Below, piece by piece: positions 1 through 64,000 of a stretch of DNA of 64,000 nt (positions are counted from its first letter, which is position 1; each line of letters opens with the position of its first letter). The translations under genes were made by a program, and so were the position numbers. The stretch is from contig JBHGNT010000014.1 in NCBI GenBank assembly GCA_043228905.1, positions 1,798,001-1,862,000 of the forward strand, in the 5' to 3' direction. This DNA comes from Azolla caroliniana (taxonomy: Eukaryota; Plantae; Polypodiophyta). The notes beneath the pieces were generated by a model. That model saw only the letters and a list, made by a program, of their open reading frames with translations. It was not told the origin of the DNA and ran no database searches.

Positions 1-983
1 GGCAGGAAGTTGATCAGGCTGCGACGGTGCTCGCCGACGAACGAGCGGAAAATACAAGACGGTTGGACGAGGCGGAGAAGGTCCGGATGGAGCTCCAGAG
101 TCAGCAACAGGAAGAAAGGGAGAGAGCGTCAACGGTATTGCAAAAATTACAAAGCACATATCAAAGGCAATTGACGCATTACAAGGAGCAGGCGGAAGAC
201 AACGTCAAAATCATCAAGCAATTGAAGGAGGAACGACAAGCTGCGGAGATCAAATCGCAGATGGGAACGGGCCGGATTCAGTGCATCCTTCGGGCATGGC
301 TGAATTAGACAAAACGCTTGATTGACGAAAGCTCCGTAAGATGGTGGACAAAGTGGGCACAAAATACGGCGGAACTCCAATTGCTACGGGCAGACGTGGC
401 AAACCGGCAGAAGGAAGGAGATGATTGTTACACGTTGATTTCCGAGGACTTCACCGCCATACGGGACGAGCTGGCTGAAGACTTCCAAGTCCTGGCGGAT
501 GAACAACTGGTGCAGGTTCGGCAACTCGTAGCTCAGCTAGACAATGATAGGCTAGACGCTCAAATCCAGTTTGAAAGCTACGAGCGGTCCCGGGTTCGGG
601 AAGAAAAAGCACGGGAAGCGGCAACGGTTAACCTTAATGATGAGGAACCATAGCCGGCCGAGGGCCAGGCCGGAACCAGTCAACCGGAGACCACTACGAC
701 GGAGGGAGCAACGACGGAAACGCCGGTGTCAGAGCAACAAATGGAGGAGCAGCCGCATCAGCCACCAAAGGACCAGTCGTAGCAACCATCAACGGAGCAG
801 CAACAACAACAACAGCAACAACAACAACAACAACAACCAATTCCAGATGAACCATTGGAGACTCTCGAACAAAGCATTCTGGATATTTTGGATGAAGAAT
901 AGCAAGGGTCTGATGGTGGATTCGACGTACAAGGTACTGTCCCACGAGCGTGCCATGTGTTACCGGCCGGCAAAGTAGTCTAG
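1..983 (+). pseudogene. Degenerate coiled-coil/Q-rich extra ORF in the 3' region of an LTR element (5' part outside the window)
   Basis: ORFs 27-308 and 318-653 and the continuation to TAG at 981-983 share one frame, broken only by TAG stops (probably from CAG). E/Q/R-rich sequence, then poly-Q. Ends about 40 bp before a purine tract and LTR. Confidence 0.5.
799..840 (+). repeat. (CAA/CAG)n trinucleotide repeat encoding poly-Q
   Basis: Direct sequence. Confidence 0.9.
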
Positions 984-1023
984 AGTGTGAAATGGAGGAG
1001 TTATTTAATTATTAAGGAATGGT

Positions 1024-1325
1024 TGTAAGTAAGCTATTAGTGTGGACGGACGGACCGGAATCGGTATGCCGTTCCGGATCCGGACCGATCCCGACCAGGT
1101 GCGGATGACACCGTTTTGTACTACAAACCGGAAACCTATTTAAAGGCTCGGATACAATGTAATGAGCAGCGGATAATTAATAAAGCTTAGTGTTTTTATC
1201 TCTATGTGTTAATTGCCGTTCTGCATTCATTGTTATATCTTACGCGTGTGATTATTAAGGACGATCTTGCTAAGTAACCTAATTAAGTCGGATTAATCGT
1301 TGAGCCTAATCCTCTTGCCGTAACA
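1024..1325 (+). mobile_element. Probable 3' LTR
   Basis: TGTAA...TAACA termini, purine-rich AAGGAATGGT upstream, TATTTAAA box near 1137; abrupt switch to L1 sequence after 1325. Confidence 0.55.
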
Positions 1326-3300
1326 CCCCTTTGGTGAAGTGTCTTCCGTAGACACCCTGTGTTAGGCCATTGTCCGGCCCTAAGAGTTAACAAATAATAC
1401 CTAGTTCCCCCTTAGAGCGAGGTAAGGTAATAACATCCCATTTTACTTTAGACCGAGCATTGCCTTCTGATTTGTCGAACCATAGAAAATTACGAATCAA
1501 TCTGCGTATTTTCAGAATACATGACTTGGAGAATATCCAACATGACAAAACATACCATGTTGAAGCCAATAAAACCTGATTGGCAACTATAATCCGACCA
1601 GTAAAAGACAACTTGGCTGAACTCCATAATAACAATTTTTGCCTCAATGACAATAGGAAGGGAGCCACTTGATTTTCCATCGAAAGGTCAATACCTATAG
1701 TACATCCCAGATACTGAACTGGGCAACCTGATGGTATCCATCGAAATTGCGGATGTGGATTCCATAATGGAGGATTTACATCTCCCACTCAAAATGCAAA
1801 GGACTTGTTCCAATTAACCAATGCACCTAAAGCCTTACAGAATGTGGATATGGCCACTTCTATTTTTTGCAAATTTTCCAAATCACCTTTCAAGTATAGG
1901 GCAGTGTCATCTGCAAATTCAGCATCCCTTACTTCTATATGTGAGAGTGGAATGCATAGTCCGCTTATACCAATATCAACAACATTAAAAAAGGAAATCA
2001 TTGCCTCAGCAAAAAACAGAAATAGGAAGGGAGCTAGTGGACAACCCTGATGAACTGATCGAGAAATATAAAACAAAGGACCATAATCTCCAGCCAACAA
2101 GACTCGTCTTTGTGCAGCATTATATAATGAGGAAATACCTCTTATCCATTCTTTTGAGAACCGCGAGTCAATACTCCTTGTAAAAATTCCCAGTCAACAC
2201 GATCATAGGCTTTCTCAAAATCAAGCATAACAACGGCCAACTTTTGATTAGATTTGGCTGCCAAGGCCACAGATTCCCAAAATGTGTACACATTATCCAA
2301 AATACTTCTTTCTTGAATGAATCCTGTTTGAGTCGGATGTATAACTGTAGGTATTATGGTACTAAGTTGTATACTAATTGCTTTAGCTAAAATTTTATAC
2401 ACTGTATTTAGTAGTGTAATCGGCCGCCATTTCTTGATGTCAAGTGAAGGACCGTCTGATTTAGGGATAAGATAAATGAATCCTTTTGTAAACTGGGAAG
2501 GCATATTACCCTCTCGAAGAATTTGCTAAAATGCAGTGCATAAATCTGCTTTAAATACGTCCCAATATTTAATAAAGAATGTTGGGGTTAGACCATCCAC
2601 ACTTGGACAACAATTTTTAGGCAAAGCTTGAAGTGCTTCAGTCAATTCATGACATGTAAGAACATCCTGAAGTCGTACTTTCATATCCTGAGTTATTCTT
2701 GAATTCAACTTATTCCATACATATGACCGACATAATAATTCTTCATCGGAGAAGGAAACAATTGATAGTAGGTTAGAATAGTATCGCGTGGCTATTTCTC
2801 TCATTACTTGAGGGTCAGATGAGATGGTCCCATTCTCATGTTGTAGTTGTTTGATTGAAACCGCATTATAATTAGATCTCATTACATGAAAAAACTCAAT
2901 TGTACATTTGTCACCCGTTTGAGTCCAATTAGTTGTCCTATGATGATATTGAAATTTTGCACACTTTTCTAATAGTTCAACAATTTCTTGTTTTGCTGAC
3001 CCAAGTTTCTCAGCAATCCAAGTACAGTGTGGATAACGTTCTTGTAACAATTGCAAAGAAACAAGAGAAGTACGAGACCTTTTCTCCTTTTCTTTCATTA
3101 TAAGAAACCTTTCCTTAGATTTACACCTGAAAAATTCTGAAATACTTCGTAAGCCATTAACTACCCGCATAGTCATTGATTCTTGCCCAACATCTTTTTG
3201 CGACCATAAATCAATCACTTGTAATGAAAAACTATTGTCTAACAACAGATTTTCAGGAATCTTCGGATTGAAAAATTCTTTATTCTTTTGAGTCGAGAGT
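1326..3300 (-). pseudogene. Plant L1-clade LINE ORF2 fragment (reverse transcriptase), frameshifted
   Basis: WRPITLLNTVYKILAK, LDFEKAYDRVDW, QGCPLAPFLF, FADD and YLG motifs across ORFs 1387-3245; cut by LTRs on both sides. Confidence 0.9.
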
Positions 3301-3678
3301 TGTTGAGAATCAAGCTCAACCTAGTCTAGTGTGTGAACACACCCTTGAGAGTGTGCACTCAAAGGTCAAAAGTCACCACTCTTATCTACACATTAACTAT
3401 GTGTCATAGAATCATATTCTATGACACATAACTAATGAGTTTTCACATTCCCCATGACCCATGAGCTTCAGTAGTTAATGAAGAGAGAGAGTGACTATAT
3501 AAAGCACTCTCCTCCTACTTTGTAATTAGCTCGATTAATCTCCTTTGTAATATACATCGTCTTGAGTATTCTATAGTTGTTCAAATCTATCTATCTTGTG
3601 TTTCTCTCTCATACACACACTCACAACACATATCTCTAGTCTATTCCGCTGCCCAAGAATCACCATCGATTCTTTTCA
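3301..3678 (+). mobile_element. 5' LTR of copia family A
   Basis: TG...CA termini, TATATAAA near 3496, followed directly by PBS; related copies at 19707-19857 (-), 29179-29676 and 31828-40021. Confidence 0.9.
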
Positions 3679-3690
3679 TGGTATCAGAGC
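3679..3690 (+). promoter_or_regulatory. Primer-binding site for tRNA-iMet
   Basis: TGGTATCAGAGC immediately after the LTR. Confidence 0.95.
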
Positions 3691-3833
3691 GGTTTGGTAG
3701 CTTGATCTCGCCCATCCGCGTGTGTTGAGCTCTACGCCGACGTTCAAGAAGAACCAACTCATCGCTATTGTAGTGCGACGACATAGCTCATATTCAAGAG
3801 AGAAGAAGAAGGAAGAAATCTACATCGAACACC

Positions 3834-5641
3834 ATGAATACTCAAATGGGGAGCGCTCTCCCTAGTGAGAAGTTGGACCGAAACAACTTCACATCTTGGG
3901 AGTACAAGATGCATCAATACCTTGTCGGTCAAGGCTATTGGAGCTACATCAAAGGAGCACAAGAAAACCGGCCTGACCCGGAAGACGCCGACTATGCAAC
4001 ATGGGAGCAAGTGGCGAGTCGAGTAATGTATTGCTTGGCGACATGTGTTCACGGCCACATGCTCGGTTACATTCGAGAAGCCGAGACGCTGAAGGAAGCG
4101 TGGGAAAATCTATGAAAGATTTTCGCCGCCAACACAACCGTGAGGAAGCTTCAACTCCGCCAAGAGTTGAACAACATCCAACAAAGGGATATGTTTATCA
4201 CAAGCTACACCTTGAAGATCAAGGAGCTTTGTGATGCACTCGGCTCAATAAGCGTCAATGTGGAGGATGACGAAATGGTGCAAATATGCCTCGGCGGCCT
4301 TGCACCACGGTTCGGCGCGATGAGAACCGTTGTCCTAGCAAGGGAGAATCCTCCCTCTTTCTTCAATCTTCAATCCATGTTGTTGGTTGAAGAAAACCAT
4401 GTTCGAACAAGGACCAACACCTCGGAAGGCCACATGCTCTACACACATTCGAATGGAGGAAGAGGATGCAGCCGAGCAAGAGGCCGATTCGGCCAAGGAC
4501 GAGGCAGACAAGGTCCGACTTACGGCAACAACTCCCAATTTCGGAAACAAAACGGAAGCCACCGAGGAAACTTCGGAAGAAGGGGAAGCTTCCATTCCGG
4601 TCCGAGCCAACAAACCTCGATCAAATGCGGTTATTGCGGAAAAATCGGCCACCATGAAGAAGAGTGTCGAAAGAAGAAGCGTGAGTCAGCTTCCACAAGC
4701 CGATAACTCACCAATTACGCCACCAACTCCGACTATGAAGATCATGGTGGAATGTTTGTAATGAGACATAGAGCAAATTCTATGTCGGCCTCCACTTCGA
4801 CTAATGCCTCCAATCCAGAAGATGTATGGTTCGTTGACTCCGGTGCTTCAAACCATATGACGTCCCATCAAGAATGTTCAAAGACCTTTGAGAGCCAGAT
4901 CGACCTGGTTATGTCGAGACCGGAGACACCACCACTCATCCAATTTGGCATGTCGGCAATGTCCCATTCGGGAAAGAAGGTGAACAAACTTGCATAAAAA
5001 ATGTCTTACATGTACCCACCATAACGAAGAATTTGGTCTCAGTTGACCAAATTGTGGAGCAAGGGATGCAAGTTCGATTCAACCAAGGAGGTTGCTTCAT
5101 CGAGAAGGAAGGCCGACTAATTGCTCGTGGTCGAAGGGAAGGCCGGATGTTTATCCTCGAAGCGAATGAGGTAAAATCGGCCATGTTTGCAAAGGGCTTC
5201 AAACCCGAGACCGACATAGAGCTATGGCATAAAAGAATCGACCATATCAATCTCAACAAATTCAAGGTGATGCAATCGAAAGGAGTCTTCATCGGGTTCC
5301 CAACCTTCAAAGAGAAAGAGATTGAAGGAGTATGTGAAGCATGCTAATTCGGTAAGCAACATCGGCACCCGTTCCTGAAGGAGAGGAACGTAAGCAAAGG
5401 CCTATTGGACATAGTCCACTCAGATGTGTGGGGATCGACACAAACGGCTATGTTCGGAGGATGTCGGTACTATGTTACCTTCATCAATGACTTCTCTAGA
5501 TACACATGGATCTTCCCCATGAGGATGAAGAGCGAAGTGTTTACACACTTCCAAAAATTCAAAAGCGAAGTCGAAAAGACAATTGGCCGCCATGTATGAT
5601 GTCTTCGGTCGGATGGAGGAAAGGAATACTTCTCCGATGCG
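3834..5641 (+). pseudogene. Copia gag-protease-integrase (N-terminal part), degenerate and truncated
   Basis: UBN2-type gag, CCHC knuckle CGYCGKIGHHEEEC, protease WFVDSGASNHMT, LWHKRIDH, VHSDVWG; in-frame stops. Confidence 0.92.
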
Positions 5642-5866
5642 TGTTGTTCGCCGGAATTGTAACCGCCGCACAGAATGCGTAAATAGATTAGAAGCATTAA
5701 GAAAAGAAATGTAACGGTTCACACGGGAAGCGTGAACGGTTGAACGCCCTGTGTATATAAAGGGCAGAAATCCTCTGTAAGATGTAGCGTGTAATTTTTA
5801 AGCATGAGGTTTTCTTCTCTAATAGAATCTTATATTCTTTGATTTTTCGTGTTTGTGCAACCCGTG
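5642..5866 (+). mobile_element. Partial LTR of an unrelated family at the junction of two copia fragments
   Basis: Starts TGTTG, contains TATATAAAGGG near 5755, interrupts the integrase reading frame; no clear CA end or TSD. Confidence 0.5.
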
Positions 5867-7582
5867 CTGTCGGATGGCAGAAGAGAGTACTTTTCCAGTC
5901 AATTCAACGGGTATCTACAACAGATGGGAATTCAACGCGAATTCAGTTGCAGATATACGCCAGAACAAAACGGCGTGGCCGAAAGGAAAAATCGGTTAGT
6001 TGTGGAAGTGGCGCGGGCAATGCTGGCGGAGAAGAGCTTGCCCAAGTTCTACTAGGCTAAAGCGGTTTGGACCGCGGTCTACATCCAGAACCAGATTGGA
6101 GAAAAAGTGTTGGGGAATGAGCTATACTTCGGAATGAAGCCGAATTTGCGACACTTAAGAGTTTTTGGTAGCATTGCGTATGTGCATGTACTGAAGGAGA
6201 AGCGGAGGAAGCTGGACGCAAAAGCTGAGAAGTGTATCTTGGTCGGCTATTCGGACGAGTAGAAGGGTTATAAGTGTTATAACCCTCGCACCAAACAAGC
6301 GCGCATGAGCTGTGACGTTGTGTTTGACGAATCCGCGTCGTGGTACTTGCCTCCGACTTCGGACCTCACCTCCAATCCGAGTTCTGACGATGAGGTTAGT
6401 GAGGTCGAGATGTCTCCGGATGAGCCTGAAATTGGGACCCGCGAAGAGAGTCCGATTTCGTTTCGGTTAAGCGGACCGAATGGACGATTGAGTCGGTTCG
6501 ACCAGTCCGATGAAGAGCCAGCGAGTAGTGGAGACTCGACCGTGCATTCCCCACGTAGGAAGCCGAGGAGACGGCTTACGCGCAAGGAAAAAGGGAAGAA
6601 GGTGTCGGATTACGGCACGGATAGGAACAAGTCGGATCGATGCGAGTTCGACTCCGAGGGAAGTGATGACGGGTCTTTGAGAGCGAAGTCTGCGTCGGCT
6701 AAGAAAGCCTCAACATCGGCTAATGAACAATTACACCGATCTACCCGCCAGAAGAACCCTGTTGTGCGGTTTGGATACAACGAGTACATGGCGCATCACT
6801 ATGATTACATGACCCGTGTAGCGGAAGTGCGTGAGCCGGAGAGCTACGCAGAAGCGTCAAAGGATGCGAATTGGTGTGCCGCAATGGAGGAAGAGATGCG
6901 TGCATTGGCTGAAAATGAAACCTGGGACCTTGTTGACGCACCAAAAGGTGTGAAGCCGATTGGATGTAGGTGGGTGTACAAGGTCAAGTACAACACTGAC
7001 GGCTCGGTCAACCGATACAAGGCCCGGTTAGTAGCGAAAGGTTACACGCAGCAACACGACATCGACTACGATGAGACGTTTGCACCGGTCGCGAAGATGA
7101 TGACCGTCCATGTTTTGCTCGCGGTAGCTACGGCAAAGGGGTGGCACTTACATCAGATGGATGTAAAGAATGCGTTCCTGCAAGGTGAGCTTGAGGAACA
7201 GGTGTACATGGTACAACCCCCCGGATTTCACTCCGGAACGAACACTTTGGCGGTGTGCCGATTGAAGAAGTCCCTTTACGGACTAAAGCAAGTGTCATAA
7301 CTAGACTCGAACCCATAACCTTTTGTTACACGGGTCGAGACTTTACCATTAGGTTATGAATTGTAATTTGAAGGATATTATTTTCATTTAGGTTTTATTG
7401 GGAAATTGATGTATATTCCAGATTTCTCTGGAACATTCTAGAAACTTCAGGAGTATTCCTGAAGACACTATAAAAGGAGGCGCAAGGCATTAGTTCGAAC
7501 CAAATCGGTTCAACGCCAGTCTTAAGCCTTCTAACTACTGTTGTATATCTTCCTTCATATAATACATATATCTTTCGCATCA

Positions 7583-7624
<42 letters not shown>

Positions 7625-7907
7625 CCTCTCTCTCTCTCTCTTTCAAAGCTCTCTGTAAGTTCACTCCGGCCATCGTTTTCTACGTTCTATAGCTCGTTGG
7701 AAAGCTCTTTGAGAGAGCTTTCTAAAGAATGCTCATTTACTGAATTCCGTTACCGTGGCGAGAAGTTATGAGCATTTTCATCCGCAGCCATCTTTGCCCC
7801 ACGGTTCCTCAAACGGAAGGTAGATTTTGAAGCCCTACATCGAGTGAAAGGTACATTCTCTCTCCTTCCCTCTTTGTCTCTCTTTTCCCGTACGGTTTGT
7901 CCCTACA

Positions 7908-8777
7908 ATGGCAAATACTCGTAAAACCGCCGCAAAGTTTGGGGGTATGATTGATAATGAGCCGAGATCACCAACAAATCTCGATTCTAATGCAATGGAC
8001 AAAATGCTTATGAGTCACTTGATTTCTCTTCAAGAAACCATAAACAAGCAAGGTGAAGAGATTAGGATGTTAATGAAAGAGAATACTAAGCTCCAAAGTG
8101 TTGTCATTGAGAATGAAAGTCTTAAACAAGTGGTTGCAAAACTTCAAGAAGAGATTCAAGAATGTAAAAGAGCTTCATTTGAAACAAATGAGCGCCTTAA
8201 CAAGATTGAGTTAAAGGAAGCATTAAAAGAAGAAAAATTGGATACGATGAGGCGGGATGTAAGTGAGATGAAAAATGTATGTACAACGAAGTCATGGGCC
8301 GATGTATGTGGTGGGGATGTGTTATCAAACTCATCTAATATGCATGTGATGCATCAAGAGAAGAATATAGAAAGCATAGATGTCCGAGAATTGAAAGAAC
8401 GCGAACGACGATCAAAGAACATTGTCGTCCGTGGGATTAAAGAAGAGAGTATGGAAACACCCGCATCCCTTGGAAAGGCCATTGGTGAATTTTTTAGCAT
8501 GCATTATGGGATGTCAGATGTGAATGTATATGGGGCACACCGAGTTGGGAAACATGGTGTTACTCGCTCCGGAGAAAGGCCTATTGTATGCACAATGACA
8601 GATGATACAAAGCGGCGGATCATACTCGAAAATAGTTGGGTATACCTCAAAGGTACACAATGCTTTGTGAGTGAAGATCGTACTATCTCACAACAAAATG
8701 CTCGTCGTAAAGCATATGAAGAAAGATTGAAAAACAAGGTTAAGGATGTGCCTAAAGATGGAAATGTAGGCAAATAG
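7908..8777 (+). CDS. LINE ORF1: coiled coil plus RRM/CTD-like domain
   Basis: 289 aa; ERERRSKNIVVRGIKE, HRVGK, RPIVC and LKGTQCFVSEDRT motifs typical of CR1/L2/RTEX-type ORF1. Confidence 0.88.
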   Translation: MANTRKTAAKFGGMIDNEPRSPTNLDSNAMDKMLMSHLISLQETINKQGEEIRMLMKENTKLQSVVIENESLKQVVAKLQEEIQECKRASFETNERLNKIELKEALKEEKLDTMRRDVSEMKNVCTTKSWADVCGGDVLSNSSNMHVMHQEKNIESIDVRELKERERRSKNIVVRGIKEESMETPASLGKAIGEFFSMHYGMSDVNVYGAHRVGKHGVTRSGERPIVCTMTDDTKRRIILENSWVYLKGTQCFVSEDRTISQQNARRKAYEERLKNKVKDVPKDGNVGK

Positions 8778-8783
8778 GGACAC

Positions 8784-11700
8784 GTGATCTATGAGACTAA
8801 CCCACGCCTTTTACGACTATGCTTTTGGAATTGCAATGGATACCCATGGAATGCGGGATTTGGCATAGAGGAGTTCACCAATGACTCGGATATCACACTT
8901 CTTGTTGAAACATGGGAGCATGATACTCAAAGGATTCAAGGTTTAGGAAACTATAATGTACACTCTTTGATATGGAAGAAAAATCCAAGACAAAGAAGAG
9001 GACAAGGAGGGGTGGCATGTTTGATTAAGAAGGAAATAGAGAAATATGTGTCAATCATAAAAAATGATGAAAATAAATGCTACATATGGCTCAAAATAGA
9101 AACACCTAATGATTTGCCCACTTTTGTTGTTGGATGTTACATTCCTCATCAAGATTCTAACTTTTATGCTTGTTTGGATAAAGATCAACCGTTTGCCAAT
9201 CTAGAAGATGATATTGCTTATTTCAAATCCAAAGGGGAAGTTATTGTCTTTGGTGACATGAATGCTCGTACAAGAAGTTTCCAACTTGATTCACAAGAAT
9301 CTTTCATGCCACATATCTCAAGGATGCAAGAGGATATGCAAATGTATAACCGCTCTTCTAGCGATGAAAAAGATCCGGACCAATTTGGGAAACTACTCCT
9401 ACAAATGTGCAATAGTACCGGATTGCTTATTGCAAATGGTATTTCCTTATGGCCCAACACTAATGGTTTTACATGTAGAAAATACAACGGAAATAGTGTG
9501 ATTGATTATGTGCTACTTTCCGAAGGTATTTTGGATCGTATACATAAATTCTCACTTGGTGAATGGACACCGGAATCAGATCATAGGCCTTTATGTATTG
9601 ATCTCAAATGTATGCATAGGTTTGATTGTGAGAAGGCTATTGAAGATAATAAACAACCGCACTTGAGCATGAACCTTAAGCGAGCACCCATGTATTCCAA
9701 GATGGTTGAGGATATGTTACAAATGACAAAGATACAACATGGTGCCACACTAGAATGCAAATGGGAAGATTTCAAGAAAGTCATTCTCTCATGTACAAAC
9801 AAATGTTTTTCGACCAACCGCACATCTTGGAAATGCACCAAGAAACTTAGGAAAAAATGGTTTGATAAAGAATGTCGTGAAGCTCGAAAGTGCCTTATGG
9901 TTTTGGATGTAGTTAAGGATAAAGAGAATTACCAAAAGCATTTGCATGAGTATAAAAGGCTTATTCAAAGAAAGAGAAGAATATGGGAAGTTACTCAACA
10001 ATTTATCCAAACGCAAGAGAAAGCACATGCATGTGCTAAATTTTGGGGAAATCTAAAGGGAAAACGTGTTGAGAGTTATGGTGACTTAACTCTTCACGAC
10101 TTGTCTATGCATTGTAAGAATTTATATGAGTTATCTCTTGCCGGAAAGATGATGTGTTATGGTTCTCTTTCACATATGCCTTCCTTCTTTACAATTGAAG
10201 ATATATGCATAGGACTTAAGAAATTGGCCTCTCGAAAGGCAAGCGATCTTCAATGTATAAAGGCTGAAATGCTCAAATGGACGGGAAAGGAAGCACATAT
10301 ATGGATAAGCGATATGTTTAATGATGCATTGCAACATGGTATGCCGTACGATTGGACTACAAATTGGATCAAACCTTTACATAAAGGTGGAGATATAAAT
10401 AATGTAAACAATTATCGAACCATCATGGTTGGCTCATTAATGGCAAAACTATTTGGATGTATAATGGAATCAAAGATAAGTGTATGGGCTGAAAAAAGTG
10501 GTAAGAGAGCTTATGGACAAGCTGGCTTTCGGAAACACCATAGCACCATTGATCACCTTATCACCCTTCGAGTATTAATGGAGGAAAGTCGCCTTAGAGG
10601 TAAAGGTTTATATTGTTGCTTTGTAGACTTCAAGAAAGCTTTTGATATGGTACCTCGTGAGCATCTTTGGAGGCGAATGGAAGAACTTGAGGTGCCAAGT
10701 GAATATATGCTTGCAATTTCCCGAATTTATGAGAAGGTTATATGTTGTGTGCGCATGAAAGATAAACTTTCAGATTTTTTCAAAAGCACTATTGGTGTTA
10801 AGCAAGGATGCCCACTCTCACCAACACTATTTGGTCTATGCATTGATGAATTGGAAGAAATGGTTACCAAGTTTGCAAAGGAAGAATGTGTTGAAGAAGT
10901 TGCCATTGGGAATGTTGTGATTATGCTTTTGCTATATGCAGATGACGTAGTGCTTTTTGCAAATACTTTAGGAGATGCACAAAAGCTTATGAAGGCATTG
11001 GAAAAATTTTGCATGCATACTAAATTAAGTGTCAATAGCTCTAAAACAAAGATTATGCTTGTGAAGAGCCAAAAAAGAGATAAACCATGCATTATGTACA
11101 ACAATGAGCCACTTGAATGTGTGGAAAGCTTCAAATATCTTGGCCTTGAAGTTCCTTCAAATCATAGATGGAATGAATGTGCTACACGCCGCTTCGAGGC
11201 GGGCAAACGAGCATACTATGCATTTGAGAACACATGCAATCTTGGAGATATTAAGTGTTGGGTCCTCAAGAAATATCTTTTTGACACTTTGGTGACACCA
11301 GTTCTTCTCTATGGGGTGGAAGTATGGGGCGGTAGCATCCCTAAGTCTATGTGGAAAGAGTTTGAAAATGTCCAAAAGCATTTTCTTACCAAGTTTCTAC
11401 AAGTTAAGAAACAAACGCCCTACACCCTCCTCCTCCTTGAGACGGGATCGCTTCCCATTGAGATCATGGCCATGGAAAGGGTTGTTGAATACATGCTTAA
11501 GGTTCAAAAAAGTCCCTCACATCGACTTCCTAGAATTGCGTGGGAAGCAAGCAAAAAGATCCAAAAGACGCATAAAAGCAAAATTTTGTGTTCCGGTTGG
11601 ATGCAAGATATAGAAAAATGGTTTGGTAGATGGGATGCGAGACACTTGCTTCATGATGCATCATTAGATTCCTCTGTAAATGAGGCATTTTTGCAACGCC

Positions 11701-12158
11701 AATGTATCATGACATGGGACAAATGTGGAGGCTCACGCTTCACACATTATACTACACATGTTGCACCTAACTACAAAACCATATTCTTTGCGGAACGGGG
11801 AAATCGTACACATCCATACATGTTAGAGCCCATACCGTTATCTGCCATTCGAACCATTGCTTCCATGCGACTTAGCTCACATGCATTGCGATGTGAAACA
11901 GGGCGTTGGGGTACAAGTGATGAGAGTGGTCGGTTATGCACACTTTGCCCTAAACAAGTTCGCGAGTCTGAGTATCACACTTTGATACAATGCTCTGCCT
12001 TTGATCATATTCGACCATGCTTTCCACATCTCTTCGATCGAGCCCAATCTTTGCATGAATTCCTCTCACAACCACAATGTGCACTCTCGATTGCAACATT
12101 CATTGGTAAAGTTCTTGAACATCGAGAGTCACTACTCACTTTCACACGTATCACGTGA
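8784..12158 (+). CDS. LINE ORF2: APE endonuclease, reverse transcriptase and C-terminal CCHC; non-AUG start
   Basis: FWNCNG, ETW, GDMNAR, IDY, SDHRP (APE); QAGFR, FVDFKKAFD, QGCPLSP, YADD, YLG (RT); RLCTLC..ESEYH..QC. Uninterrupted 1124 aa. Confidence 0.96.
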   Translation: MIYETNPRLLRLCFWNCNGYPWNAGFGIEEFTNDSDITLLVETWEHDTQRIQGLGNYNVHSLIWKKNPRQRRGQGGVACLIKKEIEKYVSIIKNDENKCYIWLKIETPNDLPTFVVGCYIPHQDSNFYACLDKDQPFANLEDDIAYFKSKGEVIVFGDMNARTRSFQLDSQESFMPHISRMQEDMQMYNRSSSDEKDPDQFGKLLLQMCNSTGLLIANGISLWPNTNGFTCRKYNGNSVIDYVLLSEGILDRIHKFSLGEWTPESDHRPLCIDLKCMHRFDCEKAIEDNKQPHLSMNLKRAPMYSKMVEDMLQMTKIQHGATLECKWEDFKKVILSCTNKCFSTNRTSWKCTKKLRKKWFDKECREARKCLMVLDVVKDKENYQKHLHEYKRLIQRKRRIWEVTQQFIQTQEKAHACAKFWGNLKGKRVESYGDLTLHDLSMHCKNLYELSLAGKMMCYGSLSHMPSFFTIEDICIGLKKLASRKASDLQCIKAEMLKWTGKEAHIWISDMFNDALQHGMPYDWTTNWIKPLHKGGDINNVNNYRTIMVGSLMAKLFGCIMESKISVWAEKSGKRAYGQAGFRKHHSTIDHLITLRVLMEESRLRGKGLYCCFVDFKKAFDMVPREHLWRRMEELEVPSEYMLAISRIYEKVICCVRMKDKLSDFFKSTIGVKQGCPLSPTLFGLCIDELEEMVTKFAKEECVEEVAIGNVVIMLLLYADDVVLFANTLGDAQKLMKALEKFCMHTKLSVNSSKTKIMLVKSQKRDKPCIMYNNEPLECVESFKYLGLEVPSNHRWNECATRRFEAGKRAYYAFENTCNLGDIKCWVLKKYLFDTLVTPVLLYGVEVWGGSIPKSMWKEFENVQKHFLTKFLQVKKQTPYTLLLLETGSLPIEIMAMERVVEYMLKVQKSPSHRLPRIAWEASKKIQKTHKSKILCSGWMQDIEKWFGRWDARHLLHDASLDSSVNEAFLQRQCIMTWDKCGGSRFTHYTTHVAPNYKTIFFAERGNRTHPYMLEPIPLSAIRTIASMRLSSHALRCETGRWGTSDESGRLCTLCPKQVRESEYHTLIQCSAFDHIRPCFPHLFDRAQSLHEFLSQPQCALSIATFIGKVLEHRESLLTFTRIT

Positions 12159-12381
12159 AATGTAATATTTTTGGTCTCATAGGTCATATTTGATCTCCGA
12201 AGACGATAATATAATCTATCTATCTATCTATCTCTCTCTCTCACTCACTCATTCCTTCTCTCAAAGTTCGACACCTCTCATAGTACTAATCCTTCTCTGT
12301 CTTAGTACTATTCCCCAACAATAGTACTAATCCTTCTTTTAGTACTAATTCCTTCTCTGCCTTAATAGAGTTCCTGACAGT

Positions 12382-12393
12382 TTGAACCGATTT
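12382..12393 (+). promoter_or_regulatory. Self-priming PBS complementary to the putative transcript 5' end
   Basis: TTGAACCGATTT is the exact reverse complement of AAATCGGTTCAA (7502-7513), which lies about 30 nt after TATAAAA; no tRNA-type TGG PBS. Confidence 0.8.
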
Positions 12394-12480
12394 TTGGGTG
12401 CCTGTCTGGTCTTTTCTCTCCCTCTTCCTTCTGTCTCCCTCCTTTCCTACTAGTCTCTTATTTCCCTTTTCCTTCATCCC

Positions 12481-13650
12481 ATGGCCACCGTTAGCGCTGA
12501 AGAGTATCAATCCGTTTTCTCGGAATTTCAATGCTTGAAAGAGAAGTTTCATGCTTTGGAACAAGAAAATCAACGCTTGTTGGGGGATCTTCAGCAAATT
12601 TCCTTAGAAAAGCAGCAAACGCAACAACAGCATGGGGAACTTGCGTTACGCGTGCAACAACTCGAAGCAACCATCGTAGCAATGCAACAACAAGGGCACG
12701 GAGCACAAGGGATTCATAAAGAACCCAAGATTGGCCTTCCCACGAAGTTCGATGGAACGCGATCGCAGTTTAGAGGGTTTCTTAACCAGGTACGGTTAGT
12801 TATTCAAATGCATCCGTCCCGATATCCCACCGATGCATCACGAGTGGGTTTAGTAGGCACGTTGTTAAATGGCTCAGCATTAGCATGGTTCGCTCCGCTA
12901 CTAGAAAAGGAATCTCCAGTACTAAATAATTTTGAAGAATTCATAAGTGAGTTTAAAGCATGTTTTGGAGATACTGACAGCATAAGGACTGCAATCAACA
13001 AAATCCGGCGATTACGCCAAGGTGACCGTCCAGCCTCCGCATATGCTGCAGATTTCCGCCTACTCGCCGCCGATATCCCCTGGGATGATCAAGCATTGAT
13101 GGAGCAGTTCCGCTATGGTCTACGCAACGATGTCAAGGATTTACTCTTGACTTTCCCTGAAGAGCCAAAATCATTAACAGAAGCAATCAGTCGAGCGGTC
13201 AGATGTGACAACCGCCTCTTCGAGCGACGTTCGGAACGACAATTTCAGATGCCGAGGGCAAGATCCGAGCCTACCTATGCCTCAGTGGTAGCAAAACCTT
13301 TTCAAAGGGAGTCACATAATGCGCCTCCAGTAAGTACTCCAACTCCAATGGAAATTGACACTACACGTCGTCGTGGGCCGCTATCGGAGGAGGAAAAGCA
13401 ACGACGCCGAACAAACCGATTATGCCTTTATTGCGGTGGACCAGGGCATATCGCGATAAACTGTCCCCATAGACCAAGAAGGCAGGTAAACCAAGTCGTT
13501 GTTAGTTCTGACTATACTAAACCCGAGTCTATTTCAGTAGGAATCTCTGATAGTCCTCATAGTCATAATAGTCCTAATAGTACTAATAGTCCGAATCTCG
13601 CAAACAAATTTGATGTCCTTAGCCAATTAGAAGAAGAGTTAAACGACTAA
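12481..13650 (+). CDS. gag: Chromovirus Gag (PEG10/sushi-like capsid plus CCHC knuckle)
   Basis: PTKFDGTRSQFRGFL, LRQGDRPASAYAADF, PMEID, LCLYCGGPGHIAINC. Confidence 0.95.
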   Translation: MATVSAEEYQSVFSEFQCLKEKFHALEQENQRLLGDLQQISLEKQQTQQQHGELALRVQQLEATIVAMQQQGHGAQGIHKEPKIGLPTKFDGTRSQFRGFLNQVRLVIQMHPSRYPTDASRVGLVGTLLNGSALAWFAPLLEKESPVLNNFEEFISEFKACFGDTDSIRTAINKIRRLRQGDRPASAYAADFRLLAADIPWDDQALMEQFRYGLRNDVKDLLLTFPEEPKSLTEAISRAVRCDNRLFERRSERQFQMPRARSEPTYASVVAKPFQRESHNAPPVSTPTPMEIDTTRRRGPLSEEEKQRRRTNRLCLYCGGPGHIAINCPHRPRRQVNQVVVSSDYTKPESISVGISDSPHSHNSPNSTNSPNLANKFDVLSQLEEELND

Positions 13651-13690
13651 GTCCAGCCAAAATAGGAGCCGTTTGGTTGGACAGCCCTAG
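13638..13690 (+). promoter_or_regulatory. -1 ribosomal frameshift signal (G UUA AAC plus stem/pseudoknot)
   Basis: pol is in the -1 frame; 6-nt spacer; 11-bp stem 13651-13661/13672-13682; loop UAGG can pair with CCUA 13686-13689. Confidence 0.8.
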
Positions 13691-16600
13691 ATCTGTGCAG
13701 CCCATTAGTGGTTCCATTCCCTCTAAGCAAGTTAGTGATGTGTTCGTAGCCCAAGTAGCAGTTAGTACTAAAAGTACCCCTCCAGTACATACCTTAGCCC
13801 TTCTAGATTCCGGAGCTAATTCTTGCTTCATGGATAGGAATTTTGCCCGAGCTCATCAGATATCTCTCAGAAAGCTCCCATGTCCAGCCTCAGTAGTAGT
13901 CATTGATGGTCGTCCCATTGCTTCTGGTAATATCATAGAAGAGTCGGAACCCGTTAATATTGTCCTAGATAACTTAACATGTGTAGTATCATTTAATATT
14001 ATTAGTATTCCAGAACATCCCATAGTTTTAGGATTACCATGGTTCGAGTTACATAACCCAGACATAGATTGGAGGACAAGGGAAATCCGGTTGCGACAAA
14101 CCCAAGGATCTACCCAGAAGGTTGCAACCATTTCGCTACGTCAGTTGCGTGAGGAAGGGCGCAAGGAGGAAATGTTTCTCTTCGCAATATCAGTACAACC
14201 CTCCAACACCACCAAAGAGGAGTCCACCGTTCAACTTCCCGAGAAGTATCGTCAGTATGCTGATGTGTTCGATAAAGTACAAGCCAACACACTTCCTCAT
14301 CATCGGCCGTACGATTGCGCCATCGACTTACAACCGGGAAAAGAGCCGCCATGGGGCCCGATCTACAATTTGTCACCAACCGAGCTAGAAGTCCTTCGAG
14401 CCTATATAGAGGAGAATTTGGAGAACGGTTTCATTCGGCATTCGAAATCTCCAGCCGGCGCACCCATTTTCTTCGTCAAGAAAAAAGATGGCTCGCTTCG
14501 ACTCGTTGTAGATTACCGTGGCTTGAATAAGGTCACAGTAAGAAATAGGTATGCTCTTCCCCTTATCTCAAGTCTTTTAGAACGGATCAACGGTGCCAGG
14601 TTCTTCACGAAGATCGACTTACGAGGAGCCTATAACCTCGTACGGATCCGACCAGGAGATGAATGGAAGACCGCGTTTCGCACCAGATATGGGCACTTCG
14701 AGTATACGGTCATGCCGTTCGGACTCACTAATGCGCCGGCAGTCTTCCAGCACATGGCGAATGATATATTTCGAGATCTCTTGGATGATTTTTTGATCAT
14801 CTATTTGGATGATCTACTGGTTTATTCAAAGACCCAAGAAGAACATGATTCTCATGTACTATTAGTACTAAAACGACTTCGAGAACATGGTCTGTATGCA
14901 AAGTTAGAGAAATGTAGTTTCGGGTGCAACCAAGTGGAATTTCTCGGCTATGTCATCTCCTCAGAAGGCATATCTATGGACCCAACCAAGGTCAAAACGG
15001 TGATAGAATGGCACACTCCGCGTTCGGTGCGGGATGTGCAATGCTTCCTAGGCTTTGCAAATTTTTACCAGAAGTTCATACAAAATTACTCAAAAATTGT
15101 GCTGCCTCTCACACAGCTCACCAGGAAGGGACAATCATTCATTTGGTCTAAAGAGACGGACATGGCTTTCGAGAGTCTTAAGAAGGCGTTTACATCAGCT
15201 CCAATTTTAGGTCATGTGGATCCGGAAAAACCATTCATTATCGAAGCTGACGCATCGGATTTCGCATTGGGGAGCATTCTGTCACAACAGGGTAACGACG
15301 AGAAGCTACATCCTGTGGCTTTCCACTCCCGTAAGTTTGACGCCGCCGAAATCAACTACGAAATTCATGATAAAGAGCTATTAGCAATAGTTGATTCTTT
15401 TATGCAATGGAGGCATTTCCTGGAGGGATCTCCTCATCAGGTCACTGTATTCAGTGACCACAAGAACCTTGCCTACTTTCAAGATGCTCGTGTACTGAAT
15501 CGACGTCAAGCTCGGTGGGCCCACTTCCTCACACGCTTCGACTTCAAAATTACATATCGTCCGGGGAAGCACCAAGGGAAGGCAGATGCATTATCACGGC
15601 GTTCGTATCTAACACCACGTCCCGGTGAGCCAGCTTTCGATAACCAGAAGCAAGTAATCTTGGGTCCAGCACGACTGCAAGCAGCACAGGTCTTTGACAT
15701 GCCCGTGGATTCCGACATTACCAATACTATACGTGAGGACTTGAAGACTGACGCTTTCGCCCAAGCTATACTAGCACAAATTGACCCCTCTCGAGCGTCA
15801 TGTTCACAATCACAATCACCAGGTACGGATTATCGGCAATTCAAATACTGTGATGGATTACTCTTCTTTAAAGAACTTTTGTATGTTCCTAATGGTTCTT
15901 GCCGCCTTCGAGTAGTACAAAATTGCCATGACACATATACAGCAGGACATTTTGGTAGTACTAAAACATTAGATTTAGTACAACGATCATTCTGGTGGCC
16001 CCGTATGCGACAATTTGTCGAAGATTTTGTTCGGACTTGCGATACATGCTGCAGAGCGAAAATGCCAAGACATCATCCATATGGTTTATTAGAACCATTA
16101 CCAATTCCAAGCAAGCCATGGCAATCCATTGCTCTTGACTTCATTACAGATCTTCCAGTCTCTAAGGGATTCAGTGCGATTCTCACAGTGGTGGATCGAT
16201 ATACGAAGATGGCTCATTTCTTACCCTGTACTAAAGAAATATCTAGTGAAGACACCGCCGAAATTGTCATGCGGGAAGTATGTCGGCATCATGGACTCCC
16301 TGATAATATCATCAGCGATCGTGGACCCCAGTTTGTGTCAAAATTCTGGAAGCACCTTTTTAAAATGCTGAAGGTCACTTGTAACCTCTCCTCCGGCTAC
16401 CACCCACAAACCGACGGTCAAGCCGAACGAACAAATCAAACACTGGAGCAGTATCTGCGGTGCTTTCTCAACTATCATCAGAATGACTGGGCAGATATTC
16501 TTCAGTTCGCCGAATTTGCCTATAATAACGCTATCCACGCATCGACTAAAGTCACGCCATTCTACGCTTATACGGGATATCATCCCCGGTGGTGTGTCCT

Positions 16601-17234
16601 TGAAACCCCAGAAGTGTCCACAAATCCTTGCGCGGAGGATCGTTTGGAGCGGTTACGCAAGATACAAGCGGATTTATCTACTCAACTCCAGCAAGCTCAA
16701 CAATCACACAAGGACTACGCAGATCGTCATCGACTTCCATCCAGTTTTAACATTGGAGATCGGGTGTGGCTGCTACGACGACACATCAAGACTACTCGCC
16801 CATGTGAGAAGTTGGATTATCGGCGATTAGGTCCTTTCCGTATTATCGGGAAGATTAATGATGTCGCTTTTCGTCTCGAGCTACCTCCGCAACTTCGGAT
16901 ACATCCGGTGTTTCATAGTTCTCTCCTCGAACCCTATCACGAGAGCACTATCCCAGGACGTACTATACAACCACCACCTCCTATCGAGCTGAAAGATGGA
17001 CCTGAGTATGAGGTCGCTGCCATCCTCGATTCCAAGATTGTTCGCAACAAGCTCTACTATCTAGTCGATTGGCTAGGATATAGTCCCAGCGAGCGTACTT
17101 GGGAACCGATCGAGAATGTGACCAATGCTCGTGCTCTTCTAGAAGACTTCCATCGACGATATCCCGAGAAACCAGGTCCTCAATCCAAAACGACTCGTGG
17201 AACTCGTCGTTTTAAAGGGGGGATAGTGTCATAA
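13641..17234 (+). CDS. pol: Chromovirus Pol: protease, RT, RNase H, integrase, chromodomain
   Basis: LLDSGAN, YLDD, ADASDFALG, HHCC, GPF, EYEVAAILDS..YLVDWLGY..TWEP; open from the frameshift site. Confidence 0.97.
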   Translation, partial: KRLSPAKIGAVWLDSPRSVQPISGSIPSKQVSDVFVAQVAVSTKSTPPVHTLALLDSGANSCFMDRNFARAHQISLRKLPCPASVVVIDGRPIASGNIIEESEPVNIVLDNLTCVVSFNIISIPEHPIVLGLPWFELHNPDIDWRTREIRLRQTQGSTQKVATISLRQLREEGRKEEMFLFAISVQPSNTTKEESTVQLPEKYRQYADVFDKVQANTLPHHRPYDCAIDLQPGKEPPWGPIYNLSPTELEVLRAYIEENLENGFIRHSKSPAGAPIFFVKKKDGSLRLVVDYRGLNKVTVRNRYALPLISSLLERINGARFFTKIDLRGAYNLVRIRPGDEWKTAFRTRYGHFEYTVMPFGLTNAPAVFQHMANDIFRDLLDDFLIIYLDDLLVYSKTQEEHDSHVLLVLKRLREHGLYAKLEKCSFGCNQVEFLGYVISSEGISMDPTKVKTVIEWHTPRSVRDVQCFLGFANFYQKFIQNYSKIVLPLTQLTRKGQSFIWSKETDMAFESLKKAFTSAPILGHVDPEKPFIIEADASDFALGSILSQQGNDEKLHPVAFHSRKFDAAEINYEIHDKELLAIVDSFMQWRHFLEGSPHQVTVFSDHKNLAYFQDARVLNRRQARWAHFLTRFDFKITYRPGKHQGKADALSRRSYLTPRPGEPAFDNQKQVILGPARLQAAQVFDMPVDSDITNTIREDLKTDAFAQAILAQIDPSRASCSQSQSPGTDYRQFKYCDGLLFFKELLYVPNGSCRLRVVQNCHDTYTAGHFGSTKTLDLVQRSFWWPRMRQFVEDFVRTCDTCCRAKMPRHHPYGLLEPLPIPSKPWQSIALDFITDLPVSKGFSAILTVVDRYTKMAHFLPCTKEISSEDTAEIVMREVCRHHGLPDNIISDRGPQFVSKFWKHLFKMLKVTCNLSSGYHPQTDGQAERTNQTLEQYLRCFLNYHQNDWADILQFAEFAYNNAIHASTKVTPFYAYTGYHPRWCVLETPEVSTNPCAEDRLERLRKIQADLSTQLQQAQQSHKDYADRHRLPSSFNIGDRVWLLRRHIKTTRPCEKLDYRRLGPFRIIGKINDVAFRLELPPQLRIHPVFHSSLLEPYHESTIPGRTIQPPPPIELKDGPEYEVAAILDSKIVRNKLYYLVDWLGYSPSERTWEPIENVTNARALLEDFHRRYPEKPGPQSKTTRGTRRFKGGIVS

Positions 17235-17516
17235 CTAGACTCGAACCCATAACCTTTTGTTACACGGGTCGAGACTTTACCATTAGGTTATGAATTGTAA
17301 TTTGAAGGATATTATTTTCATTTAGGTTTTATTGGGAAATTGATGTATATTCCAGATTTCTCTGGAACATTCTAGAAACTTCAGGAGTATTCCTGAAGAC
17401 ACTATAAAAGGAGGCGCAAGGCATTAGTTCGAACCAAATCGGTTCAACGCCAGTCTTAAGCCTTCTAACTACTGTTGTATATCTTCCTTCATATAATACA
17501 TATATCTTTCGCATCA

Positions 17517-17558
<42 letters not shown>

Positions 17559-19706
17559 ACTCATTCCTTCTCTCAAAGTTCGACACCTCTCATAGTACTA
17601 ATCCTTCTCTGTCTTAGTACTATTCCCCAACAATAGTACTAATCCTTCTTTTAGTACTAATTCCTTCTCTGCCTTAATAGAGTTCCTGACAGCAAGCCCC
17701 GCGTGCCTGGAACGCGAAGATCACGAAGCAACTACATCGGATGGGCTTTGCGACGTCGAAATCAGACTCCTCACTGTTCATCCGAAAAGGTCGACTCAGA
17801 CCGGTTAGTATTTTACTTTATGTTGATGACTTGGTCATCACCGGCGCTGACCTAAGTGAAATCGACCGTGTGAAGCTCCAGCTTGCGGCATCATTCGACA
17901 TGAAGGATCTGGGGGACCTTCGTTACTTCCTCGGGATCGAAGTGATTCGCACCCCCGAAGGCATACTGATCAACTAACAACATTACGTGCTGAGTATGCT
18001 CTTCAAATTCGGGATGGCTGATTGTAAGTCCGTCTCGACTCCTCTGGATAGAACCGTCAAGCTTTGCCCCGATTCCGGAAAGGTATGCGACCCGACAAGG
18101 TTCCGACCTCAGTTACCCGATCCGACCTCAGTTACCCGGTCGGGGTGATCAGTCAGTTCATGGCGCGACTGACTGAGGGGCACCTTCAATGTGCGCAACG
18201 CGTACTTCGGTACGTCAGCGACACTAAGGACTGAGGGCTACTATATCGGACCTGTACAACCGCGCAGTTGGTCGGCTACACCGATGCTGATTGGGCCAAT
18301 AATGCCGCTGATCGCCGATTCACGTCCAGATACGCGTTCTCTATTGGGAGTGTGGCAATCGCGTGGAGTAGCAAGAAGCAGCCGATAGTTGCGTTGTCGA
18401 GCACTGAAGCCAAGTATAGAGGAGTGGCTGTCGCGACATGTGAAGCCATATGGTTGAAGCGGCTACTTAAGGATCTGCAGGTTGACGTATCCGATCCAAC
18501 GACAATCTACTGCGACAACCTCAACAACATCCAGCTAGCAAAGAACCCCGTCTTCCATGCCCAGACTAAGCACATTGAGGTGCACTACCATTTTGTCCGT
18601 GAGCTTGTCCTCTCCAGTGAAGTCGAACTTCAATATGTTATGATGGATCGGCAGGCTGTCGACATCTTCACCAAGCCTCTTGGTTTGGACAAGTTGCGGC
18701 AGTTCTCGGGTGCGCTTGGGGTGCGTCACCTCGACGTGCCGAACTTGAGGGGGAGAGATGTCCCGAATGACCACATGAGGGGGAGAGACGTCCCAAAGAG
18801 GAGAGAAGCTCCAAAAGACTGCGAAACTGAACCGCAAAGCCAAACTGGATCGGTTGAAGAAGTCGAGGGTGAATCCGTGGAAGATTCTGAAAGTGGACAT
18901 AAGGGGAGCAGTCGAAAGAAAGAGCCGAAGCCAACCAAGCGTGGGGGAGACGGAGCCATCAAGGGCGAGAAGACCGAAGACGAGTTGGAGACAACCAACT
19001 CGGACGAGAGCGAAAACTGATTGGAGGAAGCCGAGTCGGTTCGGATGTTCGAGTCGGATACGCCGAATCAACCAAGGGCCAAGCGGAAGAGAAGGCAACA
19101 GAAGAGGCACCAACACCGCAACAACAAGGAAGTTGAGAAGGGCCGTGTGAGCAGACAAGCTGACCGGAAGGGTCGAGGCGCACGGAATCGAACAGGTCGA
19201 GGAGTGCGAGCGAGGCGTGGAGCCAGGAGGAACGAGAGCGATGATCCGGAAGAACCCGAAGAGCCTCAAGTTGAGCTTGAGGGGGAGTGTTGAGAGACAA
19301 GCTCAACATCGGCCGGATCGGCTGAGCAAGTCGAGGACCGGATCGGTTGGGACCGATAGGTGAGGCCGAACTGGTGCGTAAACCGGTGCGCAACAAGAAG
19401 CTGTAGCGGTGCGTAAACCGCGAGGCCGTTGGAAAGATATTCCGCGTAGGAATATATTTTGGGAGTTAGTGTAGAGCTCATTTATGAGCATTGAAGTATG
19501 TGTCAATACTTCTATCAGTCCGTATGGACTTGTATAAAAGTGCTCACTGAGCACATCCTATTTACAGATTAAGTATTATTTTGAATTGAATTTCTGTGTG
19601 TCTTCTCTCTCTCTCTCTCGCGTACTGTGTATATTCGAGCTCTCCATTAAACCTGCGTATTTTCTGTGTTCGGTTTTCTACTTGCTTCCGCACGCTATTC
19701 TTCACA

Positions 19707-19857
19707 ATATGTAACTCATTAGTTATGTGTCATAGAATGTTCTATGACACATAGTTAATGTGTAGAGAGTAGTGGTGTGACTCTTGACCTTTGAGTAATC
19801 ATAGATTCTCAAAAGGTGTGTTCACACGTTGCACTATGTTGAGCTTGATTCTCAACA
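19707..19857 (-). mobile_element. Partial family-A LTR (U3 end), inverted
   Basis: Reverse complement of about 3301-3445, including the TATGTGTCATAGAA palindrome. Confidence 0.85.
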
Positions 19858-21731
19858 CTATGCAATTATTTTAAAAAAGTTTCAGAGTCCTCAGGGACTT
19901 CCAACCCTTTGCCTTTCGTCATTCTCTTTTCATACTTTGCCCGTTCTAGGTGCGTAATGAACGAGCTAGGTATACCATTGTTTGTATCTCCAACCTTTTT
20001 GGAGCGAGATGGTTTCCACGAACACAATGTGGTTTGGTTAGTGTTCACATTCACAATAAACATGTCAATTACAAGTTTAAGGATACCTAACCATTCTCTA
20101 AATACAATAAAAAAATCTTCAAGAGCTTTGTATGATGAAGTCACCGGGCATGCCTGCTCTACCTCTTCCCATGTAGGCAGTGATAGTTTCTTCATCATCA
20201 ATTCTTTAATCTTCATGTACACTTTATGGCTACAAACCAATAAATCAATGATTAATAATTAAAACAATATATGAAGCTCATTCATTATAAAAACCAATAT
20301 ACTTACTTTTGAAACTCAGTAACCATCTCATCTAAACTGAACTCCTTGGCAGCTACACGTGAAAGTACAAATATTAATAATTTGTCATCTTTGATTCCTT
20401 GTAAAGACCGCCAAGGGAGAACCTTCTTATATTTAGGGAGCTCCTTGATTATCAAATCACTTTTACGCGATTTGGCTTTAATCTCCACTTGTGGATCCGC
20501 TTTAGCTTTTTTCGATCGTTGACCTTTCACCTCTTTTCACTCCCACATACTAAATATCTTATCTTGCAAATCCCATACCTCCCCTATTCTAAAAGCTAGT
20601 TGAAATATCTTTCATATTTCCTTAGTCCTTCTGACTTCGTGGTTTCATCCACAACTATCCCCACCTCCAATAAACATTTGGTGACGCAGTCCAAGATGTA
20701 GCTTGGGACCATATTTTTTTAATGCATCAAGATACTCGTGGTGAAAGAATCGAATGCATTCTATACAATACATTTTTTGTATGTAGTCGTTGTCGTTAGT
20801 ATGGTCCCAGGCCAATAACTTTGCCTCTTCATGTGTTAGGCCTGCGTACACCTTACATTCAACATACTTGAAAAATGGAGTAAGAGGATACTTGTTGACG
20901 ACTTGATGACTAGCTTTTGCTGAATGAGATCCCCCTATGACATAATATGTATAATCATCAGCAGAACTGTACTTAAAAGCTAATGGCGAGGGACATTGTT
21001 CAGGGTCAAACATCACTAAAAAGGTACAACCGTTGCATGGGGATTGATCTTCGTTTTACTTTTGAGGTTTTGGATGTGGACAAAGTGGGGCTCTCAAATT
21101 TCTAGCGGACGTCTTTCGGTCACAAGATCCACTAGAGGTCTTTGAATCGAACAAATTGGCAAGTGAGAAGTTGCCCTTTACATACAAGCTTTGCCTTGAC
21201 AATGTTCTCCCTAATTTTATTCTGCTCCGAGGCTAGCACTCGTGATGACATTTGTCCACCTGGAGGAACCACCTCGAGTTGTTGCTCCCAGTCTTCTTCA
21301 TTTTCTACAAACTCAAGTACTTCAAGTTCGTCATACTTAGGTTTGGCTCTTTTCTTATATTTTTTCTGCTCTGGTTTAGACTTCGCCGATTTTTTTGGAG
21401 GTGTCCCTGCCTCGGCAACCATTAGCTCCCTTGTAATGTATGGACGAAGAGCTAGAATAAGATCTTTACGCAATACTTTTGGAGCACAACACTCCGTCAC
21501 CAGGTTTCCATCATCGACTAGAACACGTCTAGTACCTCTCGAGCTTTCTACTTGAAGGATAAGGTTAGGGGAATCCGAATACCCATACTCAATGTTTCGG
21601 AGGCTTCTGTTTGTGAACGTTTTGCCTAGCTCGCGTTTGCTTTTTCCTGGATATTTAGCCAAAACCAATAAAAGAAATCCATCTTCTTCTGCATAAACCA
21701 AGCTCCACTCAACGTCGATGTAGTTCTTCAT
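19858..21731 (-). pseudogene. Spliced gene of unknown function with a ParB/sulfiredoxin-like motif; frameshifted, 3' end cut by an LTR
   Basis: Colinear ORFs 21132-21731, 20645-21016, 20303-20530, 19866-20240; motif YYVIGGSHSAKA...VYAGL..EEAKLLA..HTN; GTAAG...TTTGTAG intron 20306-20230 joins EFQN-HKVYMKIK in frame. Confidence 0.55.
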
Positions 21732-22057
21732 CTTCGGTCCGTGAGGCTAGTCCTCAAGTAACTTTGTTGTATTCCCAACAAAAGACTTCGAGGTGCCGTC
21801 ACCACCGTACTCGAAGAGTGTCTTTCTAGACTTGTCTTGCATAAAACTATCATACCCCCTTTTTATTGGCGATGGTATCTTAATCTTGAATGATGGGAGT
21901 TTTTGTCGTGGCTCACTAAAGTGTACAGTAAATATTAAAAAACTGCTTAAAATAGAAGAAAATTGTATTTTTACCTTACAAAAAACATTAATTTAATGTG
22001 AAAAATAACAAACATAAACTACGTTGTGGTGGCCAGAACTCGTCTAAAAACAAGGGC

Positions 22058-22591
22058 TTTCAACAGGAATCCGTTGCAGTGCATCGGATTCCCGTTGAAA
22101 CCTATGCCTTTCAACCACAATCCGATGCATTGCATCGGATTGTGGTTGAAGAGGATTCTCTTCTACAAGAATCCGATGCATTGGGATTCTGGTTGAAAGG
22201 CATAGGTTTCAACGAGAATCCGATGCACTACATCGGATTCTCGTTGAAGAGTCCTCTCTTTCAACCAGAATCCGATGCGGTACATCGGATTCTGGTTGAA
22301 AGGCATTGGTTTCAACGAGAATCCGATGCACTGCATCATATTCTCGTTGAAGAGTCCTCTCTTTCAATGAGAATCCAATGCAGTGCATCCGATTCTCGTG
22401 GAAAGGCATAGGTTTCAACGAGAATTTGATGCACTGCATTGGATTCACGTTGAAGAGTATTCTCTTCTACCACAACATTGGATTGTGGCAGAAGAGAGGC
22501 TTATGCAACCACAATCTGATGCAAAGGATTTTGGTTGAAGAGTCCTATCTTCAACAACAATCCAATGCACTGCATTGAATTGTTGTTGAAG
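22058..22591. repeat. Array of about 11 palindromes (about 41 bp) with alternating 8-12 bp spacers
   Basis: Consensus TTCAAC-NNNAATCCGATGCA-n-TGCATCGGATTNNN-GTTGAA; spacers AGGCATAGG / GAGTCCTCTC; period about 51 bp (about 103 bp as a dimer). Confidence 0.95.
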
Positions 22592-23085
22592 AAAAAAACC
22601 TACATCCACAATACAATTCCTACCTAAGAGAATTTGTTCGATAATTCCTACCCAAAAAAGAAAGCATCTTAAAGGAATATTTATGGAATCTTATAAATTG
22701 GTTCAAAAAACTAACCTGGCAATTTTTCCCCCCTTGTTCATGATGGTTGACTCTGTAAGCTTGCGACTAAATTGCTAAAAATAGGATTGATGGATGACTT
22801 TGTGCTCCTGAACTCTTCGATTACTTTAACACGATAATGACAATAAGTCGAAGACTTGTCTTTATAAAGTTTCTTCAAAAAGAAATAATTTTATTGAATA
22901 ATTAGAAAATAAATATGAAAAAATTAAATAATTTCTTTACTTTTTTAAAAAATTACTTAAAAAATAAATAAATAATTTAAAAAAACAATGTGTATGGTTA
23001 AAATTCTTATTCCTTAACTTGATCACAATTTCTTAGGTAATGTAGTGATAAAGTTACAAATTCTAGATAATTTGCTAAAGTAACG

Positions 23086-25832
23086 ATGTCGTCCTCTTCG
23101 AGTAGATTATCTCTTTTTTTTGTGGAGCCTTTTACATTATCTAACAACTCCTTGTTCTATGTCGATGAGTACAATTATCTACGTGTTAAAAACAAGGAGC
23201 ATCAAAGTTTAAACTGTGATGTTACAAAAAGATCAAATTCAATGTTTTCAATTGACCCTTTGAACTCAAGTAGTAGTGAATTGAGCAAACAATGTGTTGA
23301 TAGTGGAAAGGTTGATACATCTATTGATGAGGCATGCGTGAAAGAACCAATCAATTTTAGAAAAATTCCTCGGCAAGTTAGTAGTAAACAACTTAACTTT
23401 TTGACTTCCGATCGTCAAATTGTGTTGGATACAAACAAGTCATGTTGTGGGAGTCTTTGCCTCTCTAAATTTGGCAAGGCTAACTTAAGGGGATTGCAAC
23501 AGAAGTATTTATCATTGAATGGTGATGAACAAGATGCTTTTCTGATTTCACATATTCAGTTACTTAAGGATTACACAGGGTGGGCTACGTCAATGCATGT
23601 TGAATATTATCTTGCTTTAAGCACTAAGTGTTGTCGAGTTGCATTCAAAATTGCTTATAGCATTGGGAACATGAGGCTCCAGAGAATTCAACTATGACTC
23701 GTAAAGGGTTCGTGGGTACCTTTGCCTTCTAATTATGATGAATCTAGAAGTAAGGGTCTAATTGGAGGCCATGTAGTTAGGTGGATGGAGAGGTATTCTC
23801 AAAACAATGTGATATTATGCCTACGACTGGAAGATTACATCTGTAAGATAACGTCACTCGCCGGGAGGTCTACCAAGCTTATAAGGATGACATGCTCATA
23901 GAATGTGTACCTTATATACAATATCGACATTTCAATTGATTATGGAGGTTAAGGTTTAACAATGTAGTTATACCGCGTAAGGTCTGAATGGGGGTTTGTT
24001 CAGTGTGTGCAAGTCTAAAGAGCATGGCGAAGAGTGGTATAACTGATGAAGAAATAAAGAGTTACAAGAATCTATTAAAACATCATCGCGATAGTCAGGC
24101 ATTGGAACGATTTAAAGCTATGCATCATCGATAAAAAGCTCTCCAATGGCCAGAAAGGGATATGTGTATGATTACAAATGGAATGGATCAAAAGAAGACT
24201 TGCTTGCCGCACTTTCGTAGGTTGCCAAAGGATATTGGAGACGAACGCCTTGTACAAATGCATTTAGTAGGTTGTTTAACATATTTTCAGACAATACGAC
24301 CTCAAGTATTCTTAACTTATCCTAATATCCACAACGACCCAAATCTTACAATCACAGTCTTGCAAAGAGTATTACAAGTCTTGGCAAGGTGTTCTCCCGC
24401 CAGTTTTGTATGTGCAACTCGACAACAAAGCAAGAGAAAACAAAAACTCAACTATGTTCGGTTATTTAAGCATGCTAATGGAGAGGGGAATATTTAAAAA
24501 GATTAAAGTCAATTTCTTACTAGTTGGTCATACCCATGATCATATTGATCAAATGTTTAGTAGATTCTCAAAGAAATTAGTGAGATGTGATGCTTTCACA
24601 CTTCTTATGCTATCAAAGATGATTAGTGAAGCTTATACTCCAAAGCCAGAAGTACATCATTTGTATGAAGTTTATGATTTTAAATGATTTTGCGTGGATA
24701 ATGATGGAACTGAAGGTAGGGTTCTTGCACAACTGAATAATATAAGTTTTAACCATGTCTTCCCCATAAAAAGAAGTTCAAGGATCCACAACATGACATT
24801 ATTGTATGCTTTAAACAATATTCATCTAGTTCACAATGGAGCCATAAGAGGGTTGTAGATTCTTATTGCGTTTTCCAGATGTGGGAATCGATTGTGCAAA
24901 ACAAATGCCATATGAAGACAAGGAAAATTTGGCTTCTTATAGTTCACTTGATGAACAAAAAAGATATTGGATGCGATGCCTTGAAACTAAACAGAAAAAA
25001 TATCAAGAGCACCAAGAAATACGCTGGTGATTAGAATATTGAATGGTGGGATGCCTTTTTTAACGACCATCATACGATTTTGGATAATTACATGGCTAGA
25101 TATTGACCCCTCCAATATCCGTTTCAATGGAACATTGGTGTCCCATCATTGGTGTCAAGGACTCATCACCACTCACTAGATAATGCTGAATTCAATAATC
25201 TAGTTCACCCACGACACAGAGATATTTACATGGGTCCAAGAATATCTCGTATTGTAGAGGCAAGATGGCAAGGTAGTTTGCATTAGCTTCAAGTTGGAAT
25301 GTTGGTCGCAACATTGGCTGACAATGATGAATTGGGCCACCCTTTTTGGATTGCTAAAATTCTAGAAATAATGAAGAATGAACAAGGCAATCAAGTTACG
25401 TCTATCGTGGTTCATTGGTATCACACCTCTTCCCCTGATGCATTTACTGGAAAGTACTCTTTAGAGATGGTGAAGGATGGCAGAAGCACAAGTAGAAAGA
25501 GATGAAGAAAGAATCTACCAAGCATGTCTACTCTCACATTGGATAACGTTGACATACTGGTGTATGACTTCTCGTTGACCAAGACATGCCATCTTAGGTA
25601 GACTACAATTAGGATATTAAAAGAGAAGATCCCAAAGGTGTGTCCGAAGATGACAGTAAGAAGAATAAGTAGTATGTCTCATAATCATGGTGAGGTTGGA
25701 TTGCAATTGGATGAAGACAATGAATTGGTTGCAAGTGATGAAGAGGATGAGAACTCACAAAGCTCTTCTACCTCATTGGATGATTCTGGGAATGATGGCT
25801 TATCTTTGGGAAGTAAGTGTTCTGAGACATGA
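23086..25832 (+). pseudogene. Sola1/DUF7869-like DDD transposase, degenerate, with a C-terminal SH3-fold-like domain
   Basis: (D/N)GMDQKK, DPNLTITVL, YVQLDNKARENKN, LLVGHTHDHIDQMFSRFS; upstream CC..C and CSVC motifs; many stops. Confidence 0.75.
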
Positions 25833-28765
25833 ACTATGATATTGTATCTTACTTCAAAATGTCAATTTACGAATATCTATAAATGATGGCTAAGTCCATT
25901 TGTAAATATTGCGCATTCTTTTGTATGTTTGGCGTGTCTATTATTTAGGCATTTTTTGAAAGCCTACAAGTTGTTGCCATTGATAAATATCAATATAATT
26001 TTGGCTATTTTTTAAATACCCTTTACCCATGCGGCACCCATTTTTGTAAAATGACGTATTTTATTCCTTTTTTAGATGTACACTTCTTATAATGTGACAT
26101 ATTACCTGTTTCAAATGAGCTGGTGTTAAGATCAAGTGTCTGCAGTGGGATGGCAGAAAGGAATACTTTTCTAGCTAGTTCAATTATTATTTGCCACAGA
26201 TGGGGATTCGACGCGAATTCACCTACAGATATACGCCGAAGCAGAATGGGGTAGCCGAAAGGAAGAATTGGTCAATCATGGAAGCAACACAGGCAATGCT
26301 AGAAGAGAAGAGCATGCCCAAATTTTATTGGGCCAAAGCCATTAGGACGGCGGTGTACATCCAGAATCAGATCGGAGAAAAGGTGTTAGCACATGAGCTG
26401 TATTTCGGGCACAAGCCGAATTTGAAGCACTTGAGGGTATTTGGTAGCATTGCATATGTGCATGTGCCGAATGAGAATCGGAAGAAGCTGGATGCCAAGT
26501 CGAAAAGTGCATATTGGTTGGCTACTCACATGAGCAGAAAGGCTACAAGTGCTACAATCCCCGGACGAAGCAAGGGCGAGTGAGCCGCGACGTCATCTTC
26601 GACGAATCAAAGTCTTGGTATTGTCTCCTGTTTCCAACACCCGACGACCGCATACCAATTGCTGAGGATGAGACTAGTGAGGCCGAGATGTTTTGGGAAG
26701 AAGAAGAAGAAATTATCATTCTAGAAGAGAGTCCAATTTCATTTTGGCTGAGTGGCCCGAATGAAGAGCTGAGTTGGAATGACCAACCGAGTGAAGAGTT
26801 GGCGAGTAGTGAAGATTCGGTCGTGCACTCCCCGTGCAAGGAATCGAGGAGATGGTATACACACAAAGAGAAGGAGAAGATGAAGATGCCAGGGCACGGA
26901 AACCTTGAAGGCATGTCGGATTGGAGTGAATCTGACGAAGCCATGAGCACATACAGACCTCCGGAGCCGAGGTCGGAAATGGCCAAGAAGGCCTTGAAGA
27001 CGGCCAACGAAAGGTTGCACCATTAGAAGAACCTCGTAATCAAGTACAGGTACAATGAGTAAATGGTGCATCACTATGCGTACATGTTGAAAGTGGTGGA
27101 AGTCCCTGAGCTGGAGAGCTATGTGGAGGCATCACAGGATGCCAAATGGCAATCGGCCATGGAGGAAGAAATGCGGGCACTAGATGTCAACAACACATGG
27201 GACTTGGTTGACCCTCAATGTCATTGCAAACCGATCGGATGTAAATGGGTGTACAAAGTGAAGTACAACACTGACGGTTGGATCAACCGGTATAAGGCCC
27301 GATTGATGGTCAAGGGATATGCGCAAACCCACAACATCGACTGCAACGAAACCTTTGCACGAAACCTTTGCACCGGTAACGACGATGACAACAGTTCGTG
27401 TGGTGTTAGCAATAACAGTGGCAAGGGGGTGGCATCTCCATCAGGCGGACATGAAGAACGCATTTCTTCAAGGTGATCTTGAAGAACATGTATTTATGGT
27501 CCAACCCCCCGGATTTCAGTCGGAGCTGAACAAGTCGACAATTTACTAGTTAAGGAAGTCACTTTATGGCCTCAAGCAAGTCTCACGTGCCTGGAACCCG
27601 AAAATCAAGCACATTTATGTAAGATGGGGTTTGTGGTCTCGAAGTCTGATTGCTCCTTGTTCATTCGGAAAGGTCTAAAAGGCCCGATTTGCATATTGTT
27701 TTACGTGGATGACCTAGTTGTCATTGGTGCTGACCTTGCCGAAATTAGCTGTCCCAATTGTCGGCTGCCTTTGAGATGAACGACCTAGGGAACCTTCACT
27801 ACTTCCTTGGGATCGAGTTGATCCACACCCTCGACGACATATTGATCACTTAACGACATTATGTTTTGAATATTTTGTACAAGTTCGGGATTACGGATTG
27901 CCGATCTGTCACCAGTCCTCTTGATAGAAACTTGAAGCTTTGCCTTGACTTAGGTGCGGCCTATGATGAGAAACGGTTTCAACAAATTGTGAGAAGCCTG
28001 ATATACTTAACAATCACTTGACCCGATCTTAACTATCCGGTTGGCATGATAAGTCAATTCATGCAGAGACCAATAGTCGAGCACTTTCACTGTGCGCATC
28101 GAATACTGAGATATGTGAGCAACAGGAAGGATTGAGGATTGATGTACCGACATGGCATAGCCGAACAATTGGTCAACTATATTGATGCCAATTGGGCCGG
28201 AGATGCCATGGATCACCGATCAACATTAGGCTTTATGTTCTCCCTTGGGAGTGCGGCGATAGCATGGAGCAGCAAGAAGCAACCGATAGTGGCCCTGTCG
28301 AATACCAAGGCAAAGTACAGAGGGGCCACCATCGCAATGTGTGAGGCTATATGGCTCAAGTAATTGTTGCAGGCTCTACAAGTTGAAGTTCCCACTTTGA
28401 TTCCGATCTACTATGACAACATCGGTACTAAGTAGCATGCAGCTGGCCAAGAATCCTGTATTCCATGCTCACACGAAGCACATAGAAGTGCATTGGGGTG
28501 AAAGAATGTGAATGGAAACACTATTATAGCTTACACGTAGAGCTAATTTTTAGTGGGAAAATCTTAAAGATACATATAATTTATTGTGGGGATGGAAATA
28601 TTACCATTTATGGTCCACATTTTAGCTGGTCTTTATTTGAGATCACATTCTAATAATCTCTAAAATGACCAAAATATGCTAATTTGTAAAGATAAAAATG
28701 CAGAAGCTAAACAAACCTTAACCGGCTCAGGCGGATAACAATAGAATCACAGAGAATGGAATACA

Positions 28766-28776
28766 TAGAGTAGAGA

Positions 28777-28820
<44 letters not shown>

Positions 28821-28947
28821 GAGAGGGATATATAAGAAGTATATAATAGAGAGGTGAGGAAGTTGGGTTTCGAACCCACAACGTAGTGCTTATAGTGCTA
28901 ACAACTTACCACTAGGGTAAGCTAATTACGATAAAACAAAACAAGAG
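28766..28947 (-). mobile_element. Candidate tRNA-derived SINE with a (TC)n tail
   Basis: A-box-like TACCCTAGTGGTAAG, B-box GGGTTCGAAACCC; 15-bp direct repeats AGAGAATGGAATACA at 28751-28765 and 28948-28962. Confidence 0.5.
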
Positions 28948-29178
28948 AGAGAATGGAATACACAAGTACTTCAATGCTCGTACTGAGCGACTGTCATTGA
29001 CTCCTAAAAATATACCTACCTACTAGTCTAGGATTGTAGGCCTCTAACAACCTACCGGTTACACTCTGATCTGGACACCGATTCAGCTATCCGTTTCAAA
29101 CACAAATCTGAACACCGATCCAACTCTCCATTCTAGATATAGATTCGAACATCGATCCGGCTCTTGGCTTATTTAGGC

Positions 29179-29581
29179 TATTGAGAATCAAGCTCAACAT
29201 AGTGTAACGTGTGAACCACCCTTTCAGCATCCATGACCACTCAAAGGTCAAGAGTCATACCACTCTCTACCCATTAAACTATGTGTCATAAAATCATATT
29301 CTATGACACATAACTAATGGGTTCCACATTCCCCATGACCATAAGACTTCACATTCCTCAAGGCTCTAGTGAGAGAGTGGACGTTGTAGTGAGTAAATGA
29401 AGAGAGAGGGTGACCCTATATAAAGCACCCTCCTCCTACTTCATATTAAGTTGGTTATGACTCTTTGTAATACTACATTTTTGTATCTCTATTCTACTTG
29501 TGAAATATACACCTTCTTCTTCTTGAGTATTTTATTTCTCTTGCTTATCTATCTCCTGTTCTCTTCTCTCCTCTATTTTTA

Positions 29582-29628
<47 letters not shown>

Positions 29629-29676
29629 ACACACATATCTATTCCGTTGCACAAGAATCACTATTGATTCTTTACA
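29179..29676 (+). mobile_element. Solo LTR, family A
   Basis: Homologous to 3301-3678; TSD TAGGC on both sides; internal (CA)n. Confidence 0.92.
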
Positions 29677-30518
29677 TAGGCAATCCAGATCATGCTGAGC
29701 TTTCTCACTCAACAAAATTACATGTAGCTTTTTGCATAGTTAATTAGTTATGTCAAGGACACAACTAATTGTTCCCATTCCCATGCTTTCACCCATTGCC
29801 ACTTTGTGCGCGATCGGGTTCAGAGCAGTGAAGTTGAATTGAAGTATGTTCGGATTGATTGGCAGGTGGTTGACATCTTCACCAAGGCCCTTGGACTGGA
29901 CAAGTTGCAACACTTCTCGGAGATGCTTGGTATTCAACACCTTGGTGTGCCAGACTTGAGGGGTAGAGAAATCGACAAGAATAGTTGCGATGATGAGCTG
30001 GAGCAAGAGTTAACCGAAAAGAAGAGGAGAGCCGACAAAGAAGATGAATCAGAGACAATCGATTTGGTAAAAAGAAAAGATTCGGACAAGCCACATCATA
30101 TGAGAGCCAAGAAGACGAGAAGGCAATGGGGAACGATGCCGAAGCGGGAGTACCGACGGGTCAGAGAGTGCCGAAATCTTAAAGGCAAGAAGAAGGCCGC
30201 CGAAGGCCCGAGTAGTAGAGAGGCTGAGCGAACGGGTCGAGGAGCACGTGCCAGGAGACAAGCTGGCAGGAGGGGCCGAGGCGAGGAATCAATAGAGTAG
30301 GAAGAACCTCAAGTTGAGCTTTGAGGGGAGTGTTGAGAGCTGGATCGGATGAAGACCGGTCTGTGGTGAGACGGATCGGTGGAGAGTTAGATCCGCGGGG
30401 AGCCGGTAGGGCATTAGAGGCCTACTCTCCTAGTCTTAGTAGGTAGGAATAACTTTACGAATTAGTGTCAGATGCTCTTTATGAGCATTCAAGTACTGAC
30501 AATACTTGTGTTAGCCCA

Positions 30519-31755
30519 TTTGAATAATGGGGTGAACTTTTGCTTACCTTTGTCTTCTTTCATCGCCTCTAAAGCAACTCGTTTCGTTTCCCATCTGTTT
30601 TGTTCTCGGGTTTTGTTGAAGGACCCACTTCTTTAGTTCTCCTTCTCTTTTCTTCTACTATCATCTCGTGGGCATTCACCATTGCTATCTTGGTGATCGC
30701 TATGAGTGAATCTATTGGGTCATTCCACTTAGTACTACTCCATATCTTGTCGCCTGCCTTCCGTAAGTCCTGTGGTTGGACTCTTATTTCATTAGTGGAC
30801 TTGATCACCTTTCCCCATAATCCTAATTCTATCTAGGGATCATCAACCTTCAACTCGAAGGTAGTTGAAAAGTACATTGCTTGAACATTCTTCGACTCTT
30901 CGTCCTCCATCAATTTCTTCATCCTACCTTTGCTGAAGTTGGATTTTAGGGGTTATTGGGTTTCTTACAAGTGGATTCTCCCATTTTGATAGATGATAAG
31001 GTTTCTTTCTAATGTGTCCTTATGACTCTGACAATCCCTTCTGAGGTGCTCTGTGTTATCGCACCATATGCGTCGGCGGATGAATTCGCCGTTTTGTCTT
31101 TCAGAGAGCTTTTGTCAAACACCCGAGCTTTCATCCTTCTCAAGCTTTGTGAACTTGAGCTATAAATCCCTCATTCTCTTTACCAATTCATCACTTGCAA
31201 ACTTTGGATCCTTTGCCAACATCCGTTTGGGTTCTTGATTCTTGTTTTGGATGTTCTGTGTTTGTCGTCTTTATTTCGATGTCATAGCCATCCTCCATCC
31301 TTAGCACTCTCCTTCTTAGTAAGCGACAAGCCTCGGGTATCTTCGCCCAATCAAACACCAAACCGGTCATGCTTGTTTGGTCCTCTAGAAGAATGATGAT
31401 ATCATTTCTAAAAGATTTATCTACCACTTGAACAAATAGATCCACCTTTTCTGACTGTAATTGTTCTCATTCTCCCTTAGCAACTTTGAGACTGAAAGTC
31501 CTTTACTCCCCTTCTTGGTCCATTCGAGAAAGCTCTTCTACTCTTACAACATCCAACTCATCATCGTCATCATGAAACTTCTCATCTCTACATTGAAGCC
31601 CTTGTCTGCCATCTTTGTGTTGGCACGTTTGTTTACCATTTTCGTTGATTTTCTAATCTTCCATTTGGCAAACTTTAACTCCAAAACTCCCCTTCTCAGG
31701 GACACTCCATGCTGGATTCACCAACTTTTATGTTGTTAAGGTTGTGGTTGTCTAT
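30519..31755 (-). pseudogene. Degenerate gypsy-type gag fragment
   Basis: ORFs 31191-31445 and 30569-30808; knuckle remnant IWCDNTEHLRRDC. Confidence 0.5.
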
Positions 31756-34700
31756 TTTTGAAGAATCGTGACCAACCGAAGGGACATCAACTGAAAGGAA
31801 CCGGCCCGAGTTGAGCTTGAGGGGGCGTGTTGAGAATCAAGCTCAACATAGTGTAACGTGTGAACCACTCTTTCAGCATCCATGAGCACTCAAAGGTCAA
31901 GAGTCATACTATTATGGGCATGACCATATAATATCCCGTGGTGAGAATTTACCGTAGTATTCTATACACGTGGATAAGTGTGAGGGTTAAACGAGAGTGT
32001 AAAGAAGGGGAGGATTACTTTTAATCCTTGGGATTGAGACAACCCATTAGGCCAACTGTGAACATGGCCGGGGGGCCTTGGGTATCGCTATAAATAAGAG
32101 GCCTAGCTACCCTTATTTCATTATCTTGTTGACTACGTCGAGACTTTGTCTTGTGGTGGGTCAACTCTTGTAGTGAGCGCGCCAGCACCAGGTACGACTC
32201 GACGCCACAACGGTGGTATGGGACGCCGATCGAGGCTCGAGTCCGTCTCGATCCCTTCGCTCGGGGGTGGTCGGGTGGATCGGCACCCTTCTTTCTCTCT
32301 CTCTCCTCTCTATCTAGATCTATCTATTCATCTATATTCTATCCTTATCTAATGCTTACATTAGTCTATGTCTCTTACAGTTGGTATCAAAACTCATTTT
32401 CTAATGTTTCTTTTGTTGTGTTTTGTGTTTTTGATTGATGGCGATCGATCGATGTGCGGTTGGCCTTGATCCAGACAACGATCAACAAAAGAACTTCGGT
32501 AATCTTTCGTGTTTTTTTTTTTTGTCTATTTTTTCTCTAATCATGTGTATGGATAATATGTAGATTTTTTTCATTAATTCAATGATGTTGTAGTGGTAAT
32601 TCATTGGTTGTATAAAACGTTTACATATGTGTATGAGGTCAATACCTCATTTGACGTATATTGAATATGTGATGAGTGTCGTATGCGCACGAGGTTAATA
32701 CCTCAATTGCGTATTATGTTCACAAACATATGTTACGTTTGCGTATGAGGTCAATACCTCGATTCATTGTAAATGATATGCGTTTGGTCTCGTATGCGTA
32801 GGAGGTCAATACCTCAATTACGTATTACGATTAACCCTTATTTTTGGATGTCTCGTGTACGTAGAGGTATATGCCTCGATTACGTATCTCGATTACGTCA
32901 TTTTTGGCTATTAAATATAACGATTTGTTTAATATAGGCATATGTGGTCATGTGTATACATAGTTGATCGTATATATGTGATAATATACATATGTGTATA
33001 TAAGTTATTACGTGATTTTAAATCAAATGTTTTCCTTTTCGGGGAAAGGATCTTGGTGGCCGTCCTCACATTTTTGTGAGAATAGCATTGTCACCATCCT
33101 TTTTTTCAACAATTTTTTATTGTTGAAATCCCCGTTGGTGACTTCGATATTTCGTTATGTAAAGAAACGCCTATAGCCATAATGATGTTGAGTACGTAGG
33201 GCTTGACTCACTTCATGTGAGGTCGCTCCTATGACACACATATCCAACATCCCTCCCTCATTACATGGATACGATGCCACCATGAGATCACTCTTACGAG
33301 AGGCATTCGTAATGAAGTGACCATGTGATGGGCCACGTGGGCCTACTACGAAAAGAGGGCTCATTTGGCTTGACCATTAGGTTGCACTTTGGCGTATGCC
33401 ATCGTAATTACGAGACTTGAGGTTAGGTAACGTACCAACATAGTTGTAGTAAATGAGGGCGAAATAAGGACTCTTGACATATATGTTTCTTTTAAAAAAA
33501 CATATATGGGCAAATGCCTCGCATATCTTATATATGCATGAAACATTAAACATTCAAGAAGAGCAACCTATTTGGTTGGCTCAAGTGTTTAATGCATTTG
33601 TTCTCGAGGTCTCGAGTTCAAATATGACCAAGACCATACAACATCGTTGATACATATGACTATAACAGATGTTTAGACTCGAGGTCTAAGTGCACTTCGG
33701 GGTCCTCGTAATAGGACTTAAAGAGCCGAAACCACATATGTGGGCACCAAAACATAGTTTATTGTTAACATTTTTTTAGTGTATAAACTATTCATGACGT
33801 GAACATACATGGTTGAGCCTCGGGGAGCCGCCATGAAAAAATCGATATAGAGATCAGGGAAAGACATTAAATCGTCACCCCCATGGTTTTTAAAATACCT
33901 TTGTGTTACCATAGTAACCTGATCTTGAATCTCATCTCATACGTCTTGAGGGGTATTGACGTGAGATCATGATATCGATTAATGTTTGCCCATGATATGT
34001 TTACATCACGACATGATGTTATGTTTATTTGTTTGACCTTATCCTATTTCTTTTCCAGAAATAATCATTTAATGGCTCAAAATAACGACCCGATGTCATC
34101 CGCTCAAGTGGAAGGAACTCAAGGGAATCCTCTTGGACAAATGTCCATTGAGATGTATTTTTCGCAAATAATCCAATACCTTAGTTTCACTGCTCAACAG
34201 ATGGCCGAACTTTGGCAATCTCAAAGTGCTCTCGAGGCACGTGTCATTAGTTTACAACGTGAGACTAATAGACCTGATGAGCGACAAGGTGAACCATCGT
34301 TTGTCGTTAAGCCATTTATGGGAGAAAAAAAGGAAAGAACCGAAGAAGCAATTTGCACGTGGCTGGGCCGATGGGAGTCTCATTTTGCGCTCTATCCCAC
34401 GCCAGATAGTACGAAGACTGCATATGTCGGCCGAGAACTAGGGGGTAAGGTTGCCGCCAGGTGGGGTGGGCTCCGTACTTTGGGGAAATTGCCCGATACC
34501 TGGACAGATTTTGTCACAGTTTTCAAGGGCCAATTTTTGCAACCTCCCTCATGAACCGAGGCAGCACAAGCTTTAATGAACCTCTCAAGCAGGAAGTTTT
34601 CCTCGCTAGAAGAATATGTCCACCATGCTAGAACCCAAATCCAAAAATCGGGTCTAGAAGGGGACAATTGGTTAATAACTTGTTTTGTTAATGGCATCCC

Positions 34701-35105
34701 CAATTCAGACTATCATTGGATAGGGCACGATAAGGATCCAAAATCCTTCAAAGAGGCCGTTGAAATAGTTCTTCGCTATCAACGCAGTTCGAAGAAGGAC
34801 CACAATGAACCCAACGAAGCACCCGAGACTAAGTAGTCACAATTCGATGGGAAACGCAATACACCCAACGAATTCATGGATCGCGATTATAAGCGACAAC
34901 ATTCTTTTTGTGTATTCTGCAAAAAGAAGGGTCATGTACAAAAGAGCAATGTCGAAAGCTCCAACGGAAAGAGCATGACAACAAAGCTAAAGCTGCAGAC
35001 CATAAAGGTCAGATTCCTAATGTCCTTCAGGTCTATACACATCATTTAAGTAATTGTCAATGTTCTTTCCCTCACTATGTATTGGGTCCCAATGATTTAC
35101 TACGT

Positions 35106-35751
35106 TGTCGCGAAGATTCGCGCATGCGTGTGCTACTCGAGCGACCACCAGGGTCTTGGACTGGGGAGGACGTTCGCGGAATTATCGAAGCTAGATGACG
35201 ATCAATGTAAGATTGGATGAAATTTGTTCACTTGAGAAGAAGAAAGATTGTACACTTGAGAAGTAGAAAAACATGAAGAAGATAAAGACAAATATAATTA
35301 TATTGATGATAGTGGTGTTGGTGATATCACATATTGAGCCCCCCTTACACAAGCCCAACTAGAGGCTTTTATAGGTCTTTCCATGCTTGTGACATGCACA
35401 AAACCATGGGCTAAAACCATGGTTTTGTGCACACGGTTTTGCTTATGTCATGCACAAACCATGGGTTTAGAACCATGGTTTTGTGCACACGGTTTTCTAT
35501 GGTTGTTTCATCTATAATTTGTATATAAAAAGGAAATAGATAGAATTTACACTATATGATAGTTGTCCTAATGGTAAGGCAATCATCTTGTATCTTAGAG
35601 GTGCAAGGTTCAAACCTTGCTTGCACCCTTGTGTATGAACTCAAGTGCCACTAGGCCTTAGGTTTATTTGCTAAGTGCATGTGCAATGTTGCACATCCTT
35701 GGTTTATTTGTCTCACTCGGTTTCACACCGTAGCCGAAAATCGTCACGACA
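35106..35751 (-). mobile_element. Solo LTR inserted just upstream of the protease motif
   Basis: TGTCG...CGACA termini, 4-bp TSD ACGT; removal restores DLLR-ANGYING; TATAAAA on the minus strand near 35370. Confidence 0.85.
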
Positions 35752-35755
35752 ACGT

Positions 35756-38700
35756 GCAAACGGGTATATCAATGGATCTCCCATACAATTTTTGTTTGAT
35801 TCGGGAAGCTCACACAACTTTGTGAATGATCGTTTGGTTCAGATATGGGGAATCCAACCCACCGTAAGTGATCACACCTATATGATGCACTTGGCTGATG
35901 GAAGAGTACAATACATCAACGGGGCGATTCATTCATTAGGAATTTCTATTGACACTTATATGTAATGAATCTTTGTACCACTGATGTAATACTAGGTTAT
36001 CCCTGGTTTTATGATAAAAAATCTTCCTTATTTATTGATTGGGTTCATCATTCTATTTCCTTTGTCCTGAATGATTGTACTCATTTTATTCAATGTGTAA
36101 AAAAGCAATCCTCTCGATTGTTTCCTCTCCATCAATATCCGAGTTGTCTTGTTCTACTCTATTTTATTGTGTACTTGATCCAAACATTCACGTTTACAAT
36201 ATTGATAATGTCTCGGTTCAATTAACATATTTTGAACAACAACTTGATGAAAACTTAAATGATTTTCGTGATGTTTTTCTAAGTGAACTACCAGATGGGT
36301 TACCTCCTAAACGTAATATAGACCATCGTATAGATATTGTACCTGGCGTTGCACCAATAAGTATACCTCCTTATCGCTTAAGTCGATCTGAAGAGGATGA
36401 GGTATCTAAGCAACTCAAGGACTATTTACGAATGGGTTATATACGTTATAGTAAATCTCCATGGGGTGCACCAGTTCTCTTGGTTAAAAAGAAAGAGGGC
36501 ACATGGCGTATGTGTATTAATTACCGACACTTGAATAAAGTGACGATCAAGAATTCGTATCCATTGCCCCGGGCTGACAATCTAATTGACCGTCTCCAGG
36601 GAGTTCGGTATTTTACGAAACTTGATCTCCGTACTGGCTACCACCAAATTCGTATAAGTGAGGATGATGTTCCTAAAACGACATTTCATACGCGTTATGG
36701 CCATTATGAGTTTTTGGTTATGCATTTTGGTTTGACCAATGCTCCGGCGACATTTCAACAAGAAATGAATGACATTTTCCGAGAACAACTTGGAAAATTT
36801 GTCGTTATTTTCTTGGATGATATTTTAGTTTATAGCCGTACATTACAAGAACATGCTAAACATGTCCGCTTTGTTTTACAAACATTGCGTGACAAACAGT
36901 TTTACGCGAAGATCTCAAAATGTGAGTTCTTCAAGAAATCAATTACTTATCTTGGACATCCCATAACCGAACGAGGAGTTGAAATTGATCCTTCTCACAT
37001 CGAGAAAATCAAGCTTTGGCCCACGCTTCGGAACATTCGAGAAGTTCGATCATTCCTTGATTTTGTCGGGTTTTTGCGAAAATCCCTTTGTAATTACTCC
37101 CAATTGACGACGCCATTTACTGATCTTTTAAAAGGTCAAACACGTAAGTCTACAAAACCTATTGTTTGGAATGCTACACTAGACCTCACTTTTAAGGAAC
37201 TCAAGGACTTGGTGTGTAAGGCTCCTTCACTTCTTTTACCCGATCCTTCAAAACCTTTTGAGGTTGAAACCGATGCAAGCGATTATGCTATATGTGCTGT
37301 CTTATATCAAGATGGTAAACCAATAGCATTGGAGAGTAAGAAACTTGATTCTACTCAATGTCGGTATACCGTTCAAGAAAAGGAATTATTTGCAGTTATA
37401 CATGCGCTCAAAACATGGCACCATTATCTTTATGGAAATCGCTTTGTGGTAACTATGGACCACGAGTCCTTGAAATATTTTTGTGACCAACAAGACCTGA
37501 AAGGTTGTAAGGCACGATGGGCTGATCTCATCTAGGACTTTGATTTTTCCATACGATATCGTAAAGGTTCCATGAATACTGTTGCTGATGCACTAAGTCG
37601 CATCCGTGAAGTTAACATGCTTAGCTTCACTGAAATAACATCAGATCTTTATAATCACCTTCGAGGAAAGTATCCTGATGACAGTTATTTTGCAAAATAC
37701 TCGGCAAGAGTTGAGTCTGGAACAGACACCACCACATCCTCGAAGGAATACTTCCACATTGCTAACGGTCTACTCTACTGTAATGGGAAGGTTTGTGTTC
37801 TAGATTTGCTTGAGGTCAAAAAGAGAATTCTTTTTGAATTCCATGATGCACCCTCAACAGGGCACCCTGGAATACATCGTACACTCGTTCTCATCTCCAC
37901 TCAATTCTATTGGCATAAGATGCGCCATGACATACATAGTTATGTGACTAAATGTCACCAATGTCATGTTAACAAAGCTGAGCGACTTAAAGCCATGAGA
38001 CTTTTAGATCCCTTGGACATTCCCAATAATAAGTGGGAAATTATATCCATGGATTTTATTGTTAGCCTTCCTTACACCCAAAAAGGCCATGATGCCATAT
38101 GGGTTGTGGTTGATCGACTAACTAAAATCGCCAGATTTATTGCTACTAAAACCACGGTAACAACTCCTGAATTGGCTTACCAATTCGTTGACGAGTTATT
38201 TCATTTTTATGGGTTACTGATGGATATCGTGAGTGATCGAGATCCAAAGTTTACTAGTGACTTTTGGACGCAAGTCTTTAAGAAGTTAGAAACCACGTTG
38301 AGCATGAGCTCCACGGATCATCCTCAATCCGATGGACAGACAGAACGAGTAAATCAAATTATTGAGGACATGCTTCGAGCATATGTTGGTAAAAAACCAA
38401 CAAAATGGGAACTTTATCTCCCAATTTTGGAGTTTGCTTATAACAGCTCCAACCATACGTCGACGGGATATAGTCCTTTTTTGTTGATGTATGGTTTTCA
38501 GCCACGAGCCCTGATTGATGTTAATATACATCATGATGAGTTGCGAAGTACACAAAACTTTCTTCGGGATATGCAAGATATGTTGCATATTGCACGAACT
38601 AATATAAAAACAGCTCAAGATAGAGTGCGTTTTTATGCCGATCATCATAGGAAACCTCGTGTATTCAACCCTGGACAGAAGGTATTTTTACGTGTACCTC

Positions 38701-39110
38701 ACAATTCTAAGACATTGTCTAAGGGTAAGTGCGCTAAGTTAGCGCCACGGTTTTGTGGACCTTTTACAGTCCTCAAACGCATTGGGTCATCAGCCTATCG
38801 TCTCGATCTTCCCAAAGGTGTTGAAATTCATCCAGTTTTTCATGTGAGTCGTCTAAAAGAACTACTAGGTTCTGGCAACAATACAGTTACAACTGAAACT
38901 CTGGTTACTTCTGAAGAATTATCTTCTAAACCACATATACCAGAAAGAATTCTCGATGTTAAAACAAAAAAATTACGTACTAAAGAAATCCGATAATTTA
39001 AAATAAAATGGATGGATAAATCAATAAAAGATGCCACATGGGAATGCGAAAATACTCTCAAAACTAACTTCCCTAACTTTCCATTGCAAGAGTGCAATGT
39101 TTTAAAGAGG
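35756..39110 (+). pseudogene. pol: pol of the 31910-39584 chromovirus
   Basis: ORFs 36075-37535 (RT-RNase H) and 37572-38996 (IN) separated by a stop. Confidence 0.92.
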
Positions 39111-39589
39111 GGGAGTATGTTACGGGCATGACCATATAATATCTTGTGGTGAGAATTTACCGTAGTATTCTATACACGTGGATAAGTGTGAGGGTTAAAC
39201 GAGAGTGTAGAGAAGGGGACGATTACTTTTAATCCTCAGGATTGAGACAACCCATTAAGCCAAGTGTGAACATGGCTGAGGGCCTTGGGTATCGCTATAA
39301 ATAAGGGGCCTAGCTACCCTTATTTCATTATGTTGTTGACTACGTCGAGACTCTGCCTTGTGGTGGGTCAACTCTTGTAGCAAGCGCACCAACACCAAGT
39401 ACGACTCGACGCCACAATGGTGGTATGGGACGCCGATCGAGGCTCGAGTCCGTCTCGATCCCTTCGCTCGGGGGTGGTCGAGTGGATCGGCAACCTTCTT
39501 TCTCTCTCTCATCTCTATCTAGATCTATCTATTCATCTATATTCCATCCTTATCTAATGCTTACATTAGTCTATGTCTCTTACACATAC

Positions 39590-39904
39590 CACTTTCTACA
39601 CATTAAACTATGTGTCATAAAATCATATTCTATGACACATAACTAATGGGTTCCACATTCCCCATGACCATAAGATTTCACATTCCTCAAGGCTCTAGTG
39701 AGAGAGTGGACATTGTAGTGAGTAAATGAAGAGAGAGGATGACCCTATATAAAGCACCCTCCTCCTACTTCATATTAAGTTGGTTATGACTCTTTGTAAT
39801 ACTACATTTTTGTATCTCTATTCTACTTGTGAAATATACAACTTCTTGAGTATTTTATTGCTCTTGCTTATCTATCTCCTGTTCTCTTCTCTCCTCTATT
39901 TTTA

Positions 39905-39974
<70 letters not shown>

Positions 39975-40670
39975 CACACATATCTATTCAGCTACACAAG
40001 AATCACCATCAATTCTTTACATAGACAATCCAGATCATGTTGAGCTTGCTCACTCAACAAAATTACATGTAGCTTTTTGCATAGTTAATTAGTTATGTCA
40101 AGGACACAACTAATTGTTCCCATTCCCATGCTTTCACCCATTGCCACTTTGTGCGCGATTGGGTTCAGAGCGGTGAAGTTGAATTGAAGTATGTTCGGAC
40201 TGATTGGCAAGTGGTTGACATCTTCATCACGGCCCTTGGACTGGACAGGTTGCAACACTTCTCGGAGATGCTTGGTATTCAACACCTTGGCGTGCCACAC
40301 TTGAGGGGTAGAGAAATCAACAAGAACAGTCGCGATGCTGAGCTGGAGTAAGAGTTAGCCGAAAAGAAGAGGAGAGCCGACAAAGAAGGTGAATCAGAGA
40401 CAATCGATTTGGTAAAAAGGAAAGATTCGGACGAGCCTCATTATATGAGAGCCAAGAAGATGAGAAGGAAGTGGGGATAGATGCCGAAGCGGGAGTACCA
40501 ACGGGTCAGAGAGTCCTTGTCTGCCATCTTTGTGTTGGCACGTTTGTTTACCATTTTCGTTGATTTTCTAATCTTCCCTTTGGCAAACTTTAACTCCAAA
40601 TCTCCCCTTCTTAGGGACACTCCATGCTGGGCTCACCAACTTTTATGTCGTTAAGGTTGTGTTTGTCTAT
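39590..40670 (+). repeat. Local segmental duplication of about 29260-30170 joined to about 31600-31755
   Basis: Same LTR-A end, flank TAGAC/TAGGC, LTR start, MITE right TIR and copia tail in the same order. Confidence 0.9.
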
Positions 40671-40673
40671 TGC

Positions 40674-43600
40674 TGAAGGATTTTGACCGGCCAGAACCGG
40701 TTCCACGAACAAATATTCGGGTGCAAAGATCAAGAAAGCTAGTACATATAAAGAAAAATGAGAGGGGCAAAAAACGAAAACCCGAGCCACAATGTTTTAA
40801 TGTGGAAAACCCGAAAGGGAAAAACCACGGGGGTCCACTAATCTCGAGAAACAGAATCACTATAATGGAGAGGAAATACAATAGTGAGAATCTCAAGGCA
40901 ACGACTTATGAGTTCTCCTTCATCAAATCGATGCCTACAGAGTTGCACACACTAACTCTGTCCCTCTCGCTCTATCACAGTTACAGAGGAAAAAACCTTC
41001 TCTAACTATGTAACAACTAATAATAACTCAACTACACATTAGCTCTTAAAGTTTGCCCTAATTGTTTATATACTAAAACAATTTTCTGGCTATTTACAAG
41101 TATAGCCCACAAGGGGCACATTTGGACTATTTACAAATATAGTCTTCAGAAATCGGTCATATATCGATTCTCAATTTCGGTTTCGATTTCGAAAAATGAT
41201 TTCTGAAAATCAATTTTCGGTTGAGCATGTTTCCCAACAAACTCCCCCTTCACTCCGACATGGGGTACTTCATCAATCTGACTCTTTGTTGGCACGCATT
41301 CAACTTCTCGACGGACAACACCTTCGTCAACATATCTGATTCATTGTCATTCATGTGAATCTCCTGGAGCCAATGGTACCTCTGTTGGATGTGCTTTGTC
41401 CTTGAGTGGTAGGTGGCATTTTTCGTAAGGTGGATGGCACTTTGATTATTGTAGTAGAGTTGGAATTCCTCTTGCCGAATTCCTAGCTCTCTAATGAACT
41501 CCTTCATCCATATTATTTTCTTGCTGGCTTCCACTACGGCCATGTACTCGGCTTCCGTGGTTGACAACGCCACGGACTTCTGCAGCCTCGACTGCCACGA
41601 GACAACTCGCCCTGCATAAGTCATCACGTATCTGGACGTGGTTTGGCTTGTATTCGCATCAGCCGACATGTCTGAATCAGTATAACCTTCCAATGTGGTG
41701 TTCAAACACGTTCGCATTCACAAGTGGAAGGATCTCGCATTCCACTTATAGATTCCTTTTATAATCTTGCGATTTGGGCAATTTTCAGAAACTTGATACA
41801 CCAGTATCACATGTTTTAAATAGCATGTAAAATTTGTTAATTTTTTGAGATTTAACAAGTTTCAAAATGATCATTTCTAAAATTGAATATTTTTTCAATA
41901 AATGTTTAAACATTGATGGTTTGTAGATCTGAAATGTAGTTACATTAAAGAAAATCACAATGGTTAACTTAAGGCACAAGTTAAGATTAATGGTTTCACC
42001 ATCTTGAGAAGATGTAGGTTCTAGAAGTGGAAGTTACATCTATTGTTAGACTTGAAAATGTTTTAAATATAAGAGATAACATTGTAATCCTTAATGCCAC
42101 CATCTATAAATTTAGTGCTTATTAACATCCATAAATTCACAACTCAAGAAATGTATAGAATATTCATAAACAATTTTAATAAATCCATAACTCCTAAAAT
42201 GTAGATGATATTCATAAACTATCAAAACTGCCAAACTTAAATGTAAACATTAATATATCAATTTGAACATATCACATACTTATTAAGGTATACACAATGC
42301 TCTCCTCTTCTTCATTTTGAGAGCTCCTCTACAAAATTTGTGAAGTAAATCACATTTGCAAGGTTTAATTACCATCAACACAATTATTAATGGTTTTTTG
42401 TTAATCAAGGAAGCACATGTTCACCATAAGGTATCTTATTGTGCAACATACTTCTTTACAACATTGATATGCATCTTTTACTCTTGTCAAAACAGAGATT
42501 TTAGTACAATTCGAGTTCATGTAAACCCTAAACCTCTTTTATTTGAAAAAAACGAAGTTTTCTAAACATGAACTCCATACATTGTATTGAGTTGATGTAA
42601 AAAACAGAGTTTTCATCACAATTCCATACAACGTATCAAATTCATGTTCAAAGTTTTTTTTTCTGAATTAAAAAAATTAAAACAAAATTAAAACAAATAA
42701 AATAAAATAAAATAAATTGAAACAAGTTTAAAAAAATGACTTTAAATATGAACTAGGTACATTGTACTGAATTGTGGTGAAAAATATGGTTTTTTCATCA
42801 AGTCAAGATCGATTTTTTTATTTTTATTTTTAAAAATAATTCGGGTACATTTGAAAATGAGGAGGAAGAGTCACAATTGTATATGAGCTATAGTAGTGAT
42901 TCTCATGAAAGGAATGATGATAATGATGCAAATAACTCCTAAATGTATTTTTTGTGCAACGATATGTAAGAAATTTAGACAACAATTTATCGAATGAAAT
43001 AAAAAAGTTGATTGTTTTGAAATCTTTCGCTTATGATTTCGTTAGGATCTAAAATACTACTAGTTGTAATTTCTCCTTAAAAATACACAAAGTTACTTTT
43101 CGTATTTGGCCAAAATTTGGCATTTTCCAATTTTACCAAATGGTGAAAATTTAGCTTTTTCATCAAGTTTTTGAGAACATGTGATATTGTTATCAAGGTG
43201 TTTTGTGAAATGGCCAAAAAAGCCCCAAAATCAGATGGAATATTCCTTATCCTTCCATTTGTGTGTGGTCCTTCCACTTGTGAACGCGAATGTGTTGTTA
43301 CCTGAGCCGAATCGAAGACACATGCTTGAGGTGCCTCTAAGGTACCCAAGTATCCACTTCACAACAACCCAATGCTCTCTTCCGGGATTGCTCATATATC
43401 AGTTGCCCACTTTGAATGCGTATCCAATGTCCAGCTTTGTACAAACCATTGCATACATCAGGCTTCTGACTGCTGAGGCATAAGGGACTTTTGACATCTC
43501 GGCCTTCTCGATTTTCGATTTCGGGCATTGGTCCTTACTTAGCTTGCAGTTCGTCGGCAGTGTCGAGCCGACTAGTTTCGCGCTTTCCATGCCGAATCTC

Positions 43601-46600
43601 TAGAGCACATTTGTCATGTACTTTTCTTGTGACAACCTTAATAACCTCTTTGTTCGATCCAGAACAATGTGCATTCCCAGGATTTGTTTTGCCGGACCCG
43701 TAGCTTTCATCGAGAATGACCTACTCAAGGCCTTCTTCAAAACTTCTGATTTTCCTCGGGTCTTGTATGACAATAGGAGGATGAGAAAATCTCCTCCATC
43801 ATACTTCTTGATAAAGATGCAATGATCAACTTGTGTCTTGCCGAAATCGTGATCCACCATGAAAGATTCAAACTTTCGGTACCATTACCAAGGTGCCTGC
43901 TTTAGCCCATATAGGCTCTTTCTCAATCGACATACCAGGTTTTCTTTACCTTTCTCTACACTTAAGATGCAATCTCTTATTTGGTCTTATAGGCCATTTT
44001 GGCCTCTTAAAAAACGTTAATATATCTTTCTTCTTCTTTCTACGAATCCTTCCGGCTGGTGCATGTATATCTCTTCCTCCAAATCTCTGTGAAGGAAGGC
44101 AGTCTTGACGTCCAGTTGCTCAACTCCGAGATCCATGATGGCCGCTATGCTCAACACTATTCGGATTGATGTCATCTTCACTACCGGGCCAAATATTTCG
44201 TTGAAATCGACACTCTTCTTCTATTGAAAGCCTTTTAGCATGATTCGGGTTTTATATCTAGGTGGATTTCTGCCATCTCTCGGTTTTATTTTGTATACCC
44301 ACTTATTTTGTAGTGCCTTCTTCCCTTTTGGCAACTCGATGAATTCATATGTGTGGTTCTCATGCAAGAAATCCATCTCCTCTTGTATGGAACTTAACCA
44401 CTTTCGACCGTGGGTATCATTCTTAGCTTCTTCAAAGCTTTCCGGCTCCCCCTCATCGGTTAGCAATACGCGTTTTTCATACGGAAATCTACAGGGGGCC
44501 CTCCTCTCTGTAAGGGCATATCGCCTACCTCCATTCGGTATAGTCGGTTCTTCTTCGACTTCTTCAGCCGAGTCAAATTTGGTTCCTCGTTCAGCCGGTT
44601 CCCCTTGTTCTTCAATCGGTTCTCGAATTTTCAACTCTACCTCTTAAAGTATTAAATCGGTCGACTGGCTCGTATTCGATTTCGATTGAATTGACTTCTA
44701 CTCGATTCGGCGGAGCATCGACTCGGCTCAATTCGGTAATTGGAGACTTATTCTCAATCTCCTAATCGACAATTGTCTTCTCCTCCATGAAGACAATATC
44801 TCGGCTCCTAATCACCTTCTTCTCGGCTAAGTCCCATAGTTGATAGTTGAATTCATCGTTGTTGTAGCCGAAAAATATACATGGCCAAGATATCGGGTTC
44901 AGCTTCCCCCTCTGGTTCTTTGTCACATGCACATAGGCAAGACAACAGAACACCCTTAGGTGTCGGTATGACACGTCTTTGCCACGCCACACCCTTTGTG
45001 GAATATCACCGTCCAAGGGTACTGAGGGTGATTGGTTTATCATATACATTGTCGTCAGCAACACCTCAACGCAGAACATCTTCGGTAAATTTGCATCTGC
45101 AAGCATACTTTGGATCCTCTCCATTATGGTCCGGTTCATTCTCTTGGCCAGCTCGTCAAGCTTTGGCATCTTCGGAACGGTATACTCAAGCTGGATTCCT
45201 TGTGCTCGACAATATTCTTCAAACGGTCCGCGGTACTCTCTGCCATTGTTTGCTCGGATTGCCTTCAATTTTCGGTTGGTTTCCCTCTCGACCCTTGCTT
45301 GAAACTCTTTGAAGACGGATAGCACCTGATCCTTCATCTTCAGCATGGAAACCCACAACTTCCGGCTACAATCGTCTTTGAAGGTCACGAAATACTATGA
45401 ACTAGCATGTGACTTTGTATTCACATAGCGTACATCCGTATGCATTAGTTCCAACGACATTTTCTTCCTCATTGGGGGCCTTGTTTGGAAGGAGGTTCTG
45501 TATTGTTTGTTGGCTAGGTAATCAACACACTTGTCTAGATGCACTTTATTCATCTCCGGCAGGAGGTCTTTCTCTATCCACATCTACATTCCCTTCTAGC
45601 ACATGTGGCACAACTTCTTATGCCACAGCTCACCGGCTATGTCGGTTGCCACGTTTACGTCATTTCTGGATACTCGAGCATTCATTATATACAGTGTGTT
45701 TGTCTTTCGGGCTTTGGCCACAATTAGGTTTCCTTTGTAGAACTTCATGACACCGTTCTGGATGCTAATCGTGTAGCCTTTGTCATCCAGCCGACCGATT
45801 GATATCAGATTCAATCTAACTTCCGGAACGTGCCAAACATCTCTCAACATAAGTCTACACTCGGTTGACGTTATGAAACACACATCTCCAATGCCCACAA
45901 TTTGGCATGCTCCTTCATTCCCCATTTTTACAAGACCATGGTCTCTGGCCTTGTATGATGAGAAGCACTTTCAATCGGGGGTTAGGTGAAACGACGCACT
46001 CGAATTGACCGCCCATGTCGATGCTTCGCCAGCAAGATTGACCTCATTTTGTTCACTAATGAACAACAGTTCCTCTTCACTCACGACAATTGCTGAGGTG
46101 TTCTTTCTGTTTGGGATTTTCTTCGGCTATACACCATCATCTCTCCCTTTCTCCTTTCGAAAATGTCTGCAATTCTTTTGGAAGTGCCCCGGCTTCCCAC
46201 AATGGAAGCACGTGGGCTTTCCCCTCGACTTACACCTTGTGCCCGACTTATCTTGATTCTGGGGACTTCGATTTCGGCCTCTTCCTCGATTCATGTCACT
46301 TTCTATGACGAGGGCCTCCAGGTTAGTATTGGACTCTCAGTCCTTCCGGCAAGCTTCCTTGTTTAGTAAGCTCGACTTCACCTACTCTAGGGATAGATGC
46401 TTCCCTTCCGGTCTGGCGTTGCCAGTGTGACGACGAGCGTCTCCCAGTTGTCCGGAAGGGATCCCTGCAATAATAAAGCTAATACCTCATTGGCAAGAGG
46501 TACTTCTAGAGAGGTGGTTTGATTCATCAGTCCTTGGAAGGCATTAATATGCTCCGCCATGCTGGAGCCATCCTGATACCTTAGTCTCACAATATTGTGG

Positions 46601-47060
46601 AAGGCTGAAAATTTGTTAACAATGTTTTTGTTTTTGAACATAACACCGATCTTCTTCCACAGGACATCCGCTTCTAATTGTTCACCGAAGTTGTTGTACA
46701 GACTCATGTCTATAAAATACCTTATGTATGCTGCCGTCTTCATATGCAACACTTCCCAAGTCGATGCATCCTTCTTGTCTGGCCTTTTATCTCCAAACTT
46801 CACCGACAGCTAGAGATTTTTGCACACGAGCATGTCCCGCATCTTCGACTTCCACATTGACTAGTTGGAGCCGGTAAGTTCAAACATGCCACTGAATGAG
46901 TCTTCCATAGATCTGATACCACTTGACGGATTGTGACCGGCCACAACCGGTTCCATAAACGAATCTTCGGGTGCAAGGATCAAGAAAGCTAGTACATAGA
47001 CAAAAAAATGAGAGGCGCAGAAAATGAAAAACAGAGACACAATGTTTTAACAATGTTTTA
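40674..47060 (-). mobile_element. Degenerate copia (Tnt1/Tork-like) with 3' LTR 40674-41239 and truncated 5' LTR from 46924
   Basis: PBS TGGTATCAGA at 46912-46921 (-), PPT AGGGGGAG; gag MEDSFSGMF, LWHKKLCHM, YTDSDM, SRTKHI. Confidence 0.92.
41703..43297. mobile_element. Non-autonomous AT-rich TIR DNA transposon (CACTA/CMC-like)
   Basis: About 28-bp TIRs CAA(A)CAC.TTCGC.TTCACAAGTGGAAGGA; 2-bp TT (or 3-bp GTT) duplication; removal restores GSGNTTLEG. Confidence 0.8.
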
Positions 47061-47070
47061 ACTCCCCCTT

Positions 47071-50000
47071 CACACGTTTAGGACAGTGATGTGTGAACAC
47101 ATTTAGGACATTGATGTGTGTGAACATACTTAGGACTACACAAACATTTTTTTCCCTCTTTAGGAGTTTTTTTCCTCGTCTATAAATACTCTCATCACCC
47201 TAAAGTGGCTAAGTTTTTTGTGATTCAAAACAAGAACCCAACAGTGGTATTAGAGCTAGCAATGGGCATAGTTTCAACTCAAACCGAACCGAACCATTTA
47301 GCCATGGTTTAACGGTTTATTGGTTCCAATTTCTTTTTACTGGTTTGGTTTGGATTTTCGATAAACGGTTCAGTTCGGTTCAAAAACTTGGGTTTATAGG
47401 TTTGGTTTAAAGGTTTATAGGTTTTTGGTTAACTTTTTTTTTACCTTAATAGATTATTGATTTAATGGTTTAATTAATGGTTTTTTATTGATTTAATTAA
47501 TTTAACTTAAATGTTTATTTAATTTAATGGTTCAATTAAAGTTTCTTTTATTGATTTAATAAATTTAACTTAAATTCTTATTTAATTTAATGTATTTTTG
47601 TTTATTTAGATGTTTAATTAGTTTGACTTAAGTGGTTAGGTTCAAATTTTTTATTAAATGGTTCAACTTAGATGACTTAAACGGTTTGGTTTTAAATGGC
47701 TTGGTTTCAACGTTTTTTGAAATGGTTTGGTTTAAATATTGAGACTTCATAAACAGTTTGGTTTGGTTTTTGTTTTAAATAAACGGTTCAGTTTGGTTTC
47801 TTTGCCTTGAAACTGAACCGAACCGAAATTGAACCGTACCCATTGCTAATAAGAGCAAGTAAGTGACATTTGAGCAGCAATGCAACGAGCAAACAGCAAG
47901 GCAACGACTCTCATATGCAGTCTGTCTGCACCATTAGTGGTGGCATTTTTCTGCAGTTGCAAAACAAATTTCTGCGTGTTTTCGTCCTCGACACAGTTTG
48001 AGTTGTGTATTTTTTCTGCTTCCAAGTTGATTCAATCCTACTAAAAGCCTCCTTGAGTCTTCCAAGACATTTCTATAACCCTCTTCTATGCGGTTGCTAC
48101 ACAAAAATCAGATTTGCTTCCTTTTCTCTTCGCTGGTTCATCTTCTAAGTCAAAGAGGTACGTCATTCCCTTTTATTCATTCAACAATCCATTTTTTGCA
48201 TCAAAATGTGTTTAGTCAACAACCATAATTGAGAGCAATGATGTATTTCAGATGCTTGATGTTGAGGATAAATTGGATGGAACAAATTTAATTTACCCTC
48301 TTTGGGCTTATATGATGGGCCATGTATTAGTAGCAAAGGGGTTGTGGAATGTGGTTTAGGGGGTTGAAAAATGTCCTGTTGTTGAGAACACCAACGTTGA
48401 TGATATTGATTCTGTTGAGGATGTTGATCATCCTACTCATGCTCATGCTGCAGTTTCTGTTGTACCAAATGCAGAGCAACTTCGTTGGGATGGCAGAGAT
48501 GCTGAGGCACATGCTTTGATAACTTTGTCTATGAAACATGCCATTATTCCCCATATTCGCACTTGCAAGATAACAAAGGATGCTTGGGATGCTCTTACCA
48601 CTTTGTACCAAGCAAGAAATGAGGCTCGTGTTGCTTATCTCCGAAAACAGTTCGAGAGTGAGCACATGAATGAAGGTGATTCTATGGATAGTTTTCTTAC
48701 AAAAATCAAAGATTTAAAGGAACAATTAATTTCTGCGTATGAAATGATACCAGATAGTTCACTTGTGTAGACCGTTCTAAATGGTCTTCTTGATTCATAT
48801 CAGAGTTTTGTTTCTACTCTTCGTTGAATGATGAAAGGTAATCCCAATGCCTTATCATTCAAGGAGTTAGTTTCTGTTTTGTTACAGGAAGATTGGTCTA
48901 GGCAAAACATGTCTATTATGTGTGTTGTAGATCAAGCTTTCCTAGCGAGTTAGAATGGGAAAGGTAAATGGAACTAATCTGCTAGCAAGCAAAGATTTGT
49001 TAATACTTCACAAGTGAATGAAAAAAAAAAGGGTAGAAACAAAAACTGTTTTGCAAATATTGTAAAGGAACTAATCATATTATAAAGAACTATCTAAAAT
49101 TGACTGCAACAGAGGCAAAGAAAAAAGAGGCATGACTCGTTGTTGCATAAGTCTTTGCACCAAAAACAAAGTCTGCAAATCTTGTGCAGAATGAAGAATG
49201 GGCATTTACCACTGTTTGTAGTTTTGACCCATCTTCACTTGAACAATGTATGTCTGTTGTAGAATTAGATGTTTGGTACTTCGATAGTGGAGCAACAAAC
49301 ATATTACCTCGCATCACAATTTCTTCACTTGATTGGAGCTTGCCCCTACAGGGAATAATGTCACATGCGCCAACAACTCATCTTATCCAGTTATGGGTGT
49401 TGGTAAGATCATTTTGACTACTATTGATGGTAGTTCTTTCACCTTGTCAGATGCTTTATTTGTGCCAGGGATTGGCTTGGTTGTTAAATTTGTTGATGAT
49501 AGGTGTACAGTTCATGATATGTCCAATGACGATGTTATTATTGTTTCTGGTGTTTTATGTCATGGGTTGTATAAGCTCGTAGATTATGAAAGATCTATAA
49601 ATGATTTAGTATGTGCAATAGAGGATTCTCAAGCTGAATTTTGCAAGTTTGCTTCGTTTGCAAAAATCTTAAATGGTGTCCTCCTTGCCCAAACTTGACG
49701 CACCTTGGAAGCATTTTTGTGAATGTTGTATTTTAGGCAAAATGCAGCGTTCATCCTTTCCAAAACATGGTTTAGTTAGAGCTACGCAAAAATTGCAACT
49801 TGTCCATAATGATGTTTGTGCTCCTATGCAGACACATTCTCTTGGGAACAATCTTTACTTCGTGACTTTCATTGATGACTTTTCTAGGCATGCATGGGTA
49901 TATCCATTGAAGGCAAAATCCGAAGTGTTTCTGTGCTTCAAACCGTTTCTAGCTTTGGCTGAAAATCTGTCAACATGTAAAATGGGCACCCTCCATTCTT

Positions 50001-50133
50001 ATTGAGGAAGGGAGTATATGTCTTCTAAGTTTAATGCATTTTTGGCTGAACGTGGGATAAAACATCAGTGTAAAGTGCCATATACACCTCAATAGAATGG
50101 ATTTTCTGAAAGAAAGAACATGTCACTCATGAT
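47071..50133 (+). mobile_element. Degenerate copia 5' portion (LTR end 47243, PBS, gag, protease, IN), truncated
   Basis: PBS TGGTATTAGAGC 47245-47256; WYFDSGAT, LVHNDVC, FIDDFSR, ERKN. Confidence 0.88.
47257..47848. mobile_element. Non-autonomous hAT element inserted at the PBS
   Basis: TIR TAGCAATGGG/CCCATTGCTA; 8-bp TSD ATTAGAGC/ATAAGAGC; subterminal AACCG/CGGTT repeats. Confidence 0.9.
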
Positions 50134-50415
50134 ATGGCAAGATTCGAACCCATTACTTTATATTACATGGGTCAAGTCCTTACCATTAGACTATACATTA
50201 TAATACGAAAGATATTATTTTCATTTATTATTTCACTATAGAAAATTGATGTATATTCCAGATTTCTTTGGAACATTCTAGAAACTTCAGGAGTACTCCT
50301 GAAAACACTATATAAGGAGGCACAAGGCATTATTTCGAACCAAATTGGTTCAACACCAGTCTTGAGCCTCCTAGCTATCCTTGTATATTCTTTCTACATA
50401 ATATATCTTTTGTCA

Positions 50416-50458
<43 letters not shown>

Positions 50459-53400
50459 TTCTACACCCTCTTTTTCTCTTAGTACTAATCCTCATTTGTT
50501 AGTACTAATCTTCTCTCTTTCTCAGTACTATTCCTGACAGCTTGAACCAATTCATCGCCGTCCTCCTCTTCCTTTTATCTTCTTACTTCTCCCTCCCTTG
50601 ATACTAATCTCTTATTCCTCTTTTCTCTCATATTATGGCCATTGTTAGCGCTCAAGAATATCAATCCGTTTTCTCAAAGTTGCAATGCTTGAAAGAGAAG
50701 TTTCTCGCATTAGAACAAGAAAATCAAGGATTGTTGGGGGATCTTCAACAAATATCCTTAGAAAAGTAGCAGACGCAACAACAACATGGGGAACTAGCAT
50801 TACGCGTGCAACAGCTCGAAGCGACCATTGTAGCGTTGCAACAACAAGGACCAAGTACACAAGGGATTCATAAAGAACCCAAGATTGGCCTTCCTATGAA
50901 ATTCGATAGAACATGATCACAGTTTAGAGGATTCCTTAATCAAATACGATTAGTCATTCAAATGCATCCTTCCTGAGATCCCACCGTTGCATCACGACTG
51001 GGTCTAGTAGGCACGTTGTTAAGTGGCTCAGCTTTGCCATGGTTCGCTTCGTTGTTAGAAAAGGAATCTCCATTACTAAACAATTTTGAAGAGTTTATAA
51101 GTGAGTTTAAAGCCTGTTTTGGAGATACTGATAGCATTAGGACAACAATCAACTAAATCCGACGATTACGTCAAGGTGACTGTCTAGCCTGTGCATATGT
51201 TGTAGATTTCCGTCTACTCGCCTCCGATATCCCCTGGGATGACCAAGCATTAATGGAGAAATTTCGTTATGGCCTATGTAACGGTGTCAAGGATTTACTC
51301 TTGACCTTCCCCGAAGAACCAAAGTCATTGACAAAAGCAATCAGTTGCGTAGTACGATGTGATAACCGCCTCTTCGAATGATGTTTAGAACGTCAGTTTC
51401 AAATGCCAAGGGCAAGATCGGAGTCCACTTATGCTTCAGTTGTAGCAAAACCTTTCCCAAGGGAGTCATTTAATACGTCTCCAACAAATACTCCGACTCC
51501 AATGGAAATCGACACAACACGTCGTCTCGGACCACTAACGAAAGAAGAAAAGTAGTGACGTCGGGCAAATCGATTATGTCTTTATTGCGATGGACCGGGG
51601 TATATTGCAGTGAACTGTCCCCATCGGCCAAGAAGGTAGGTAAATCAAATAACCACTAGTACTAATAGTACTAAACCTGAGTCTATTTCTCTAAGTGTGT
51701 CTGATAGTCCTATTAGCCCAAGCCTTTCAAACAAATTTGAAATCCTTAGTCAACTAGAAGAAGAGTTAAACGATTAAGTCTAGCCAAAATAGGAGTCATT
51801 TGGTTGGACCGCCCTAGATCCGTGCAACCCATTAGTGGTTCTATTTCCTCTAAGCAAGTTAGCAATGTGTTCTTAGCTCAAGTAATGGTTAGTACTAAAA
51901 GTACTCATCTAGTACATGTCTTAACACTCTTAGATTCCGGAGCCAACTCTTGCTTCATGGATAGGAATTTTGCCCAAGCTCATCAGATATCCCTAAGAAA
52001 ACATTCTTGTCCAGCATCGATAGTAGTTATTAATGGTCGTCCCATTGCTTCCGGAAAAATTGTAGAGGAGTTAGAGCCGATTCAAGTTGTCCTAGATAAC
52101 TTGGTGAGTGTAGTATCATTTAATATAATTAGTAGTCCAGATCATCCAACTATCTTGGGGTTACCGTGGTTCGAATTACATAACCCAAACATAAATTGGA
52201 GAACAAGAGAAATCCGGTATCGACAAATCCGAGGATCTACTCATAAGATTGCAACCATTTCGCTACAACAATTGCGTGAGGAAGGACGCAATGAAGCAAT
52301 GTTTGTCTTCACGGTATCAATAAAACCTTCCAACACTACTAAAGAGGAATCCACAGTTCAACTTCCAGAGAAGTATCGTCAGTATGCTGATGTGTTTGAT
52401 AAGGTACAAGCCAATACGCTTTCTCACCAATGACCGTATGATTGCCCCATTGATTTACAACCGGGAAAAGAGCCACCATGGGGACTGATCTACAATTTGT
52501 CACCAACCGAGTTAGAAGTCCTTCGAGCCTATATAGAGGAGAATTTGGCAAACAGTTTCATTCGACATTCGAAATCTCCAGCCGACACACCCATTTTCTT
52601 CGTCAAGAAAAAGGATGGATCACTTCGTCTCGTCGTAGACTACCACGGCTTGAATAAGGTTATCATCTGGAATAGGTATGCACTTCCCCTTATCTTAAGT
52701 CTTTTAGAACGAATCAATGGTGCAAGTTTCTTTACAAAGATTAACTTACGAGGAGCATATAACCTCGTACGGATCCGACTACGAGATGAATGGAAGACCA
52801 TGTTCCGTACCAGATATGGGCACTTCGAGTATACAGTCATGCCATTCGGTCTCACCAATGCACTAGTAGTCTTCCAGCACATGGAAACTGATATATTCCG
52901 AGATCTCTTGGATGGTTGATCATCTATTTGGATGATCTACTGGTTTATTCAAAGACCCAAGAAAAGCATGATTCTCATGTACTGTTAGTACTAAAATGGC
53001 TTGAGAACATAGTCTTTATGTAAAACTAGAAAAATGTAGCTTCAAGTGCAACCAGGTGGAATTTCTGGGCTATGTCATCTCCTCGGAATGCATCTCTATG
53101 GATCCAGCTAAGGTCAAAACTGTGGTAGAGTGGTAGAATCCACATTCGTTTCGCTCTGATACTAGATTGTAAAGAATATGCGGAATAATCTTCGTCCACA
53201 ACCAAAGCTTAGATCACTTAATGATAATCAAACAAAGAAGAAATGGGAAATGGAAGTATGTACACAAACAAAAAGAGAATGCACAGGATGTTAACGTGGA
53301 AAACCCTAGATGGGAAAAACCACGGGAGTCCACAAACTCCAACTCTCACTATGCAAGAAGAATACAACAGGGGAACACAGAGGCAACGACCTTGTGCTCA

Positions 53401-56400
53401 CAATCTTCGCCTGAAGGCGGTTACAACAGAGACTCACTCTCTCTCTCTCTCTCTTTCCCTCTGCTACACTCTGTACAACAGTTACACCAATATCACTATA
53501 CAAAATAATAACAACACAATGATACACCCATCTACACACTCTGTTTGCCCTAGGTCATATTTATACTAGTATGTCTTTAGGACTATTTACAAATGTAGCC
53601 CCAATGGGCTCTTAGAAACATATTTCCATATATGTCCCTTCATCCGGTGAGAGGTTCTTACCGGGCCTGCATCATCCAGTTCTCACCGGGTACTCATCAT
53701 CTGGTTCTCACTGGGTCTTCCGTTGCCGGGTACTCCTCATCCGGTTCTCACTGGGTCTTCCGTGGCCGGGTACTTGTATCCCATCTGGAGGGACTGAAAT
53801 CCTAACAAACTCCCCCTTCACTCCGGCATTGGATGCTTCGTCAATCCGATCCGCTTCCGGCATGCATCCAACTTCCTTACCGGGTACTCATGATCTGGTT
53901 CTCACCGGGTCTTCCGTTGCCGGGTACTTGTATCCCATCCGGAGGGACCGAAATCCTAACAAACTCCCCCTTCACTCCGGCATGGGATGCTTTGTCAATC
54001 TGATCCACTTCCGGCATGCGTCCAACTTGTCGGGTATCAGCACCTTGGTCAACATATCTGACCCATTCTCCTCCGTGTGGATCTTCGTCAGCATGAACTC
54101 TTGATCTTCTACTCGCTCCCAAATCTAGTGGTACTTGCGCTGGATGTGCTTTGTTCTGGAATGGTATGCCGTGTTCTTTGCAAGGTGGATGGCACTTTGA
54201 TTGTCGTAGTAGAGCCGGTATTCCTATTGCTGGACCCCTAGCTCTTCGATGAAGTCCTTCATCCACAATATTTCCTTGTTGGCTTCCACAGCTGCCATGT
54301 ACTCCGCCTTCGTGGTTGATAATGCAACCGTCTTCTGCAGCCTCGACTGCCACGAAACAACTCCCCTTGCATATGTCATGACATATCCGGATGTTGACCG
54401 GCTGGTATCTGCATCAGCCGACATATCTGAATCGATGAAACCGTCAAACTGGGGTTTACCGGAGCCGAATCGGAGACACATACTTGAGGTGCCTTTCAAG
54501 TACTGGAGTATCCATTTTACCGCATTCAAGTGCTCCTTGCCGGGATTGCTCATGACACGGCTCACCACTCCGACTGCGTATCTAATATCCGGTTGGGTAC
54601 ACACCATTGCGTACATTAAGCTCCCAATGGCAGAGGCATATGGTATCTTCATCATATCCGCCTTCTTTGCCTTCGTCTTCGGGCTTTGCTTACCGGATAG
54701 CCTACAGTTTGCTGGGAGTGTCGATCCAACCGGTTTCGCATCTGACATGTTGAACCACTGAAGCGCATTTGTCACGTACTTCTCCTGTGACAGCCACAAT
54801 TGCTTCTTTGACCAGTCCCGAATGATATGTATCCCCAGTATCTGTCTTGCCGGACCCAAGTCTTTCATTGAGAAGGTCCGGTTTAGAGCCTTCTTCGGCA
54901 TCCATATCTTGACATGGTCTCGTTCGACGATCAACATGTCATCCACGTACAAGAGGAGTATCAGGAAGTCTCCTCCGTCAAATTTATTCACAAACACGCA
55001 GTGATCGGCTTGCGTTTTGTGGTACCCTTGATCGGTCATGAAGGAGTCGAACTTCCGGTACCATTGCCGGGGAGCCTGCTTCAAACCGTAGAGGTTCTTC
55101 TTCAACCGGCAAACCAGGTGCTCCTTCCCTTTCTTCACAAATCCCTGTAGTTGCTGCATGTAGATGTCCTCTTCGAGGTCTCCGTGGGGGAACGTCGTTT
55201 CACGTCTAACTGCTCTACCTCGAGGTCCATGCTTGCCGCTATGCTCAACACCGTCTGGATGGAAGTCATCTTTACTACTGGGGCAAATATCTCGTCGAAG
55301 TCCACGCCTTTCTTCTGCTGGAACCCCTTCACCACGATCCTGGCTTTGTATCTCGAGGGGTTATCGACATCTCCCGGTTTCAGCTTGTACACCCACTTGT
55401 TCCGAAGTGCCCGCTTTCCTTTCAGCAACTCCACCAATTCATACGTGTAGTTCTCATGTAGGGAATCCATCTCGTCTTGCATGGGTGTCATCCTTCACTT
55501 CTTCGAAGCTTTCCGGCTCCCCCTCATCGGTCAGCAACACGCGTTCAACATCCGGAAATCTCCATGGGCACTTCTTTCCTGGAGAGGATATCTCCGTCCT
55601 CGGTTTTCGGTAACCGGCTCCTGTGTCTATTCTTTGTCCGAATCCGATTCGGGATCTTGGCCGGTTCTGGTTCCTGGTTCCTCTTCTTCTTCTGCTGGTT
55701 CAGTGTCCTCTCCATAACCGGCCGGTTCTTTGAGTGTCAACTGGCTCTTAGCCGGGTAGGTCCGTATCTCATCGAATCGGTCCTTTCCGGTCGACTCAAA
55801 GTTCATTATCTTCTTCTCCGACTCCAAGTCGGCAAGAGTTTTGTCCTCCATGAAGATAGTATCTTGACTCCGGAAAACCTTCTTGTCGACCGGATCCCAC
55901 ACTTGGTAACCGAACTCATCATCATATCTGAGGAATATGCATGGCCGGGTCTTGGGATCCAGCTTTCCTCTCTGGTCCTTACCAACATGCACGTACGCGA
56001 GACACCCGAACACCTTCAGATGCCGGTAGGACACTTCCTTACTGGTCCACACTCTCTGCGGCGTGTCTCCATCCAAGGGTACTAAGGGTGACATGTTTAT
56101 CACATATGTCGATGTTGACAGCGCCTCAGCCCAAAACGTCTTGGGTAACTTAGCATGTGCTAGGATACTCTAGACCCTCTCCATTATGGTTCGGTTCATC
56201 CTCTCGTCCAACCCATTCAGTTCCGGCGTCTTCGGCATGGTAAATTCGAGCCAGATTCCCTTCGAGTGGCAGTACTCCTCGAACTGCCCCCGATATTCTC
56301 CTCCGTTATCTGCTCGAACCGCCTTCAACTTCCGGCCGGTTTCTCTTTCCACTCTTGCGTGGAGCTCCTTGAAAGCGGATAACACCTGATCCTTCGTCTT

Positions 56401-58282
56401 CAGTGGTGTGGCCCACAGCCTCCGGTTGTGGTCATCTATGAATGTCACGAAGTACTGCGCTCCGGCATCTGACTTCGTGTCCACTTGACACACGTCAGTA
56501 TGCACCGACTCCAGTGGTGCATTACGTCTCATTGGTGGCCTTGATCGGAAGGAGGTCCAGTTTTGCTTACCAGCCAGGTAGTCGATGCACCTCTCAAGAT
56601 GCATGTTCTTCACCGGAATGAGGTTGTCTTCAGCAAGCCTCTTCATCCCCTTCTCGCTCATGTGACACAGTCTCTTGTGCCATAGCTCACCGGTAGTGTC
56701 GGATGCAACGTTTACTTCTTCCGGGCATAACCGGGCATTCATCATGTACAATGTGTTGACCTTCCGGGCCCGAGCCACTATCAGGCTCCCCTTGCTGAAC
56801 TTCATGACACCGTTCCGGATGCTACCCGTGTAACCTTCATCATTTAGCCCACCGGCTGATATCAGGTTCAGTCGAACCTCTGGAACGTGTTAGACATCCT
56901 TCAGCAGCAACTTGCATCCGGTTGGAGTTGTCAGCCACACGCCTCCTATGCCGACAATTCGGCATGTACCTTCATTCCCCATTTGGACACATCTATGATC
57001 ATCGGCTGTGTAGGATGAGAAGCATTTCCGGTCCGGGGTCAGGTGGAACGACGCTCCGGAATCGACAACCCACATTGTTTTGTCGCTGGCAAGGTTCAAC
57101 TCACTCTCCTCGGTGATGAGCATCAACTCCTCTTCACTTGCCGCGATTGCCGTCATTCCCTTCCGGTCCGGTCCCCTTCGGTCTTTATCGTTCCGGTCCG
57201 GTGACCGCTTCGAATCAGTACTATCGGTTTCCTTTTCTTTTCGGAAATGCTGACAATTCTTCTGGAAGTGCCCCGGCTTGCCGCAATAGAAGCACGTAGG
57301 CCTCCCCCTTGACTTTGACCGTGTCCCCGACTTTTCCCGGTTCTGGGGACTATGGTTCCTTTGTCTTCCGCGTTCCAATTCGGTAAGGAGTGCTTTGGAG
57401 TCAGAGGTCGTAACCTTGTCTTTCCGACGCACCTCCTCATCTAGCAAGCTCGACTTGACTCTTGGTAGGGACAACTGTTTTCCTTCTGGTCCGGCGTTGC
57501 CCAAGGTGACAACTAATGCCTCCCAGCTATCCGAGAGGGAACGGAGTAGGAGTAATGCTAGTACCTCATCGGCGAGGGGTACTTCCAACGATGTTGCCTG
57601 GTGAATCAGCCCCTAGAAGGCTTTCATGTGCTCCGCCATGCTAGAGCCATCTTGGTACTAGAGCCGCATTAGCTTCCGGAATACCGAAACCCGATTAACA
57701 ACATTTTTGTTCTGGAACATAATGCTGATCTTCTCCTAGAGCTCACGAGCCTTACTCTCCTCATTAAAGTTGTTGTACAGGCTCATGTCGATGAAGCACC
57801 GTATGTACGCCATTGTCTTCATGTGCATCACCTCCCATATCATGGCATCTATCTTGTTCAATCTCTTGTCCCCGAACTGAACCGGCAACCAAAGATCTTT
57901 AACCACGAGCATGTCCCTCATCTTCGACTTCCATATTGAGTAGTTGGAGCCGGTGAGCTTGAACATGCCGCCAAATGAATCTTCCATCTTCTGTGTCATT
58001 TCACTTTGATACCAGATTGTAAAGAATATGCGGAATAATCTTCGGCCACAACCGAAGCTTAGATCACTTAATGATAATCAAACATAGAAGAAATGGGAAA
58101 TGGAAGTAAGTACACAAATAGAAAGAGAATGCACAGGATGTTAACATGGAAAACCCTAGATGGGAAAAACCACGGGAGTCCACAAACTCCAACTCTCACT
58201 ATGCAAGAAGAATACAACAGGGGAACACAGAGGCAACGACCTCGTGCTCACAATCTTCGCCTGAAGGCAGTTACAACAGAGA

Positions 58283-58315
<33 letters not shown>

Positions 58316-59539
58316 TCTGCTAGGCTTTGTACAACAGTTACACCAATATCACTATATAAAATAATGACAGCACAATGATACATCCATCTACACACTCTAT
58401 TTGCCCTAGGTCATATTTATACTAGTATGACTTTAGGACTATTTACAGATGTAGCCCCAATGGGCTCTCAGAAACATATTTCCATATATGTCCCTTCATC
58501 CGGGGAGAGGTTCTCATCGGGCCTGCATCATCCAGTTCTCACCGAGTCTTCCTTGCCGGGTACTCATCATCCGGTTCTCACTGGGTCTTTTGTTGGTGGG
58601 TACTCCTCATCCGGTTCTCACTGGGTCTTCCGTTGCCGGGTACTTGTATCCCATCCGGAGGGACCGAAATCCTAACACAATGCTTTTTAGGCTTTGAGAA
58701 TTTCTACCGCAAGTTTATACAGGATTACTCAAAGCTTATTTTGCCTCTCACACAACTTACCAAGAAGGGGGAGTTGTTTGTTTGGTCTAAAGAAGCAAAC
58801 ATGGCTTTTGGGAGTCTTAAGAAGGCATTTACATCAGCTCCTATTCTAGCTCATGTTGATCCGGCAAAACCATTCATCATTGAGGCAAACGTGTCAGATT
58901 TCTCCTTGGGTAGCATTCTTTCACAACAAGGTGATGATGAAAAGCTACATCCTGTGGCTTTCCACTCATGCGAGTTTAACGCCGCCGAAATCAACTATGA
59001 AATTCACGATAAAGAGCTATTAGCAATAGTGGACCCTTTTACGCAATGGAGGCCTTTTCTAGAGAGATCACAAAAATCTTGCCTACTTCTAGAATGCTCC
59101 TGTATTAAATCGACGTCAAGCTCGGTGGACCCAATTCCTCACTCGTTTCGACTTCAAAATTACATATTGTCCTGGAAAGCAGCAAGGGAAGGCATATGCA
59201 TTATCGCGGCGCTCATATCTAGCACCGCATCCCGGCGAGCCAACATTCGATAACCAAAAGCAAGTAATCCTGGGACCGACACAACTGCAAGCAACGCGGG
59301 TTTTCGATATGCCATCGGATTCCCACATTATCGATACCATACGTGAGGACTTGGAGACAGATGCTTTCGCTCAAGCCATTCTAGCACAAATTGACCCCTC
59401 TCAGTCATCTTGTTCACAGTCGCAACAACCAGGTATGGATTATTGACAATTCAAATGTCCAAAATGACACATATACAACTGGGCATTTTGGTAGTACTAA
59501 AACATTAGATTTAGTACAACGATCATTCTAGTGGCCCCA
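50134..59539 (+). mobile_element. Older degenerate copy of the Tcn1-like chromovirus family, split by a copia
   Basis: LTR about 50134-50539, gag 50635-51777 and pol 51770-53150 plus 58678-59539, all homologous to 7293-17691; many stops; 3' part missing. Confidence 0.93.
53150..58677 (-). mobile_element. Near-complete copia (Tnt1/Tork-like) with LTRs 58018-58677 and 53168-53807
   Basis: PBS after the 5' LTR, gag MEDSFGGMF, CFYCGKPGHFQKNC, WVVDSGAS, LYVDD, RNase H; about 37-bp tandem repeats in U3; no TSD. Confidence 0.93.
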
Positions 59540-60868
59540 TGTAAAAGAATATGTGTGCGGAAGCATATGTGTAAGAACACAGAGTGCACGGTTTGGAAGT
59601 ACGACAGTTCGGTGAAACACAAAAAACACAGAGAAAGGGAGGGAGAGATAGAGAGAGTAGAAAATACGAAACTATATTGAAATAATTCTCTGTACATATT
59701 TCGTGCTCTGTGAGCACCTTTTATACAAGCCTTGACTATCGGGCTGACACAAGTACTGCTAGTACTTGACCACTCATAAATGAGCCTTATACACTAACTC
59801 CCAAAACTATTCCTTACGAGGAATAACATTCTAACGGCCTCTTGATTTAAACACTACCACGGCCATATTTTCCATATGGATTTACGCACCCAATCTACGT
59901 ACTGGGTTACGTACCCAATGTTGAGCTTGTCTCTCAACACTCCCCCTCAAGCTCAACTTGAGATTCCGCGTGCTCCGCTGGATCTTCGCTCCGGCTTCTC
60001 CTGGCTTCACGCCTCACTCGCGCTCCTCGACCCGTTTGATTTCGTGCGCTTCGACCCTTCCGGTCAGCTTGTCTGCTCATGCGGCCCCTCTCAGCTACCT
60101 TGTTATCGCGGTGTTGGCGCCTCTTTCGTTGCCCTTTCCTCCACTTGGCCCTGAGTCGATTCGTATATCCAAATCGAACATTTCGATTAAATTAGACACT
60201 TCTGATTGAATTCCACTTTCGCCCGAATTGGCTGTCTCTAATTCATCTTTTGTTTTTAGGCCCTTGACAACATCAGACCACGTCTTGGCCTTGGCCTTTA
60301 CACCCTTCTTGGTAGTATTTCCCCTTTGTTGGGTTGTCTTCGGCTCTTCCTTGTGATTACGACCCTTGTTTCCTTCTTCATTGGCTTCTTCAGCCAGCCT
60401 GAAATTGAATTCTTCATTCGTTTCGGCATAACGGTCACTACCGCTCCTTTCACGCTCTTGTTCCTGTTCTTGTCTCCCCCTCAAGTTTGGCATATCGAGG
60501 TGATGCAAACCCAGTTCACCCGAGACATGCCCTAACTTTTCGAGACCAAGGGGCTTGGTGAAGATGTTGGCAATCTGCCGACTGGTTGGAACATACGCCA
60601 GTTCGCCCTCACTAGAAAGGACACACTCACGGACAAAGTGATAATGCACCTCAATGTGGTTGGTCCGGGCGTGGAACACATGGTTCTTCGCAAGGTGGAA
60701 GCTGTTGAGGTTGTCACAATAGATCATTGTTGAATCGAACACCTTGACATGCAGATCCCGTTATAGCCGTTTCAGCTAGATGACTTCGCACGTAGTGACA
60801 GTCGCCCCTCGATATTCAACCTCCGTGCTCGACAATGCTACTGTTGGCTGCTTCTTACTACTCCACGC
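59540..60868 (-). mobile_element. Copia family-B-like 3' end (RNase H, tail, PPT, 3' LTR 59540-59939)
   Basis: WSSKKQPT, HIEVHYHFVRE, PNLRG; GAGGGGGAG then TGTTGAGAGACAAGCTCAAC on the minus strand. Confidence 0.9.
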
Positions 60869-63800
60869 TGTCGAGTTATTACGCAAGTGCGTGTGGAAAC
60901 GAGGCGGGACCGCGGGGGTCTCGAACCAAAGAGCAAGCGAGGGAGGAGAAAGAGAGAGAACCGGCTACGCAGGACCGGGGATACACAGGGACACGGCCCT
61001 TCAGCACGGAGAACGCGAACAGACACCGACACAGACAGATGCGAATGACTAAATATGTATATTAAGAAAAATGGCTAACACGACTACAACCCTCGATGGG
61101 GCACAGGTTGGTTACAACCGAACAGGCCGGCGAACAGATGCCGATGCTTGTTCGCTTCGACGCACAAAGGGGTAGCAGGTCGGAGGTGCTGCCGGAAGCA
61201 CTTGGGCGTTCCTCGAAACAGCGCGAGCCTCCTCGGAACCCTGCACAGAAAAGCTATGGAGCTCAAGAAGGAAGGAAACAGAGAGAGAAGCGTCCAGAAT
61301 AGGTCCGACAGCACTTCGTCCTCTCTGCGCGAGATGCCTGCAACAGCTCTTTCCTGCTCCTTATATAGGCCGACGAGCAGGCCGTCATGTCAGCTTTATT
61401 CCCTGTCCCTTTTGGACAGGGATCCGCTCCGTTCTTCCCGCATCCGCGTAGTTACGCCGCCGACTCGTACAGATCCTTAGCTCGCGCGCGCGACCGAAAA
61501 GACTGTTCGCGCGGTCTTTGTCTCCACTTGTGTTAGGGCCCGTTCCTGCCGATTATCCTCCTAATTCGCTTCTATGTACAACTTGGAGCGTGCGCGCGTG
61601 AAGAACCGGTTCCCACGCCTTGGTGCGCCGATTCCGCTTATGGACGGTTTTCTTCACGACATCCGCCCCCACCTAACCGCGCATCCTCCGGTATGCGCCA
61701 AGAGAGTTGGGACGGAGAAAACCGGCCCGTCTTCATTCCTCGCCCGTCGGTTCTTCCTCGTTTTCGGATCGTTCGTCACTGCTGACTAGGAGAGCCGGGT
61801 CTGGCTCGTCGTCGTGTCGCTTCTTGAACGCTTTGATCCGCTTCCCTGCAACCGGTATCGCCATTCTCGTGCCGTCTAGTTCCGCCAGGTGATATGTCCC
61901 GTTGTCATTGGCGCTCCGTACCACGTAAGGCCCGAACCACCTTCGTGCGAACTTCCGTGTAGCTCGGTGCTGGTTGTCGAGGCTGCTGTCGTAGACGAGC
62001 ACCCAGTCACCTTCTTCGATTTTCTTCGGTCGGAGCCGGTGCGTTCAGTCGAACCTGGCTTTGTTCTTTGTCCTCGCCACCTGGAGCTTCTCCGCAGCCA
62101 GTTCCACGTCCTCCGGTCTCCGCTCGAGCTGTCGTATACGCGCGGCCAACAACTCCTCCCGGCTCATCTCGTCCCTCCAGTCGACCGTTGCCCACGAGGA
62201 GATCGTCCGTTCCATCGGCATGATCGGCTTCTGGCCGAACATGAGCTCCGTCGGCATGTACCCGGTTACCGAACTGTGCGTGGTCCGGTCTGCCCACAAA
62301 GCATAAGGTAGCAGCCGCGGCCAGTTACCGACTTGGCCTCCGCATGCTCGAACCAGCGCCTTGACGATCGGTCCGTGTCCGCGCTCCACCTTTCCATTCG
62401 CCTCCGGATTGTACGCAGTGGTGAGCGAGAGCTTGACTCCCAACCGGTCGAACAGCTCCGCGGCTTCTTCGGCGTCCAACTCCCCTCGGTCAGCCACGAT
62501 CTTCCCGACGCACCCGTACCGGCATATCACGTCCTCGATTAGGAACAGACATACGGCCGCGGTCGTTTTGTTCGGAAGGGCCTGGCCTTCCACCTGGTTC
62601 GTCAGATCCTCCCGCGCTAGGACCAGGTACCGCATCTGTCCTACCCCCATTGGCATCGTCACCAGATCTACCATCCATTTGAAGTGGATGGTCGGAGGGT
62701 ACGTAGGGTGAAGCTCGTCCCGGTGTCGGACCACGGAGTGCATCTGACAGCTCTCGCAAGTTGTCACTAATCGATGCACGTCCCGGTACAGTCCCGGCCA
62801 CCAGTACTTCTCCTTTATCTTCTCGAACGTGGCCCAAGTTCCACGGTGTCCGGCCCAAGGGCTGTCGTGGTAGGCCGTCAGCAGCTCCTCCTGTTCTTCC
62901 TTCATCGCCACCACCCGGAGTGGAGCGCCGTCCCTCTTCTTCGGGTGCTTCCATAGATAGCCATCCCGGAGAAAGAACCGGTACGCTTTCTTCCGGATCC
63001 GGTTGGCCTCGTCTTTCGTCCATGACGCATCCGGCGCCATTGTCCTCAAGAACCCGCCGATCTGCAGCCACTCCCCGTCGTACTTGCTCGCGTCGAAGTC
63101 GTTAAGCGCCGGAGTGCTCGTCCCGCCGGTCGTTACGTATGCTGCCTCGAAGAAGTCCACGCCGACCTCTTCGTCTTCCGAAACCATGCCGCCTTCGTCA
63201 TCGAATCTCGCCCTTGAAAGCATGTCGGCCATGGCGTTGTCTTTCCCGGAAATGTGTCGTATTTCCGGGTCCAGGGACTTGATGTACGCTATCCACCTGA
63301 GCATTGCCAGGTCCGGCGTCGCGCATCCGGAAACCATGCCGAGAATCGGCATGCAATCCGTCTCTATGATTACCTCTGTCCCGATCAAATAGTCCTTGTC
63401 GGCCTTCACCGCCGAAACGATACCCCAGAGTTCGCGTTTAACCTGGGCGTATCCTCGCTGCCGCTCACTGAGGACCTTCGCGCCGAATCGGATCGGAAAC
63501 CGATTGCCGTCCTCGTCTTCTTGGTTGACGACCCACCCGATTCCGGTCGGACTCGTGTCAACCGTTATGTACACTGGGGTGCCCTTCCTGTAGACGGCCT
63601 TTCGGAGCGCCGGTGCTGCCGAAAGAGCCTCCTTCAGCTTCCGGACCGACTCCGTATGCTTGTCTAGCCATTCGAATCTTCGCCCTTTCTTCAATAATCC
63701 GTACAGCGGCTCCGCGACGTGCGCGTAATGCGGGATCCATATGTGGTAGAAGGCGCATGCTCCCAAGAATCTTCGTACTTCCGTGACCGAGCTGCAATCA

Positions 63801-64000
63801 GGCTTCATCGCGGAGATGGCTTCTACCTTTGCCGGAGACGGTTTCCGGCCATATGGTCCACATAAATGTCCGACCACCATGATTTCCGACTGCCCGAAGG
63901 CTGACTTCTCCCCCGAGAAGGTGAGCCTCGCATCCTCTAGCCTTTGCAGCACCTTCTCGCAGTCGTCGATGTGCGTCACCACGAATCGCCGGCATCCGTC
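60869..64000 (-). mobile_element. GC-rich Ty3/gypsy element without chromodomain; 3' LTR 60869-61661; continues beyond the window
   Basis: TGTCG...CGACA LTR, PPT GGGGGCGGA; inserted in copia RNase H. Confidence 0.88.
61733..64000 (-). pseudogene. pol: Gypsy pol (RT end, RNase H, integrase) with a single in-frame TGA at 62045-62047
   Basis: VDTSPTGIG, YAQVKRELW, ADMLSR, HDSPWAGH..CESC, DRGE, NGKVERGH, WFGPY; ORFs 62045-63982 and 61733-62002 share a frame. Confidence 0.92.

What the first reader, a model, noticed from the sequence alone, without database searches (positions are those of the whole stretch)
19858..26112. Candidate two-gene transposon system: Sola-like transposase, spliced ParB-like gene and palindrome array
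Seen: a DDD transposase (+) and an intron-containing gene (-) diverge from a central region holding about 11 palindromes. The second gene contains YYVIGGSHSAKA followed by VYAGL..EEA.LLA..HTN. Known: the ParB/sulfiredoxin fold carries a Y.I/V.xG.(H/R)R..A motif, and bacterial ParB binds arrays of palindromic parS sites. Sola elements are generally described as encoding only a transposase. Inference: a eukaryotic transposon may carry a ParB-fold accessory protein together with its own binding array, for transpososome assembly or anti-silencing. The 3' end of the gene is cut by an LTR, so any C-terminal enzyme domain cannot be seen.
Basis: partly seen in the sequence, partly recalled or inferred. 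Interest (0 to 1): 0.85.

Follow-up and report, generated by a model that had tools for sequence, protein, structure and literature searches.

The report
Plant transposon carrying ParB-methylase and palindromes
This is a dead, truncated copy of a high-copy plant jumping gene whose intact copies carry, back-to-back with the transposase, a gene for a bacterial-style DNA-binding (ParB-fold) protein fused to a predicted DNA methylase, plus a row of evenly spaced palindromes that this protein likely binds so that the element would chemically mark its own DNA, an idea already in print for algal transposons.

Summary
Window 19858-26127 is a decayed, left-truncated copy of a 7-9 kb cut-and-paste element: TIRs, 4-bp TSD in 34 of 38 full copies, DUF7869 DDD transposase, over 1000 candidate copies. 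The missing 3' end is answered by intact copies: the spliced gene continues into a beta-class DNA amino-methyltransferase (DIPY...FSGTG, PF01555) under strong purifying selection (dN/dS 0.04-0.07). Its middle folds like ParB/Noc (Foldseek E 2e-5) with an HTH-like part but lacks the CTPase arginine (0 of 54). The palindromes lie in this gene's predicted first intron, at 51/41-bp spacing; their core YCGATRC-nnn-GYATCGR persists across families whose TIRs differ. The three parts travel together (15-16 of 20 copies), so chance nesting is refuted. Likely mechanism: the ParB-methylase binds its own array beside the shared promoter region and methylates element DNA. Binding, activity, expression and purpose are untested, and array CGs in inserted copies still mutate like methylated DNA. 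Known kind: Ectocarpus Sola1-1_Ec32 has this gene pair; Bostrychia Plavaka has ParB plus inverted-repeat arrays. The land-plant combination was not found in nine paper searches. This scan found the same family before on other DNA of this genome.

The parts
19858..26127 (.). Remnant of a Sola-like TIR DNA transposon; the left ~1.8 kb (methyltransferase exons and left TIR) is missing
   Evidence: 72-79% identical to intact copy L031; missing part not found in the window or in 100 kb to its left
26091..26127 (-). Right terminal inverted repeat, about 37 bp, terminus AACAC; the next 4 bases (26128-26131) are the expected TSD copy
23086..25832 (+). DUF7869 DDD transposase pseudogene; catalytic motifs start at 24174 (Asp read as Asn), 24415 and 24535
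   Evidence: intact copies have 897-923-codon open frames
25287..25632 (+). C-terminal BAH-like barrel of the transposase (lead only; limits approximate)
   Evidence: from intact copy L031: atlas score 0.86, Foldseek DNMT1 BAH1 E 0.0097, VIA Z 6.0, rmsd 3.6, 84 aligned
22858..22869 (-). TATA-like box about 115 nt upstream of the accessory gene's ATG; the two ATGs (22741 and 23086) are 345 nt apart
   Evidence: sequence; similar boxes in other families; function inferred
22716..22741 (-). Predicted exon 1 of the ParB-methyltransferase gene (ATG, 8 codons plus 2 nt, GT donor)
   Evidence: same short phase-2 exon in L031, L033, L039, L042, L125 and, read by eye, in three further families
22059..22592 (.). 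Palindrome array in predicted intron 1: core AATCCGATGCA-N-TGCATCGGATT, 8 full and 3 centre-deleted units, 51-52 bp period
   Evidence: 637 exact cores in the genome, 0 for the reversed control
20307..21915 (-). Exon 2: N-terminal domain of unknown family, basic/acidic linker, ParB/Srx-fold domain (motif 20947-20912) and HTH-like helical domain; broken by frameshifts and 5 stops
20091..20229 (-). Exon 3 (the GT donor seen in intact copies is altered here)
19858..20015 (-). Start of exon 4 (the AG acceptor seen in intact copies is altered here), cut about 33 codons before the DIPY catalytic motif
19712..19857 (-). Short LTR-like repeat at the break; no matching TSD on its left, so it likely marks a recombinant junction that removed the methyltransferase exons
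   Evidence: 86% to 29181-29326, 83% to 3301-3441; the recombination is inferred

Best explanation
The window holds a dead copy of a Sola-like DNA transposon whose intact copies encode, opposite the transposase, a ParB-fold protein fused to a predicted beta-class DNA amino-methyltransferase that likely binds the phased palindromes in its own first intron and would methylate nearby element DNA (probably N6-adenine), likely to keep the shared promoter region active against host 5mC silencing. Shown here: the element, its ends, co-occurrence of the three parts, the domains, conserved catalytic motifs, purifying selection, and the conserved position, spacing and core of the array. Inferred: binding of the palindrome by an HTH dimer (about 0.75); methyl transfer to DNA (about 0.7); 6mA rather than 4mC (about 0.65); and anti-silencing or self-licensing as the purpose (about 0.5).
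For: Intact copies continue into DIPY...FSGTG exons: PF01555 E 2.2e-8, above cut-off. The Ginkgo relative matches M.RsrI, M.MboIIA and CcrM. ADIPYG is kept in 33 of 39 aligned rows and DLFSGT in 30 of 39 (38 full elements plus the window copy). dN/dS is 0.04-0.07 in methyltransferase exons against 0.09-0.20 in the transposase, and the ParB core is 92% identical with saturated silent sites (L031 vs L039). The model (pLDDT 87.5) matches ParB/Noc at E 1.8e-5; VIA gives PadC Z 9.7 (rmsd 3.0, 99 aligned) and, weakly, DNA-binding domains of KorB Z 4.3, ParB-parS Z 3.8 and SopB Z 3.5 on residues 145-301. A generic palindrome lies within 3 kb upstream in 110 of 154 loci with a ParB match (about 3 of these look spurious) and 0 times in 100 kb of flank. 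160 of 197 spacings are 41, 51 or 71 bp, near whole helical turns (copies are related, not independent). The core survives across families about 72% identical in the ParB part although CG mutates about 10 times faster than CHH. TIRs and the transposase N-terminus (46-53% identity) diverge between families, while the predicted recognition helix RKY[DE][SP]WFQLAFR and the palindrome core stay. The same proposal is in print for algal elements.
Against: No binding, activity or expression data. In inserted copies the array CG is not protected: C>T/G>A 5-10% against 3-4% at other CGs (units not independent), so any protection is at most transient or limited to active copies. GxxRxxA, the ParB CTPase signature, has no Arg in 0 of 54 homologue rows, so clamp-type spreading along the element is doubtful. 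The HTH-domain match is weak (Z 3.5-4.3). DIPY and DFPY are variants of DPPY, and one Riccia relative's predicted protein lacks that region. Array size ranges from 0 to 21 units; 10 of 60 loci had no unit. Recognition-helix changes do not track palindrome changes cleanly (EP occurs with both ATGC and ATAC).
Confidence: 0.5

Rival explanations
1. Operator-type autoregulation: the protein binds the array next to the two back-to-back promoters and represses or tunes both genes, as KorB does on plasmids; methylation is a secondary switch that limits copy-number growth.
For: The array starts about 60-140 nt into intron 1 in all families inspected, next to the promoter region. KorB is among the top fold matches (Z 8.7, rmsd 12.8, 166 aligned). 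Copies are mutated like host-methylated DNA, array included.
Against: A pure repressor would not need a methyltransferase under dN/dS 0.04-0.07. Young, near-identical copies of family A carry the largest arrays (13-21 units), which fits an advantage of more sites for spread.
Confidence: 0.2
2. The mark controls the transposition reaction itself: it identifies element DNA, times excision to replication, or protects existing copies from self-insertion (Dam control of bacterial IS elements is the recalled analogy). The array nucleates a complex that brings the ends together.
For: Evenly phased arrays suit a nucleoprotein scaffold. The transposase has a BAH-like reader domain that could couple it to chromatin state. 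The gene pair is also suggested in a liverwort by consecutive locus tags.
Against: The array is 3-4 kb from either TIR and sits at the promoter, not at the ends. Internally deleted copies with both TIRs and perfect or unchecked ends exist without it (L058 has a TSD and no unit; L072 is 2.2 kb).
Confidence: 0.14
3. The palindromes are transposase binding sites or self-amplifying repeats with no link to the ParB protein, and the methyltransferase acts elsewhere.
For: Both genes are linked, so co-inheritance cannot assign the partner. Inverted repeats can be kept symmetric by repair and amplify by slippage; unit number is very variable.
Against: The TIRs hold no copy of the half-site and change between families while the core does not. 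Flanks of the core differ between families A and B while the CG-bearing core stays.
Confidence: 0.1
4. Chance nesting of unrelated elements.
For: The window is a nest of LTR elements; 2 of 15 array-anchored places had neither gene within 1.5 kb.
Against: One TIR pair with a 4-bp TSD encloses all parts in 34 of 38 full copies. All three parts occur in 15 of 20 ParB-anchored and 16 of 20 transposase-anchored loci, and the layout repeats in other families.
Confidence: 0.01

Closest known systems
Sola1-1_Ec32 of Ectocarpus (PMC12477816; passages and one supplementary table row seen)
   Same: Sola-type transposase; accessory gene on the opposite strand with ParB-like and N4C/N6A methyltransferase domains (1104 aa there, about 970 predicted here); 4-bp TSD; termini begin AAC; self-modification proposed.
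   Different: Brown alga, 21.5 kb, 282-bp TIR, termini AACCG. Here: land plant, 7-9 kb, about 37-bp TIR, termini AACAC. No palindrome array or BAH-like domain in the passages seen. Sequence relationship not tested.
Plavaka PAG3 of Bostrychia (bioRxiv 10.1101/2025.02.11.637652; passages seen; supplements not seen)
   Same: Transposon accessory gene with a ParB-like domain next to tandem arrays of inverted repeats; proposed to bind and modify its own element.
   Different: EnSpm/CACTA-type element; ParB is fused to a 2OG oxygenase, and the adenine methylase is a separate gene (PAG2).
Bacterial ParB/Noc/KorB with parS-type sites (fold matches; motif from PMC13495010 passages)
   Same: ParB/Srx fold followed by an HTH-like helical domain; palindromic sites in clusters.
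   Different: CTPase arginine absent; fused to a methyltransferase; no ParA gene seen in the element; spliced eukaryotic gene.
Beta-class amino-methyltransferases (M.RsrI, M.MboIIA, CcrM) and eukaryotic 4mC writers MpDN4MT1 and N4CMT (passages)
   Same: Catalytic motif before the SAM-binding FxGxG motif; PF01555.
   Different: DIPY/DFPY rather than SPPY, which points to 6mA. MpDN4MT1 has no extra domains and N4CMT has a chromodomain; both are host genes, not transposon cargo.
VANDAL/VANC anti-silencing system (PMC5735166; abstract seen)
   Same: Transposon-encoded accessory protein with family-specific target repeats in non-coding parts of the element.
   Different: Mutator-like element, unrelated protein that causes loss of methylation; targets differ widely between families, whereas the core here is conserved.

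Membership tests
Sola superfamily | DDD transposase of the Sola type | tested here: met
   DUF7869 E 1e-49 to 1e-52; three Asp motifs conserved (IDGMDQ 32, VQLDNT 35, GHTHDHIDQ 36 of 39 rows). That DUF7869 corresponds to Sola is recalled, not shown by a call.
Sola superfamily | TIRs and 4-bp TSD | tested here: met
   34 of 38 two-ended copies (of 60 loci) have a perfect 4-bp TSD
Sola1 subgroup | AWWT target preference (PMC3845634 passage) | tested here: not met
   0 of 34 TSDs are AWWT; the Ectocarpus Sola1 row does not list AWWT either
Sola1 subgroup | Match to the published Sola1 profile | tested here: inconclusive
   Only positions 82-107 of the profile were read, by eye: the D-N-x4-N-K-N-S pattern is shared, but the profile has cagq where this protein has TARE; the profile was not run
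ParB/Srx fold | ParB N-terminal fold | tested here: met
   Foldseek ParB/Noc E 1.8e-5; VIA PadC Z 9.7, SerK 8.2, Srx 7.8. Pfam and NCBIfam gave no ParB hit by sequence.
ParB CTPase clamp | GxxRxxA arginine | tested here: not met
   0 of 54 ungapped rows of A2 (60 rows) have Arg at that place; placement of the motif is by eye
ParB CTPase clamp | HTH domain that reads a palindromic site | tested here: inconclusive
   Weak fold matches to KorB, ParB and SopB DNA-binding domains (Z 3.5-4.3); binding not testable here
Beta-class DNA amino-methyltransferase | Catalytic (D/S/N)PP(Y/F)-type motif ahead of FxGxG; PF01555 | tested here: met
   DIPY in exon 4 and FSGTG across exons 5-6 of intact copies; absent from the window copy by truncation
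Beta-class DNA amino-methyltransferase | Methyl transfer to DNA (6mA or 4mC) | not testable with these tools
   needs biochemistry or long-read kinetics
ParB-methyltransferase Sola elements (Sola1-1_Ec32 kind) | ParB-methyltransferase gene on the strand opposite a Sola transposase, inside one TIR pair | tested here: met
   against the description

The most novel reading that the evidence does not exclude
A streptophyte-wide lineage of transposons carries a complete self-addressed epigenetic circuit: a ParB-derived reader that has lost the CTP switch, a phased operator array in its own first intron, a bacterial-type 6mA writer, and a BAH-tipped transposase that reads host chromatin. It would deposit a sequence-targeted adenine mark in a vascular plant genome and so license bursts of over a thousand copies.
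Probability: 0.3. Interest if true: 0.85.

Novelty: new variant of a known kind. Interest (0 to 1): 0.55.

Why it matters
Transposon anti-silencing is documented in few plant cases (VANC; PMC12973397 passage). The ParB-methylase idea has been proposed for algal elements but, in the papers seen, not tested. This family supplies what a test needs: near-identical young copies with open frames, a defined 23-bp candidate site, and natural site variants across families. If active, it would be a transposon-borne, site-directed DNA amino-methyltransferase in a land plant and a compact natural read-write module. The window copy itself is dead and adds no function.

Tried and rejected
Expression: no RNA holder was listed; the two same-label contig sets laid on L031 gave four partial contigs and no clean splice joint, so the introns rest on conserved GT-AG sites and frames only. 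Dimer prediction for the ParB part gave no verdict (score 0.19, mark 0.32). Sequence searches did not detect ParB: Pfam only DUF6551 at E 0.015-0.036, PDB profile search nothing relevant, NCBIfam none, atlas unnamed or DUF3723 clusters. The missing left part was sought in the window and 100 kb to its left and not found. A 4-mer bias scan outside the array in five elements showed no candidate methylation target (mean z within +/-2). Protection of array CGs from deamination was tested and not seen. Covariation of helix residues with palindrome variants was inconclusive (the tree has long branches and open forks). The N-terminal domain of exon 2 stays unassigned. Bao et al. 2009 is not held and Iyer et al. 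2011 was not looked up; either may already describe plant Sola elements with this gene, and bioRxiv supplements were not seen. My first guess of a moss host was dropped: the closest named relatives are from ferns.
Full report
1. Observation. The window lies in a 523-Mb eukaryotic genome. The closest named relatives of both proteins are from ferns: Ceratopteris at 69% and 71%, so the host is probably a fern (inference; earlier scan notes said the same). A DUF7869 transposase remnant runs 23086-25832 on +. A spliced gene runs the other way with the quoted motifs at 20947-20795. Eight 23-bp palindromes match at up to 3 mismatches with 0 expected by chance, and three more have lost their centre. 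An LTR-like repeat cuts the gene at 19857/19858. Both genes are dead here: 11 stops in four frame segments and Asn for the first catalytic Asp in the transposase; 5 stops, frameshifts and two altered splice sites in the second gene.

2. The element. Searches of the genome gave 1062 and 1192 candidate places for the two proteins (150 scored each, several families included) and 637 exact palindrome cores against 0 for the control. Of 60 fetched 10-kb loci, 38 had both TIRs more than 6.5 kb apart and 34 of these a perfect 4-bp TSD; none was AWWT. Full copies are 6.7-9.0 kb. Among 20 loci anchored on the ParB exon, 19 had methyltransferase exons, 16 a divergent transposase, 18 the array and 15 all three parts. 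Among 20 anchored on the transposase and chosen because no partner was in the top-150 list, 17 had the divergent gene and 16 all three. Among 15 array-anchored places, 10 had both genes within 1.5 kb, 3 had one and 2 neither. The 20 pair-selected loci are not a test. The 10-kb limit and nested insertions may explain part of the misses. The window copy is an older subfamily, 81% and 75% identical to the young families A and B over the transposase. Its left part is not in the window or 100 kb to the left.

3. The second gene. Intact copies show six predicted exons. Exon 1 is an ATG plus 8 codons ending in phase 2, and the array lies in intron 1; three more distant families show the same arrangement by eye. 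Exon 2 holds the ParB-like part. Its model (pLDDT 87.5, 60 sequences) matches ParB and Noc (E 1.8e-5 to 6e-4), with PadC Z 9.7 and weak matches of residues 145-301 to KorB, ParB and SopB DNA-binding domains. The CTPase signature GxxRxxA reads GSHSAEA; 0 of 54 rows have the Arg. Exons 4-6, lost in the window 33 codons before the catalytic motif, encode a beta-class amino-methyltransferase: DIPY, then FSGTG, PF01555 above cut-off. Between families A and B these exons are 85-94% identical with dN/dS 0.04-0.07, tighter than the transposase (0.09-0.20; one pair of copies). Relatives of the ParB part occur in Ginkgo, Riccia and Chara; 9 of 30 long relatives scanned carry PF01555. In Riccia a DUF7869 gene and such a gene have consecutive locus tags on contigs of the same listed length, which suggests the same pairing; that DNA was not examined. 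Asp in the catalytic motif points to 6mA, since SPPY marks 4mC enzymes and DPPY 6mA enzymes.

4. The array. 50 of 60 loci have at least one unit; young family A has 13-21, family B mostly 1-5; 160 of 197 spacings under 130 bp are 41, 51 or 71 bp, near 4, 5 and 7 helical turns (10.4 bp per turn is general knowledge; copies are related). A second family in this genome and the 80 metagenome contigs kept (of 138 confirmed) show half-sites AACTCGATGC, AATTCGATGC, AACTCGATAC, AATTCGATAC and AAGTCGATGC, always symmetric around three free bases and mostly with 40-52 bp spacing. The common form YCGATRC-nnn-GYATCGR was found upstream in 110 of 154 loci with a ParB match (many of the others are short contigs; about 3 hits look spurious) and 0 times in 100 kb of flank. 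TIRs share little beyond AACAC between families and hold no half-site; the transposase N-terminus falls to 46-53% identity while the predicted recognition helix hardly changes. CG and CHG sites in copies mutate about ten times faster than CHH (3-4% against 0.35%), and the array CG is no better protected (5-10%). This shows host 5mC on inserted copies, argues against lasting protection, and makes the long-term survival of a CG-bearing core more telling.

5. Mechanism. Most likely the protein binds the phased palindromes as dimers, about 130 nt from exon 1 and within 500 nt of the transposase start, and the tethered methyltransferase marks nearby element DNA, keeping the back-to-back promoters usable (confidence 0.5). 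Rivals are operator-type repression (0.2), control of the transposition reaction (0.14), and an array unrelated to ParB (0.1). Chance nesting is refuted. The transposase ends in a BAH-like barrel (scores below firm thresholds).

6. What is known. Ectocarpus Sola1-1_Ec32 carries a ParB-methyltransferase gene opposite its transposase, with self-modification proposed (PMC12477816, passages and a supplement row). Bostrychia Plavaka elements have ParB genes beside inverted-repeat arrays (bioRxiv 2025.02.11.637652, passages). PMC4738411 notes ParB-HTH-fused Dam enzymes in chlorophytes and chytrids, a different methylase group (passages). Nine searches listed no paper on the land-plant form with an intronic phased array; Bao 2009 and Iyer 2011 were not seen. 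This scan has reported the same family from other windows of this genome (219 notes fit the look-up, 8 shown) and related elements in other genomes; these notes are leads, not support.

7. Verdict. Real feature, dead copy, new variant of a known but untested kind. Interest 0.55.

Noticed in passing
window 25287-25632; L031:8797-9288: The transposase ends in a BAH-like barrel with a conserved aromatic-rich PFW/WY core; Foldseek and VIA rank BAH domains first but below firm thresholds.
   Followed up: partly
L031:4160-4528 (-); window about 21450-21750 (-): A beta-rich N-terminal domain of the accessory protein has no Pfam match; atlas neighbours are unnamed phage and bacterial clusters (0.90-0.92).
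   Followed up: partly
P0225 and P0060 (Riccia R1sor_010795, R1sor_010796): Consecutive locus tags for a DUF7869 transposase and a ParB-methylase-like protein in a liverwort; the predicted P0060 lacks the catalytic-motif region.
   Followed up: partly
P0025, P0032 (Ginkgo): Ginkgo gene models with the ParB part and PF01555; motif reads DIPH in P0032. Whether transposon-borne or domesticated is unknown.
   Followed up: no
P0102 (533 aa): A relative of the HTH-like part fused to a SAM (sterile alpha motif) domain.
   Followed up: no
L101-L120: A second young family in the same genome (ParB part about 73% identical) with its own TIR and palindrome AACTCGATACG-N-CGTATCGAGTT at 51-bp spacing.
   Followed up: yes
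G000:C14:17409140-17433229: Four transposase hits at an exact 7924-bp period, a tandem run of the element or an assembly artefact.
   Followed up: no
L072, L081, L086, L079: Internally deleted copies: L072 keeps both TIRs 2.2 kb apart with no accessory gene or array; others lose the ParB exon.
   Followed up: partly
window 19712-19857, 29181-29326, 3301-3441, 31827-31909: A short LTR-like repeat of about 146 bp with an internal inverted repeat recurs several times in the window.
   Followed up: partly
window 26128-28000 and 18000-19708: The element sits between copia-type retroelement remnants; the whole window is a nest of LTR elements.
   Followed up: no
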